Below, piece after piece: positions 1 to 64,000 of a DNA stretch of 64,000 nt (its first letter is position 1; the number at the start of each line of letters is the position of its first letter). The stretch comes from a virus (Duplodnaviria > Caudoviricetes). The notes under the pieces are model-generated. The model ran no database searches. It saw nothing but the letters and a program-made list of their open reading frames with translations, and was not told the origin of the DNA. The position numbers and the translations under genes are program-made. Location of the stretch: IMG/VR virus record IMGVR_UViG_3300018494_000083; one strand, written 5' to 3'.

Positions 1-728
1 CATTCATCAATAAACTTATCGAGATTAGCCTCGAAGTATTCCTGCTCTTTATAACGAGCATGGTTTCTTAACAGGAAAGTATATACCTGAGGATGATCAA
101 GCTTTACTCCGAATTTATCATATGAGATAACAACTGATACTGCATTGATAGGTCCTCTGCCTTCGTCCATTTCAACAGTTGTTAAACCGTAGACATCAGA
201 CTCGATATCAAGGAAGGCTTTAGAGACACTTAAGTTACCAATAGTGTCACCTTCAGACTCTTGGTACTTCTTGTTATTCAACAGATATGTTATCATTGCA
301 TAGTCAGCAATGTTATAATCGGAATAATATGCATTTCTCCACTTGAATGCTTCCTTAGGTGCTTTCTCTGTTACAGGAAGATAGTCCAAGTCACGACCAT
401 CTTCTTTAATCATATTCCTTACAAATGTGGTAATTCTGGAATATGGAACTTGATACATGTCGACATCATTAATCGGCAAGAATTTTCTTTGTGTTTTAAA
501 AGAGCCACGTTTTTCGGGCTTCGTAATGAAAGTAGCCACCTGAGGATCTTCGATTTGTTTCAATCGTTTCTCACCAGTTCTACGATCTCTGTATACCAAA
601 TACAGATAATCATTTGCAACCTTCTTCTTTCGACCACTTTCACTCTCTTCATAATATGGTGCAACGTACATTGCATTCAATAATAAGAGATCTTCATTAG
701 GGTCAAGATATGGTGGTAAATGAACCAT
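1..728 (-). CDS. Family B DNA polymerase, N-terminal/3'-5' exonuclease region (runs off window start)
   Basis: Manually read: ATG at 728 after an AGGAGG RBS, MVHLPPYLDPNED..., with ExoI-like motif SKAFLDIESDV at ~230-198. Absent from the ORF track because it has no stop in the window. Confidence 0.7.
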   Translation of the reverse strand, partial: MVHLPPYLDPNEDLLLLNAMYVAPYYEESESGRKKKVANDYLYLVYRDRRTGEKRLKQIEDPQVATFITKPEKRGSFKTQRKFLPINDVDMYQVPYSRITTFVRNMIKEDGRDLDYLPVTEKAPKEAFKWRNAYYSDYNIADYAMITYLLNNKKYQESEGDTIGNLSVSKAFLDIESDVYGLTTVEMDEGRGPINAVSVVISYDKFGVKLDHPQVYTFLLRNHARYKEQEYFEANLDKFIDE

Positions 729-896
729 ATTAAAATTCCCTCCTATATTGTGATTAATAAAAAGTTTTCAAACTTGTTAAATCATAAGCTCGTTATTTTA
801 TGATCTATTACATAAATATAATGTATATTTAAATACGAAATCTAAAAACACTTAAATAACCAAGCAACTCTTGACTTATATCAAGGAGGAAATAAC

Positions 897-2189
897 ATGG
901 CTAAGCCAAATAATAGCATATATGTCCCTGAAGTCGATCGCATTAAACAGGGTGTAAATAATTTCGATCCGCTGAAAGATGTAAAAGACGATGAGGGATT
1001 TGTAAAAGTCACCAGATCTAAAGCTGGTGCTGAGTCTCGTAACAGAGCAATCACTCGTGAAATCACTGAGCAGCAGGATGCACTTAAAAGACTTAAGGAA
1101 ATTGCCGATAACTACGGCATGTCTAAGAAGGACATCAAAGATACTCGTGAAGACATCGAGGAAGATGATTATAAGAAAGCCCGTAAAGAAGAGCGTAAGA
1201 GAGGAGAGCGAAATGAACTCGACTCGTATTTCTCTTCGCTGATTAATTCGGGCTCCATGCCCACAGATTTTGCTTCCTATGTACAGGATGGTGGTGAAAA
1301 GGGCGAAAAGAAAAAGAAGAAAAAGAAGAAGAAAAAGGACAAAGAGAGAGCCAAGATGGCTGGCTTGTATGTCAAAGAAAAGAAGAAAGATAAAGACGGC
1401 GAGAAAAAGAAAAAGAAGGATAAGGATGATGAGGACGCAAAGAATCGTTCTGAAGTAGCTGAGAGATTCCGTGAGGTTGAAAAGATCTCACGTAAGAACA
1501 TGGCTGAGATTGACGATACCGTTGACTTTATTAACGGACGTCTTAATGATCTCACCTCTTCTGCGGAGAGGCTCAAGAATAGAGACTATGTTATCTCGAA
1601 CTACATCAGTGCGAAATCCACCCTTATCTCTACAAGACAGAAAATCGCTACTGACATCGGCTCCAACAGAGCAAAGATCTACGAAATCGAGATGAAGAAG
1701 GAAAAGACTGCAAGAGATGCATCTGCATCCGACGCAGATATGATCGCTCGTCTGTTTCCTGGAATTGCTCTCGGTGGCGGTATGGGTAAAGATATCAATA
1801 AGTATATTGCTGAGAATGGCAAGAACAAGGATTCGAAGAAGAAGAAAAAGCATAAGTACTGGGATGAAGAAGATGATGACATTATCGACGATAAGGACCT
1901 TGACGCTCGTGAGCGTGCTCTCATGAAGTCTGGTGACTTAGAGTATTCTGACTATGACGAGAATATCGAGTATGAAGGACAATTCAAGATCGGTATTAAG
2001 AAAGCTTACACTACTGGTGAGTGGAAGTTCGTCGGTCTCGATAATGACGGCAACATTATCCCTGGTATTCCTAAGTCTCACTTTCCGTCCAAGAAGACTT
2101 GTCAGATGAAGTTCGATGATGAGAACGATGTGGCACAGGATCTTAACAGAAATGTTATCTACCCTGTAATCCAGGTTCCCACAATCTAA
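897..2189 (+). CDS. Hypothetical protein, highly charged with poly-Lys tracts
   Basis: 430 aa ORF, AGGAGG RBS, followed by a terminator hairpin. Confidence 0.8.
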   Translation: MAKPNNSIYVPEVDRIKQGVNNFDPLKDVKDDEGFVKVTRSKAGAESRNRAITREITEQQDALKRLKEIADNYGMSKKDIKDTREDIEEDDYKKARKEERKRGERNELDSYFSSLINSGSMPTDFASYVQDGGEKGEKKKKKKKKKKDKERAKMAGLYVKEKKKDKDGEKKKKKDKDDEDAKNRSEVAERFREVEKISRKNMAEIDDTVDFINGRLNDLTSSAERLKNRDYVISNYISAKSTLISTRQKIATDIGSNRAKIYEIEMKKEKTARDASASDADMIARLFPGIALGGGMGKDINKYIAENGKNKDSKKKKKHKYWDEEDDDIIDDKDLDARERALMKSGDLEYSDYDENIEYEGQFKIGIKKAYTTGEWKFVGLDNDGNIIPGIPKSHFPSKKTCQMKFDDENDVAQDLNRNVIYPVIQVPTI

Positions 2190-2214
2190 TACTTAAGAAA
2201 AAAAAATAAAAATA

Positions 2215-2240
2215 GGGAGAGTGCAATCAAGCACTCTCCC
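2215..2240. terminator. Bidirectional intrinsic terminator
   Basis: GGGAGAGTGC-aatcaa-GCACTCTCCC hairpin flanked by A- and T-tracts between convergent genes. Confidence 0.8.
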
Positions 2241-2419
2241 ATCTTTTTTATAGATTTTCACAGTTTCAATTGGATCGAAAATAATACCGAGATAGATTAA
2301 CCTCGGTTAGGTTTAAGAAGGTCGACAAGGTAGATAGCATCACGCTATCTACCCGTCTTTTTGGAATATTAAAGAATCACAACACATGGAGGAAACACAA
2401 ACCACCAGTTTAGCACTGG

Positions 2420-4300
2420 TTAATTTAATGTTTCTTTTTTCTCCTCTGTCATGACCTCCTGATTAATATGATGATGGCTAATAGAAACATAACCATCATC
2501 ATTCTCGAGCTTTTTACGTCTCTTAATCACAGCAAGATTATCTTCTGTGTTGACAATTCCGTCCGCATCCACGTAGGTTCTCTTATAGAAAGGATCCTTA
2601 GATTTGCGAGCGGATATAATAGCCATGTTAGTGACCATATTCTGAAGTACTTTGTATCGTCTGTGGATAACAAAGCAATTGTCTCTTATTTCGAGACCCT
2701 TCATACCATTGATTTGGTCAACGGTATGCATTCTGGCATCCTTGAGTTTTTCGATTTCAACCTTGCGGGAATCGACGGCTTTGTCTTTGAGCCGTTCCTT
2801 TAAATGACGTATATAGTCATGATACTCATCAGGATCTTGGCTTTCCTTACTAAAGAAGCCATTGCCATAGATTTTGCACTTAGGGGTTAAGAACCCTGTG
2901 AGTGCTGTGTTCTTACCGTGTGATATACCGTTAAGATCAATACGTCCCAGATGTGACGGATAAATATCACGGAATTCAGAACTGATGTTTTTACCACCAG
3001 TGATACCCTGTGCACCAAGCTGACTCATTCTCAAGCCGTTAAGCATGTCAAAGTCGTTGATCTCAGGATCATATTTGAGTAAGCTATTCTTTGCTGAAAT
3101 CATGGCACGAAATAGTTCGTCAGGATTCCAGTTAAAGATCTTCTCAATTGACTCAATCGTAATCTTCTTCTTATTCAGAAGAGTGTTTACTCTGTACGTC
3201 ATGGACTGAATGTAATAGAAGGCTGTAACCTCATTACATCTCAAACGTTTATTTCCAAAGTCGTGATTATCTTTTCTTCGGAGCTCTTGGTAGTTTCCTA
3301 TCATCCAGCGAATCAAAGAATAAGTACTCGTGAGGTTTCTCTTACCGAGTCTCAGGGTTGACTTTGTAATATCATCGAGTATACGTTCAAATGATACTAA
3401 GACATTGAGACCTTTCGAATGATGATTTTTGGTGTTGGTTGTAAAGATAGAACCAAGCTTTACTATCCAGAAATCAACATCATTAATCGCATCGAATTTA
3501 TCTCTATTACCTATCATATCATAGACCATATATGCGAAGGTTCTTACAAACTCACTCTCCATGAAGGCACGGCGATCAACTTCGACAAGCACCTCTTTGT
3601 TTGCCCTGAAATAACAGTTAATTTCTCTGTCATATTCAGTATCGACTACATCAATTAAGTCCTTTAACCCGAAGTACTTAATCGTTGGTTTGACACCGAA
3701 CTTTGCAAAGAAATAATACAAAGGATTAATCTCTTTCGTGAAAAGATTCAAGACAAAGGTTTTGATAGATGTTCGAAGCTCATCTGTAGACTCGAACGGG
3801 AGCTTTACGGGCTCTCGGTACAGGTCGATAGGTGTGAGCGTAGTCTTCAGCTTAACAGATCGTTTCTGTGTGTATGTAGACATATCCACGATCTGTTTTT
3901 GAGGAAGAACAAGTTTACCATTGATGAGGAAATGATACTGGTCAATGTAGCTTGGGATTAACAAACTCTTAGACACATATCGTGTTTCTCCATCGTAATC
4001 AATTCTAAACTTAAGGTTCAGCATCTCCTGTGCGGTATCTCGGATAGATACAATTCGGGAAATGTCTTTATCCTTGAGAATAGCTTTTGACTTGATATGC
4101 TTCCTATTTAGTTTAACATCAATCTTACTTGCGTCAGTAATGTGTTCCCAACCTGTAAAAGTGATGTAAGGAAGTGATTCGATAACTTTCAATCCTGAGA
4201 CTATAAACTCAGCAATCGATTGTTCCTTAGTTCTATCAAACAGACTAGAATTGACATCTTTTGTTTGATTCTTTGAAAATTCTGCAATAAAGTCATTCAT
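2420..4300 (-). CDS. Phage multisubunit RNA polymerase, beta-like subunit N-terminal half
   Basis: Motifs FLINGKLVLPQ, NKRLRCNE and FRDIYPSHLGRIDL align by eye with RpoB FIINGxE, NRRxRSVGE and VRDVHPTHYGRVCP. Confidence 0.85.
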   Translation of the reverse strand: MNDFIAEFSKNQTKDVNSSLFDRTKEQSIAEFIVSGLKVIESLPYITFTGWEHITDASKIDVKLNRKHIKSKAILKDKDISRIVSIRDTAQEMLNLKFRIDYDGETRYVSKSLLIPSYIDQYHFLINGKLVLPQKQIVDMSTYTQKRSVKLKTTLTPIDLYREPVKLPFESTDELRTSIKTFVLNLFTKEINPLYYFFAKFGVKPTIKYFGLKDLIDVVDTEYDREINCYFRANKEVLVEVDRRAFMESEFVRTFAYMVYDMIGNRDKFDAINDVDFWIVKLGSIFTTNTKNHHSKGLNVLVSFERILDDITKSTLRLGKRNLTSTYSLIRWMIGNYQELRRKDNHDFGNKRLRCNEVTAFYYIQSMTYRVNTLLNKKKITIESIEKIFNWNPDELFRAMISAKNSLLKYDPEINDFDMLNGLRMSQLGAQGITGGKNISSEFRDIYPSHLGRIDLNGISHGKNTALTGFLTPKCKIYGNGFFSKESQDPDEYHDYIRHLKERLKDKAVDSRKVEIEKLKDARMHTVDQINGMKGLEIRDNCFVIHRRYKVLQNMVTNMAIISARKSKDPFYKRTYVDADGIVNTEDNLAVIKRRKKLENDDGYVSISHHHINQEVMTEEKKETLN

Positions 4301-4378
4301 AGTCTATCCTCCAGATAAATAAAGAAATTAGGTCTCACGGTGTTACCCGTGAGACCATATGTGGCTCTATTATCTGGA

Positions 4379-5071
4379 TTACGCGTTAGCCATTCTTTCG
4401 GCAAGCATATCAGACTTACAGTTACCCTTGAATCCCTTGTCAAAGGTCATGGTTACGGAATAACCAGACTTAGAAGGAGATACCTTGAACTTACCGAAAC
4501 CAGGTACTTCGTACTCGATATCGGAAGAGGAATCCTTGTAGTTGCAAAGGATGTTGATGATTGCAAGGAATACAGCTGCAGCAGATACTGCGATATCAGA
4601 TTCCTCGTCAAAGGTAAGACCACGAGCAGATGCAGACTCAGGACGATTGGTATCATCGATCCATTCGCCGTTGTTGTAGATCTTGCTCATGAATGCATTT
4701 CTGAAGCACTTGATGAGCTTCTCGTTCTTGATCATCTCAAGAGCCATGGAATCCATAGCATCGGAATCGAACTCGACAGAGTCAGAGTCAACAAGTTCCT
4801 GACCTACAGGACCAAGCTCGAAAGAAGGAACGAATGCAGCAGAGTCACCCTTCTTAACAGCGGTGAGCTTGAAGTTCATTACAACGCCGGACTTATTCTT
4901 GATGTCAAGAGATACTTCCTCGGAGTTGTTCTCATACATCTCGCTCTGAAGATAGCTAGCTACCGCAGTGGGTACGCCAGATACTACGAAAGAGCAGAGC
5001 TGAGGATAGGACTTGAATTCGAAAAAGAGACCGTTAAGGTAATTCTCAACAAATTCAGTAAAAGTTTTCAT
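4379..5071 (-). CDS. Hypothetical protein (C-terminal VPGFGKF weakly HU/IHF-like)
   Basis: 230 aa ORF with GGAGG RBS. Confidence 0.7.
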   Translation of the reverse strand: MKTFTEFVENYLNGLFFEFKSYPQLCSFVVSGVPTAVASYLQSEMYENNSEEVSLDIKNKSGVVMNFKLTAVKKGDSAAFVPSFELGPVGQELVDSDSVEFDSDAMDSMALEMIKNEKLIKCFRNAFMSKIYNNGEWIDDTNRPESASARGLTFDEESDIAVSAAAVFLAIINILCNYKDSSSDIEYEVPGFGKFKVSPSKSGYSVTMTFDKGFKGNCKSDMLAERMANA

Positions 5072-5299
5072 GATAGTTCCTCCAAATAATTGGTTTATTA
5101 GAATAGGTTTAACACCCGTTCTTCAAGTTAATATTGTATAAACCAATATACCCTTGAATATCGGGTATTGAAGTGTTTTCAATCTTGTATAAAAATACAA
5201 GTCTGTAATAAAGGTTTGATAAAATTGTGAGCCACCCTGACAAGATGCCATAAGCCCTTGCCTCCGTAGTTCCCACAACCCCGTTATATCCAACCTCTA

Positions 5300-7504
5300 T
5301 TATTTTCCACAATGAGCAATGAATTCTTTCCTTGTCATTATTGGTCGATTGTGTGCCATTGCAAACTTTGCTTTAGACGCACTCATCATCGTTTCATCTC
5401 TGATTACAAGAATATCGTATTTCGAGCCAGATTCCTTTACGGCATATCCAGCTTTATTAGCGATATCAATTAGCTCTTCATCGTTTCTCATTCCTGAGAC
5501 GAGAATCGATTTATCGAGACTATCTTTTGAGACTTCATCCTTTATCGGGATCAACTTCAAGAGTCTCTTCAATTCCTCACATTTTGAGATCAGACCATCT
5601 GCAATCTTCGTAGCGTTCTCATCGATACCATCAGCTGTTTTTATTGCAGATACCAGCATACGGCGGTCACCTGCTTCGCAAAGCGATATTAACTTATCGA
5701 CACATACGGTGTCCAATAATTTGGATGCTGTACTGGTTCTCAGAGTATCTATTCCGAGTGCAGAAATAATCGATGCTACAGATCGAGGTTTGTTGAGAAT
5801 GTCAGCAATAGTTTTCATACATTGCTGAGCAGCTCCTTCTTTGAATCCTTCCAATTTCATAAAGTCTTTTGCTTTCATTTGAAGAACTTGTGATGGAAGT
5901 GTTACACCAAGTTCAGAATGCAATTGTTCACATGTCCTCGGTCCAATACCCTTTGCATTCAACGACACAAAGAAGGTGACTAGTGAACCGCTTACTCGAT
6001 ATGGACAATTTGGATCGGAACATCTATACTTGTTCTTCTCCTCAACGAGTTTCGCACCACACTCACAATGGGTTGGGAATTTAATCTTTTCACCCGTACC
6101 GGCTTTGCAAGTATCATCCTTATATCCATAGGGAATTACATCCCCACTTAACTTAAGAATTATCTCGTCGCCGATACGAAGATTCATTTCCTTGAACCTG
6201 TTTAGTGAATGCACTTGTGCTTTGCCTTGAGATGTACCATTAAGAATTACCGGATCTACTTTAAGTAGCATTTCCTTAAACCCAAAGTTACCCGTGGTAA
6301 TAATGACGTCTCTTACGATAGTCTTACCACTTTCCTCAGGGAATTTGAATGCTATCTGATATTGGTTGATATTGTTTTTACGACCAAGCTTTCGCTGAAG
6401 ATCTCGGTCAACAATAGTTAAAACCATACCGTCAATAGCATGATTAAGTGATGCTCTTGTTTTAATCCATTCATTAGATAGCTTCTCAAACTTTTGTAAA
6501 ATCTCTTTCTTAGTTCCTTTAATGATCTCATAATCCATATCGATGTCACCATAAATAAATGTATCATTCACGGCTTTATACATCTTAGACCACTTGATCT
6601 TATAGAACGATTTATCCTCGAGATATTCATCGAGAATATCAAATCCTACAGGTACCAAAGAAATAAATTTTCTGAGCTGTTTGGCTTCCTTGCTTTTGGC
6701 AAAGATGATTCGCCTTAATAGACCCGCAACAGCGGATCTATTGTTAGCGAACGTTTGGTTTGTGAATTCCTCGAATCCAGCTTTCTGGGCATCAGATACC
6801 AGCATCTCATATTGGACGCCGATATATTTTGGTGCATATCCGAGTACCTCTTTAATTCTGTTTGACGGGAAGCTTACATTATCGGGAATTACTGCACTGA
6901 CATCTGTTCCTTCGCCATAATCTTTCTTACCGCGTGATATTGCAGACATAGGTACATATCGTCCCTGAATAAGCTTATAGTCAAATGTGACTGAGGTTCC
7001 ATCTTTTTTCTGGTTGACAAGCACTACTATCTCTTCATCTTTTCCAACGGGGATTCCCTTAATGTAATCCTCTAAAGACTCACGAGTTTCGAACTTGTCT
7101 TTTTTATCATTGTAGATAAAATGAACTTTGTCCAGCGTTCCAGAAAGCACATCGTATTTGTACCGAGCATTAGCTAACCCAGTACCGTTATCACCGAATG
7201 GCTCAGGTCGGAACTTCTTGAACTTTGAAAGCATCTTATCATACAATTCGTCAGAGAAAGGATCGGAATATTTGTCTGACTCATATACCGTTTTAGCACA
7301 AACGATAATCGTTGTCAGCAAATCAAGGACTCTATCAGACACTTCTGATTTGTCCATTCTTATGAATTTATCGATGAATTTCTTCACAGAACTATCTTGT
7401 AACCAGATTGCCAAAAATACAATCCTTTTGGTTTGCTCATGTTCATTCATCCTTTGGACGGCATATGTTACTCTCTCGAGTAATTTATCATTCATTCTTC
7501 TCAC
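5300..7504 (-). CDS. ligA: NAD-dependent DNA ligase
   Basis: KxDG (QKKDGTS), SRG, NNRSAVAG, IDGMV, IAFKFP, Cys4 zinc finger, HhH region, BRCT-like C-terminus. Confidence 0.93.
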   Translation of the reverse strand: MRRMNDKLLERVTYAVQRMNEHEQTKRIVFLAIWLQDSSVKKFIDKFIRMDKSEVSDRVLDLLTTIIVCAKTVYESDKYSDPFSDELYDKMLSKFKKFRPEPFGDNGTGLANARYKYDVLSGTLDKVHFIYNDKKDKFETRESLEDYIKGIPVGKDEEIVVLVNQKKDGTSVTFDYKLIQGRYVPMSAISRGKKDYGEGTDVSAVIPDNVSFPSNRIKEVLGYAPKYIGVQYEMLVSDAQKAGFEEFTNQTFANNRSAVAGLLRRIIFAKSKEAKQLRKFISLVPVGFDILDEYLEDKSFYKIKWSKMYKAVNDTFIYGDIDMDYEIIKGTKKEILQKFEKLSNEWIKTRASLNHAIDGMVLTIVDRDLQRKLGRKNNINQYQIAFKFPEESGKTIVRDVIITTGNFGFKEMLLKVDPVILNGTSQGKAQVHSLNRFKEMNLRIGDEIILKLSGDVIPYGYKDDTCKAGTGEKIKFPTHCECGAKLVEEKNKYRCSDPNCPYRVSGSLVTFFVSLNAKGIGPRTCEQLHSELGVTLPSQVLQMKAKDFMKLEGFKEGAAQQCMKTIADILNKPRSVASIISALGIDTLRTSTASKLLDTVCVDKLISLCEAGDRRMLVSAIKTADGIDENATKIADGLISKCEELKRLLKLIPIKDEVSKDSLDKSILVSGMRNDEELIDIANKAGYAVKESGSKYDILVIRDETMMSASKAKFAMAHNRPIMTRKEFIAHCGK

Positions 7505-7568
7505 CTTCCTTTCACGAATATGATGTATATTTATAGACTATTTTTGATTCCATTTTACATACCTCGGA

Positions 7569-10174
7569 TTATAACATCTTCTTTATGTAATCTGGTATCG
7601 TGGGTATATCACAATCTGCTTTGATATTCTTTTTGGAATTCTTGTCATATGTGATATTAAGTTTATAGCCCATAGTTTTGAGATATGTATTAAGCATATC
7701 TACTGCCCTCGATTTCTCGGAAGGCATATTGATAATAAATCCATCAGTAGGATCATCTTCAAACAAATCACTTGCTCGTCTTCCTTCAGTGGAAGATGCA
7801 TGAGATCTGAGAAAATAGTCCAACGCGTCATAGTCGGCTGACAGCATCAAGATATTCAATTCCTGTTCCAGTATCTTCATGTAGGTCGTTAATCTACATC
7901 GTCATTTAGACTGCTCTAGGTCGCCCTAGAAGTTGAGACTATATCTTCACTTTATAAGTGTCTACCATTTCCATTTAAGGGATTCTCACCCACTCACTTG
8001 AGCCGTACTCCTGTTGCTCTATTTACGATCGCCGAGCCTAGGGATAGTCGTTGAACGTTACTCTTTCGAGTCTTCGCTGCTGATTGTCTGCTAGAGACTT
8101 CCCAGCAATTAGATAGATAAGGGCTAATGTTAACCCAAGCGATTCATTATGTTCACACAGGTCGTTAATCTGCGCAGTTCTCTTACGAACTTCTCTATAT
8201 TGCTATAGATGTTCAGACTATATCACCACCCGTTCTGGGTGCATACCATTTCGAATTAAGGGAATTTCACCCGCTCACTTGAGCCCTACTCCTATTGGTT
8301 ATTTCAAACCCGAGGGATAGTCGTTGAACGTTCTCCTTACGGAGCTTCGCTGCTGATTAGGTCTATGACCCTTCCAGCAATTAAATATGTTTGCTACTAG
8401 CTATTCCTAACTAGAGGTGCAATTGCTTACACTGATCAGGGTATGGAATTTTATGTCTTGCTGCCTTGGTGGATTTAATAGGCATTGAGGTTCGAGGATT
8501 GTTCATTGACTTAGAACGTACAGAGAACTTAGTAACAGGTTCCTGTTTAAGTCTCATAATATATTCGTCAGCCACAATTACTTTCTTGATCGTCTTATGT
8601 CGTTCACCATCCTCGTTAGTGTACGTCATATAGGTACGTTCAGGATTAAACTTATCATAGAGCTTGACCATAGTATCGCCATTTACGCAGTACATCGGAG
8701 ACTGGATGATATAGATTCGTCCATCTTCTATCTTCTTCATAAAGTCGATTACTTCATCATTACTCTTGTATGCGAGGTACTCTCTCATGGATGCGGCTTG
8801 TTCAGGGGCAGCAATATCCAAGAAGGAATAGAGATACTTAAACTTTTCGGAAAGAGAATCCATACGAGAGATTCTATCCCTTACAGTTTCAGCAATCCAG
8901 TTCAATTCCATCTCATAAAGCTGACCACTGTTAAGACGACCAAGAACGCCAAGTGCATCGATTCGGATATCAGGCACTACACCATCTTCAGTGCATCCCA
9001 TTTCCTCATCAGAAATGACGTTACTTAATACGGATTTATTACCGTATCTACCTGCAATCTTACATCCTCTACGGAGCTTCTCTATTTTATACATAGTGAA
9101 TTCCATCTGGATATTGGAGAAGATTTTGTCTTCATCTGCATACTTACAAGTAGGGTCGAGGTAGTCTTTTGCCTTCGAATACAGTCTGGAAAGTTCCTCG
9201 GTGTATTTAGAATCTGAATTGATTATCTTCTGGAACTCTTCATAGATTTCCGTATAATACTCAATCAGTCGTCTCATGTAACGCTTTACCTGTGCATATG
9301 CGGGAAGATCAGGTATGTCATCAATCGATTTGTTTGACCAAATATCGATATCTGCGATTACGAAGTTATCAGACATTTGGTATACATCATCGGATGGGAA
9401 AATCTTTCGCAGATTAGAATTCTTCAGATTGAACTGGTCCATTGCCTTGTTCTTTCTTCGAACTGCACAGATTACTGCCTTTTTGGTTTTCTCACCAATG
9501 TCAGGGAACGACTTATAAGTCTCGCTATTACCGTAGATATTCAGAGGAATATCATTATCGTTGATCGGTACATCGCAAGTATCTACATATGTCGTTGCCA
9601 TCTTCTTGGCGAAGCTTTCGGATACAACAACTGCATCCTCAATGGTTTCCTGTGATATCACGTAAACTACCTTGGCATTGACACCATATCGGTAGTTCTG
9701 GTACTCGTCAAAAGACGGTGACATATACATGACTGTGTCTTTTGGAACTGTGTCACCAACTGAATATGAGTCGATAACTTCATTGTTCCATTTATACCCA
9801 TACATCTCGGACAAGTTTCTCACTTCCTGTCTCTGAAGAATTCCGTATTCGTCTTTCTTCGGGTCATAGGTAATGAGAGTATACGAGAATCCAGGGTACT
9901 TCTCAATCTTCTTCACGATCTTGATTTTACTATCTGTCTTCTTATATCCCGTGGAATACTGACCGAACATATGTTCATAGCCGGTAAGCACACCAGGGAT
10001 TTCGGCATGGATAGGAACCAAGCATTGCATCAAGTGAGAACTCAGCATTGTAGCTCTTGCACTTGATGAGTATGAAGAGAGAGATAATAAGCCTATAGAC
10101 AAGGCATCGTCGAGAGAGTCAAGTTCATTTGCTCGATCTCGTATTTCTTGCTCGAAGTAAGCTTTGTTACTCAT
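7569..10174 (-). CDS. Phage RNA polymerase beta-like subunit, C-terminal half; spliced (exons 10174-8429, 8144-8133, 7868-7569; ~685 aa)
   Basis: GCKIAGRYGNKSV and RLNSGQLYE motifs. Removing two group I introns restores PDQC-NRLG-EQELNIL, equivalent to RpoB GQRFGEMEVWAL. Confidence 0.9.
7869..8132 (-). mobile_element. Group I intron (264 nt, no ORF), RNAP beta-like gene intron 2
   Basis: P1 gggU-uaacauua-Gccc with U.G pair; core AAUUGCUGGGAA / AAUCAGCAG / GUUCAACGACUA / GAUAUAGUCU; terminal G; frame restored. Confidence 0.9.
8145..8428 (-). mobile_element. Group I intron (284 nt, no ORF), RNAP beta-like gene intron 1
   Basis: P1 gugUaa-gcaa-uuGcac; same conserved core; terminal G at 8145. 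Confidence 0.9.
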
Positions 10175-10260
10175 TCAAACACTCTCCCTTTGCATTATTA
10201 ATATTGGTTGAGACGAAAGATGGATAGGCAGGTTAATGCCTATCCATTTGCTTGGTTTAA

Positions 10261-11943
10261 TTAAAAGTCATCGTCAAGGAAGTCGTCGAGTGTATCATTC
10301 TTAGAACGATCATCGTCGTCGTCATCAAGAGTTTCCTTAGTACCAAGATACTGCTGATAATAAGGAAGCATGAGATTGTATAATGTTACGATCAACATCG
10401 GGTTCTCAAATGCCACCTCACAGAAAGTCTTCTTAGAGAAAGGACAATCCTCATGACCAGGAATAACAAACTTGTTACCCTGCTTCTTAACGATATTAGC
10501 GTTGATTGCATTATGGAGAAGAGTCAGAGACTGACTGAATCCATTCTGCTTATCGAAGATCAGTTCGATATCTACATTGGATGCGTTGGTTCTTGACTTG
10601 TAGTATACAGCACTAATGATATTACCATTAATACCATATTCCTTGTCAGGCTTAAGCATTCCCTTATTCTTCAAACGAAGAGTGTTATTGGAAAGGTATA
10701 AGAATGCTCTACCACCGCTAAGTGATTCGTTTTCCATTATCTTCACACAGGTCGTTAATCTGTGCAGTTCATTAAGAACTTCTCTAGGTCACCCTAGAAG
10801 TTGAGACTATATCTCGATCTTTACAGATCCGTTCCATTTCGATTTAAGGGATTCTCACCCACTCACTTGAGCCCTACTCCTATTGCCATTTTAAAGGGTT
10901 GGCTATTTCAGGATAGTCGTTGGACGTTTAATAGATTGGCTCTCCCGATGGGAATTGAACCCATAAAGAGATATTCATAGTGACGTCACTTCTATTATTA
11001 TTACCTCCACCCTTTCCGGTCGGGCGTCTTTACATTTGACCACGGGAGAATATACCATATCTATTACTTCGCTGCTGATTGTCTACTTGAGACTTCCCAG
11101 CAATTAGAAACGTTTCAGTTATAAGTCACCTTATAACTAGGCGAATGTTTCACCTAACCCTACGAGATCCCGCGCCGGTGGGAGGAAGCCCGTCGATATC
11201 TTTCTACTGATCTGGTTGATTACGAAGAGGAGAATGTTTGCTTTCTTACACCAAGGCAAGATCTGCTTAAACATCTCGGAATTGAACTTGGCGTTTCTAG
11301 CACCTGCCATATTATTGGTGGCACTATCAAGACCGTCCATGTTTTTTGTTTCCTCAAGAATAGAACTATCCTCAGAACGCATCACAGCCAAAGAGTCAAT
11401 GATTACGACCGTAGGAATGAGTTTCTTAATAGGAGCACCGTATGTATCCTTAAGATTACTTTGGGTATCCTCAAACTCTTTTCTATTATTGAGTTTCATT
11501 TTTGCATGGTCAAGGAATCTATCTACGATCTGCTCAGCATGGGTATCCTGGTAGATAGCATAGTGATTTCTTACCCATTTGGTTTTCATACCGGTAATGT
11601 TAATTACACGGTTAATATGTGAAGACTGCTCAATATCCTCATGGATAGTGAAAGCATTCTCATATCTGGAAGTGATTGCTACTGCAATCTGTTGGGACAA
11701 TGTGGTCTTACCGAGACCAGGGTCTGCGATAAATGCGGTCATTGTACCATCAACGAGTCCAACGGAATCGTATTCTTCAATACACTCGTCATCATCGTCG
11801 TAAACTTTTACACGTTGACCGTTAACGAAGTCCAAGGGCATAAAACCGGTAGGATATGCAATAGGTGTAGTTGCCTTCATATCCTTGGCTTTCTTCTGCT
11901 CTCTGACATTGTTAAACATTAGAAGTCCTAGTGTCTGAGCCAT
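10261..11943 (-). CDS. recA: RecA/UvsX-like recombinase; spliced (exons 11943-11152, 10734-10261)
   Basis: Walker A ADPGLGKTT, Walker B VIIDSLA, FVINQI. Splicing gives VGLG-ENESLSGGRAFLYLS (cf. RecA ETTTGGNALKFYAS). Confidence 0.9.
10735..11151 (-). mobile_element. Group I intron (417 nt) in recA, carrying a tRNA-like insertion
   Basis: P1 uaggUgaa-aca-uucGccua; conserved core as in the other introns; terminal G at 10735. Confidence 0.9.
10937..11049 (-). ncRNA. tRNA-like element (pseudo-tRNA) nested in the recA intron
   Basis: Acceptor TCTCCCG/CGGGAGA + G-CCA, D-arm GTC-aaatgtaaa-GAC, perfect T-arm ATGGG-TTCAATT-CCCAT; non-canonical anticodon arm and ~44 nt variable region. Confidence 0.75.
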
Positions 11944-12002
11944 GTTGGAACCTCCAATTATATTATATAGAGCAGGGCTTTGACACCCTGCTCATAGATT
12001 TA

Positions 12003-12965
12003 TCAGTTATAACCACCGTCGTGATTGCGGCGGTTATTCTTGTAACTCTTGTTGTTCTGGTAGCGGTTCTTTGCATGATTGCCGCCGGACTTTTTCTTCT
12101 TGTTATTCTGATACTTCTTCATGGGGCGATTGTTCATCTTACCATCATCGTCGTCAGAATCCTTAAAGTCCTTATTGAACTTAGCCTTGTTAAAGTTATC
12201 CTTGTTGCCGCCTCTGTACTCCTTGGTATTGAGCTTATTGTTGGCAATCTTATCGGAGGCATCTGCAGTCTTAACATCCTTGTCGGTGTTATCGTTCTTA
12301 GCCTTCTTAGGATAATCAATATACATAGGCATATTGATGTACTCGAAACGAAGCTTCTCGTCGCTGTTCGAAGTATCGCTGTCCGTGGTATGACCGGCGG
12401 TATTGAATGTGATCTTGCTGAGTCTCTGGAAAGTACCATTGAGGATACCTTCCTTAACGTTAACAACTACATCCTGACCACTGGGTGCGAATGCAATGAA
12501 CGCAATAGACTTTCTGTCTGCATCGATAAACTTCTTGAGAACCTTGACCTGATCACCTTCGAAGGAAGCGTGCATAATAGCCATGTCAGAAACATAGCCA
12601 CAGCAAACAACCATCACAGCGGGATGCTCATCATCAACAGGAACAAGAATTGCACGCTCAAGACCGTTAGTCTTGCTAATAATCTTGGATACGCCGAATG
12701 CAATGTCTCTGGGAAGCTGGTAATACTTGAATTCACCTGCATCCTTAACCTGCACAGGGATAAACATGTGCTTCATAACAAAATGGACAGGAATAGACAA
12801 CCAGGTTTCTTCGTTCACATAAATACCAAGCTCAAGAGAAGAAGCCTTACCGGTTTCGGGATTGATTCGCTCTCTTACATACCAACCAGCGGGCTTGTTG
12901 CCGTAAGCGGGGAGAGTGTTGTAGCGAGTTACTCCAGCAAAATGGGGATTTTCAATGATATTCAT
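12003..12965 (-). CDS. Hypothetical protein with Asn/Lys-rich C-terminal tail
   Basis: 320 aa ORF, AAGGAG RBS, phage-like codon use. Confidence 0.8.
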   Translation of the reverse strand: MNIIENPHFAGVTRYNTLPAYGNKPAGWYVRERINPETGKASSLELGIYVNEETWLSIPVHFVMKHMFIPVQVKDAGEFKYYQLPRDIAFGVSKIISKTNGLERAILVPVDDEHPAVMVVCCGYVSDMAIMHASFEGDQVKVLKKFIDADRKSIAFIAFAPSGQDVVVNVKEGILNGTFQRLSKITFNTAGHTTDSDTSNSDEKLRFEYINMPMYIDYPKKAKNDNTDKDVKTADASDKIANNKLNTKEYRGGNKDNFNKAKFNKDFKDSDDDDGKMNNRPMKKYQNNKKKKSGGNHAKNRYQNNKSYKNNRRNHDGGYN

Positions 12966-13006
12966 TAATATAGCTCCTTTGAGTTATTTTGGATAATGAG
13001 GGTTGA

Positions 13007-14149
13007 TTACTTTCTGAGGTACTGGATAATAGAGAAGTCCTTCTTCTCGAGATCCTTAAGTACCTTAGTAAGCTTCGGATAATCATCAGGATGTACAGTG
13101 CCACTACCACCGAAACGGCGAGCAATAGGACCATTCTTCTCCTGACGCTTTCTGTCGTTTACATACTCTTTAAGAACAGACTGGATGTCTTCCTTATCGA
13201 GCGATTCGAGATATTCTCTGATAAGAATATCGATGTTCGCATTGAAATCGATCTCAGCTTCGGAATAGCTTACATCGTTGCGAACCTTTTCAAGCATAAG
13301 GTTCTTAATAACCTTATCCATGTTGTCCTTACCGTAGCAGATCTTGAAGAGCTTAGTAAGGCTCTTGGTAGAAGTAGAGAAGAACTCTTCCGAGTCACTC
13401 TCTTTTCTGATGAACTTAAGTAATTGATAAATGGAGCTAGGATTTCCGCCAGCCGTAATGATGCAAATTCTCTTTGCATTAGCCTTGGACATACTCTTGA
13501 TCTCTTCTGTCAATTTCTTAACTTTCTTCTTGTTATACTTGTATAGGATGTCAGTATAACTTCTTCTCATAGACTCAACTGCTTCAGATCCATAGAGCTG
13601 GATGAGCTTCTTGTCATACGAGGAATTGAGGAAAATGAGGATCTCTTCCATGAGATAGCCAAGTTCTTTACGACTAAAGCTGTCATTTTCATCATACTTT
13701 TTACCAAAGATATCAGTAAGCGCATCCGGAATTGCCGAAGCTACTACGATATCTGCGAGAAGTTTCTGTACATAGGAAGCCTTGTAAGCTTGGTCAGGAT
13801 TCTTTCGTACAGACTTAAGGTCCTTGATCATAATGATAAGTCCATCTTTTCTTACGAGAAGATCGAGGACATCGTCACGATCATAAACCTTATCATTGCG
13901 GAAAATTTTGCAGACAGGGTTGTTCCACTGCTGATTATTATTTCCCCCATTGTTTTGACCATTCTGGTTACCGTTGTTGTTACGGTTCTGGTCGTTTCTG
14001 TTGTTCTGATGACCATTGTTATTGCGATCAGAACGGCGATCATCGTTGCGACGATCGTCATGACCATGGTGATTCTGACTCTTGTTATCGTCGTCATCTA
14101 CATAGTCCGTGCCGGAAAACATTAACATGTGATTTACATCACGTCCCAT
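13007..14149 (-). CDS. Hypothetical protein with Asn/Asp-rich N-terminus
   Basis: 380 aa ORF, GGAGG RBS, upstream promoter motif at ~14191. Confidence 0.8.
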   Translation of the reverse strand: MGRDVNHMLMFSGTDYVDDDDNKSQNHHGHDDRRNDDRRSDRNNNGHQNNRNDQNRNNNGNQNGQNNGGNNNQQWNNPVCKIFRNDKVYDRDDVLDLLVRKDGLIIMIKDLKSVRKNPDQAYKASYVQKLLADIVVASAIPDALTDIFGKKYDENDSFSRKELGYLMEEILIFLNSSYDKKLIQLYGSEAVESMRRSYTDILYKYNKKKVKKLTEEIKSMSKANAKRICIITAGGNPSSIYQLLKFIRKESDSEEFFSTSTKSLTKLFKICYGKDNMDKVIKNLMLEKVRNDVSYSEAEIDFNANIDILIREYLESLDKEDIQSVLKEYVNDRKRQEKNGPIARRFGGSGTVHPDDYPKLTKVLKDLEKKDFSIIQYLRK

Positions 14150-14190
14150 TGTTATTCCTCCCTTGAGTTATTTTTAGCTTGGTCATACTT

Positions 14191-14202
14191 ATAATGTATA
14201 TC
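14191..14202 (-). promoter_or_regulatory. Recurrent phage promoter motif TATACAYYAT (example)
   Basis: Same motif upstream of and co-oriented with genes at ~818, 7520, 17232, 27213, 35998, 43195, 44017, 47572, 52260 (minus) and 59552 (plus). Confidence 0.7.
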
Positions 14203-14265
14203 CCAATATAAAATTGTTTCTGGGTCATTAAAATCGAAGAAGATCTAATATTACAGACTAAAGAT

Positions 14266-15541
14266 ACCATGATATACCTGCCATTCAAACCACTCATCTG
14301 TACTAATTCCGGACCATGCAATCATAACACATCTCCCATCTTGTATATCATAGTTATAGGTTCTAGCACCTGGAGTAGCACCATACTTTTCATTAGGTGC
14401 AGATTCTCCACTCTTTCCACTTTTCTCAATATATACCGGTATTTGGCTATACCAGCTACGAATATTCTGACTGACCCACTCAGTTATTGCTCCATTCCAC
14501 GGAGTAAGCAAACACGGGCAGTATCATAAGGCAATATATTTTCAACAATATTACCATTAGAACCGATTAAGAATATGAATTGACTATACCAGTGCTTAAT
14601 ATTTTGTATTACCCAGTCATCTATATTACTCATCCATGGAGTAATTCACCAACTAGTTTAGATGATGGATTATATGATAGACATGTGCCATTGTTGTAAA
14701 TAGACATTATCTGATCTAGACTATATGTGCTGGTTGATTCATTTCGTGGAGTAAGTGCGTACCATTTATGCTAATTCCAGGATGTCTCAATGTTCTAGTT
14801 CCAGCTAAATAGATTATAAGCCAGTTATAATCTGTTGGATCCGTAGATTCAAGTAAATAAACTGGAGTAGATTTCACCACTTGCACTTTACGAAGTCATA
14901 TTCTTATTCATAGCTTGACCATAAACATGAATTTTATTTGTTATTTTACATTCTTTATCATTTTGAAAATATGGAGTCGTCATACTGATAATAGCAGATC
15001 CAACCCATACCTACATAATAATCATATATTACAAACATATCATCGCTAAATGATTGAGTATATGGTGGCAGATATGCACTACTTGGAGTCCATACGAACT
15101 AGTTGTCATATCATTATTGAAATCTCCTGTATCTCGTATTAAGCAAATTAAGTTATTCAACCAGGTATTTCCAGCAGAGGATAACCATCTTGGAGTTAAT
15201 CACCTGCACCAGTTCGTTCACCGACCCAGTGTCCCTGATATGTATAACTGGATCCAGCCCAATTAATTCCAGCTATCCTATTTATTTCTTTTTGATGTTC
15301 GGATTCTGGAGTAGATATTCACCAATTGCGGTGTATGAACTATATCCCCAGTCTTTTAATATGGATAATCCAGTTATATCTTCATAAGCAAACTTTCCTT
15401 GTTCAATATTGATCAAAGATGGAGTAATCCACCAATGTGAGCATTTACGGAATACGTGTGATCAAATGCTTCACCAATCTTGACTGTTTTCCAATGTCTA
15501 TGTTCATTATACGTTGACATTTCATGCCTTGCTAACGGAGT
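14266..15541 (-). repeat. Variable-region cassette array B (11 units, ACTCC-anchored)
   Basis: GGAGT on + strand ending at 14376, 14505, 14642, 14752, 14868, 14977, 15089, 15196, 15312, 15425, 15541 (spacing 107-137). Units read TP... in frame and mostly end at Gly; 10/11 stop-free. Confidence 0.9.
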
Positions 15542-15567
15542 CAATTTAAACAAAAAAAATAAAGATT

Positions 15568-15593
15568 GAGAGGTGGGTTTTCCCCCACCTCTC
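15568..15593 (-). terminator. Intrinsic terminator directly upstream of cassette array B
   Basis: GAGAGGTGGG-ttttcc-CCCACCTCTC hairpin with T-tract on the minus strand. Confidence 0.8.
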
Positions 15594-15594
15594 G

Positions 15595-16404
15595 TTATTT
15601 TGTTTGATTCAACATTGTTCCGATATTACGATATCTGTTAGAAACAGTGGTCGGATGTATATTGAATACTTCTGCTGTCTTTTGAATTCCATGTTGACTT
15701 ACACATGAAACAAATGCAAATATCTCAGGCATTGTGTAGCTATCGATTTTCTTATGGAATAACGAATCGACATCTACGCCGTTAAACATAGAATCTTTCA
15801 AGACATCTTCTTTCGGAGTAGTACTTCTAATAAAGCGAATTGCTTTACCGGCTTTGTACTTATCCTTGATTCGTTTAGCTATATCATTAGCTGATGTTGT
15901 GATAGGTTTTGTTTCTTTCTTAGGTTCGTCTTTCTGATTGATTATCAGCACACCCTTAGACTCCCTGGTCTTTCTAACAGACTCGTGATATGTAGGAATA
16001 TTGCTGTACTTCTTAAAGAACTCGTTTCGGTATGCTGTCATCTTGTCCATCGCTTTATCATCTCTGATTATGCGACTCATAAATAATTCAATAACAAGAT
16101 CAAGATACTCGGGAGATACTCGATATGCAAATACTGCATGAGCGTCCATCTGTGAACATGTGATGGGATACATTTTGAACGGGTTCAAATAAGTGTAACA
16201 AACATTTCCTTCTTTGTCACGACTGTGGATTGGTAGATAGTCTGTATAAGCTGACGAGATCGGGACAGTGTAGATAACTTCGGCACCGTCATTAGATATA
16301 ACTAAGTATGGGTGCTCACCGGTTGTACCTGGTGTTGGTTTCTTGTCTTTAATGATATAGACATCACCTTGATGATAACGACTTAGTAAACTTTTGTCAT
16401 TCAT
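15595..16404 (-). CDS. PemK/MazF-like domain protein with C-terminal helix-turn-helix
   Basis: N-terminus GDVYII...GEHPYLVISND...TVPISS resembles MazF GDIY...RPxLVIQND...VAPIT; C-terminus KTAEVFNIHPTTVSNRY is HTH-like. Confidence 0.6.
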   Translation of the reverse strand: MNDKSLLSRYHQGDVYIIKDKKPTPGTTGEHPYLVISNDGAEVIYTVPISSAYTDYLPIHSRDKEGNVCYTYLNPFKMYPITCSQMDAHAVFAYRVSPEYLDLVIELFMSRIIRDDKAMDKMTAYRNEFFKKYSNIPTYHESVRKTRESKGVLIINQKDEPKKETKPITTSANDIAKRIKDKYKAGKAIRFIRSTTPKEDVLKDSMFNGVDVDSLFHKKIDSYTMPEIFAFVSCVSQHGIQKTAEVFNIHPTTVSNRYRNIGTMLNQTK

Positions 16405-16423
16405 TGCTTTTTCCTTTCGATAA

Positions 16424-17164
16424 TTATTTCTCGATGTCTGCGATTGTCATTCCAAACAATTCAGTCATACGAGCATCTATTCTATCAGCATATGCCGCAT
16501 TTGCAGCACTGTCAGTAGAACCATAGTAACGCTGAGCTGCCATCTCATAAGAGCCCCATCTATTATAGAGCCAAGATACCAGCTTTGTAGAGATATCCAT
16601 ATTGAGCTTCCAGTTTTTCATAAGCTCTCTATGGTTATCAATATCATATGTACCACGACGGAGAAGATCCTCATATACCCATTCAGCAGTACCCTTAGTT
16701 ACCTGGCAGTAACCAGTTGCACTACTAGTACTTGCCTGTGCACCAGATCTGAAAGAGCTTTCTGTTGCGATGAGAGCAAGCATGAATTCCATGGGAATAT
16801 CATAAGTCTGGCAGCATTCATAGAGATAAAGCATCTGCTCAGAACCGAAGTCCTGATCATCGTACCATTTCTGCCATTCATATACTGCTGCATACTTTGC
16901 GTCGAGTTGTTCGCTAAGTGTGGGAGTAGGTGTTGTAGTATCGGGGATAGTGGTGTCGGGTTTCGTTGTTGTATCGGGAGTAGTAGATCTTTGAGGTTCG
17001 TCCGAATCAGTTATATCACTGGTATAGTCGGGGATCTCATGTGTGTCAGGAGTGGTGTTCTTAACCACAATGAGCACGATTAATAATGCGACAAGTACTA
17101 CGAGAAGAACTGCGATTGTGGTGATAAAGAATTTGCACCATTTGTTGAACTGTGTTTGTGTCAT
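16424..17164 (-). CDS. Membrane-anchored lytic transglycosylase (SLT domain)
   Basis: N-terminal TM helix, Thr/Pro linker, LALIATESSF catalytic Glu motif, SATGYCQV. Confidence 0.85.
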   Translation of the reverse strand: MTQTQFNKWCKFFITTIAVLLVVLVALLIVLIVVKNTTPDTHEIPDYTSDITDSDEPQRSTTPDTTTKPDTTIPDTTTPTPTLSEQLDAKYAAVYEWQKWYDDQDFGSEQMLYLYECCQTYDIPMEFMLALIATESSFRSGAQASTSSATGYCQVTKGTAEWVYEDLLRRGTYDIDNHRELMKNWKLNMDISTKLVSWLYNRWGSYEMAAQRYYGSTDSAANAAYADRIDARMTELFGMTIADIEK

Positions 17165-17306
17165 GATTTCTAATTTCCTTTCTCTTATATGACATCAAAA
17201 TTTATCAGTGATTCACTGATCCTTTCACAATTATAATGTATAATCTATACCTTCCAAAACCCAAAAAAATGAGAGTATAGGATTTCTCCTATACTCTCTA
17301 ATTATT

Positions 17307-17480
17307 TTATTCAGGTTTCTTGACGTCAGTCTTCTGAGCGAGTTCGTGATCACCGATGGATTTACCGTACGCACACTCGGTCATAGAAGACAGCTCACCT
17401 TTTGCAAGGGAAGCCTCAAACTCAGCCATACGGGCTTTATTGAGCTCATCAAGAGTTGTAGGTTTCTTATTGTCTTGCAT
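17307..17480 (-). CDS. Small hypothetical protein (57 aa, MQDNKKPTTLDELNK...)
   Basis: Manually read; AGGAGG RBS; below the ORF-track size cut-off. Confidence 0.6.
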   Translation of the reverse strand: MQDNKKPTTLDELNKARMAEFEASLAKGELSSMTECAYGKSIGDHELAQKTDVKKPE

Positions 17481-17492
17481 GGTTGTTCCTCC

Positions 17493-18272
17493 TTATGAAC
17501 GTCCTTCCTTACGGTCAAGCGTACGAGCTTTCTCATACTGATCATTGATCGTTCTGGGAAGAATACCGTTCTTAGTGACAAGGTCAGTCTCAAGACCGGC
17601 AGCCGTAAAGTATACATTTGCAGTATTAAGACTTGTCTTGTTCATTTTATTGTCTGTGAGATCTTCAAGAGAAACAGATCCAGTGGTAGCGATTTGATGT
17701 TCCATCTCTGTACGCATCACAGGGTCGCCACCTCTAGGACCAAACATCTCTTTCAGAATGTTTTTAGATCCCTGACAGATCAAAGCGTACTGCTCGACAT
17801 CTGAAATACGAGCCGCTTTAGATTCCATAGAAACCTGACCTGTTTTAGGATCTCGCTTTTCGACATTGGTCGGAATGTGAGTTTTATGATTAACTACCTG
17901 TTGAACTCTACGCATGTTAATGTAACCGTTATAGATCTTATTAACAGAGACTACAGGATGCTCAGGATCATCAGATATGTGCGGGAATGCAATATAATCG
18001 AATAGATGGCAGTACTTATCGCCAACAATGTTATTTGCCGCGTCTTCAACCATCTCGTAAGAAGGCTCATTAACGAAAGCCTCTAGCTCAAGATACAGAT
18101 GTTTCTTGGGATCATTAACAAGAGTAGTGAAGTATGCGATGAACTGAGCGTCGCTCATTGCAGCAGTCTTAGCAAGGAAATTATCGGAATTCTTCTTGCT
18201 AGGGTCTAACTGATTGTAGAGATCAACTAAGAACTTTGTGATTTTAGTTCGTTTTTCTCGGATTGTAGCCAT
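17493..18272 (-). CDS. Second RNA polymerase beta-like C-terminal fragment (probably of the second, e.g. virion, RNAP)
   Basis: DPKTGQVSMESKAARISDVEQYAL...KEMFGPRGGD resembles RpoB [25 protein letters not shown]...QEMLTVKSDD. Confidence 0.7.
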   Translation of the reverse strand: MATIREKRTKITKFLVDLYNQLDPSKKNSDNFLAKTAAMSDAQFIAYFTTLVNDPKKHLYLELEAFVNEPSYEMVEDAANNIVGDKYCHLFDYIAFPHISDDPEHPVVSVNKIYNGYINMRRVQQVVNHKTHIPTNVEKRDPKTGQVSMESKAARISDVEQYALICQGSKNILKEMFGPRGGDPVMRTEMEHQIATTGSVSLEDLTDNKMNKTSLNTANVYFTAAGLETDLVTKNGILPRTINDQYEKARTLDRKEGRS

Positions 18273-18290
18273 ATTTACTACCTCTATTTA

Positions 18291-18629
18291 TCAGTTGTTG
18301 TTATCGAATTCTCGGATTTCATTTATTCCCATGCCAACAATTCCTGGTGACTGGTCCGAATCCGATGCTTGGTAATGTGCTTTAGGATTCTTCGGAAACA
18401 TAAATTCCAACATAGCAAAATTAGCCACATCAACAAGGAATTCAGTATTTCCGGTTTCTTCATATTTCTGAAGTCGAAGCTTGAGTGACTCAATAGCATC
18501 GATATAGTTTTGCTTATAGTTGATACTAGCCTTTCCGTATTTATAGAAAGATGTCACCATAGCCTTCTTTCTGAGATCATCGAATCTCTCCGAATACTCA
18601 GTCTTAAGAATTTCATCATAACTTGCCAT
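18291..18629 (-). CDS. Hypothetical phage protein
   Basis: ORF with GGAGGT RBS before MASYDE. Confidence 0.75.
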   Translation of the reverse strand: MASYDEILKTEYSERFDDLRKKAMVTSFYKYGKASINYKQNYIDAIESLKLRLQKYEETGNTEFLVDVANFAMLEFMFPKNPKAHYQASDSDQSPGIVGMGINEIREFDNNN

Positions 18630-18634
18630 TGGAA

Positions 18635-18997
18635 TCACCTCCTTCGGAACTCTTGGCACTCAAAGCCTGCATTGTTGAGCCATTCTGCCACAATGTGTCT
18701 GTGACAAAAGCCCGAACGTTCATAGCAGACTAGTGCAATATTCATGGATTTAGATATATGGCGAAGCTCCCCAACGACAATCTCTGGATCCAAAGGTTCG
18801 AGCACTTCAGATTTGAAATGCTTTACATAGAAATTGTTATCGTGATCGCGTTTCCACGCCATAAAAAATCCAGGTTTAGGAGCAAGTTTTTTGTATTGGA
18901 TTCCATCCCATCCATCAGGTGCATTCAGACAAATAGATATCGGAACTACATCAGATGGGAGATTTTTCACATTAGCAAAATAGGTTGTGTATATCAT
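18635..18997 (-). CDS. DUF488-like protein
   Basis: MIYTTYFA..., LAP, ALVCYE...FCHRHIVAEWL pattern. Confidence 0.75.
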   Translation of the reverse strand: MIYTTYFANVKNLPSDVVPISICLNAPDGWDGIQYKKLAPKPGFFMAWKRDHDNNFYVKHFKSEVLEPLDPEIVVGELRHISKSMNIALVCYERSGFCHRHIVAEWLNNAGFECQEFRRR

Positions 18998-19017
18998 TGG
19001 TTTCCTCCAATGTATGA

Positions 19018-19785
19018 TTACAGCATTGCCTTAGCGTCCTTTACTTTTCCATTAAGAAAAACTCTAGGTCTATCCTTGGAAGCAGGTTTACAACCCATAG
19101 TCTCACCATATCCACCATAACTGAGGTTGGCAGATGTATTGACAAACAGCTTAGTTACAGGTGCAACTGAGCTATTGCTGAATGAGACTCTATAGAAATC
19201 TTCCTTGGTAATAATAGGCAAATGTGTATGAGAATGGATGTAAACATCGGCATCCACAATAGCAGCCAAATCACAAAGACGAATAATCTTTGCACCTTCT
19301 TTACGACCGCCACCAGAACCATGAGTAGCATAAACCGTATACAGATGTTTACGATTACGATCATTGGTTCCAAAGCGGATAAAGAGCAGTGTAGCTACAG
19401 GTGAATACTTAGCACCAAGACCAAGATTGTTGGCAATGACATAACCAGGGTCAATGCCTTCTTTCTTATAGGTACGTGCTTCATGGTTACCACCATTACT
19501 AAAGAGAATCTTATGCTTGATAGGCATAAATAATTCAGTAGCCAGATCAATCTGTCCCTGAGGATTCAGGGTTTCAGAATAAGTATCGCTTACCGAGGTT
19601 TTAGTAGCATTATTAATAATGTCTCCATTGAGAACGGCATATACATTGTCATGGGTTCTGACGTATTCTATTCTCGCTTTGAGATGATCTAAGTCACAGG
19701 CAGGATCACCGATATGTTCATCAGCAAAGAGTGAAATCTCGAGTTCCTCGAGTGTCTTAGGTAAATCACATTTTAATACTTGCAT
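19018..19785 (-). CDS. Calcineurin-like metallophosphoesterase
   Basis: DEHIG, GDIINN, GNHE, THG, HSHTH motifs. Confidence 0.88.
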   Translation of the reverse strand: MQVLKCDLPKTLEELEISLFADEHIGDPACDLDHLKARIEYVRTHDNVYAVLNGDIINNATKTSVSDTYSETLNPQGQIDLATELFMPIKHKILFSNGGNHEARTYKKEGIDPGYVIANNLGLGAKYSPVATLLFIRFGTNDRNRKHLYTVYATHGSGGGRKEGAKIIRLCDLAAIVDADVYIHSHTHLPIITKEDFYRVSFSNSSVAPVTKLFVNTSANLSYGGYGETMGCKPASKDRPRVFLNGKVKDAKAML

Positions 19786-19837
19786 ATAGAAACACCTCAC
19801 TTATTGTAGATCTGTGCTACTCCGTGTGTTGGGTGTG

Positions 19838-21028
19838 TTATTTACAACATTGGAAAATTTCAAATACGAAGCATGTATAAATTGCCTTACGATAGTTATC
19901 CAACGAAGTCTTACCACGGCTGATAAAGTTTCTTCCGTATTTATCGGAAGTCAGATCAATCCAGTGGAGAAGAATGTCTTTAACCTTATAGGTAACAGGG
20001 TCTTGAGCATTGCTCTTATAGACCTGCATGCTTTCGGAAATGAATTTCATAGTTTTGACATCCTCGATAGTATTCGAGTTGCCCTTGTAAATGAATAGAG
20101 TCAAGATATGACTTATCATTATAGGAATATTGGGAATATCCATCTCAATAATAGTCCGAAGCATTGCATCCAGTTTCTTTTCAGATACACCAGGGTTAAG
20201 TGCAATCGAACGTTTGATTACATTATTCTGGTCAAAGCCTTTAGACACAATTTCAGATGTGACATTTTGGACTACTCTATCTATCTTGAAAGAGATATTA
20301 TCTGATAAATGGAAATTTTCCTCGGATGTATCTTCATCCTCATGGAATAAATATTTACCGTTTTTGCGGTTCTCATAAAACTCGTCTGCAATGTACTTTA
20401 CGAAAGAACTGATACGAGCATCCAAAGAGGAAATAATCTGACTGAAGTCGTCATCTTGTCCTCTACGGATTTCCATACTGAATCGTCCATGCATTGCCTC
20501 AAAGACAGTATGCTCGATTACACCATGGATAGTACCAAGTTTCTTAAGTAGGTATCTATTATTAAGATTATTGATTGTATAGTCCATAATCTGCTTGTTA
20601 GGGCAGTATGGGAAGAATGCTTTATGATTAGTTGTGTATAGTAAGTACCCAAGATAAACTGTGAGGGCATCTGCGTACGACATGCTCTTGGCATCACCCT
20701 TCTTAGAGAAGTAGTGAATAGTTAACAGCATGAGCATGTAGAATGGATTAGTTGCCTTCTTCCAGTTATCAGGAATCAAAGGAGCGTCACTTACAGCTTT
20801 CTTTACTTCAACTTCCGAGATGCCAGTTGCATTAAAGATTACCTTTTTATCAGTATCAGCAAAGATTAAACGCTGGGACATATCTGTAGTAAGCAGAATT
20901 TCAGAGTGCTTATCGGCATACTTTTGTACGCCAGTAAGAAGTGCTCTGATGTTTCTCTGCTCGCTTAAAGCTTCTTCGATTTGCGGGTAAAGTCTTTCAA
21001 CTAATACAAATTTTTCTTTGTTATCCAT
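19838..21028 (-). CDS. Hypothetical protein
   Basis: 396 aa ORF with GAGG RBS. Confidence 0.8.
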   Translation of the reverse strand: MDNKEKFVLVERLYPQIEEALSEQRNIRALLTGVQKYADKHSEILLTTDMSQRLIFADTDKKVIFNATGISEVEVKKAVSDAPLIPDNWKKATNPFYMLMLLTIHYFSKKGDAKSMSYADALTVYLGYLLYTTNHKAFFPYCPNKQIMDYTINNLNNRYLLKKLGTIHGVIEHTVFEAMHGRFSMEIRRGQDDDFSQIISSLDARISSFVKYIADEFYENRKNGKYLFHEDEDTSEENFHLSDNISFKIDRVVQNVTSEIVSKGFDQNNVIKRSIALNPGVSEKKLDAMLRTIIEMDIPNIPIMISHILTLFIYKGNSNTIEDVKTMKFISESMQVYKSNAQDPVTYKVKDILLHWIDLTSDKYGRNFISRGKTSLDNYRKAIYTCFVFEIFQCCK

Positions 21029-21097
21029 GACTTATACCTCTCTAAATCTTAATTATATGATTGTTCCAGGGATATTTGAATAAAAAAAAGAAAGATA

Positions 21098-21127
21098 AAC
21101 CCCATGGGAAATTAATCCCATGGGGTT
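21098..21127 (-). terminator. Intrinsic terminator closing the large non-coding region
   Basis: AACCCCATGGGA-aattaa-TCCCATGGGGTT hairpin, T-rich tail on the minus strand. Confidence 0.75.
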
Positions 21128-21129
21128 AT

Positions 21130-23135
21130 TTTTCTCGGCTACCGACGCAGAACATGAGTGTCTCTGTGTATAACTGTTTCTCCCTGCGCCCCTCATCGTG
21201 TCTTCCTCTATGGCTATAATATGTATTATTTCCATATGGTTGAACACCCTCATCCAATTAACTAATAAGGAGACTCTTGTTGGCGTAGTTTTGTTACGCA
21301 ATCGCCTACATTAATTAACTTAGTCACCTTTCGGGACTCGTCCTCGCCTCACATCATATAACGACACCCAATGACTGGGTGTCAAAAAGTTAAGGTGAGC
21401 TATTACCCATTGTAACTTCTCTACCTTATAGTGGTAGGTACGGATAAATTACATAGGTCCCAGGTCACTCATTTCTGGGGCTCTTCATGGTCTCTCCATA
21501 TTGAGGATCAATTTGAGGCTTACCATTATTGCCACCCTCTTAATGAAGGCTCTAGAAAGGACATTAAGTCTTTACATTAGCGGCTGGAGGTGTCGTAAAG
21601 AACAACGTAGAACTTCGACAAAATGTACCGCCCGGCATGTCGACTTGACCCATGCCGATATCGAGAAGCCAGCAATCGCGGGAAACATCACATTCATCAA
21701 ATGACTGTACCGGATTCACTTAATAAATTGAAAGACCGAGAATGCTAGCTGGATTGTGCCCACGACTGCTCTAGCATATCATGGGCGGATAGAAGACAGC
21801 GACTGCTCTAGCATATCGCCGTCTGAAAGGAAAGATGTTAAAGTCGTGTGCTCTAATTTAGAGACGTGTCAGGCTCTAACATCAACATGGGAGATTTGAG
21901 CTTCGAACTCACTGTCGCTTTGTTGATCTCTTTATCATAACGACATCCATCTGGGTCTGCGGCTTCCCACTAACCTCGAAATGACTCTGATTTCAACTAA
22001 CACAGAATCTCCATTTAGAAATTTGACAACCGGTCTAGAGACGTATATCACGGGACCATACGATCATATATACGCTATAGTTTAACTCTAGCTTGGCTCT
22101 ACTCTCATTCCACGTGCAGAGACCAGTAGATCTATATAGACTATCTTTCGATAGTTATATTTAGCTGGAGCAGATTTACTGTGCTTCGAATCACAGCTTT
22201 CCCAAACCTGCCAGAAACGTGCACCTTTTTACCAGCCGCAACGTAGCACTCCGTTACTTGGGCGATGTTTGAAACATCAACATATCTCATGCCCCGTGAG
22301 AGGTTCTTACTTACAGCGTGACCTACATTATCCATCAAACATACAGCTTTTTACTTACTTCAAGTTTCAAAATCCTTTGGGGAGATCCACTTTGGTAACG
22401 GTACTGTAACCCGGCTCAGAAAGTGCGCCCACCCAGCCAAGGGAGCCCGCTAGAAATGCCCACATGACCGCGATCACCGAACGACTCGGATGCGGATACG
22501 GGGGGATGTGCGGGCGGCGGCGAAGCAGCACCAAGTATATGTGTCTTAGCCCAGTCCTTAATATGTCGATGCTATGAGCGTTAAACCAAAAGTTCGTCAG
22601 AATTTTACTGACCGAGAACCTCGGGCATCGATAAATAAAAATAAGAGAGATACTTCATATCATCGCTTGACTATTTGATATATGAGTTTAACGTGTCTGT
22701 CGGATTCGACGGCAACGGCAAAGCAATTCGTTGATAAGACACTATGAAAACTCTAATAGGTTGATCACCGATGAAAAAGGATGCATTAAAAAATGACACG
22801 TATCCATAATGAAGGAAGCAATGGTACAAATGTCACAAGCGGCAAAAATGCAATCGCTCCAAAGCAATTTGGGGCTGGAAGATCGTCCTCCTTTTCATGA
22901 CAAAGCCAAACAGTTCTTAGATTACGAGAAACAAACAAGAAAACTTCAATTCGCAGGATAACAAGAAGGAATGTGAAGTCGTTGAATCTAGAATCAAATA
23001 TGAGTATCTCTCTATGGTGTTAGGTGGAGGGTATGACCCTCCCATTGGGTTTCCTGTGAGCAGTGTTTATTCTTCCTCGTGGGCAACGGGATTACCGGAG
23101 AAACCAAAGAACACAAATGTTACCTAACATATGGT
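21130..23135 (-). ncRNA. Putative giant structured non-coding RNA (~2 kb); strand inferred
   Basis: No credible ORF, higher GC than flanks, many hairpins and long-range stems (22644-22660 with 22998-23013; 23017-23025 with 23122-23130; ~22566-22572 with ~22625-22631). Confidence 0.6.
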
Positions 23136-23264
23136 AATAATTTGTTAGAGAGTGTATTATTTTTTATTCTCACTAACCCATTATCGTAATTATAATATAT
23201 AATTATCTTTTGTGATAATCCAAATAAATGAGGGGATAGTTTTGTCTATCCCCTCACCATTTGT

Positions 23265-25694
23265 TTACTTGTACATGATTTCAAATGCGTAGTCAACCAT
23301 CTTCAGCTCTGCTGCTCTTTCAGGTTTACCCAATCTGTTCAATGCCTTGATGTTCATATGATCAAGACAGAATACACCCATGGTTGTACAGATGTACATC
23401 GGATTAGGATTAGCTTCAGATACCGAGATGACGTCAACAAGCTGACCACAGGAGCTATTGATTTCTACTACTCTTCCGTTTCTCTTAGTGGCAGGCATAT
23501 TAAGAACTTTGATCTTCTTAACATATCCTCTATCGGTTAAGAGTGTGATACTATCATCTCCAACCTTAATAGTTGTTACACCAATAAGAGTATCGTCTTC
23601 AGGAAGCTTACATGCAGACACACCTTTGGTATTGAACGATGTCGTTTCAAAATCATCAAAGGGGAACATTGCTGCTTTACCACTCTTGGTAAATATCAAT
23701 ATTCTATCATCTTCAGTAGCTATCGAAACACCGCTTAAAGTGTCCTGTTTATCGAGCTTCATCAATACAAAGGATCTTTCCTTGTCGGCAAGTTCCTCAC
23801 AAGATGTCTTGGAAATCATTCCGTTAGTCGTGACAGAAACTACGTACTTTCCATCAGCTTCAGTTTCCGAGATATTGATAGCCTCTACGAATCCGTTATT
23901 CTTGGATCCACATTGAGTATATGCAATACCTACAGATTGGTTGTTACTGTTACCGATATCGGAAACCTTGATAGGTGTACATCTTCCGTCATTGGTAAAC
24001 AGTGCGATTGTGTCACGGTTATTTACAACCATGACCTTTCTCACCTTGTTATTGGTTTCGATTCGACCGATCTTATACCCACGCTCTTCATAAGGAAGCT
24101 TCTTTATATAGTTATCTGTAAAGATAAGATAATGTAAAGTGTCCGGAACCTGGGTAGAATCAAGAAGCTGCATAATCTCAGACTTTCTGGGAGTGCCGTA
24201 TTTCTTGATACCATCTTCAAGTTGTTTGATGATGATTTCATCAATATACTTATGATGATTTGTGATCTTATCGAGTCTGTCTCTTTCTACCAGGAGATCA
24301 GCCAACTCATCTTTGTAGGCTTGCAGTTTGTCTTTCGCCAAGTCTGCAATACGAACGCCGATGATTCGCTCAGCCTGATAGTCGGTGAGTCCCCACTTCT
24401 TCATGATCTTCGGAACTGCATCCTCAGACTTATTATTACGAACGATCTTAATAAACTCATCAATCTGTCCAGATTCAATGACTTTAATAAGAGGCTCAAG
24501 GAAGTGGATTCTCTTCATGACATTTACAAGGTCAGATTTGTAGATTCGTTTCAAGGTTTTTCTTCTTGCACGGATCCACTCGAGAATTGCGATACGAAGA
24601 GTATAGTCTACCGACTCGAGGCTGTTTACAAATGCATATTTCATGACATATGTATTCTCGAGCTGAGTAAGCTTATACAGCTTCTTCATCAATTCTTCTA
24701 TATTATATCCACGACGAACCTCGATGGAAAGACGGAAGTGTTGACCATAGTCACTGGAACATCCGTCAATATCAGAGATTTCAGGAAGTTTACCTTTTTC
24801 TACCGCAGTCCTGATTGCTTGCTTGATAGTCTTAGGGTCTACCTCAAACGGAGCAGATGCAATTTCAATTACATCCTTTCCATCATAATGGTTTCTGGAA
24901 TAGGTGGCTCTCATCTTTGCAGTGAGGTCAATCTTATCCAATACACCATGAAGATCCTTATAGTTAACAAGGTCACATCCTTCAGGATCGTCAGGATACA
25001 ATTCGAATTTAGCATTTGGATCTTTAATCAACTTAATGGTTGCTTCAAAAGCTTCCTTCAAGTTAAATCCAATAAGACCACTGTATCTACCAATACCCAT
25101 AGATCTATCCCACGTGAGCAGGAAGACAGGGTACTTGGAAGGAAGATACATTGGTTCAAGACCAGATTCATCAAAGTTGGGAATCCAGTCAACGATCATA
25201 TCTGTTTTGGGATTACGAAGTTTCCATTCTTCAAAGTAACAGTCATAAGCAAAATCAGACATAGTACACTCAGTATAACGCTGATGTGCATATCCAGCAG
25301 AGTCATAGGCGGTACCGAAGTTACCAACACCCTGGATAAATGTAATATTGTTTCCCCAAGGTTGTGCCATCTTTACAAGTGAGTTGTAAGTGGTACTGTC
25401 ACCGTGAGGACTGTAGTGTCTAAGTATATGACCGATTACATGTGTCGACTTAGAAACTTTGCCGTTATAAAGATGTAAATCATATAACGCCATTAAGATT
25501 CGACGGTGAATGGGTTTCAAACCATCCTTGATTTCACGAATTTGGCGGCGGAGATTTACATTGGCACCGTAGATAGCCATGCGGTCAGCATTGTATTCTA
25601 CAGGTTCCATCTTTACGGCGTTTGCATCAATTGCTTTACAGAGACTATCTATATCATAGACTTCTCTTTTACGCATTTGGTCTTTCTTAGCCAT
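23265..25694 (-). CDS. gyrA: Type IIA topoisomerase subunit A (GyrA/ParC-like)
   Basis: DGLKPIHRRIL, YSPHGD, catalytic AHQRYTE, C-terminal beta-pinwheel repeats. Confidence 0.92.
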   Translation of the reverse strand: MAKKDQMRKREVYDIDSLCKAIDANAVKMEPVEYNADRMAIYGANVNLRRQIREIKDGLKPIHRRILMALYDLHLYNGKVSKSTHVIGHILRHYSPHGDSTTYNSLVKMAQPWGNNITFIQGVGNFGTAYDSAGYAHQRYTECTMSDFAYDCYFEEWKLRNPKTDMIVDWIPNFDESGLEPMYLPSKYPVFLLTWDRSMGIGRYSGLIGFNLKEAFEATIKLIKDPNAKFELYPDDPEGCDLVNYKDLHGVLDKIDLTAKMRATYSRNHYDGKDVIEIASAPFEVDPKTIKQAIRTAVEKGKLPEISDIDGCSSDYGQHFRLSIEVRRGYNIEELMKKLYKLTQLENTYVMKYAFVNSLESVDYTLRIAILEWIRARRKTLKRIYKSDLVNVMKRIHFLEPLIKVIESGQIDEFIKIVRNNKSEDAVPKIMKKWGLTDYQAERIIGVRIADLAKDKLQAYKDELADLLVERDRLDKITNHHKYIDEIIIKQLEDGIKKYGTPRKSEIMQLLDSTQVPDTLHYLIFTDNYIKKLPYEERGYKIGRIETNNKVRKVMVVNNRDTIALFTNDGRCTPIKVSDIGNSNNQSVGIAYTQCGSKNNGFVEAINISETEADGKYVVSVTTNGMISKTSCEELADKERSFVLMKLDKQDTLSGVSIATEDDRILIFTKSGKAAMFPFDDFETTSFNTKGVSACKLPEDDTLIGVTTIKVGDDSITLLTDRGYVKKIKVLNMPATKRNGRVVEINSSCGQLVDVISVSEANPNPMYICTTMGVFCLDHMNIKALNRLGKPERAAELKMVDYAFEIMYK

Positions 25695-25715
25695 AAATTA
25701 TCTCCTTAGTGGGTA

Positions 25716-27143
25716 TTAAACGTACAGAGGATCCTCGTCGTCGTCATCTACGATAGTTTCGGCTACCTTGTAGGGCTCACCCTGAAGGATATAGCTTCTG
25801 ATGCGATCCACGGTGTCAACCACAGATCTTGCGAGTTCCTCATACTCTTCTTCAGAGTTGAGACTTCCGTAAAGCTTCATATTCGAGATTCTCTCAGTCT
25901 CATCGACAGAAAGATCGAAGTACTTGAATGCCCACTGAACGCCGGAGATATCACCGGTTTCATTTGTCTCTTCAAGAGTCTCTCTGAGGAAGTCATCGAC
26001 ATTCTTAACAACACCGTTTACAAATACATTGCAGGTGTTCTTGTTGAAGCCGAGAATAAATCCTCTGGGGAATGCGGAAGACATGATGTAGGCTTTTTCG
26101 AAGCTCGGAATATAGGGAATAGTCTTGAGAGCATGTACATACTGCATAAAGGTATCACTGAGCGTGTTGCTGATAGATACCTGATCCAGGTACATTCTTC
26201 CGTTTTCACCGAAAGCTCTCGTAAACTCTTCACGGACCTTATATGCATAGTTACAGAAACTATCGCAGTTTACAGTAACTACAAGAGCATCGCCGATCTT
26301 ATAGAAGGGCTTGCAATGCTCATCCATAGATACGCAGTTGTAGAAGTCAACGAGCATGTTGAAGTTATCCATGAGACAAGGCGTAAAGATTACATCCTTG
26401 TGGAACTCACCGATAAATGCGTACAGCTCAGGCATGCAATACTCGGTTTCAATTGCATCGCCACGATTATAGATGATCTTAATCATCGCAGGGAACGCAT
26501 TCTCATTGATGTGTCCTTCCTTCATAAGCTTAAGCATATCGGGAGCAGTAAAATCAAATGCCGCAGAAGATCCTACTACGTAATTGGTAATATCCTCATC
26601 GGGTTGAAGAGATCCGAAGACAAGCTCATGAATCGCTTCATCCATGGTAACGAGACCAATGTCATAAGGATTGGCACCGTTAAAGCCAGCAAATGCAATG
26701 TCGAGAATATCTCTTGCACAGGTGGCACTCGATACGAGACCGGTAAAGAACTCGACATCGATAGAGTTACAAATGAGATTGAAGTAGAGGTAGCTCATAT
26801 CATCGATAGCATTTACATCATGCAGATACTTGTATACCTCCATATGATCACGAGACACCGTAAAGAACATGTCTTTCGATACTGTGACAAAATCGATTTC
26901 CGAAATATGATCTCTGATCATATTCCATGCATCAGAATTACGATGCAATGTAAACAGAACGCTGATTGCCGATTCGATATCAGGAACATTCTCAAACTGA
27001 TTTACATCAGACTCAGAGAGATTTACGCCGTTATTAATAAGCGACTCAATCTCCATTTCATTGAGGTAGAGAAGGTCCTGGTTGAACTCGACACCGAAGA
27101 GCGAACCATTCAAGATTGCAGGAATCATAGCGTTTGTGTTCAT
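25716..27143 (-). CDS. Hypothetical acidic protein
   Basis: 475 aa ORF, AAGGAG RBS. Confidence 0.8.
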   Translation of the reverse strand: MNTNAMIPAILNGSLFGVEFNQDLLYLNEMEIESLINNGVNLSESDVNQFENVPDIESAISVLFTLHRNSDAWNMIRDHISEIDFVTVSKDMFFTVSRDHMEVYKYLHDVNAIDDMSYLYFNLICNSIDVEFFTGLVSSATCARDILDIAFAGFNGANPYDIGLVTMDEAIHELVFGSLQPDEDITNYVVGSSAAFDFTAPDMLKLMKEGHINENAFPAMIKIIYNRGDAIETEYCMPELYAFIGEFHKDVIFTPCLMDNFNMLVDFYNCVSMDEHCKPFYKIGDALVVTVNCDSFCNYAYKVREEFTRAFGENGRMYLDQVSISNTLSDTFMQYVHALKTIPYIPSFEKAYIMSSAFPRGFILGFNKNTCNVFVNGVVKNVDDFLRETLEETNETGDISGVQWAFKYFDLSVDETERISNMKLYGSLNSEEEYEELARSVVDTVDRIRSYILQGEPYKVAETIVDDDDEDPLYV

Positions 27144-27303
27144 GTGTTTCTCCTTTGTGTTGAATTATTAGATTTTGGACTATTGGATTGTTGATAGTCC
27201 ACTATCATAATAATAGTGTATAATTTAGCCTTCTTATATGGACTTAAAGGAAAAAAATAAAACACCAGTGGGACGTATCCCACTGGTGTCTTTGTGATTT
27301 ATA

Positions 27304-28476
27304 TTAAGCTTCGATCTTGGTGATATAGTGCAACTCAAGAATAACGATCTGCTTCTTAACAGTATTCTTCTTCTTGTGCTGAGAGCCATCGATGACTCTG
27401 ATAACCGCATCGAAAGGATATCCATTCAGGATAACCTCGTAAGACTTAATTCCATACTTGCCGTCAGCCGCTACGGACTGAATAGCAGAGTGAGGAACGC
27501 CGATAGTGCTCATAGCATTCTGTGCAATGAGGTTCGGGATCTTGTGATTGACAATGGAGATACCGGTAATGGTGATTGCAACATCTCTGAAGGTTCCCTC
27601 ATCGGTAGTGATATTCTCGGTGGTCATACCGATTCTATACTTGCCGAGGCTGGAAGTCATCTGATCTGTGTCACTGCTTACGGTGGAGCCTGCCTTGAGA
27701 AGGTAGTCTTTTGCGATCGCGGAAAGAGCCTCATAGGTTCTTGCATTGGACATAAGCATCGTATCCATGAAATCGCTGATTACAGGGATCTCATAAGGGA
27801 TACGAGGCTTTGCTTCCATAGCTGCAGATTCATCGGTTTCTGCTACGACAACCTCTTCGGATTCGTCAACCTTTACTTCTTCAGTTGCATCAGCTACAAC
27901 CTCGGGAACGTTTTCGTCATCGTCACTTTCAACGACTTCGGTAACATCCTCTTCAGTTACAACTTCCTCAACGATAGCTGTATTGGCTTCGGTTTCTTCA
28001 GGATCATCGATTACAGTTTCGGTGATTTCTGTAACCTCGTCGGTCTCAGTCTCAGTGGCTTCAACAGTATCTTCAGCACTGTTCATTTCCTCAAGAGCAG
28101 CAGCGGTAAGATCTACGCTGTTGGTTTCTTCATCTGCGGGGATTTCGTCAACGGTTGTTTCAACAGCTTCATCAACGATATCGTCCTCGAGTACGAACTC
28201 TTCACCGAGGATCTCTTCGATTGCTGCAGTGGGATCTTTACAGAGATCGGACATCTGCATCTTCACGAGACGGAAGTCGACTTTGGTTTCGACCTTTTCA
28301 GTGTAGTCTACTACACTCTTGGCGTACTTTCCGAGAGCTTCAAGAGCCTTTGCTTCCTTCTCTTTTGCTTTGGCTTCTCTTCTTGCCTCTCTGTTGAGTT
28401 TCTTGTTGGATTTGGTTTCATTTGCGGTCTGATTGCTCTCGGCAACAACCGCATTCTTCTTCTTGAAAAGTTTCAT
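27304..28476 (-). CDS. Hypothetical protein with long Glu/Thr/Val-rich acidic linker
   Basis: 390 aa ORF, followed by a terminator at ~27261-27289. Confidence 0.8.
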   Translation of the reverse strand: MKLFKKKNAVVAESNQTANETKSNKKLNREARREAKAKEKEAKALEALGKYAKSVVDYTEKVETKVDFRLVKMQMSDLCKDPTAAIEEILGEEFVLEDDIVDEAVETTVDEIPADEETNSVDLTAAALEEMNSAEDTVEATETETDEVTEITETVIDDPEETEANTAIVEEVVTEEDVTEVVESDDDENVPEVVADATEEVKVDESEEVVVAETDESAAMEAKPRIPYEIPVISDFMDTMLMSNARTYEALSAIAKDYLLKAGSTVSSDTDQMTSSLGKYRIGMTTENITTDEGTFRDVAITITGISIVNHKIPNLIAQNAMSTIGVPHSAIQSVAADGKYGIKSYEVILNGYPFDAVIRVIDGSQHKKKNTVKKQIVILELHYITKIEA

Positions 28477-28574
28477 GGTTATATTTTCCTTTCTTAAATT
28501 AGTTTTTGATTGATGCCGAGATTTGCATTATATCAAATTCAGAACTATATCAGTATCTGATCAATCGCAGCATT

Positions 28575-29273
28575 TTATTCGCAGCACTTAACGTTGGTGT
28601 TCGTCGCATATCCGAGAACGAGGAATACGATCTCGATGATAAGGGCTACTGCCATGAGCTTTGCAATTGCGGTCAGGATGACAGGAAGGAGACGTACAAG
28701 ATATACGGCTACTACGCCTGCAAATGCTACAGAAGCAACAACAGCAAGTACCTTGAAGATTACCTGAATCACAGAAGCACGAGAATTTTCAGCGTTCTCG
28801 TCTACCTTTGCATTCTTGAACAGCTTCTTCATAAGCTTGCTGATGAACTTCGAGCATCTCATAGCGAGAGCTCCGCTCAGTCCGCAGTTGCGAATTTCAG
28901 CTTCACCTGCAGTAAAGTCCTTGGGTGCGAAGAAATTCTTGATCTTAGTCCAGAGATTGGACTTGCTATCGGTGGTGGTTCCCTCTGCAGATGCTTCTGC
29001 TTCGGTGGTCTCGTCGTTCTTCTTTCCGCGACGGAAAATCTTGGTCATGAAACCAAAGAGAGCAGCGATACCGGTGGTGGTGAGAGCGATAATCTTCTTG
29101 AAGATGTTACCGCTTGCCTTTTCCTCAACGACCTCATCTTCCATGGGGTCGTCCTCAACAACGACTTCCTCGTCGTCAGTTACAACTTCCTCAACAACTG
29201 CATCATCAGCTGCTTTGAGGGTTACGTTCTCATTCTCGTTCTCGAGAACATTGGTGTTTTCCATGTTTGCCAT
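28575..29273 (-). CDS. Hypothetical membrane protein
   Basis: 232 aa; acidic N-terminus, hydrophobic C-terminal helices. Confidence 0.75.
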   Translation of the reverse strand: MANMENTNVLENENENVTLKAADDAVVEEVVTDDEEVVVEDDPMEDEVVEEKASGNIFKKIIALTTTGIAALFGFMTKIFRRGKKNDETTEAEASAEGTTTDSKSNLWTKIKNFFAPKDFTAGEAEIRNCGLSGALAMRCSKFISKLMKKLFKNAKVDENAENSRASVIQVIFKVLAVVASVAFAGVVAVYLVRLLPVILTAIAKLMAVALIIEIVFLVLGYATNTNVKCCE

Positions 29274-29320
29274 GATAAAATATCCTTTCGGTAGTTTTGA
29301 TTATTTAGGGATTTTGCGAA

Positions 29321-29584
29321 TCATGCCGCAGCCGGCATTAGGTCGTTACAGCCGGACAGCCGTAAACAAATTCGAGACCAAAGAGAAAATCCAGGAAAGG
29401 ATTTCTTTTCTTTCCTTTTCTTTTTCATCTTCTTCTTGAATTTCTCAGGTAATCTATCGGAATCTTTGTTAAAGAAATACACGATGTGATACCAGAAATT
29501 CTTTAAAGCTTTCTTGACTTTCTTGAAAAGCTTTCGCAAAGTAATGGATCCAGTTACCTTGCCATCTTCGTGTTTGATTGCCAT
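29321..29584 (-). CDS. Small basic hypothetical protein
   Basis: AGGAGG RBS before MAIKHEDGK. Confidence 0.55.
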   Translation of the reverse strand: MAIKHEDGKVTGSITLRKLFKKVKKALKNFWYHIVYFFNKDSDRLPEKFKKKMKKKRKEKKSFPGFSLWSRICLRLSGCNDLMPAAA

Positions 29585-29723
29585 TAGTGTGTCCTCCTTC
29601 TTTGAAACGGCTATCATTTATAACGCCTGATAGTTATTTTATGTGGGCGAATATAATCGGCTGATCAGTTCCTCTTATATCACAAATATAATATATAATT
29701 GATATCCCTGGATTTCCAACTTT

Positions 29724-30032
29724 TTAATCGTCATCAAAGTTGTAAGTATAGGTCATTTTGTAACCGGACTTGACATGCTCATCCGAGTCAACTGCAATAA
29801 TGCATTCTGACATCAAGTTATCCAATGCTTCCTGTACTTTCTTCTTTGACAGATTAAGAGTGTCAGCTATCTGGGATTTATCAATGCGAGCTAAGTGTTT
29901 ACTACCAACTCGACAGCAGAGAAACATAAAGACTCTGAGATCTGTCTTTGAGAGATTCTCATTCTTTGCTACTTCTTCAAATGCCTCGATATCGGTAGAG
30001 AACTTAGAGGAAAATATTAAATGATTACTCAT
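29724..30032 (-). CDS. Winged helix-turn-helix DNA-binding protein
   Basis: LSKTDLRVFMFL...KSQIADTLNLSKKKVQEALDNL pattern. Confidence 0.75.
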   Translation of the reverse strand: MSNHLIFSSKFSTDIEAFEEVAKNENLSKTDLRVFMFLCCRVGSKHLARIDKSQIADTLNLSKKKVQEALDNLMSECIIAVDSDEHVKSGYKMTYTYNFDDD

Positions 30033-30862
30033 CTCCGTTTTCCCTTCCCTTTCTTTGACTTACTCACAGGTCGTTGAAACTTATACGTAATAGATCCGTG
30101 GATTTCATAGACTGTGCCATCTGTCATCTTGTATATATGGGTTGCCATTAACTTACTAGTCTTTGCAGAATAGTCAGTAAGAGGCATATCCGAAATAGTT
30201 AACTTATCCTCAGCTATAGAAAGAACTGCACCGATATCTTTCAGTGCAGCTCTATGAAAGTTATTGAATGTACTCTTAACTGCTGATAGGTTAAAGTTCA
30301 TATTAGTCAATGTATAATTGACAGTATGATGCTTGTTACTATGTATAGGATCTTTACAATCTTCTTGAAGAATTTCATAATTTGTGCTCCACTTCTTCAG
30401 TATTTTAGTAACGATCGATAATACAGTCGCCGCATCGTCTTCCAATTTCTTACTCTCGAGTTCAGTCGTTGTGAATAATGTTGACTTTACGGTATATGAT
30501 CGATTCTTGAGATATTCCTCTGACTCCATCATTACTTTTGCAAGTCCATTAAGTTCCTCAATCAATTGAGGATGCTTTTTCAGGAAGTTCACTATGTTAG
30601 TCGCTAACATAAGTTCATCCTTCAGCTTTCTACGAGTCTTTCTTAAATTGCGAAGCTCTCTACCGAGATAAGTAATATCTTTTGCATACATCTTATCCGG
30701 TATCTCTAAGTCATGCAATAAGTCCTGCTGCTTATTATTGCATTCTGTAACAAAGACAGCATCTTCCGATGCCACCCGTGAACAATGTTCCAGAAACTTA
30801 ACAAACTCAAGTACCTTGTCATGGTTAATAATCAGAGTTTCATTTGCGTTATTATTATCCAT
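30029..30862 (-). CDS. Hypothetical protein
   Basis: ORF with AAGGA RBS. Confidence 0.75.
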   Translation of the reverse strand: MDNNNANETLIINHDKVLEFVKFLEHCSRVASEDAVFVTECNNKQQDLLHDLEIPDKMYAKDITYLGRELRNLRKTRRKLKDELMLATNIVNFLKKHPQLIEELNGLAKVMMESEEYLKNRSYTVKSTLFTTTELESKKLEDDAATVLSIVTKILKKWSTNYEILQEDCKDPIHSNKHHTVNYTLTNMNFNLSAVKSTFNNFHRAALKDIGAVLSIAEDKLTISDMPLTDYSAKTSKLMATHIYKMTDGTVYEIHGSITYKFQRPVSKSKKGKGKRR

Positions 30863-30932
30863 ACGTACTTCATCCTTTCCATAAGAGGGATATACCATTT
30901 CTGGTATATCCCATTAATATAATGCTCGTCAA

Positions 30933-33900
30933 TTAAGTACTGAGCTCCTTAAGGTCAGGAATGTACTTCGACATGAATTCTCTACGAGAATCTCTAGCCG
31001 CCTGTTTACTTGAGTGCCACATTGCCATATCTTCGAATGCCTTCTCGGTATCTTTAACTGTGATCTGGACGAGTCTCTGATGAGTTCCATCCATACAAGT
31101 TGCTCGAAGATCTTGGGGATTCATTTCACCTACATTACCTTCACATGGGTCGTTAATCCATGCAGTTCATTAAGAACTTCTCTGGGCTTTCCCCAGATGT
31201 TGAGACTATATCTTCCTCTCATATTGAGAAGATTTACGCTTCGATTTAAGGGATTCTCACCCACTCACTTGAGCCCTACTCCTATTGCCGACTTCCACGG
31301 CTTATTTCAGGATAGTCGTTGAACCTTCCAGATATACTGGATTAGCTGCGGATTGTCCAATCTTTAGCATTGTTACCATTGGGTAGCTAAAGCTCTAAGG
31401 AGGTTCCCGCAATTTCGTAAATATGGACCATTGATCCTTTGTATCTTGTAAGATCTTTCACTTTGTATTTACCAAAGATATTAAGAACTCCAGCGATACT
31501 CAAATTCTTCTCCCCGTCTGATCCTTCGACGCTATAACCGTAGATATTACCGATGTTGGCGTTCATCAATGTAATCAACTTCTTAGTCTTCTTATCATTG
31601 ACAAAGTCATCATCGAGCTCTATCATTTCCCAGTTAGAGTCTTTGATACCAGAGATCTCTACACAACCATCATTCCAGACTGCATTGAGCTGAGGGCTGA
31701 ATTCTTTCTTTACAAGTGCATCCCACTTTGCAACACTCTTCTTATCATAGCCAAGTCTTTGCAGATTAGCACAGATAAGTTCAATAAACTCAGGTGTACA
31801 AATACTGTTATCTGCCACCTTTTGGAGGTAATCAAGATACTGCTCATTTCTAAGCAGGAACTCTCTTACCTGGGTCTTAGACATCTTCTCCTTCTTGAAG
31901 TAGATGTCGTTATGTTTTGAGAACTTATTCTGGAGATAAGTAATGTACTCACGGTTACTTGCCACGAATACTCTCTTACCACCATCATTGAAACCGAACA
32001 ACGGAGGCTGTACAATGTAGAGTCTACCGTCTTCAATTACCTGAGGAAATGCCCTCATGAATATAACGATAAGACCTGCTTGTATACTACCACCGTCGGG
32101 GTCCGCATCAGTTAAGACGAATATTTTATCTGGAATGATATCGTCTATATTTCCTCTCTTACCAGGAACGAGTCCAATGATACGAGAGAGGTCACTGATT
32201 ATATCTTTCTTAAGTAATTCTGCCGTTGGACAATCATAGATATTATCAACTTTCATTATCTTCACATAGGTCGTTAATCTATGCAGTTCCTAAAGAACTT
32301 CTCTATATTACTATAGAAGTTGAGACTATATCTTCACCCTTAACAGGGGCATACCATTTCGATTTAAGGGATTCTCACCCACCCACTTGGGTCCTACTCC
32401 TATTGCCGACTTCCACGGCTTGTTTCAGGATAGTCGTTGAACCTTCATCTTTCGATGCTTGGCTGCTGATTAGGTTTGGAACCCTTCCAGCAATTAAATA
32501 TGTGTCCGTATACCATTACTGGTATAGGAGGCTAGTTGTTAACCTCTGAGTTTATAAATACTCTGATAATCCAAACGTGAGCTTTCAACCTGATTCATTT
32601 TATTCACATAGGTCGCTAATCTATGCAGTTCTCTTATGAACTTCTCTAGGTCTCCCTAGATGTTTAGACTATATCTTCATCTCCTTTCGGAGAGTCTACC
32701 GTTTCCATTTAAGGGGATTTCACCCACTCGCTTGAGCCGTACTCCTATTGGTTATTTCTAACCCAAGGGATAGTCGTTGAACGTTACTCTTTCGAGTCTT
32801 CGCTGCGGATTGTCCTTACGGATATCCCCGCAATTAGATAGATACCAGTATACAGTCACCCGTATACACAGGCAATCAATTCACCTGCAGAGTCTCCCTC
32901 TACTATATAAAGCTCAGTATAAGAAGTTGTACATCCCATTCTCTTAGGGAAGAACTTCTCAATTGCATCCTTACTTAAGCCATTACCAACTTTCTTAACT
33001 TGCTGTCTAGCTTTGATAGAAGACATTCTTGCCTTGATATTATCCCTAAGGATAGTGGCAATGATTCTTATATCAGAGTCAGTCATCTTGTTGAGCTGTT
33101 TAGTAATGAATTCTTCGATCTCTTCTCCGATAGTTACGGAGGTGAACTTCTCTTTAAACTGACCAAGATACTCAGGTTCGTTAGTCACCAAGACAACTAC
33201 ACCACAAAGACCAAGACGAACATCTTCCTTACGGAATTGATAGTTCTTCTTATCCTTCTCAGACAGGAAGTTCTTGTATAGATACTTGCGGAAGAACTCA
33301 TATAGTGCATTGGATACTGCCTCTACATGCGTTCCGCCTTCTTTGTTATAAATATAGTTACACCAACCCATAATCGCATTCTCTTCGGTAACTGCTTTAG
33401 AGTTATAACCGAAACCAATACGACACTTGGTTAGGGATCCCTTAGGTTGGTAGTCAAGGAACCATGTCTTAGAAGTTGATTTACAGTACTTCTTAAACAG
33501 CTCCTCAGTAGTAAGTCCTTCAAACTTTTCTTTGATCTTCTTACCCTCTTTGGTTACACCAGAGAACTTAATCTTAAAACCAGGGCATGCATCGGCTTTT
33601 TCTTCAACCATCTGCATGATATTTTCACAGCTAAGCTTATCAGTCTCTTTCAAATATTTATCAGAGATACGGAACTTAACAAAAGTTCCATGTTTATCAG
33701 GATCTGCCTTTTCGACGATTTCTTTCTTGAAATAACCGTCTACATATTTTCTGGTTACGGATTTCTTATCTCTCGTTGATGTAATCTCAAAATAATCAGA
33801 CAAGAAGTTTGCCAGTTTATTACCAATACCATGTAATCCACCGGCACTCGTATAGGCACTTTCATTACCCTTAGAGAACTTACCAGAACTGTTAAGGACT

Positions 33901-34163
33901 TCACACAGTTCTTTCAGTCTTTCAATAGGAATACCACGTCCATTATCGGTTACGGTTACTTCCCTTGTTTTCTCATTGTAGGTAACTTCGACAGAGCCTC
34001 CAACTTGCATAATTTCATCCTGGGCATTGTCCACTATTTCACGTACTAAATGGAGACATCCAGCAAGACGTTTGTCAGGAATATACAAGTGCGGCTGTTT
34101 AACGACTCTGTCTCTGTCATCCATCAAGACTTCGATGGACGAGGCATCATATTTGACAGCCAT
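30933..34163 (-). CDS. gyrB: Type IIA topoisomerase subunit B; spliced (exons 34163-32883, 32595-32542, 32253-31434, 31132-30933; ~784 aa)
   Basis: GHKL motifs EIVDNA, DNGRGIP, GGLHGIG. Splicing restores EGDSAG-NQVESSRLDYQSIYKLRG-KVDN and RYKG-LGEMNP; TOPRIM TDADPDG. Confidence 0.93.
31133..31433 (-). mobile_element. Group I intron (301 nt), gyrB intron 3
   Basis: P1 ggaUc..gGucc; conserved core; splits the Leu codon of RYKGLGEM. Confidence 0.88.
32254..32541 (-). mobile_element. Group I intron (288 nt), gyrB intron 2
   Basis: P1 gaggUua-acaac-uaGccuc; inserted in the LRG|K motif. Confidence 0.9.
32596..32882 (-). mobile_element. Group I intron (287 nt), gyrB intron 1
   Basis: P1 caggUga...uuGccug; inserted after EGDSAG. 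Confidence 0.9.
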
Positions 34164-34257
34164 TATATACCTCCTTGGTGAAATTTAGCGAATCGAACTA
34201 TTCGCCATGATATAGTGTCATTTTCATAGTACTTTGGAAAGTCCTACAAAATACACT

Positions 34258-34572
34258 CTACATTATACAATCTCGAATCAAACGATTATACCATATTGGG
34301 TCTTCATCTTTGAGTGATTCAAAATCGTATACTTCTTCTTGAACGTTGACTCGACCAGTATGATCATAAAAGTTAACTTTATCAGAACTGACTACAAAGT
34401 GCCCAGTTATTGGCATGTAATAGATCTTCAGGTTTGGAAAACGGGCACAGAGAATAATAGCAAAGTAATAACAGTTTCCAGTAGTCCAATTACAGTCTCC
34501 TGGAAATCTTCTGTTTATAAACTCGGTTATTATTTCATCAGTAATCAGATTCCTCTTGGTTACATCTTTCAA
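34258..34572 (-). CDS. Hypothetical protein
   Basis: 104 aa ORF (GNCYYFA motif). Confidence 0.7.
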   Translation of the reverse strand: MKDVTKRNLITDEIITEFINRRFPGDCNWTTGNCYYFAIILCARFPNLKIYYMPITGHFVVSSDKVNFYDHTGRVNVQEEVYDFESLKDEDPIWYNRLIRDCIM

Positions 34573-35299
34573 ATCTATATCCTTTCGTGTTTGGTTGTTG
34601 ACCCTTTAAGACTCTGTTTATGCATTTCATATCCACATTGTATTTCTTGGCTATTCTCGATAAGCCTTCCTCAATAGTAATCTTTCCATCTGGATGAATT
34701 ACCTTCAAGGTTACTTTCTTCTGTGGTGTGTAATGGTCTACGTACTTTTGTTGTTCCTTAGCACTCAACCATATACATGTGCTTGGAGAGTACACTTTAT
34801 TTGTATCCTCATTGAATTGCCTAGCGTCTTTATCTAGACTAATCTTATTTTCAAGCAACAATTGTCTATCCCAACCGACTAATTCCTGAGCATCATAGAA
34901 AAAAGATGAGAAACTGCGCCATCTCTCACAGACTCTTACATCCTTATCAAAGTAGGATTTATGACTTTTATGGTTCTCATTATAGCACCTGTAGATCATA
35001 AACTTCCATCTATCGTATAGAGCTTTACATAATATTGGGTCATCTCTCTTGAGTTCCTCGTATTTATCACCGAGGTAACCAAGCCCCAATACAGTAGGCT
35101 TTCTACGATCTTTGACTTCTCCAGTTCTCACTTGGTTGTAGGGAGCAACCGTTTTATAACCAGTCTTTGGGAAATAAATAGAGACATACAGCTCATTGTC
35201 TGTATGTCTTCGAAATGTTTTCAGTATCCATATAGGATCTTTTTCCTTGTTACGGAAAGTATAAGCTGATCGAGCTTTAATATTATAGAATTTACTCAT
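34538..35299 (-). CDS. Free-standing HNH-like homing endonuclease with C-terminal DNA-binding module
   Basis: WKFMIYRCY...VCERWRSFSSF...LDKD...YSPSTCIWL pattern typical of phage HNH-type endonucleases; NUMOD1-like C-terminus. Confidence 0.75.
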   Translation of the reverse strand: MSKFYNIKARSAYTFRNKEKDPIWILKTFRRHTDNELYVSIYFPKTGYKTVAPYNQVRTGEVKDRRKPTVLGLGYLGDKYEELKRDDPILCKALYDRWKFMIYRCYNENHKSHKSYFDKDVRVCERWRSFSSFFYDAQELVGWDRQLLLENKISLDKDARQFNEDTNKVYSPSTCIWLSAKEQQKYVDHYTPQKKVTLKVIHPDGKITIEEGLSRIAKKYNVDMKCINRVLKGQQPNTKGYRFERCNQEESDY

Positions 35300-35370
35300 A
35301 TGATAAAAAATAAAAATGGATGGAGACCGAAGTCTCCATCCATCTTATTTATCTTATTAGTGAATAAGGA

Positions 35371-35874
35371 TTAGTAAGATACACGATAGAACTTATTCTT
35401 GTCCTTCTTCTTACCCTTCTTATTCTTCTTCTTTTTCTTCTTACCGTTCTTGTAAGAATCCTTGTGCTCGTTCATGAGTCTCTCTACGAGATCAGGGCAA
35501 CGAGAGATAATACGAAGTGCCTTCGTGATCTCATCGTCAGTCTCCTCATTGATTGCGAGTCTGTTACGAGCGATAGAGAGCACAGAGTAGATTACATCAT
35601 GTGCTGCAATAACCGAATCCTTGGAAAGCATCTCAGGATCGGTGTGAATCTTACCACCACAGATCTTGCAGATACGGAACATACCGTCATCGCTTGTCTT
35701 GAAGTGGGTCTTGCCATGATCGCGGTCGATATGGTTACACTGGCAACGCTTGATGATTTCCTTGTCCTTCTGCTTGAGAAGTCGGAGTTCTTCCTTTCTC
35801 TTCTCTTTCTTGGACTTCTTCTTCTGCTCGCCGCCTTCGTATCTGAACTTGCCACGAATAATACGCTTAGACAT
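35371..35874 (-). CDS. Hypothetical Lys-rich protein with possible Zn-binding Cys/His
   Basis: CQCNH...CKIC, poly-Lys at both ends. Confidence 0.75.
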   Translation of the reverse strand: MSKRIIRGKFRYEGGEQKKKSKKEKRKEELRLLKQKDKEIIKRCQCNHIDRDHGKTHFKTSDDGMFRICKICGGKIHTDPEMLSKDSVIAAHDVIYSVLSIARNRLAINEETDDEITKALRIISRCPDLVERLMNEHKDSYKNGKKKKKKNKKGKKKDKNKFYRVSY

Positions 35875-36101
35875 TGTGGTTTCCTCCAATTTGTTTTTGT
35901 TATTATTTTCGTTCGGGAATGTTGAAAATAATGTGTACTTTATAATAATCTGTTGAGGAAGTAATTTATTTTTATTCCTACAGGTTATTTCAGAAATATG
36001 ATGTATATTTAAGCGTTATTTTGTATACTTAATATACCCAAGCAATAGACATGTAAGATTTCTCCTACATGTCTATTGTTATAAATTACATTAAACTGTA
36101 A

Positions 36102-36722
36102 TTAGCCGATAGTTACAGGAACTACTGCAACCTCAGTTGCAGTGAAAGGATCGCTGACAAATGCTCTTGCATAAACCGTAGTTCCAGCAGCGACAGACTT
36201 CACATCTACGTCAGCATCGGTATTATCAGCTGCAGCCTGTGCAAGCTCTTCGGTGCTGAAATAACCGATTGTTACATTTGCTGCAGGATCGGTTGTGAGA
36301 ATCTGGAAAACTTTGCCGTATATAAGTTCAGCAGCACTTGCCACATTGTACTCATCCTTCTCGAACTGCACAGTTACCGTGGGTGCAAATGTAGGATCGA
36401 TAGCTTTAACGATATCGGCAGCAGTCTTAAAATTTTCCTGCATAACGAAGTGTACAGAGAATACAACGTTAAGGTCTACAAAGGATGTGATAGGATCACC
36501 CTTAACGCTCAGTTCTGCAGGGATATGCTCATGGAATACGAAACCGGTTGGACCGGTGCCGTCACCAACAAAATATGCATTACCAGCTTTATACATATCT
36601 TGGAAATTGAAGATAGGCAGGTTATCAATATGCATCAGAGAGATACTACGCCATCTCTCACCTTCGGGCAGGTTCTGATCTCCCAATGCATTACATACAG
36701 CCAGAAAATGTTCGTATGTCAT
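36102..36722 (-). CDS. Hypothetical protein (possibly virion)
   Basis: 206 aa ORF preceded by an AACA-N6-TA motif. Confidence 0.7.
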   Translation of the reverse strand: MTYEHFLAVCNALGDQNLPEGERWRSISLMHIDNLPIFNFQDMYKAGNAYFVGDGTGPTGFVFHEHIPAELSVKGDPITSFVDLNVVFSVHFVMQENFKTAADIVKAIDPTFAPTVTVQFEKDEYNVASAAELIYGKVFQILTTDPAANVTIGYFSTEELAQAAADNTDADVDVKSVAAGTTVYARAFVSDPFTATEVAVVPVTIG

Positions 36723-36761
36723 TACAGGTTTCCCCTTTCTTGTATTATTTAATAAATTGTT

Positions 36762-37949
36762 TTAGATAAACATCCAGACCTTATTAATAGCCCTTGTGAC
36801 GGCTGTATAACGAAGTTGTCTCATATATTCTCTATCTCCTACCCACTCATCATAGTATAGAACAGATCCATACTGAGATCCCTGGGATAGGTGAACTGTT
36901 AGAGCTTCACCAAATTCAAGCTTAGCTCCATGGTTATATTCACTAACTTCTTTCTCACCGCAAGGTTGTTTAATAAAGTCATAGTCACAGGCAAGTGCTT
37001 CATAGTACTCATCTGTGTAGTCTGGTTGGAAATCGATTCTATAGATACCTTTATGTAGGGCACACTCATCCATTCGTATTGGGTACTTCACCTTTCCAAG
37101 AATACCATTGATAAGAGGTATTCCATCCAAGGATCTGTACCAGCAATTCTTACGGCAGATAAGTTTGTCACCTACATTAGGAAGCTTACCTTTAGATCCA
37201 TGAAGTTCTCTGACTCGGTTATTGAACATATTACGAGTCTTATTCTTAGCAGTCAGAATAATATCTGCTTCCAAGAGATGTCTATCCTTCATATATTCTT
37301 TAGGTAGAATCCAGGCGTCATTAAACCAGTTGTAGTGACGAGGAAGTTCTTTACCTTCCCTGATTCTGGTAGCAAGTTGAACTATTCCACTGAACTCTGC
37401 TTGTCTGGTAATCTCTGTTAGTTCATACTTAACCTTCTTAGCGAACGGAGATTCACCAAACACAGGTCTAAGCTGATAAGAGTCACCAGATGCAATAACA
37501 GGAATTCCATGCTTATAAATAGCATGCATTAGTTCTTCATTCACCATAGACCATTCATCGACAACTATAAGTTTAACATGAGGATCTATAAAATCTTTCT
37601 CTTTAAATTTCATTTCCGTAACAGTTCGACCGTTAACGGTAACAAGTCTACCATCTCTTACCTTGGGAGATTCAACTAAGTCATAGAATGTAGAATGTAT
37701 TGTACTAGCATCAAAGCCCTTCTGCATAAGAACAGATGCGGCTTTTCCAGTGAATGCTACATATAATACTTCATCTCTCTCAAGACCGAGTTTATTTACT
37801 ACATAAGGCAATATCGATGTTTTACCTGTACCAGCAGGACCACTGTATACGAAATCTTGGTCGTTAGAATGAGTATACCATTTATAGATAAGATGCATTA
37901 ACTCTCTTTGTCCGTCGGTAAACTCAAACTGTTTCTTCAATTGGCTCAT
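36762..37949 (-). CDS. SF1B helicase (Dda/RecD-like)
   Basis: SGPAGTGKT, VVDEWSMV, GDSYQL, TVHLSQGSQY, YTAVTRA. Confidence 0.9.
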   Translation of the reverse strand: MSQLKKQFEFTDGQRELMHLIYKWYTHSNDQDFVYSGPAGTGKTSILPYVVNKLGLERDEVLYVAFTGKAASVLMQKGFDASTIHSTFYDLVESPKVRDGRLVTVNGRTVTEMKFKEKDFIDPHVKLIVVDEWSMVNEELMHAIYKHGIPVIASGDSYQLRPVFGESPFAKKVKYELTEITRQAEFSGIVQLATRIREGKELPRHYNWFNDAWILPKEYMKDRHLLEADIILTAKNKTRNMFNNRVRELHGSKGKLPNVGDKLICRKNCWYRSLDGIPLINGILGKVKYPIRMDECALHKGIYRIDFQPDYTDEYYEALACDYDFIKQPCGEKEVSEYNHGAKLEFGEALTVHLSQGSQYGSVLYYDEWVGDREYMRQLRYTAVTRAINKVWMFI

Positions 37950-38463
37950 TATTGTCACCTCTTTTGAGGAATGTCATAAGGTTTTCCATATATTGCTTAT
38001 GTTCATCTGCATCCATCATCAATGCGGCAATAATCGACATCTTCAAAATGGCTGCCGAAGGACTGGTCTTAATGTAAGAGCCTTCGACTACCTTACCATC
38101 CTTGGTAAGCCAGCCAGAGTACTTAATTTTACCGTCTTTTTCGTAGTCATTTATTTCAAGGGTATCGAAATCAATATAATTGAATTCCTCAAACAATTCA
38201 ATAATAATGTTGGCATGTTTTTCATTCCGGAAGGGTCTGAAAATAGCCAGGTCTTTTGGAATCTTTGATATCGAACTAAACCTTTCAGCAAAGCCTAAAT
38301 ACTTGGTTCCGCACATAAGTGGGTCAAGATATAGGTCTGAATATATAGTAAAGTCGCTATCAACATCTAAATCTAACATATGAAGGAATTGCGAAGTCAG
38401 TTCGAATTCAGCTTCGGAGATCTTAGATTTTCGACGTCTAATTCGTGTCATTTTTATGTACAT
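37924..38463 (-). CDS. Hypothetical protein
   Basis: ORF with AAGGAG RBS before MYIK. Confidence 0.7.
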   Translation of the reverse strand: MYIKMTRIRRRKSKISEAEFELTSQFLHMLDLDVDSDFTIYSDLYLDPLMCGTKYLGFAERFSSISKIPKDLAIFRPFRNEKHANIIIELFEEFNYIDFDTLEINDYEKDGKIKYSGWLTKDGKVVEGSYIKTSPSAAILKMSIIAALMMDADEHKQYMENLMTFLKRGDNNEPIEETV

Positions 38464-38502
38464 GATTAGCTCCTTCAAGTAAATATATAAGGAGATGAAA
38501 CT

Positions 38503-38934
38503 ATGGACAAGCAAGCCAGAATAGGTTTTAAAGACTATATGTTTGTCTACTCTCTGGAAGAGGTAACGAACCCTACAGAACTTTTGGTAACTATTCCTGA
38601 TGTCTTTGTCGATAAGCCAGTTTCATCCGCAGATAGTGCCAAGATTCTCAAAGGTCCTACGACCATTTTCAAGAATACTAATCTTCCAGCACTATCAAAG
38701 TACTATGTTTCAAGTAATTATATGAGATTAAAAGTTATCAACTACTTTGGCGGAACCAGTAATATTGTTGGTCCCAATATCAGAGCAGATGGTAATGTAC
38801 TTAAAATCTCTTCTTCAGAGCCGAGTAACTATCCTATTGCGGTAGGTATCGGCAATGTAAAGGTTGGGGATCGTTTACTTGCAACCTTTATTAACGGTAA
38901 CCCAAATAACGGAATCATTATTGCGAGGTGTTAA
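38503..38934 (+). CDS. Putative baseplate spike/hub OB-fold protein
   Basis: C-terminal VGDRLLATFINGNPNNGIIIAR resembles the gp5/VgrG OB-fold signature. Confidence 0.5.
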   Translation: MDKQARIGFKDYMFVYSLEEVTNPTELLVTIPDVFVDKPVSSADSAKILKGPTTIFKNTNLPALSKYYVSSNYMRLKVINYFGGTSNIVGPNIRADGNVLKISSSEPSNYPIAVGIGNVKVGDRLLATFINGNPNNGIIIARC

Positions 38935-38936
38935 TT

Positions 38937-39353
38937 ATGGCTGACAATACTAAGATCCGAACATTGGAAGACCTTGTTAAATACGGGGCATCGTCAGACT
39001 ATACAATTCCCAAGGTGATTACGCTTAGGAAAGTCGGCAAAGTAATAATGCCCGATGAGATCGTTTACGATAAGTACCGTGATTTGATCTTCCAAAATAG
39101 TTATCTTCAATCTCTTACGATTGAGCAACAAAAATCATATAGATATCGTCCTGATCGTTTAAGCATGGAGCTTTATGGAACTACGAATTTGTCCCATATT
39201 ATTCTCTATCTTAACAAATGTGCAGAGATCGACTTTAAACCCGAAGACACAGTCAGAGTTCTTGACCCTGATGCTGTGCTCGATGTATTGAAGTTAATTC
39301 TGACACACGAAACCGGACGCATTACTGCAGCTAAACAAAAAGCAATGGGATAA
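38937..39353 (+). CDS. Baseplate wedge protein, gp53/LysM-like
   Basis: YRPDRLSMELYGTTNLSHIILYLN motif. Confidence 0.7.
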   Translation: MADNTKIRTLEDLVKYGASSDYTIPKVITLRKVGKVIMPDEIVYDKYRDLIFQNSYLQSLTIEQQKSYRYRPDRLSMELYGTTNLSHIILYLNKCAEIDFKPEDTVRVLDPDAVLDVLKLILTHETGRITAAKQKAMG

Positions 39354-39382
39354 GACGCAAAGTCTTATCCCAATTTCTTGTC

Positions 39383-41986
39383 CTAAATAAGTACTTTCTG
39401 TCTTCTACTAATATGATAGAAACCATCTCTGATAATAGATTTACCCGTGGTTCTGCCATAGATAGAAATATATCCCTCGGAATTAGCCATTGCCTTTATC
39501 TTGGTTAGTTCCATCATGCGAAGAGTTCTAAGCTCTTTCTCTTTATCTTCGAGCAATTTAAGAGCTTGACGTTTCTCCTTAATTGCATCATCTGCATTCT
39601 TGCAAACGTCGACGATACTATCAAACGAGTCTTCATAATCTTCACCAAGCGAACTACAGAATTCAAGGAATTTATTTTCGCTTTCCTCTTTAGGATCTGT
39701 AAAGTCTGCTCTACCCGTGGTTCTTTGAACACCCATCGGGTTAAAGTCTTCCATACTAAGTCTTGATAAGGGTTTGCCATCAATATCTGGTGTAAGCAAA
39801 ATTTGGTTGTGTTCATCAAATGGATGAAGGAACAGATAAATCCTATCTTTATTAGGCTTACCTCTAAACTTCTCCAGTTTGAATCCCATGTATTGCTTAC
39901 CTGTATCTTCATCTCCGTCTTGTTCACGGTTGATGATAATACAACAGTCCGTATTTTTCATGACCATTATCTTCACACAGGTCGTTAATCTGTGCAGTTC
40001 TCTTATGAACTTCTCCAGCATTTCTCTGGATGTTGAGACTATATCATCATCTTCTTTCGAAGGGTTATCCATTTCGATTTAAGGGATTCTCACCCACCCA
40101 CTTGGGTCCTACTCCTATTGCCGATTCTCACGGCTTATTTCAGGATAGTCGTTGAACGTTCCTCTCTCGAGGCTTCGCTGCGGATTATTCAATCTTTAAC
40201 CTTTTTACTATTCCTCGGATAATTACTCCGAGCCATTATGTTTCACATAACTTAGTAGCCAAAGCTCTAAGAATATCCCCGCAATTAGAATAATTTTGTA
40301 ACTAGTCCATCACTAGACTAGGGGACATGCTAATCCCATGATTCCAAATATCTTCACTAAGGTCGTTAATCTTAGCAGTTCTTCTACGAACTTCTCTAGG
40401 TTACCCTAGAAGTTGAGACTATATCTTCATCCTTTATATAAAGGAGCTCACCATTTCCATTTAAGGGGATTTCACCCACTCACTTGAGCCGTACTCCTGT
40501 TGACCATTTCAGGTCCAATGGGATAGTCGTTGAACGTTACTCTTTCGAGTCTTCGCTGCTGATTAGGTCTGTAACCCTCCCAGCAATTAAATGAGGATCG
40601 ATATACGTTACCGTATAAAGGAGCAAATTCCTTACTCACGTTTTGTTTACCAAGTAACTTAGTTGTATTCTTTTTGTTATTAGCCACTGCTTCAGACATA
40701 ATCGAAGAAGCAGTTCTGTTTAACTGAGCCGCAGAGATGAACGGAATATGTCTAGCCTTTGCAAGCTCTGCCATTTCCGTTGCTACATTACCCAAGTTAA
40801 AACGCATTTCATTTGTTTGATGCTTGGGCTTAAGCTTCTCAATATAGTCCTGTACCACTGCAATGATCTGAATTCCCTTACGGTCAAAGTCAGAGATCAG
40901 TGCATCAATATCAGATACTCCAATTTCCTTATCTGAGAAATACCTGAAGATAAAGTCGATACTGTTCTTATCGCTTCTCTTATTGATAAGACCGGCAGAC
41001 TTAAGACCTTCGACAATTTGTTCGTTGGAGAAGTTTCTGATATCTTCGCCAGATACAGACATATTAAAGATTCTCTCAAATGTCTCTGATTTAGAGTTCT
41101 CTTGAGAGATGAATAGTACTGCTTGTTTCTTTCCATCCACTATGGGTAACTTGTTATACTTCGTTATCCACAATGCACAGGAAAGTAGAACGATTGATTT
41201 ACCTACACCAGTAACACCCATGAACAGATATGATCTACCTGATTCAAATCCACCGTTCAGCATCTTATTCAAGAACTGAATTCCGGTTCTGAGTTTGTTA
41301 TTCGGTGCATTCAGATCGTCCATAACCGAATCTATCTCACCTAAGATCGTATCGGTTGTTAAGTCGAAACCTTTACCGTCTCGACGATATTCTTCACTCT
41401 TACGAACTTCGGCATCGATCTTTGTCATTATCCGTTTAAGTTCGTTAGAGAAGTCAGAAATTCTGTTAAAATATCCTTGGTCCTTTCGCTCAAATAGGGA
41501 AGCCAGTTCCTTTGAGCAAGTAAGAGACCATCCATTGATCAGATTCTCGAATACCATAGTATTTAAATACTTACAGGTATCATTATCCATTCTCTGACCA
41601 ACTAAGGGCTTGACCACTTCCTGGTCAATTATGTCTTTCAATCGGCGGTCGCAATTTCGAAGAATATGTTGAACCACCAATGTTTTAGATGTTAAGTTTA
41701 GCTCACATCTAGCTTCCATAGCAAGCTTAATAAACTCAAGTCTTGCCTTTGCACTATCATTAGTTCTATATGGTTTAGGATCAAGCATTTCGAACATTGT
41801 CTTCATGTTAGCAAGAGCCGAATGTGTAACACTATCAGCTCTCATTGTAACTGAATAAAGACAAAATTGATCTAATTCATCTATTGATAGATTGAGAGGA
41901 AGCAGACAGTAATCTTTACTGTCTCGTGGATCGTAAACTAGTACATCCTCAATAATGTCTTCCGACGCATAATCAAGGTTGAACAT
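39383..41986 (-). CDS. dnaB: Replicative DnaB-like helicase; spliced (exons 41986-40634, 40344-40333, 39964-39383; ~648 aa)
   Basis: GVTGVGKS Walker A, FISQEN, VVQDYI, SAAQLNR. Splicing gives NVS-ESWD-VMKNTDCCIIINR (cf. DnaB RESGSIEQDADVVLFLYR). Confidence 0.9.
39965..40332 (-). mobile_element. Group I intron (368 nt), dnaB intron 2
   Basis: P1 gggaU...Guccc; conserved core; terminal G at 39965. Confidence 0.88.
40345..40633 (-). mobile_element. Group I intron (289 nt), dnaB intron 1
   Basis: P1 gagUaag-gaa-uuuGcuc; conserved core; terminal G at 40345. Confidence 0.88.
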
Positions 41987-41987
41987 A

Positions 41988-43163
41988 TTACTTGATACCC
42001 TTTCTCTCTAATGTTTTTGCACTGATGTATTTACGGATCTCATCCTCTGAGATCCGTGTATTTCTTTCAATCAATGCCCATAATCTTATTCGTTCGACGA
42101 TATCTAAGCCGTCTTGTAGATATGGCTTTTTCTCTCGTCGTTCGGTTCCAACTGTCTCCTGTTCATATGACTTCTCGGACAGTACTTTGAAACCTAAGGT
42201 TATATCGGTGTTTTTTGAGAAATACTTCTTTAACATCCCTATTTTTACAGTTGTATCTTCCTTATCAATACAAGTTACTTTAAGGGATAACTTGTCGACC
42301 TTATGGTCCTTGATATAGTTGTCTACATAGGAAGCTATTTCATCAACTGTATTTGTCTCTATGAAGTTATTAGAGAGCTTAAGAGTTGCGAAATTGAAAG
42401 TATATTCATTGACGACCTTATCAACTCGGTAACATCCTTCTTCTTGGATATATGAAACTATATTCCAACCTTTATCCTCTTCTTCCCCATGACAAGTTCT
42501 GAGGGCTGAGCCTACATAGAAAAACTTATCATTGAAGTTCATAGGTGTATGGATGTGACCAGCCAAGATAGGTCCTCGACAGACATTGTAAAACTGAGAC
42601 AGCTTGAAGATGGGTGCCGAAGAGTCCAAGTTCTCACTATTCTGTGTAGTGAACTGACAGGGCTCTATGGTACCATGCATGAATATCATATCAAAGTAAT
42701 CTCTTGGTTTATCAAAGATCTCTTTGTAGTATTCATCTGTATCTTCTTTTATGTAGTTCTCAGCAATGTATGCATATTTATGACCATCAATTTCTTCTAT
42801 CATGAAGTCATTGATAATCTTAAAATCGATACCAAAATCATATTCATAGTGAGCAATCGTATTGAGCTGATCGAGATCATGAGACTTCGTTCCTTTGATA
42901 ACTCGTACAAATGCTCCATGAGATTTGGCTATCTTGATTAGTGCAGCAATGAACCATTGGAATACATCAGCGTATTCGGAATTCATTGATATTTGATAGT
43001 GAAGCGTGTCACCACATAGTACAATACCATCTAAGTATGCAATATTTTTGAGCTTTTCAATAATGCCGTGTTTTAGCTGATATTTGTATTCTTTATGAGA
43101 GATTGATCTATTGCCGATATGAACGTCCGCAATAGCGGCAATGATTTTAAATCCTCTATTCAT
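41988..43163 (-). CDS. SbcD/Mre11-like nuclease
   Basis: ADVHIG, CGDTLH, GTKSHD, FMHG, AGHIH metallophosphoesterase motifs in a replication cluster. Confidence 0.85.
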   Translation of the reverse strand: MNRGFKIIAAIADVHIGNRSISHKEYKYQLKHGIIEKLKNIAYLDGIVLCGDTLHYQISMNSEYADVFQWFIAALIKIAKSHGAFVRVIKGTKSHDLDQLNTIAHYEYDFGIDFKIINDFMIEEIDGHKYAYIAENYIKEDTDEYYKEIFDKPRDYFDMIFMHGTIEPCQFTTQNSENLDSSAPIFKLSQFYNVCRGPILAGHIHTPMNFNDKFFYVGSALRTCHGEEEDKGWNIVSYIQEEGCYRVDKVVNEYTFNFATLKLSNNFIETNTVDEIASYVDNYIKDHKVDKLSLKVTCIDKEDTTVKIGMLKKYFSKNTDITLGFKVLSEKSYEQETVGTERREKKPYLQDGLDIVERIRLWALIERNTRISEDEIRKYISAKTLERKGIK

Positions 43164-43218
43164 TTAAGCACTCCTTTCATCGTTATTCAATACTATAATG
43201 TATATCTTTAAAAGGTTT

Positions 43219-43935
43219 TTATTCCCAGTCCTGATCTATTACGTTCATAAAACGGTACAATCCGGTAGCCGCCATGAAAGCGTTATAATAGAAGTCAATA
43301 TCTCCACCAGGAACTTCATCGATCGTTTTAAGGACACCTTTAGTACCTCTTTTCTTATCGAGTCTGAGAACTGCGACTTGTTCGATGTGTTCACCATACT
43401 GGTCTTCATACATCTTGGCATATGCAGCCAATTGCATATACATTGTAGGATGAAAGTCTGAGCTTGTTTTAAAGTCGATAATAGTAAGCTTTCCTTTATA
43501 TCGACAGAGCAGATCAAGAGTTCCACCGTAGAAGTCACAAACCATTTTGACTTCTGTATCAATGGGATCTATCTCATCACCATGATCTCTCCACCAGAGT
43601 AAGAACGAGTTAATTGCATTTCTCGTCTTCTCATTCATTTCATATGGAAGGCTATCTATCTCAACGTTGACATTATATCTTTCCGATCTTCTGTCAAAGA
43701 TGAAACTTTCGATATAATTATGTGCAAGCGATCCTATGACACTTGCATCGTTTAATTCTTTAGTGAGTGACTTCCTCTTCCAGCCAAGTGAGTTTGCCCA
43801 CTGCATGAGACTTTCTTTACCGATAACTTTCAGCACAGTCGTAACAGATGGCACTCTATTACCAGGATATGACTCATAATTTGTATGATCTGTAGAAAGA
43901 GGAATTTGATACTTTTTTCTACTGGAAATTCTCAT
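43219..43935 (-). CDS. PD-(D/E)XK exonuclease (RecB/Cas4-like superfamily)
   Basis: VPSVTTVL, GTLDLL, IIDFKTS, QLAAY. Confidence 0.85.
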   Translation of the reverse strand: MRISSRKKYQIPLSTDHTNYESYPGNRVPSVTTVLKVIGKESLMQWANSLGWKRKSLTKELNDASVIGSLAHNYIESFIFDRRSERYNVNVEIDSLPYEMNEKTRNAINSFLLWWRDHGDEIDPIDTEVKMVCDFYGGTLDLLCRYKGKLTIIDFKTSSDFHPTMYMQLAAYAKMYEDQYGEHIEQVAVLRLDKKRGTKGVLKTIDEVPGGDIDFYYNAFMAATGLYRFMNVIDQDWE

Positions 43936-44043
43936 AATAATCTCCTTTCTCTTAATATTTTGTCCTCGGCGTTCTAAAAGATTAGAAAACTTCTTATATT
44001 TAGATCTTTCAAATTTATAGTGTATAACCTAGTAGAGTTTTGA

Positions 44044-46179
44044 ACTCCGGCAATGATTAATGTTGAGAATGAGAATAGATGGTGGTGGACGCATGAGAAA
44101 GGTTATGGCGGAGATTGGTCATATAGTCCACGAGATAAAGATCATGGTTGGATACTCCAACCCAAATCTATAAAGGAACAACAGCCGGAGCATCTAGAGT
44201 ATTCTCTTTAAATCTTGCTGGTTGGGCATATGATTGGTATGTAGATCCGAGAGATATCAATGGTAAGTCCAAGATTACATGTCTATGATGACAATACTAG
44301 AGGTACAATAATAATTTTGAGTGGGTATAGTCAAGATTGGGGATATCCACAATCCTTATCGTATATACTCCATATATCAATCTAGATGGACAGACAATAA
44401 ATGCTAAAATGAATTCATTAATAATATCCCAATGGGGCACTTTGATTATTTATTGGGCTTCTGGTGAGTTTATCCAAGATGGTGTCCTACTCCTAAATCA
44501 ATAATGTGGGGACAAACAGAAAATCATATTTACCATAATCATATAGTTACTCAATATGGCGATATGAATCATGATTTCTGGGTAATTCTTGAACGTGGTG
44601 TAAATTACTCCTAATGCACATCTTACTGCATTGACCCATCAAAATACTATCAATGTCATTCGAGATCCAGGTGAAATTAATTACTATACATATCCTTATA
44701 ATTCGAATCATACGTATGATTACTCCGTTTAATGATCCATATAAATTATCGACTATATTCTTTATAATTACCACAGATTCAATATCTTCATATGGTACAG
44801 GTAAACAGTATTCATATGATACAAATGGTCGATACTCCAATTAAGTCGTTCAAAAACACTGATGATTCGGCTCGCAGATATCATACAATAATGGATACTA
44901 ACGGTCAAGCTCTATTAGACGGTTGGTATGCTATATATGGATTTAGAGGTGTGCTACTCCAGTATTAATAGGATTTCCAGGAAATAGTGACCAATATGCA
45001 TCTCTTGGCTGGCGAATGGCTCAAATACCAGATTGGGGACATGGGCATTCATCATATGATACTGGTTATTCGTATGGATCTTGACTCCATTATTTAATAA
45101 TTCTAGTATTCAAACATGGCATTGCAATGCATTTAAAGCTATTTATAAAGGAAGTGATGGCACATATGACCAGAATTGGATAATTGGTGTCTATACTCCA
45201 CATTTTCTGTACCATATTCCAAACTTTACAATGTTCACAGATATAGATGGACAATCAAGACCAAATTATTCTATGTACGGTCAATTTCCTCAGAGTAATG
45301 GTTCAACTCCTAGTATATCTATAACAACTGAAAAGTCTCCTCGAAGTAGTTACATTAACTCTTCCGGAAGTATCGGACTTGCAGCATATGCACAATTTGG
45401 ATATGGTTCACTCCACATTTTTTATATATCTATGCTGAATATGCCATGCTTATTAGTCCATCTGGCACGAGCGATGTCAACTGGAATAGTACATTAGGTA
45501 GCCGTCCACACGAGATAGGTGATTTACTCCAGGTACTATGAAACCAACAGATAACCATCCACGCCATACATATATAATGAATAATGGTAGAGGTGGAGAT
45601 GGCGCATATGTTCAGTTCTCGTATGATCTACTCCAAGTCTTGACCAATTTGATATGAATAATAACTGGTATGCACCATGCATAATTAATACTGGACAAGG
45701 CTCATTTGGTCATACTGGTACATCTGGTAAAGATGGAGACTCCAGATGATAGATTTATCAATGCAAATAAATTTACGAATATAGATGTTATTACACCAGT
45801 TGGATATGTATCAAATGGTTATGGATTAGTATATCAAAAACATGGTATCAGATACTCCTAGTTATGAGTACGATGCATGGTATAAACACATATCTGCAAT
45901 AAATCAATCAGGTTCTGGAATTGCGGATAGTTTTGAATGGATCTGGGGTGTTTATATACTCCAGATGTATTAGATACAATATATACATATTATTTTCACC
46001 TAATATATAATGCAGGACTAAGTACAGGTGGAGGTTATTTATTTCCAGGCGGATTAGGAGGTGTATCTACTCCATGGTCGCAATATTATTCTCAAACTTC
46101 CGAATACCACATGGGTTTATTTAAGCTGATAACTGAAACGGAATACACATCACAGTTACTAGCATACTTATCGTATGGT
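44044..46179 (+). repeat. Variable-region cassette array A (19 units, ACTCC-anchored)
   Basis: Unit starts 44044, 44154, 44266 (AGTCC), 44367, 44489, 44607, 44722, 44834, 44956, 45084, 45195, 45306, 45410, 45526, 45630, 45739, 45854, 45958, 46069 (spacing 101-128). All 19 are stop-free from the TP codon; unit 2 is 110/111 identical to 59213-59103. Confidence 0.93.
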
Positions 46180-46238
46180 CTCTCGACTTATTTTTCTGAC
46201 ATTATATTAATCAATATTGACAAGTGAGGTATATTATT

Positions 46239-47189
46239 ATGAAAGTACTGAGTAATACTTCTGTATATAACTATGCCGAACTTCTTGGTGGAGCCAAACT
46301 CAGTGCTGCTATTAAATCGCTTATCGATGATAAACATGGAGCAGTATATGTAACCGAATCTCAGTTAGAAGATGTATTCTATAAGATTCGCCACAAGAGT
46401 TTCAACTTCAAAGCTAAGTTCGGTGTAATCGATTTATTCCGTAAAGGAGTAATTCGTCTTGTTTATAACGAGAAGGTTAAACTCACCGTTGCAGTTCCTT
46501 TCTTTGCATATAAGATGCAGAATGGTAAACTCGGTGTAGTTGTCAACATTTCCAACTATGCACATCTTGAGAAAGATGGCTCTATTAAGATCGATCCTCT
46601 GGTTCTTTATTCTCTCATGGTTGCAGGTGCTTATAGTCTCCAAGCAGAGACTCAGCAGGCTATTCTTGCTACCAATGGACTTCCTGAGTTCTATGCTGAT
46701 CTGTTCGTATCTGTGGTTGCTCGTATGAGTAATCTCGATATGATTCGTCGCGAAAAGATCAAGTTCATCATGACTAAGTTCATGTGCATGAATCTCGGAA
46801 TGGACGAACCCAGAGCATCCAGTGCAGCTAAGAAGGTCATCAAGAATCTCGATGACTATAGCGTTGAGCAGCTTGATCTTGCAATTCCGGTTGCAGCATA
46901 TGTAGATCTTGATAATCTCATCAACGCTCTTCGTGAAGCACTTCCTGAAATCTCGGGTATCACTTATGGTATGATCTTCGACCGTTGGATTAAATCCTAT
47001 GGTGAAGCTACTGGATTTGCACTCGAATATATTCCTTTCTTCATCCTGACATTTGTCGCTCTTATTACTAACTGTAATAGTCTTGCTAACGTTAAGACTA
47101 TTGAGCGTGAAGCAAATAAGGATGCAAGAAGACTTGTAACTCTGTACGACCGTATTGAGACCGCTGTACAGGTTTCCGCAAACATTTAA
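46239..47189 (+). CDS. Hypothetical protein (possibly virion)
   Basis: ~316 aa ORF, GAGGT RBS, GACA-N6-TA motif upstream. Confidence 0.8.
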   Translation: MKVLSNTSVYNYAELLGGAKLSAAIKSLIDDKHGAVYVTESQLEDVFYKIRHKSFNFKAKFGVIDLFRKGVIRLVYNEKVKLTVAVPFFAYKMQNGKLGVVVNISNYAHLEKDGSIKIDPLVLYSLMVAGAYSLQAETQQAILATNGLPEFYADLFVSVVARMSNLDMIRREKIKFIMTKFMCMNLGMDEPRASSAAKKVIKNLDDYSVEQLDLAIPVAAYVDLDNLINALREALPEISGITYGMIFDRWIKSYGEATGFALEYIPFFILTFVALITNCNSLANVKTIEREANKDARRLVTLYDRIETAVQVSANI

Positions 47190-47277
47190 CAAAAAAAAAT
47201 AAAATTCGGGAGAGGCTTCAACCTCTCCCGATATGTTTATATATTTTTAGCCAACAAGCAACATATAAATAATGATG

Positions 47278-47460
47278 TTAAAATATTGGAGTCAAATTTT
47301 TCATAGGATATCCTTTCCCGTGTGCAGTAATGATTGGTTGCAGCAACGGTTTCTTCTTATGAATAATAGGATTTTTCGCTACCGCTTCGTTATGGCAGTC
47401 ACAAACCACTTTCAGTAGTTGTGGATGCTTGCAACAAAGGCGAATAAAATTATCGCTCAT
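47278..47460 (-). CDS. Small hypothetical protein, copy 1
   Basis: 60 aa, AAGGAG RBS, paralog of 47689-47871. Confidence 0.7.
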   Translation of the reverse strand: MSDNFIRLCCKHPQLLKVVCDCHNEAVAKNPIIHKKKPLLQPIITAHGKGYPMKNLTPIF

Positions 47461-47688
47461 ATTGAGATCTCCTTTCGATATATTTCGAATTTGACATCAT
47501 AACCTAGGTTGACGGATAAGAGGGCTGACTCTTATCCGTCTTTTCCTTGATTATTATATCATATTCATAAATATGGTGTATAATTAAGTCTTATTTTAAA
47601 CTAAAAAAAATAAAATTCGGGAGAGGTTGAAGCCTCTCCCGATATGTTTATATATTTTTAGTCAACAAGCAACATATAAATAATGATG

Positions 47689-47871
47689 TTAGATTATTGG
47701 TGTTATATTCTTCATAGGATATCCATTTCCACTCGTTGTGATTTTCGGCATCAACAGTGGTTTATTCTTATGAATAACCGGATTTTTCAATACACCTTCA
47801 TTGTGGCAATCACAAACAACTTTCAACAGTTGCGGATACTCACGGCAAAGGCGAATGAGGTTATCACTCAT
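47689..47871 (-). CDS. Small hypothetical protein, copy 2
   Basis: 60 aa, AAGGAG RBS, clear paralog of copy 1. Confidence 0.7.
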   Translation of the reverse strand: MSDNLIRLCREYPQLLKVVCDCHNEGVLKNPVIHKNKPLLMPKITTSGNGYPMKNITPII

Positions 47872-48074
47872 GCTAAGTATCTCCTTTCAATGAATTTGAA
47901 TTTGACATCATAACCTAGGTTGGCGGATAAGAGTTGCAGCTCTTATCCGTCTTTTTCCTTGATTATTATATCATATTCATAAATATGGTGTATAATTAAG
48001 TCTTATTTCAACTCAAAAAAAATAAAAATATGGAGATAGGCATTTCTGCCTATCTCCTTTATTTGTCGTTATTT

Positions 48075-48257
48075 TTAACTGCGAGGTCTGAAGCATTCGA
48101 CAAGAACACATACAGTTACAGAACCAATCAGATACCACCATGCAGGACTGCAAACCTCAATACCAGCTAATGGTGCAAGATTAAAGCATACCATGATAGC
48201 AAGTAATCTGATAATGCTATGAATGGTTGATTTATATTTCTTAATAAAATCCATCAT
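48075..48257 (-). CDS. Small two-TM membrane protein
   Basis: 60 aa, two hydrophobic segments. Confidence 0.6.
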   Translation of the reverse strand: MMDFIKKYKSTIHSIIRLLAIMVCFNLAPLAGIEVCSPAWWYLIGSVTVCVLVECFRPRS

Positions 48258-48991
48258 AACTCATTCTTTCCTTTGTGTTCTTTATCTTTGTTCTTCTTGA
48301 CTTTATCTTCAAAGTCTTTCATATCCTTCTCACGCTTCTGATGATGTTTCTTAAGGGCTTCATCCATAGAACCGAGATCTGACTCAGAAGGTACGCCGTG
48401 ATATACCTTGGGAGTAAATGCACCGGTTACAAAGACAGGTTTACCAGTTCCTTCATCGGGATATTTAGGATACTGCTGATCCTGCATCTGTTCAGTTCCA
48501 GTAGAACCAAATCCACCCTGACCACGATCGGTTGTTCCAAGCTCCTCAAGAGTTTGAACTTCAAGGAACTTAGCAGCTTTATACTCAAGGAAAATTCCCT
48601 GGCATACACGCTCACCAATCTTGATAGTTCTGGTTTCGGTGGGATGAAGATTCTTGAGACAGATCATAATCTCTCCACGGTAATCCGCATCGATAGTGCC
48701 AGGCGTGTTGGCAACGATAAGATCTTTCTTACAAGCCATTCCACTTCTCGGAACGATAGCAAGATAATATCCTTTGGGAATAGCCATATGAATTCCAGTG
48801 TGAACCATGACTCTTCCAAAAGGTTTGATCTCACACTCATCCTTCTTAACCTTTACCAGATTATTCATATCAGAAGGGATTTCGAATGAATATGAATAAA
48901 GATCAATACCAGCTGCATCTTCCGAACCATAAGTAGGAAGAATTACATCAGGATGATCTCTGAAAATTTGAACGTCGATAAATGACTTCAT
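48254..48991 (-). CDS. dut: Trimeric dUTPase with C-terminal extension
   Basis: AAGIDL, VPRSG, GTIDADYRGEI, GERVCQG, RGQGGFGSTG. Confidence 0.95.
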   Translation of the reverse strand: MKSFIDVQIFRDHPDVILPTYGSEDAAGIDLYSYSFEIPSDMNNLVKVKKDECEIKPFGRVMVHTGIHMAIPKGYYLAIVPRSGMACKKDLIVANTPGTIDADYRGEIMICLKNLHPTETRTIKIGERVCQGIFLEYKAAKFLEVQTLEELGTTDRGQGGFGSTGTEQMQDQQYPKYPDEGTGKPVFVTGAFTPKVYHGVPSESDLGSMDEALKKHHQKREKDMKDFEDKVKKNKDKEHKGKNEL

Positions 48992-49002
48992 TGTATCACC
49001 TC

Positions 49003-50064
49003 TCAGTTATAGTGAATAAGTACGTCGATTGCGCTATCAATCTCGTACGCGAACATGTAGTTTCGAATGTGGGTTCTCCACTGCTCTGTTATTTCTTCGT
49101 CGATCATCTTGGCTACTGCATCATCGGGAATACGTTTATTTCCATATTTCTCAGTTGCCTTACCAACAAGAGCATCAAATTGATAATAGAGAGTATCGGT
49201 GAAATGCTTAAGATAAGTCTGGATGTTGTTTGCAGGAGAAGAATGATTCTCCAGAGAGATACAATGGATGATATAAGCAATCATTTTGTAGATTCTCTTA
49301 ACACCAGCCTTAATAGGATAAGTAGGAATTAGAACCTTGTAGATATTTTTACCTACATCAGACCAAGGCTCACTCATCACATCAAATGTCTGACTGACTG
49401 CCATATACTGGGAAGTCGTGAGAGACATATAGGGATGTGTACAAGCAATGATATCACTTCTATCGAGCCCAAAAGGCGTTCCGGTATGAGTGAGAAGATT
49501 ACCATTCTCGTTCATCTCAGAAACGGTCTTATTATAAGACTCAAGGTCGTCAGTAAGCATATATTTAATGCTTGCAATCGGCATATTCTTCCAAGTCGAG
49601 TTGTTATGGAACAACATGATCTGATAACCATCGAAGATACGGCTATAGTAGGAAGCAATTGCCTTCTGCTGATCATCACTCTTATCTTCTTCGGAAGTAA
49701 GATTCTTGAATGCCTTATAGGTCTTCAGATAATTCTGATTCTCCTCATTTGTTAACGGGATAATACCGAGGTATCTATCTTTGTCAGCAAATGCATTATT
49801 CAGATCCTGTACATATGCAGCGAGAAGTTTAAGCACTCTGTCGTTGCATACTCGGATAAATTCGATAATTGTCTTACCGAACTCAGGATCTTCTTCTTCA
49901 CGAGCAGCTGTCTCAGGCTCAATGTTGATCATATTCAAAGTAGAAGATATGATACTTACAATCGAGTCATAAGCAGGCTGCATAAGCTTGTTGAAGAATG
50001 CAACGTCGATACCAATATCTCTATTGGTATCTTCGCCGCAAACTACGAGATTTATTTTTTTCAT
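49003..50064 (-). CDS. Hypothetical protein
   Basis: 353 aa ORF. Confidence 0.8.
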   Translation of the reverse strand: MKKINLVVCGEDTNRDIGIDVAFFNKLMQPAYDSIVSIISSTLNMINIEPETAAREEEDPEFGKTIIEFIRVCNDRVLKLLAAYVQDLNNAFADKDRYLGIIPLTNEENQNYLKTYKAFKNLTSEEDKSDDQQKAIASYYSRIFDGYQIMLFHNNSTWKNMPIASIKYMLTDDLESYNKTVSEMNENGNLLTHTGTPFGLDRSDIIACTHPYMSLTTSQYMAVSQTFDVMSEPWSDVGKNIYKVLIPTYPIKAGVKRIYKMIAYIIHCISLENHSSPANNIQTYLKHFTDTLYYQFDALVGKATEKYGNKRIPDDAVAKMIDEEITEQWRTHIRNYMFAYEIDSAIDVLIHYN

Positions 50065-50075
50065 ATCTCGGCTCC

Positions 50076-50510
50076 TTAGGGACGAATTCTGGTCATCTGA
50101 ACGAAGCCATCTTCAATCGTTGTGGTCTTAGGCTTACCATCTTTCTTACCAGACTTCTTACCCTTCTTTTTCTTTTTCTTGGAATCCTTCTTGGACTTAT
50201 CATCCTTTTCCTTCTTAGATTCCTTAGAGTCCTTCTTCTTTTTCTTCTTCTTACCCTTCTTATCCTTGTTATCGGAATCGGAAAGACCAAGATGCTTAGC
50301 AGCGAACTCTACGATCTCTGCAGGAGTAGCCTTTTCACCGTCGATCTTGAAACAGAGCTTTACTTCATTGTAATCCATGTCTGCAAGAATGTCTTTTCTG
50401 AAGAGCTCAGTCTTTGCGAGAAGATACAGATTCTTAAGCTGCTTATCATTCTCAATCTTCAGGGTGGTGGTTTTCTCCTTGTTAGCCGAGGAATAGATTT
50501 TTACTTTCAT
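50076..50510 (-). CDS. Hypothetical protein with Lys-rich histone-like tail
   Basis: 144 aa; DKKGKKKKKKKDSKESKKEK... Confidence 0.75.
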   Translation of the reverse strand: MKVKIYSSANKEKTTTLKIENDKQLKNLYLLAKTELFRKDILADMDYNEVKLCFKIDGEKATPAEIVEFAAKHLGLSDSDNKDKKGKKKKKKKDSKESKKEKDDKSKKDSKKKKKKGKKSGKKDGKPKTTTIEDGFVQMTRIRP

Positions 50511-50551
50511 GGTGCGGGTTTCCTTTCATTTTATATTATAATTATTTAGTA

Positions 50552-51316
50552 TCATGCCCAGTCTTCTGTTGAGTGATTGATGTGTCTCTTCTCAAACAGT
50601 TGACGCATAATGTCGAGAGAATTGGAAATAGACCAATCTCTATGAGAATCAATCATATTGGGTTTCTTCTCATCTTCATCAAGAAGTCCAATTTGAATGA
50701 TCTTCTTACCCCAACCGTATCCTAAGATAGCGGGGGGTACATGAGTAACAAGGTCACCGAAGTTTCTCAACGGATAGAAATGACTGAATCTTTCCTTGAC
50801 TTTCTTAGGAAGAATTCCCCAAGTAAATCTAGGACATCCAAATCCATATCCGAGAACCATTACTCGGTCACCAAATAAGTACTGCATATCCTCTGTGCAG
50901 AATCCTGATAAGGCTGCTCCATGAGAATATCCACATACTACAATCTTCTCAGTATCCTTATGTAAGTTAAGAAGATTTCTTACAGTTCTTATAATGGCAT
51001 CGTTCATAGACTTATATACATTCAGGAATCCAGCATGACCTCTCCAAGGTTCGTCCTGATCCTTGTAGGCATGAGGCGGGAAATAGAAATTCGACCACCA
51101 GTCAACGAGAGAATCAGTCTGTTCAAAGTGAATGTAAATTGTCTTGTTTGCATAGGAGACATGATAATCACCATCGTTGTCGGTATGAGTATACATATCG
51201 TTATTATGGAGATAACAGTTCCTATTATAAAGCTCATAAAGATCGATGCCATATTTCTCTTTATGCTCTTTGAACAATGCGATGGTCTCTGCCATCTTCT
51301 TGTTAATTTTTCTCAT
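50552..51316 (-). CDS. Lipase class 3 (alpha/beta hydrolase)
   Basis: HAGF, VVCGYSHGAAL nucleophile elbow, FGCPR, DLVTHVPP. Confidence 0.88.
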   Translation of the reverse strand: MRKINKKMAETIALFKEHKEKYGIDLYELYNRNCYLHNNDMYTHTDNDGDYHVSYANKTIYIHFEQTDSLVDWWSNFYFPPHAYKDQDEPWRGHAGFLNVYKSMNDAIIRTVRNLLNLHKDTEKIVVCGYSHGAALSGFCTEDMQYLFGDRVMVLGYGFGCPRFTWGILPKKVKERFSHFYPLRNFGDLVTHVPPAILGYGWGKKIIQIGLLDEDEKKPNMIDSHRDWSISNSLDIMRQLFEKRHINHSTEDWA

Positions 51317-51317
51317 T

Positions 51318-52244
51318 TTATTCCTCCAATCCCGGAATAGCCGGAATATACTTATGAATGAATTCGATGAGATCCTTTTTCTTGGTTTTCGTTCCGTTTA
51401 GTTTCGTTATCTTATTAATGATCTTATAGTAGAATGCCTCGTTACTTGATTCGAGTTTCTCAATTACATCTGGGAAGAATCTCGGAATTATCAGATTACT
51501 CAGAGTCTGGTCCTTCTTGAAGTTCCACTTGTACTCATATCTGTGTTCTTCTTCCCATATTTCTTCAAACGGAGCATCTGGATTCTCTGGTGCTGAAGTT
51601 TCATAGACTCTCATATCGCAACGAATGTCTACTTTATCGATCTTATTAATAAACTTCTTTCTTACCTTAAAGTAGATATTTTCAGTATATCTCATAAGGC
51701 TGAATTTGGTCCCAGGTTCTTGCTCTTTTCTCATCTTATACTTCTTCTTATTGAATGTAATAAGAGGAGGGAAAGTTTCGCCTTCTTGAACCATGTAATC
51801 AATATCCTTGTAGAACTTAGATACTCCGTTATATTTATATCGGATATTTTCCTTGTCATAACGGATTCTTAAGTTCTCAAATACATATAGATAATTACAT
51901 TCATGAACCCAGAATGAATCATTTAATACATTCTCCGTTATCAAAATCTCCAGCATCTTAGCAAAGAGTTTATCGGTAGTATCGTAGCTATATGTATGGT
52001 GTATCCACGGGTTTAGGTCTCCATCCATTAATGGACCATCTAGAAAACTATATCTAAATTTGATATTTTTCATATCTTTAATTTTGTTATAAGTCTTCGG
52101 GTTCATCTTTACATATGCGGTACCATATAAACATGAATGGACTTCAAGTAAGATAAAACTTACTTTGTTTTCTTTCACGGATCGTCCATCTTCAAGTGGA
52201 TGATATTTTCCGCTACGGTAACAAACTATACCGTTCATATTCAC
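51318..52244 (-). CDS. Hypothetical protein
   Basis: 308 aa ORF with upstream promoter motif. Confidence 0.75.
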   Translation of the reverse strand: MNMNGIVCYRSGKYHPLEDGRSVKENKVSFILLEVHSCLYGTAYVKMNPKTYNKIKDMKNIKFRYSFLDGPLMDGDLNPWIHHTYSYDTTDKLFAKMLEILITENVLNDSFWVHECNYLYVFENLRIRYDKENIRYKYNGVSKFYKDIDYMVQEGETFPPLITFNKKKYKMRKEQEPGTKFSLMRYTENIYFKVRKKFINKIDKVDIRCDMRVYETSAPENPDAPFEEIWEEEHRYEYKWNFKKDQTLSNLIIPRFFPDVIEKLESSNEAFYYKIINKITKLNGTKTKKKDLIEFIHKYIPAIPGLEE

Positions 52245-52335
52245 ACTCCTTTCGTGAATATAATGTATATTTACATCTTATTTTGTTCATATGAAAAACA
52301 ATAGGCATGGGATTTTCACCCATGCCTAGTTTTTA

Positions 52336-52638
52336 TCATTCAATATCCATGTCAGTGAGATAGAACTTCTCCTGGCTATTCATAGGAACGCAGGCTTCAG
52401 TGAAGAGTCTACCTTTAGAGTCCATGATCTTATATTGCTGACGAGTGTCCTTATAAACAAGGTACTCTTTTCCGAATTTAACAATCGTTGAGTAGGAAGC
52501 TACCTGCTTTACAGTAGCCAGATATTCTTCCTGCTTGACTTTGTTCATTCTGAGATATTTATTATATTCAACGAAGTCGAGAGTAGGAGTAATTCTTCCC
52601 TCTTCAACTTCAGCAGTTTCCATAATCATCTCATCCAT
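52336..52638 (-). CDS. Hypothetical protein (last gene of the RT operon)
   Basis: 100 aa ORF followed by a terminator at ~52301-52328. Confidence 0.7.
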   Translation of the reverse strand: MDEMIMETAEVEEGRITPTLDFVEYNKYLRMNKVKQEEYLATVKQVASYSTIVKFGKEYLVYKDTRQQYKIMDSKGRLFTEACVPMNSQEKFYLTDMDIE

Positions 52639-52644
52639 TGTAGA

Positions 52645-61179: not shown

Positions 61180-62427
61180 ATGCGTATAATGGATGTACAA
61201 GAATTTAAATCTGACCAATACTCTGCCTATAAAGAACGAAGAACATCTCAATTTACAAGGTTTCTTGACAAGACAGTAGACTTTGTAACCTACTACTCTA
61301 TCAATAAGGCTATATCCACTGGATCTATTAATAATCAAGATGTGGACAGCTATATTGGTGCTGATAGTCCTGTGAGATACAATAAGATCAACAATATGCC
61401 GGTTTATGGTTTCCCGATTATCGGCGACCAGAATGGCTACGATGAAGAAAATGCGGGTTTTTCTGCATTAGACTTCGAGGGTGAGATCATTGTACTTCAG
61501 GACATTATTGAGCCTGTAGAGGGTGACTGCTTCATTCTTAATATTTTTAGTGAAAGATATTTCTTCCGAGTAACGGAAGTAAAGCAAATTGTATTGCGTT
61601 CGAAGCCTCACTATAATGTAAGCTTCATGGTCGGACATCCTGACTATCTTGATCAACTTAATAAACAGGTTGTTGAAGAGTATAATGCTATCTTTGATAA
61701 CATTGGAACGCAAGATAGAGTAATCATCTCTGCAAATGAATATGATCTCAGAAAGCAGTTTGAGAAGATCTATAAAGAGATCTCGGATTACTATATTGCA
61801 CGATTCTTCGATCCCAAGATTACGATGTTTGAACTTTCGCTACCCATGAGTATCCGAAATTCTCTCACTAAATACACTGATAAGTTTCTTATTCGATTCA
61901 TGGAAAGTAATCGAATTATTACATTCGACAGTCTCTTGAAGACGTCGTTTGTATTGGATTACAATAGTCTTGGTGATACCAATGACTTTATCGAATATAA
62001 GAAATCTATCTTCTGGGCAATAGAGAACAAAACTATGTCAAAATTCATCCCTGCTAGGTTTGTCGAAGCAAAGAAAATCGTTTCCCCGTTTACTCTTCTT
62101 AAGGGTCAAACTGACGAGGAATGCTTTGTAGCTGACAAGTACTGCGTGGATGAGCCTACGGATAATGCTTTCTTCTTTGAGTATGACTATTCTGCCATTC
62201 TCCAGAGATGGAATGCAGGTGATACTTATGAGGCTGCAAATAATCCGTATGATAAGGCTCTCACTATTATCGTTAAGTATATGAAAGGTATCATGATGAT
62301 GCCTGGTTATTTTGCTGATATGATTGGTGAGATGAATCCCGTTCAAGAATACACAATGTTACCCATTATGCTCTTTATCATCAGAGAGCAGATTAAGGGT
62401 CTCATGACAACCAAAATTTCGATTTAA
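61180..62427 (+). CDS. Hypothetical (probably virion structural) protein
   Basis: 415 aa ORF, AAGGAG RBS, AACA-N6-TA motif at 61136. Confidence 0.8.
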   Translation: MRIMDVQEFKSDQYSAYKERRTSQFTRFLDKTVDFVTYYSINKAISTGSINNQDVDSYIGADSPVRYNKINNMPVYGFPIIGDQNGYDEENAGFSALDFEGEIIVLQDIIEPVEGDCFILNIFSERYFFRVTEVKQIVLRSKPHYNVSFMVGHPDYLDQLNKQVVEEYNAIFDNIGTQDRVIISANEYDLRKQFEKIYKEISDYYIARFFDPKITMFELSLPMSIRNSLTKYTDKFLIRFMESNRIITFDSLLKTSFVLDYNSLGDTNDFIEYKKSIFWAIENKTMSKFIPARFVEAKKIVSPFTLLKGQTDEECFVADKYCVDEPTDNAFFFEYDYSAILQRWNAGDTYEAANNPYDKALTIIVKYMKGIMMMPGYFADMIGEMNPVQEYTMLPIMLFIIREQIKGLMTTKISI

Positions 62428-62441
62428 GGAGGCATACTATT

Positions 62442-63083
62442 ATGCTGAATTCTTTTGTAAAGGAACTTGCCTCTATCGATTCTAAGGAAACGAACGATAA
62501 GCTCATCCTTGAGTCGATCACTGATGGCACTGTTGCCGATGTAAAACCTGACGATGCTGCTCCCGAGGTATGCCCCGAATTCGAGAAAGCACTTGCTGAT
62601 CTTGAGATTCCCGAGGATGCTCCCCAGGAGACTAAGGATGACTATATCCTTAATCGTCTTGACCAAGTATTTGGTAATACCGATGAGAAGCCTGAACCCG
62701 TTCCTACTGTAGCTCCCACTGAGGTGGTTACTGAGGCTACGAAGGGTAAGACTCTCTCCATGTCCGAAAAGGACTATAATGCAATGAAGTCTATGCTTGC
62801 TGCTTATGGCTCTGCTACTCCCGAAGAGCAGAGTGCTACGGAAGACAAGGTAAGACTCTTCATCGTTTATATCCTTAAGGGTCTTGAAAATGCAAGTCTT
62901 GAGAATCCTGTAGACGATCGTATACAGGGTACTATCAATCATATGTATAAGGTTTTCGTAAAAGAAAAGTTTGAATACAATAAGGATTGGGATGCTAAGC
63001 AGGCTATTTCTGCTAAGCTCAAGGCTATTGGAAAAGCACTTCCCAAGCATTACCCAACTGTAATTGTTGACGTAAAGAAATAA
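62442..63083 (+). CDS. Hypothetical protein
   Basis: 213 aa ORF, AGGAGG RBS. Confidence 0.8.
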   Translation: MLNSFVKELASIDSKETNDKLILESITDGTVADVKPDDAAPEVCPEFEKALADLEIPEDAPQETKDDYILNRLDQVFGNTDEKPEPVPTVAPTEVVTEATKGKTLSMSEKDYNAMKSMLAAYGSATPEEQSATEDKVRLFIVYILKGLENASLENPVDDRIQGTINHMYKVFVKEKFEYNKDWDAKQAISAKLKAIGKALPKHYPTVIVDVKK

Positions 63084-63102
63084 TCACACGGAGGATAAAC
63101 AT

Positions 63103-63699
63103 ATGTTTAAAATTGTATCTATCAGAGACGTTGGAGCAAAGGTAGAGATTATTGGTAGAGGCGTAATCAGAACCCCTATCAACAAGATCCTGCTTACCGA
63201 TGAACAGATCTACCGTCTTCTGAACACCCATATGGGTCCCAAGCAGGTATTCCTGATTAATCCTGCAAATGAGAATCAGTCCGTTCGTCTTACTCTTGCA
63301 AACTGCACTACTCCTGTTGAGGAGATCTTCGGAGCTCCTAAGGCAGAGGTTGCTGTTGAGCCTGAGACGACTGAGACTTATACCCTCGACGATGTAACTG
63401 AACCTGAGACAGCAGATGAGCCTGTGGCAGTAGTCGCAGAAGACCCTCAGACTGATGCCGAGGTTGCAGATACTGACGTCGCTACCGAGCCTGAGGCTCC
63501 CGTAGTTGAAGAAGAAGAGGATGTAACCGCTGATCCTGATGACGTCTTCGTTACCGGTACCGTAGTTGGTGAAGTTGACGAGACTGTTGCAGATGAGACC
63601 GTTACTACTGTAGCTGAGACTGCAGAGGACACTGAGCCCGCTCAGAAGCCTGCCTACTACAAGAACAACTACAAGAAGAATAACTATAAGAAAAACTAA
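63103..63699 (+). CDS. Hypothetical protein with acidic low-complexity linker
   Basis: 198 aa ORF, GGAGG RBS, terminator ~63705-63740. Confidence 0.8.
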   Translation: MFKIVSIRDVGAKVEIIGRGVIRTPINKILLTDEQIYRLLNTHMGPKQVFLINPANENQSVRLTLANCTTPVEEIFGAPKAEVAVEPETTETYTLDDVTEPETADEPVAVVAEDPQTDAEVADTDVATEPEAPVVEEEEDVTADPDDVFVTGTVVGEVDETVADETVTTVAETAEDTEPAQKPAYYKNNYKKNNYKKN

Positions 63700-63743
63700 A
63701 AAATATAGAGAGTATAGCCACATCGGCTATACTCTCTATTTGT

Positions 63744-64000
63744 TTATTCTAAAGTCAATCCACTTCCAAGGATATCAGATGCAATACTAGGTAAAGCACC
63801 CGAACCATCAAAAGAAGTCGGATCTAATGCAATATCTTCATTCGTGTCATCGAAATTAAGTGACGGAATAAGAGGGGTAGGAGAAGGAGCCCGAGGATTA
63901 TCAGGATCCTCAAACATTTCAGTTTGCACATCAGAAGAAAGATACTTTTCTCTGAGCTCTTCAATAGACATCTCTTTGATATCTTTCTCATACTCAGCTT
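63744..64000 (-). CDS. 3' end of a gene probably starting beyond the window
   Basis: Frame open to the window edge, converging on the terminator. Confidence 0.55.
   Translation of the reverse strand, partial: AEYEKDIKEMSIEELREKYLSSDVQTEMFEDPDNPRAPSPTPLIPSLNFDDTNEDIALDPTSFDGSGALPSIASDILGSGLTLE

Follow-up and report, generated by a model that had tools for sequence, protein, structure and literature searches.

The lytic phage ICP1 counters the PLE satellites resident in its host with a phage-borne CRISPR-Cas system and nucleases, and PLE encodes the sRNA SviR. Antisense RNAs directed at replication functions include the CI RNA of P4, the C4 RNA of P1 and the RNAs that control plasmid copy number, and an engineered anti-primase antisense RNA has been used against dairy phages. 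Some phage RNAs are large and structured, such as GOLLD and ROOL (PMC12286853), the latter averaging 581 nt (PMC5737381). RAGATH-36 (RF03104) is an orphan candidate motif.

The locus described here, found in a 64,000-nt stretch of phage DNA (the window), has features in common with each of these systems. As in ICP1 and PLE, it points to a sequence-specific conflict between a lytic phage and a resident island in which pieces of the opponent's sequence are taken up; it differs in having neither repeats nor Cas proteins, in being a long antisense patchwork behind a late promoter, and in that the satellite status of its target is putative. With the replicon antisense RNAs it would share pairing to the leader or mRNA of replication genes, although those RNAs act on their own element or are man-made, whereas the pieces in the window were captured from another element and vary among strains. 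Like GOLLD and ROOL it is large, structured and phage-encoded, with variable linkers, but it is of composite origin and gives no covariance-model match to them. With RAGATH-36 it has in common the T-loop hairpin, a second hairpin and the UAACGCU module, and true RAGATH-36 matches run on into the pseudoknot and 3' hairpin also found in the window; the differences are a core of about 465 nt, compared with 128 nt in the model and roughly 250-350 nt in compact phage copies, its escape from detection by the Rfam model, and the 0.5-kb antisense domain and 1-kb tail that flank it. A literature search of incomplete coverage returned no paper describing such a natural phage antisense system.

Genomic setting and composition of the locus

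The window is contained in a 183-kb viral contig (CheckV completeness 79%) of an AR9-like jumbo phage, near-identical strains of which were found in animal gut samples. An earlier note on this DNA had singled out a region of about 2 kb as ORF-free, richer in GC and a candidate giant non-coding RNA. The interval 21302-23264 is indeed the largest gap without an ORF of at least 80 aa in the 183-kb genome, with no such ORF across it, and the GC content of the locus is 0.43 against 0.39. It is flanked by gyrA (23265-25694) and by a gene for a 396-aa protein whose closest named relatives occur in AR9/PBS1, phiR1-37 and staphylococcal jumbo phages; phrog_2921 is listed as the flank opposite gyrA. No tRNA or tmRNA was detected at the locus, BLAST of the locus against phages and plasmids gave nothing meaningful, and neither Pfam nor PHROG matched any of the six reading frames of the tail and core. 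A 67-aa plus-strand ORF (21501-21704) was rejected as a gene, its matches being an apparent strain variant of the same DNA and low-complexity sequence only.

The gene-free 2 kb is a real non-coding RNA locus, and it is a composite of three parts (Table 1), not a single unknown giant fold.

Table 1. Coordinates of the elements of the locus, from the upstream to the downstream end of the minus strand.
Feature	Position	Strand	Remarks
Terminator-like hairpin after gyrA	23227-23258	-	Separates locus from upstream gene
AT-rich promoter-like site	23189-23218	-	Similar stretch directly before RNA core in relative L011; not above chance alone
AR9-type late promoter, AACA-N6-TA	23135-23146	-	Predicted start 23135
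5' antisense domain	22640-23135	-	Reverse-complement patchwork of P4-family primase gene
Weak antisense block	23094-23117	-	Primase nt 622-645, 21/24, E 0.002
Antisense block	23053-23089	-	Primase nt 800-836, 95%
5' arm of conserved stem enclosing V1	23003-23013	-	Pairs with 22644-22654
Cassette V1, 348 nt	22655-23002	-	Loop of 23013/22644 stem
V1 block	22982-22998	-	Antisense to primase nt 206-222, 100%
V1 block	22746-22931	-	Antisense to primase nt 4-186, 83-85% to single alleles
Leader block	22649-22686	-	Antisense to primase 5' leader, nt -48 to -13
RAGATH-36-type 5' module	22569-22627	-	CGAGGUU, T-loop hairpin, second hairpin, UAACGCU
GC-rich hypervariable segment V2, inside core	22418-22540	-	72% of sites polymorphic among strains
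3' module of extended RAGATH-36	22197-22262	-	Hairpin 22257-22238 and pseudoknot
Closing 3' hairpin of core	22163-22212	-	T-loop-like tip; two compensatory changes among strains
Structured 1-kb tail	21136-22160	-	Includes duplicated 18-nt hairpins, 21758-21824
Intrinsic-terminator-like hairpin	21098-21127	-	RNA contigs of two studies end just before it

Fold and variation among strains

The individual helices proposed in the earlier note are all present: 21384-21376/21370-21362 (9 bp, p 0.95), 21657-21651/21639-21633 (7 bp, p 0.82), 22155-22150/22145-22140 (p 0.99, with its GAAA loop on the minus strand) and the long-range stem 23013-23003/22654-22644, of 11 bp plus 6 further bp. The two copies of the 18-nt repeat, at 21763 and 21800, are 100% identical, and each lies within a hairpin of p 0.94-0.97. 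The description of the region as densely base-paired is right only in part: in folding energy the 5' domain and the tail exceed chance, whereas the core does not. The minus-strand z is -3.3 (5' domain), -3.2 and -2.1 (tail halves) and +1.5 (core), and in 150-nt windows it spans -3.2 to +2.2.

Ten loci of other strains, with about 93-98% identity over the region, were available for comparison. Polymorphism affects 6.4% of sites outside the cassettes and, in the flanking genes, 13% of third codon positions (p 3e-7). The covariation suggested earlier as a check was found in part, as some compensatory changes among strains in several helices (e.g. 22197-22192/22183-22178 and 21303/21272), and in 2 strain loci one A-U pair of the stem enclosing V1 has become G-U, a consistent change. 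Three segments, V0 (about 23105-23060), V1 and the GC-rich V2, are swapped wholesale between strains.

In relatives at 55-60% protein identity this position was examined, and neither such a gap nor the RNA is present there. A closer relative, L011 (71%), has a 1.1-kb gap whose resemblance to the gap in the window is limited to a motif of about 55 nt; the L011 core comes immediately after its promoter, with no antisense domain in between.

Evidence for transcription

The sequence AACA-N6-TA is the late-promoter consensus of AR9 (PMC5449584). In the genome studied here it precedes 26 of 138 ORFs, against 8.3 in shuffled sequences (shuffle maximum 17). The promoter-like AT motif noted previously does exist as a TATAAT-like site at about 23189, but such sites are no commoner than in shuffles (4 vs 5.0). 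The terminator claimed for the minus strand was recovered as a terminator-like hairpin (Table 1), and RNA contigs of two studies end at 21136, just before it, which is a weak hint of termination.

RNA-library contigs from three studies cover parts of the region; these contigs are unstranded, carry no information on start or level and may include DNA, and the runs were found by matching this region. Of two gut metatranscriptomes, run X16 provided contigs 21136-22283 and 22254-22492 and run X17 contig 21156-22393, so that single RNA contigs span the tail and the 3' part of the core, and shorter pieces occur in runs X18 and X19. An X17 piece starts at 22993 and continues into another V1 allele, which places the 5' domain in that library; it is the one run with cover of this domain, X16 having none there. 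The contig gap at 22500-22990 is uninformative because the sampled strains carry other alleles. The downstream gene is almost without RNA contig cover.

A minus-strand RNA is supported by these contigs, by strain conservation and by some compensatory changes, while we infer its strand and start from sequence features. The proposal of a giant non-coding RNA stands as far as a non-coding, structured, minus-strand RNA with RNA-library support is concerned; the locus is composite, however, and the contigs bridge only 21136-22492, no listed piece linking the 5' domain to the core.

The antisense domain

About 61% of the bases of the 5' domain match a primase gene, in pieces that are 83-100% identical. 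A plus-strand frame in V1 (peptide 22797-22958) matches the 527-aa D5/P4 primase P0110 with 83% identity. The five blocks of the window and four different blocks found in the same slots of other strains (nt 984-1079, 1097-1135, 1261-1296 and 1344-1386) all lead to one primase gene and, at the DNA level, all are antisense to the RNA. Eight other strain loci carry a V1 cassette of 228-230 nt, antisense to about nt 984-1079 and 1097-1135, in place of the one in the window, and in strain L015 the block of nt 800-836 is replaced by the pieces of nt 1261-1296 and 1344-1386. The blocks are not collinear with the gene: 800-836 comes before 1135-984, and in L015 1386-1261 comes before 8 nt left over from the 800 block. 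Since one insertion followed by deletions alone cannot yield this block order, it takes at least three gain or replacement events to explain it.

Many mismatches to one primase allele agree with another natural allele, and the V1 block of nt 4-186 is a mosaic of natural primase alleles. Indels and frameshifts are present in the blocks. The complementarity to the primase mRNA is extended and includes the translation start region (nt -48 to -13, 4-186, 206-222 and 800-836), as expected of a trans-acting antisense RNA, and the predicted duplex energy of the main block is -234 kcal/mol, compared with -38 for its self-fold. The stretch opposite the Shine-Dalgarno sequence is replaced by a hairpin (22684-22753) that leaves the Shine-Dalgarno itself uncovered; such a hairpin would prevent pairing with generic ribosome-binding sites. 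Neither a repeat family in the 5' domain nor cas genes at the locus were detected, unlike in a CRISPR array or mini-array.

Two tests for selection on pairing were null. Mismatches were not skewed towards G-U-tolerated changes (11 vs 8, p 0.65), and the antisense blocks were no more unpaired than the linkers (0.31-0.42 vs 0.42-0.44).

Positions 1-40 of primase P0110, the N-terminus covered by the window cassette, are visibly polymorphic among natural alleles, and this polymorphism is possibly escape variation.

The source element

The primase gene adjoins a gene for a large serine recombinase within a 3.6-kb core (L141:9816-13428) whose conservation is 93-97% between loci that differ in their flanks. 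A recombinase and a P4-family primase thus occur together in a small integrated element, an arrangement known from P4/PICI-like satellites. The nearest annotated proteins to the primase are P4-family primases, at about 37%. At one island locus, AbiTii and FRG/PDC-S15-like genes lie nearby, with bacterial chromosomal-type genes beyond, and no capsid genes were called within 21 kb around the primase. The primase blocks are the sole substantial matches between the 183-kb phage genome and the island loci, and the assembled part of the phage genome has no P4 primase of its own. The element was not found in IMG/VR, and about 800 sampled genomes of two clostridial orders (one order sampled twice) contained no primase-derived match; two single short matches among them, in a ribosomal-protein operon and in an unrelated gene, were treated as chance. 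This integrative element of gut bacteria is probably resident in the host of the phage, where it may act as a satellite or defence island.

The RAGATH-36-like core

The earlier note could match the region to neither GOLLD nor ROOL, and the family covariance models for GOLLD, ROOL, raiA and OLE indeed gave no match. A search of Rfam, proposed there as a check, returned nothing at gathering level and only weak, terminator-driven matches at E<=10; the RAGATH-36 model itself gave no match at E<=10 in the genome or the region, its gathering score of 70 bits being unreached, and a weak alignment of 19.4 bits in L011, through the motif that L011 and the window have in common. Custom models led to a different result for the core. 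Judged by its matches to these models, 22627-22163 (about 465 nt) is related to the extended RAGATH-36 RNA but larger, and V2 lies in its variable arm. It is called a relative and not a member because it falls short of Rfam's own cut-off.

Pattern scans recovered dozens of phage and MAG copies of the motif, several of them above the RAGATH-36 threshold. Most copies extend past the Rfam model into a hairpin loop pairing with a downstream GCAY and then a 3' hairpin; this extension is present in the window and was not clearly found in L011. Two covariance models were built without any sequence of this clade, with E-values that are rough owing to short calibration. Model R1, from 23 other-phage sequences including over-threshold RAGATH-36 matches, gave 57 bits (E 1.7e-11) at 22627-22569, and for model R2, from 17 other-phage sequences, 22262-22197 was the best match in 67 kb (E 4.6e-4; next best 1.3). 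The helices of the 5' module covary in the family, and one AU to GC covariation was found for the 3' module. In the predicted pseudoknot, loop GUGC (22249-22246) can pair with GCAC (22222-22219); the duplicated 18-mer, considered at one point as the pseudoknot loop of the core, was dropped since R2 places the pseudoknot at 22249-22219.

The V2 segment is A-poor, with at least three mosaic alleles, and could be a further captured guide, although no source for it was found. Minimal 5' modules of about 60 nt occur at L077:7734-7796(-), L084:542-603 and 826-903 and L090:2467-2528, and also in L095, L126 and L135. They lie between small ORFs, just before ribosome-binding sites, with two in tandem in L084, and twister, pistol-like and hammerhead-like RNAs lie near the one in L090; the minimal module is a candidate self-cleaving or processing element. 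The orphan RAGATH-36 module thus sits in RNAs of about 60 to more than 450 nt, providing minimal and maximal forms for biochemistry.

The structured tail

No relative of the tail was detected beyond close strains, and its similarity to the tail of L011 was not significant (score 327 vs 311 +/- 10). A 17-mer of the repeat recurs in nine unrelated viral contigs without any extension and was treated as chance. The palindrome CUAG lies in the loops of both duplicated hairpins, and a hairpin of the L011 tail has GAUC in its loop; these are possible self-kissing loops. The RNA locus of L011 (L011:620-1690) includes a structured tail of its own (z -3.7), and at 1122-1200 it contains a tRNA-like element whose anticodon arm is enlarged.

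Proposed function and alternatives

On balance, the more probable explanation of the locus is an RNA counter-weapon against a satellite-like island: a late RNA that would pair with the primase mRNA of the island and so shut down replication of, or interference by, the element. An older structured RNA, comprising the expanded RAGATH-36 relative and the 1-kb tail, would have gained a 5' domain driven by a late promoter and assembled from antisense fragments that were captured from the primase-helicase gene of an integrative element that carries the primase, the large serine recombinase and defence-type cargo. During infection this domain, with the core as a possible scaffold, would bind the primase mRNA by base pairing, which in this strain would span the leader and the first 220 nt, and pairing would block or destroy the message, leaving the element unable to replicate or interfere. 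Strains would keep the domain current by exchanging its pieces for others from the same primase gene.

The antisense domain could also be neutral debris, left by a gene of a mobile element that entered the leader of a phage non-coding RNA by recombination, decayed and was reshuffled through homology, only the RAGATH-36-like RNA and the tail being functional. The null wobble test, the indels and frameshifts, the lack of any accessibility advantage of the blocks over the linkers and the lack of the 5' domain in one RNA run are all consistent with this account, and even in the absence of selection pre-existing homology could itself attract further pieces of this gene, oriented alike. It is harder to reconcile with at least three non-collinear events that all involve one gene in a single orientation and affect fixed slots delimited by a conserved stem, with blocks of 36-43 nt kept at 89-98% between unrelated linkers, and with the absence of the rest of the island from the phage genome. 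Neutral debris is considered unlikely, and is kept in contention because the two tests for pairing selection were null and recombination driven by homology could mimic part of the pattern. The discrete blocks of 36-43 nt also adjoin a conserved, pseudoknotted T-loop RNA, and minimal 5' modules occupy slots of the kind in which twister and pistol ribozymes are found; the core could then act as scaffold in a ribonucleoprotein or ribozyme that is guided by the blocks to RNA or DNA of the island, or the RNA could be a sponge for island-derived CRISPR or antisense machinery. Such a guide or decoy appears distinctly improbable, as repeats and cas genes were not seen at the locus, many phages have the core without such a cassette having been seen, and no partner gene is linked to the core.

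A single ornate RNA of the GOLLD/ROOL type, with a 2-kb unit closed by 23128-23141/21225-21238 and primase pieces filling tolerant loops, would account for that 14-nt end-to-end complementarity and for the contigs of 1.15-1.24 kb joining core and tail. Its palindromic hairpin loops could form inter-chain contacts, which occur in GOLLD and OLE (10.1101/2024.12.08.627333). The end-to-end helix is, however, missing from the predicted fold and without covariation, no Rfam family matches, the tail is not significantly similar to that of L011, and L011 lacks the 5' domain, so that this possibility is rated lower again. A DNA element, such as a replication origin or packaging site without RNA function, could explain an ORF-free region with an AT-rich flank and a short direct repeat; it is hardly credible in view of the G-U and compensatory pairs, the GNRA and T-loops on one strand, the covariance-model matches, the RNA contigs, and its absence at this position from relatives with 55-60% protein identity.

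If the counter-weapon reading is true, a lytic phage becomes immune to satellites or defence islands in a sequence-specific way that needs no CRISPR: it converts parts of the opponent's own gene into an antisense RNA that is updated between strains. More tentatively, and short of a claim that we would call probable, gut jumbo phages may keep a renewable, CRISPR-free RNA memory locus, a counterpart of piRNA clusters, in which fragments of a rival mobile element's replication gene would be captured antisense, time and again, in fixed slots of a large structured late RNA that silences the rival. The cassette names an element that an uncultured phage has met in nature and thus offers a route to its host, and the antisense claim is directly testable by a reporter, without phage culture.

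Other features of the phage genome

Two more ORF-free gaps of about 1.06 kb each (14530-15594 and 47193-48253) are AT-rich, with a GC content of 0.34-0.35. A DGR-like cassette on the minus strand (53384-55407) comprises a reverse transcriptase of 367 aa, an RT-2 RNA (54524-54724, Rfam 90.8 bits) and an Avd-like gene of 164 aa; the assembled 183 kb yielded no variable-repeat partner for 54731-54900. A DGR origin of the variable segments was rejected, the genome containing no A-mismatch template. Eight group I intron matches lie on the minus strand within 7914-8438, 10782-11161, 31180-32892 and 40015-40643, several of them as close tandem pairs without a large ORF between. The gyrA gene is intact in the window phage and split by intervening ORFs in the related phages L004 (5248-8732) and L008 (5281-8962), as in AR9, one intervening ORF of L004 being of the HNH/NUMOD type.
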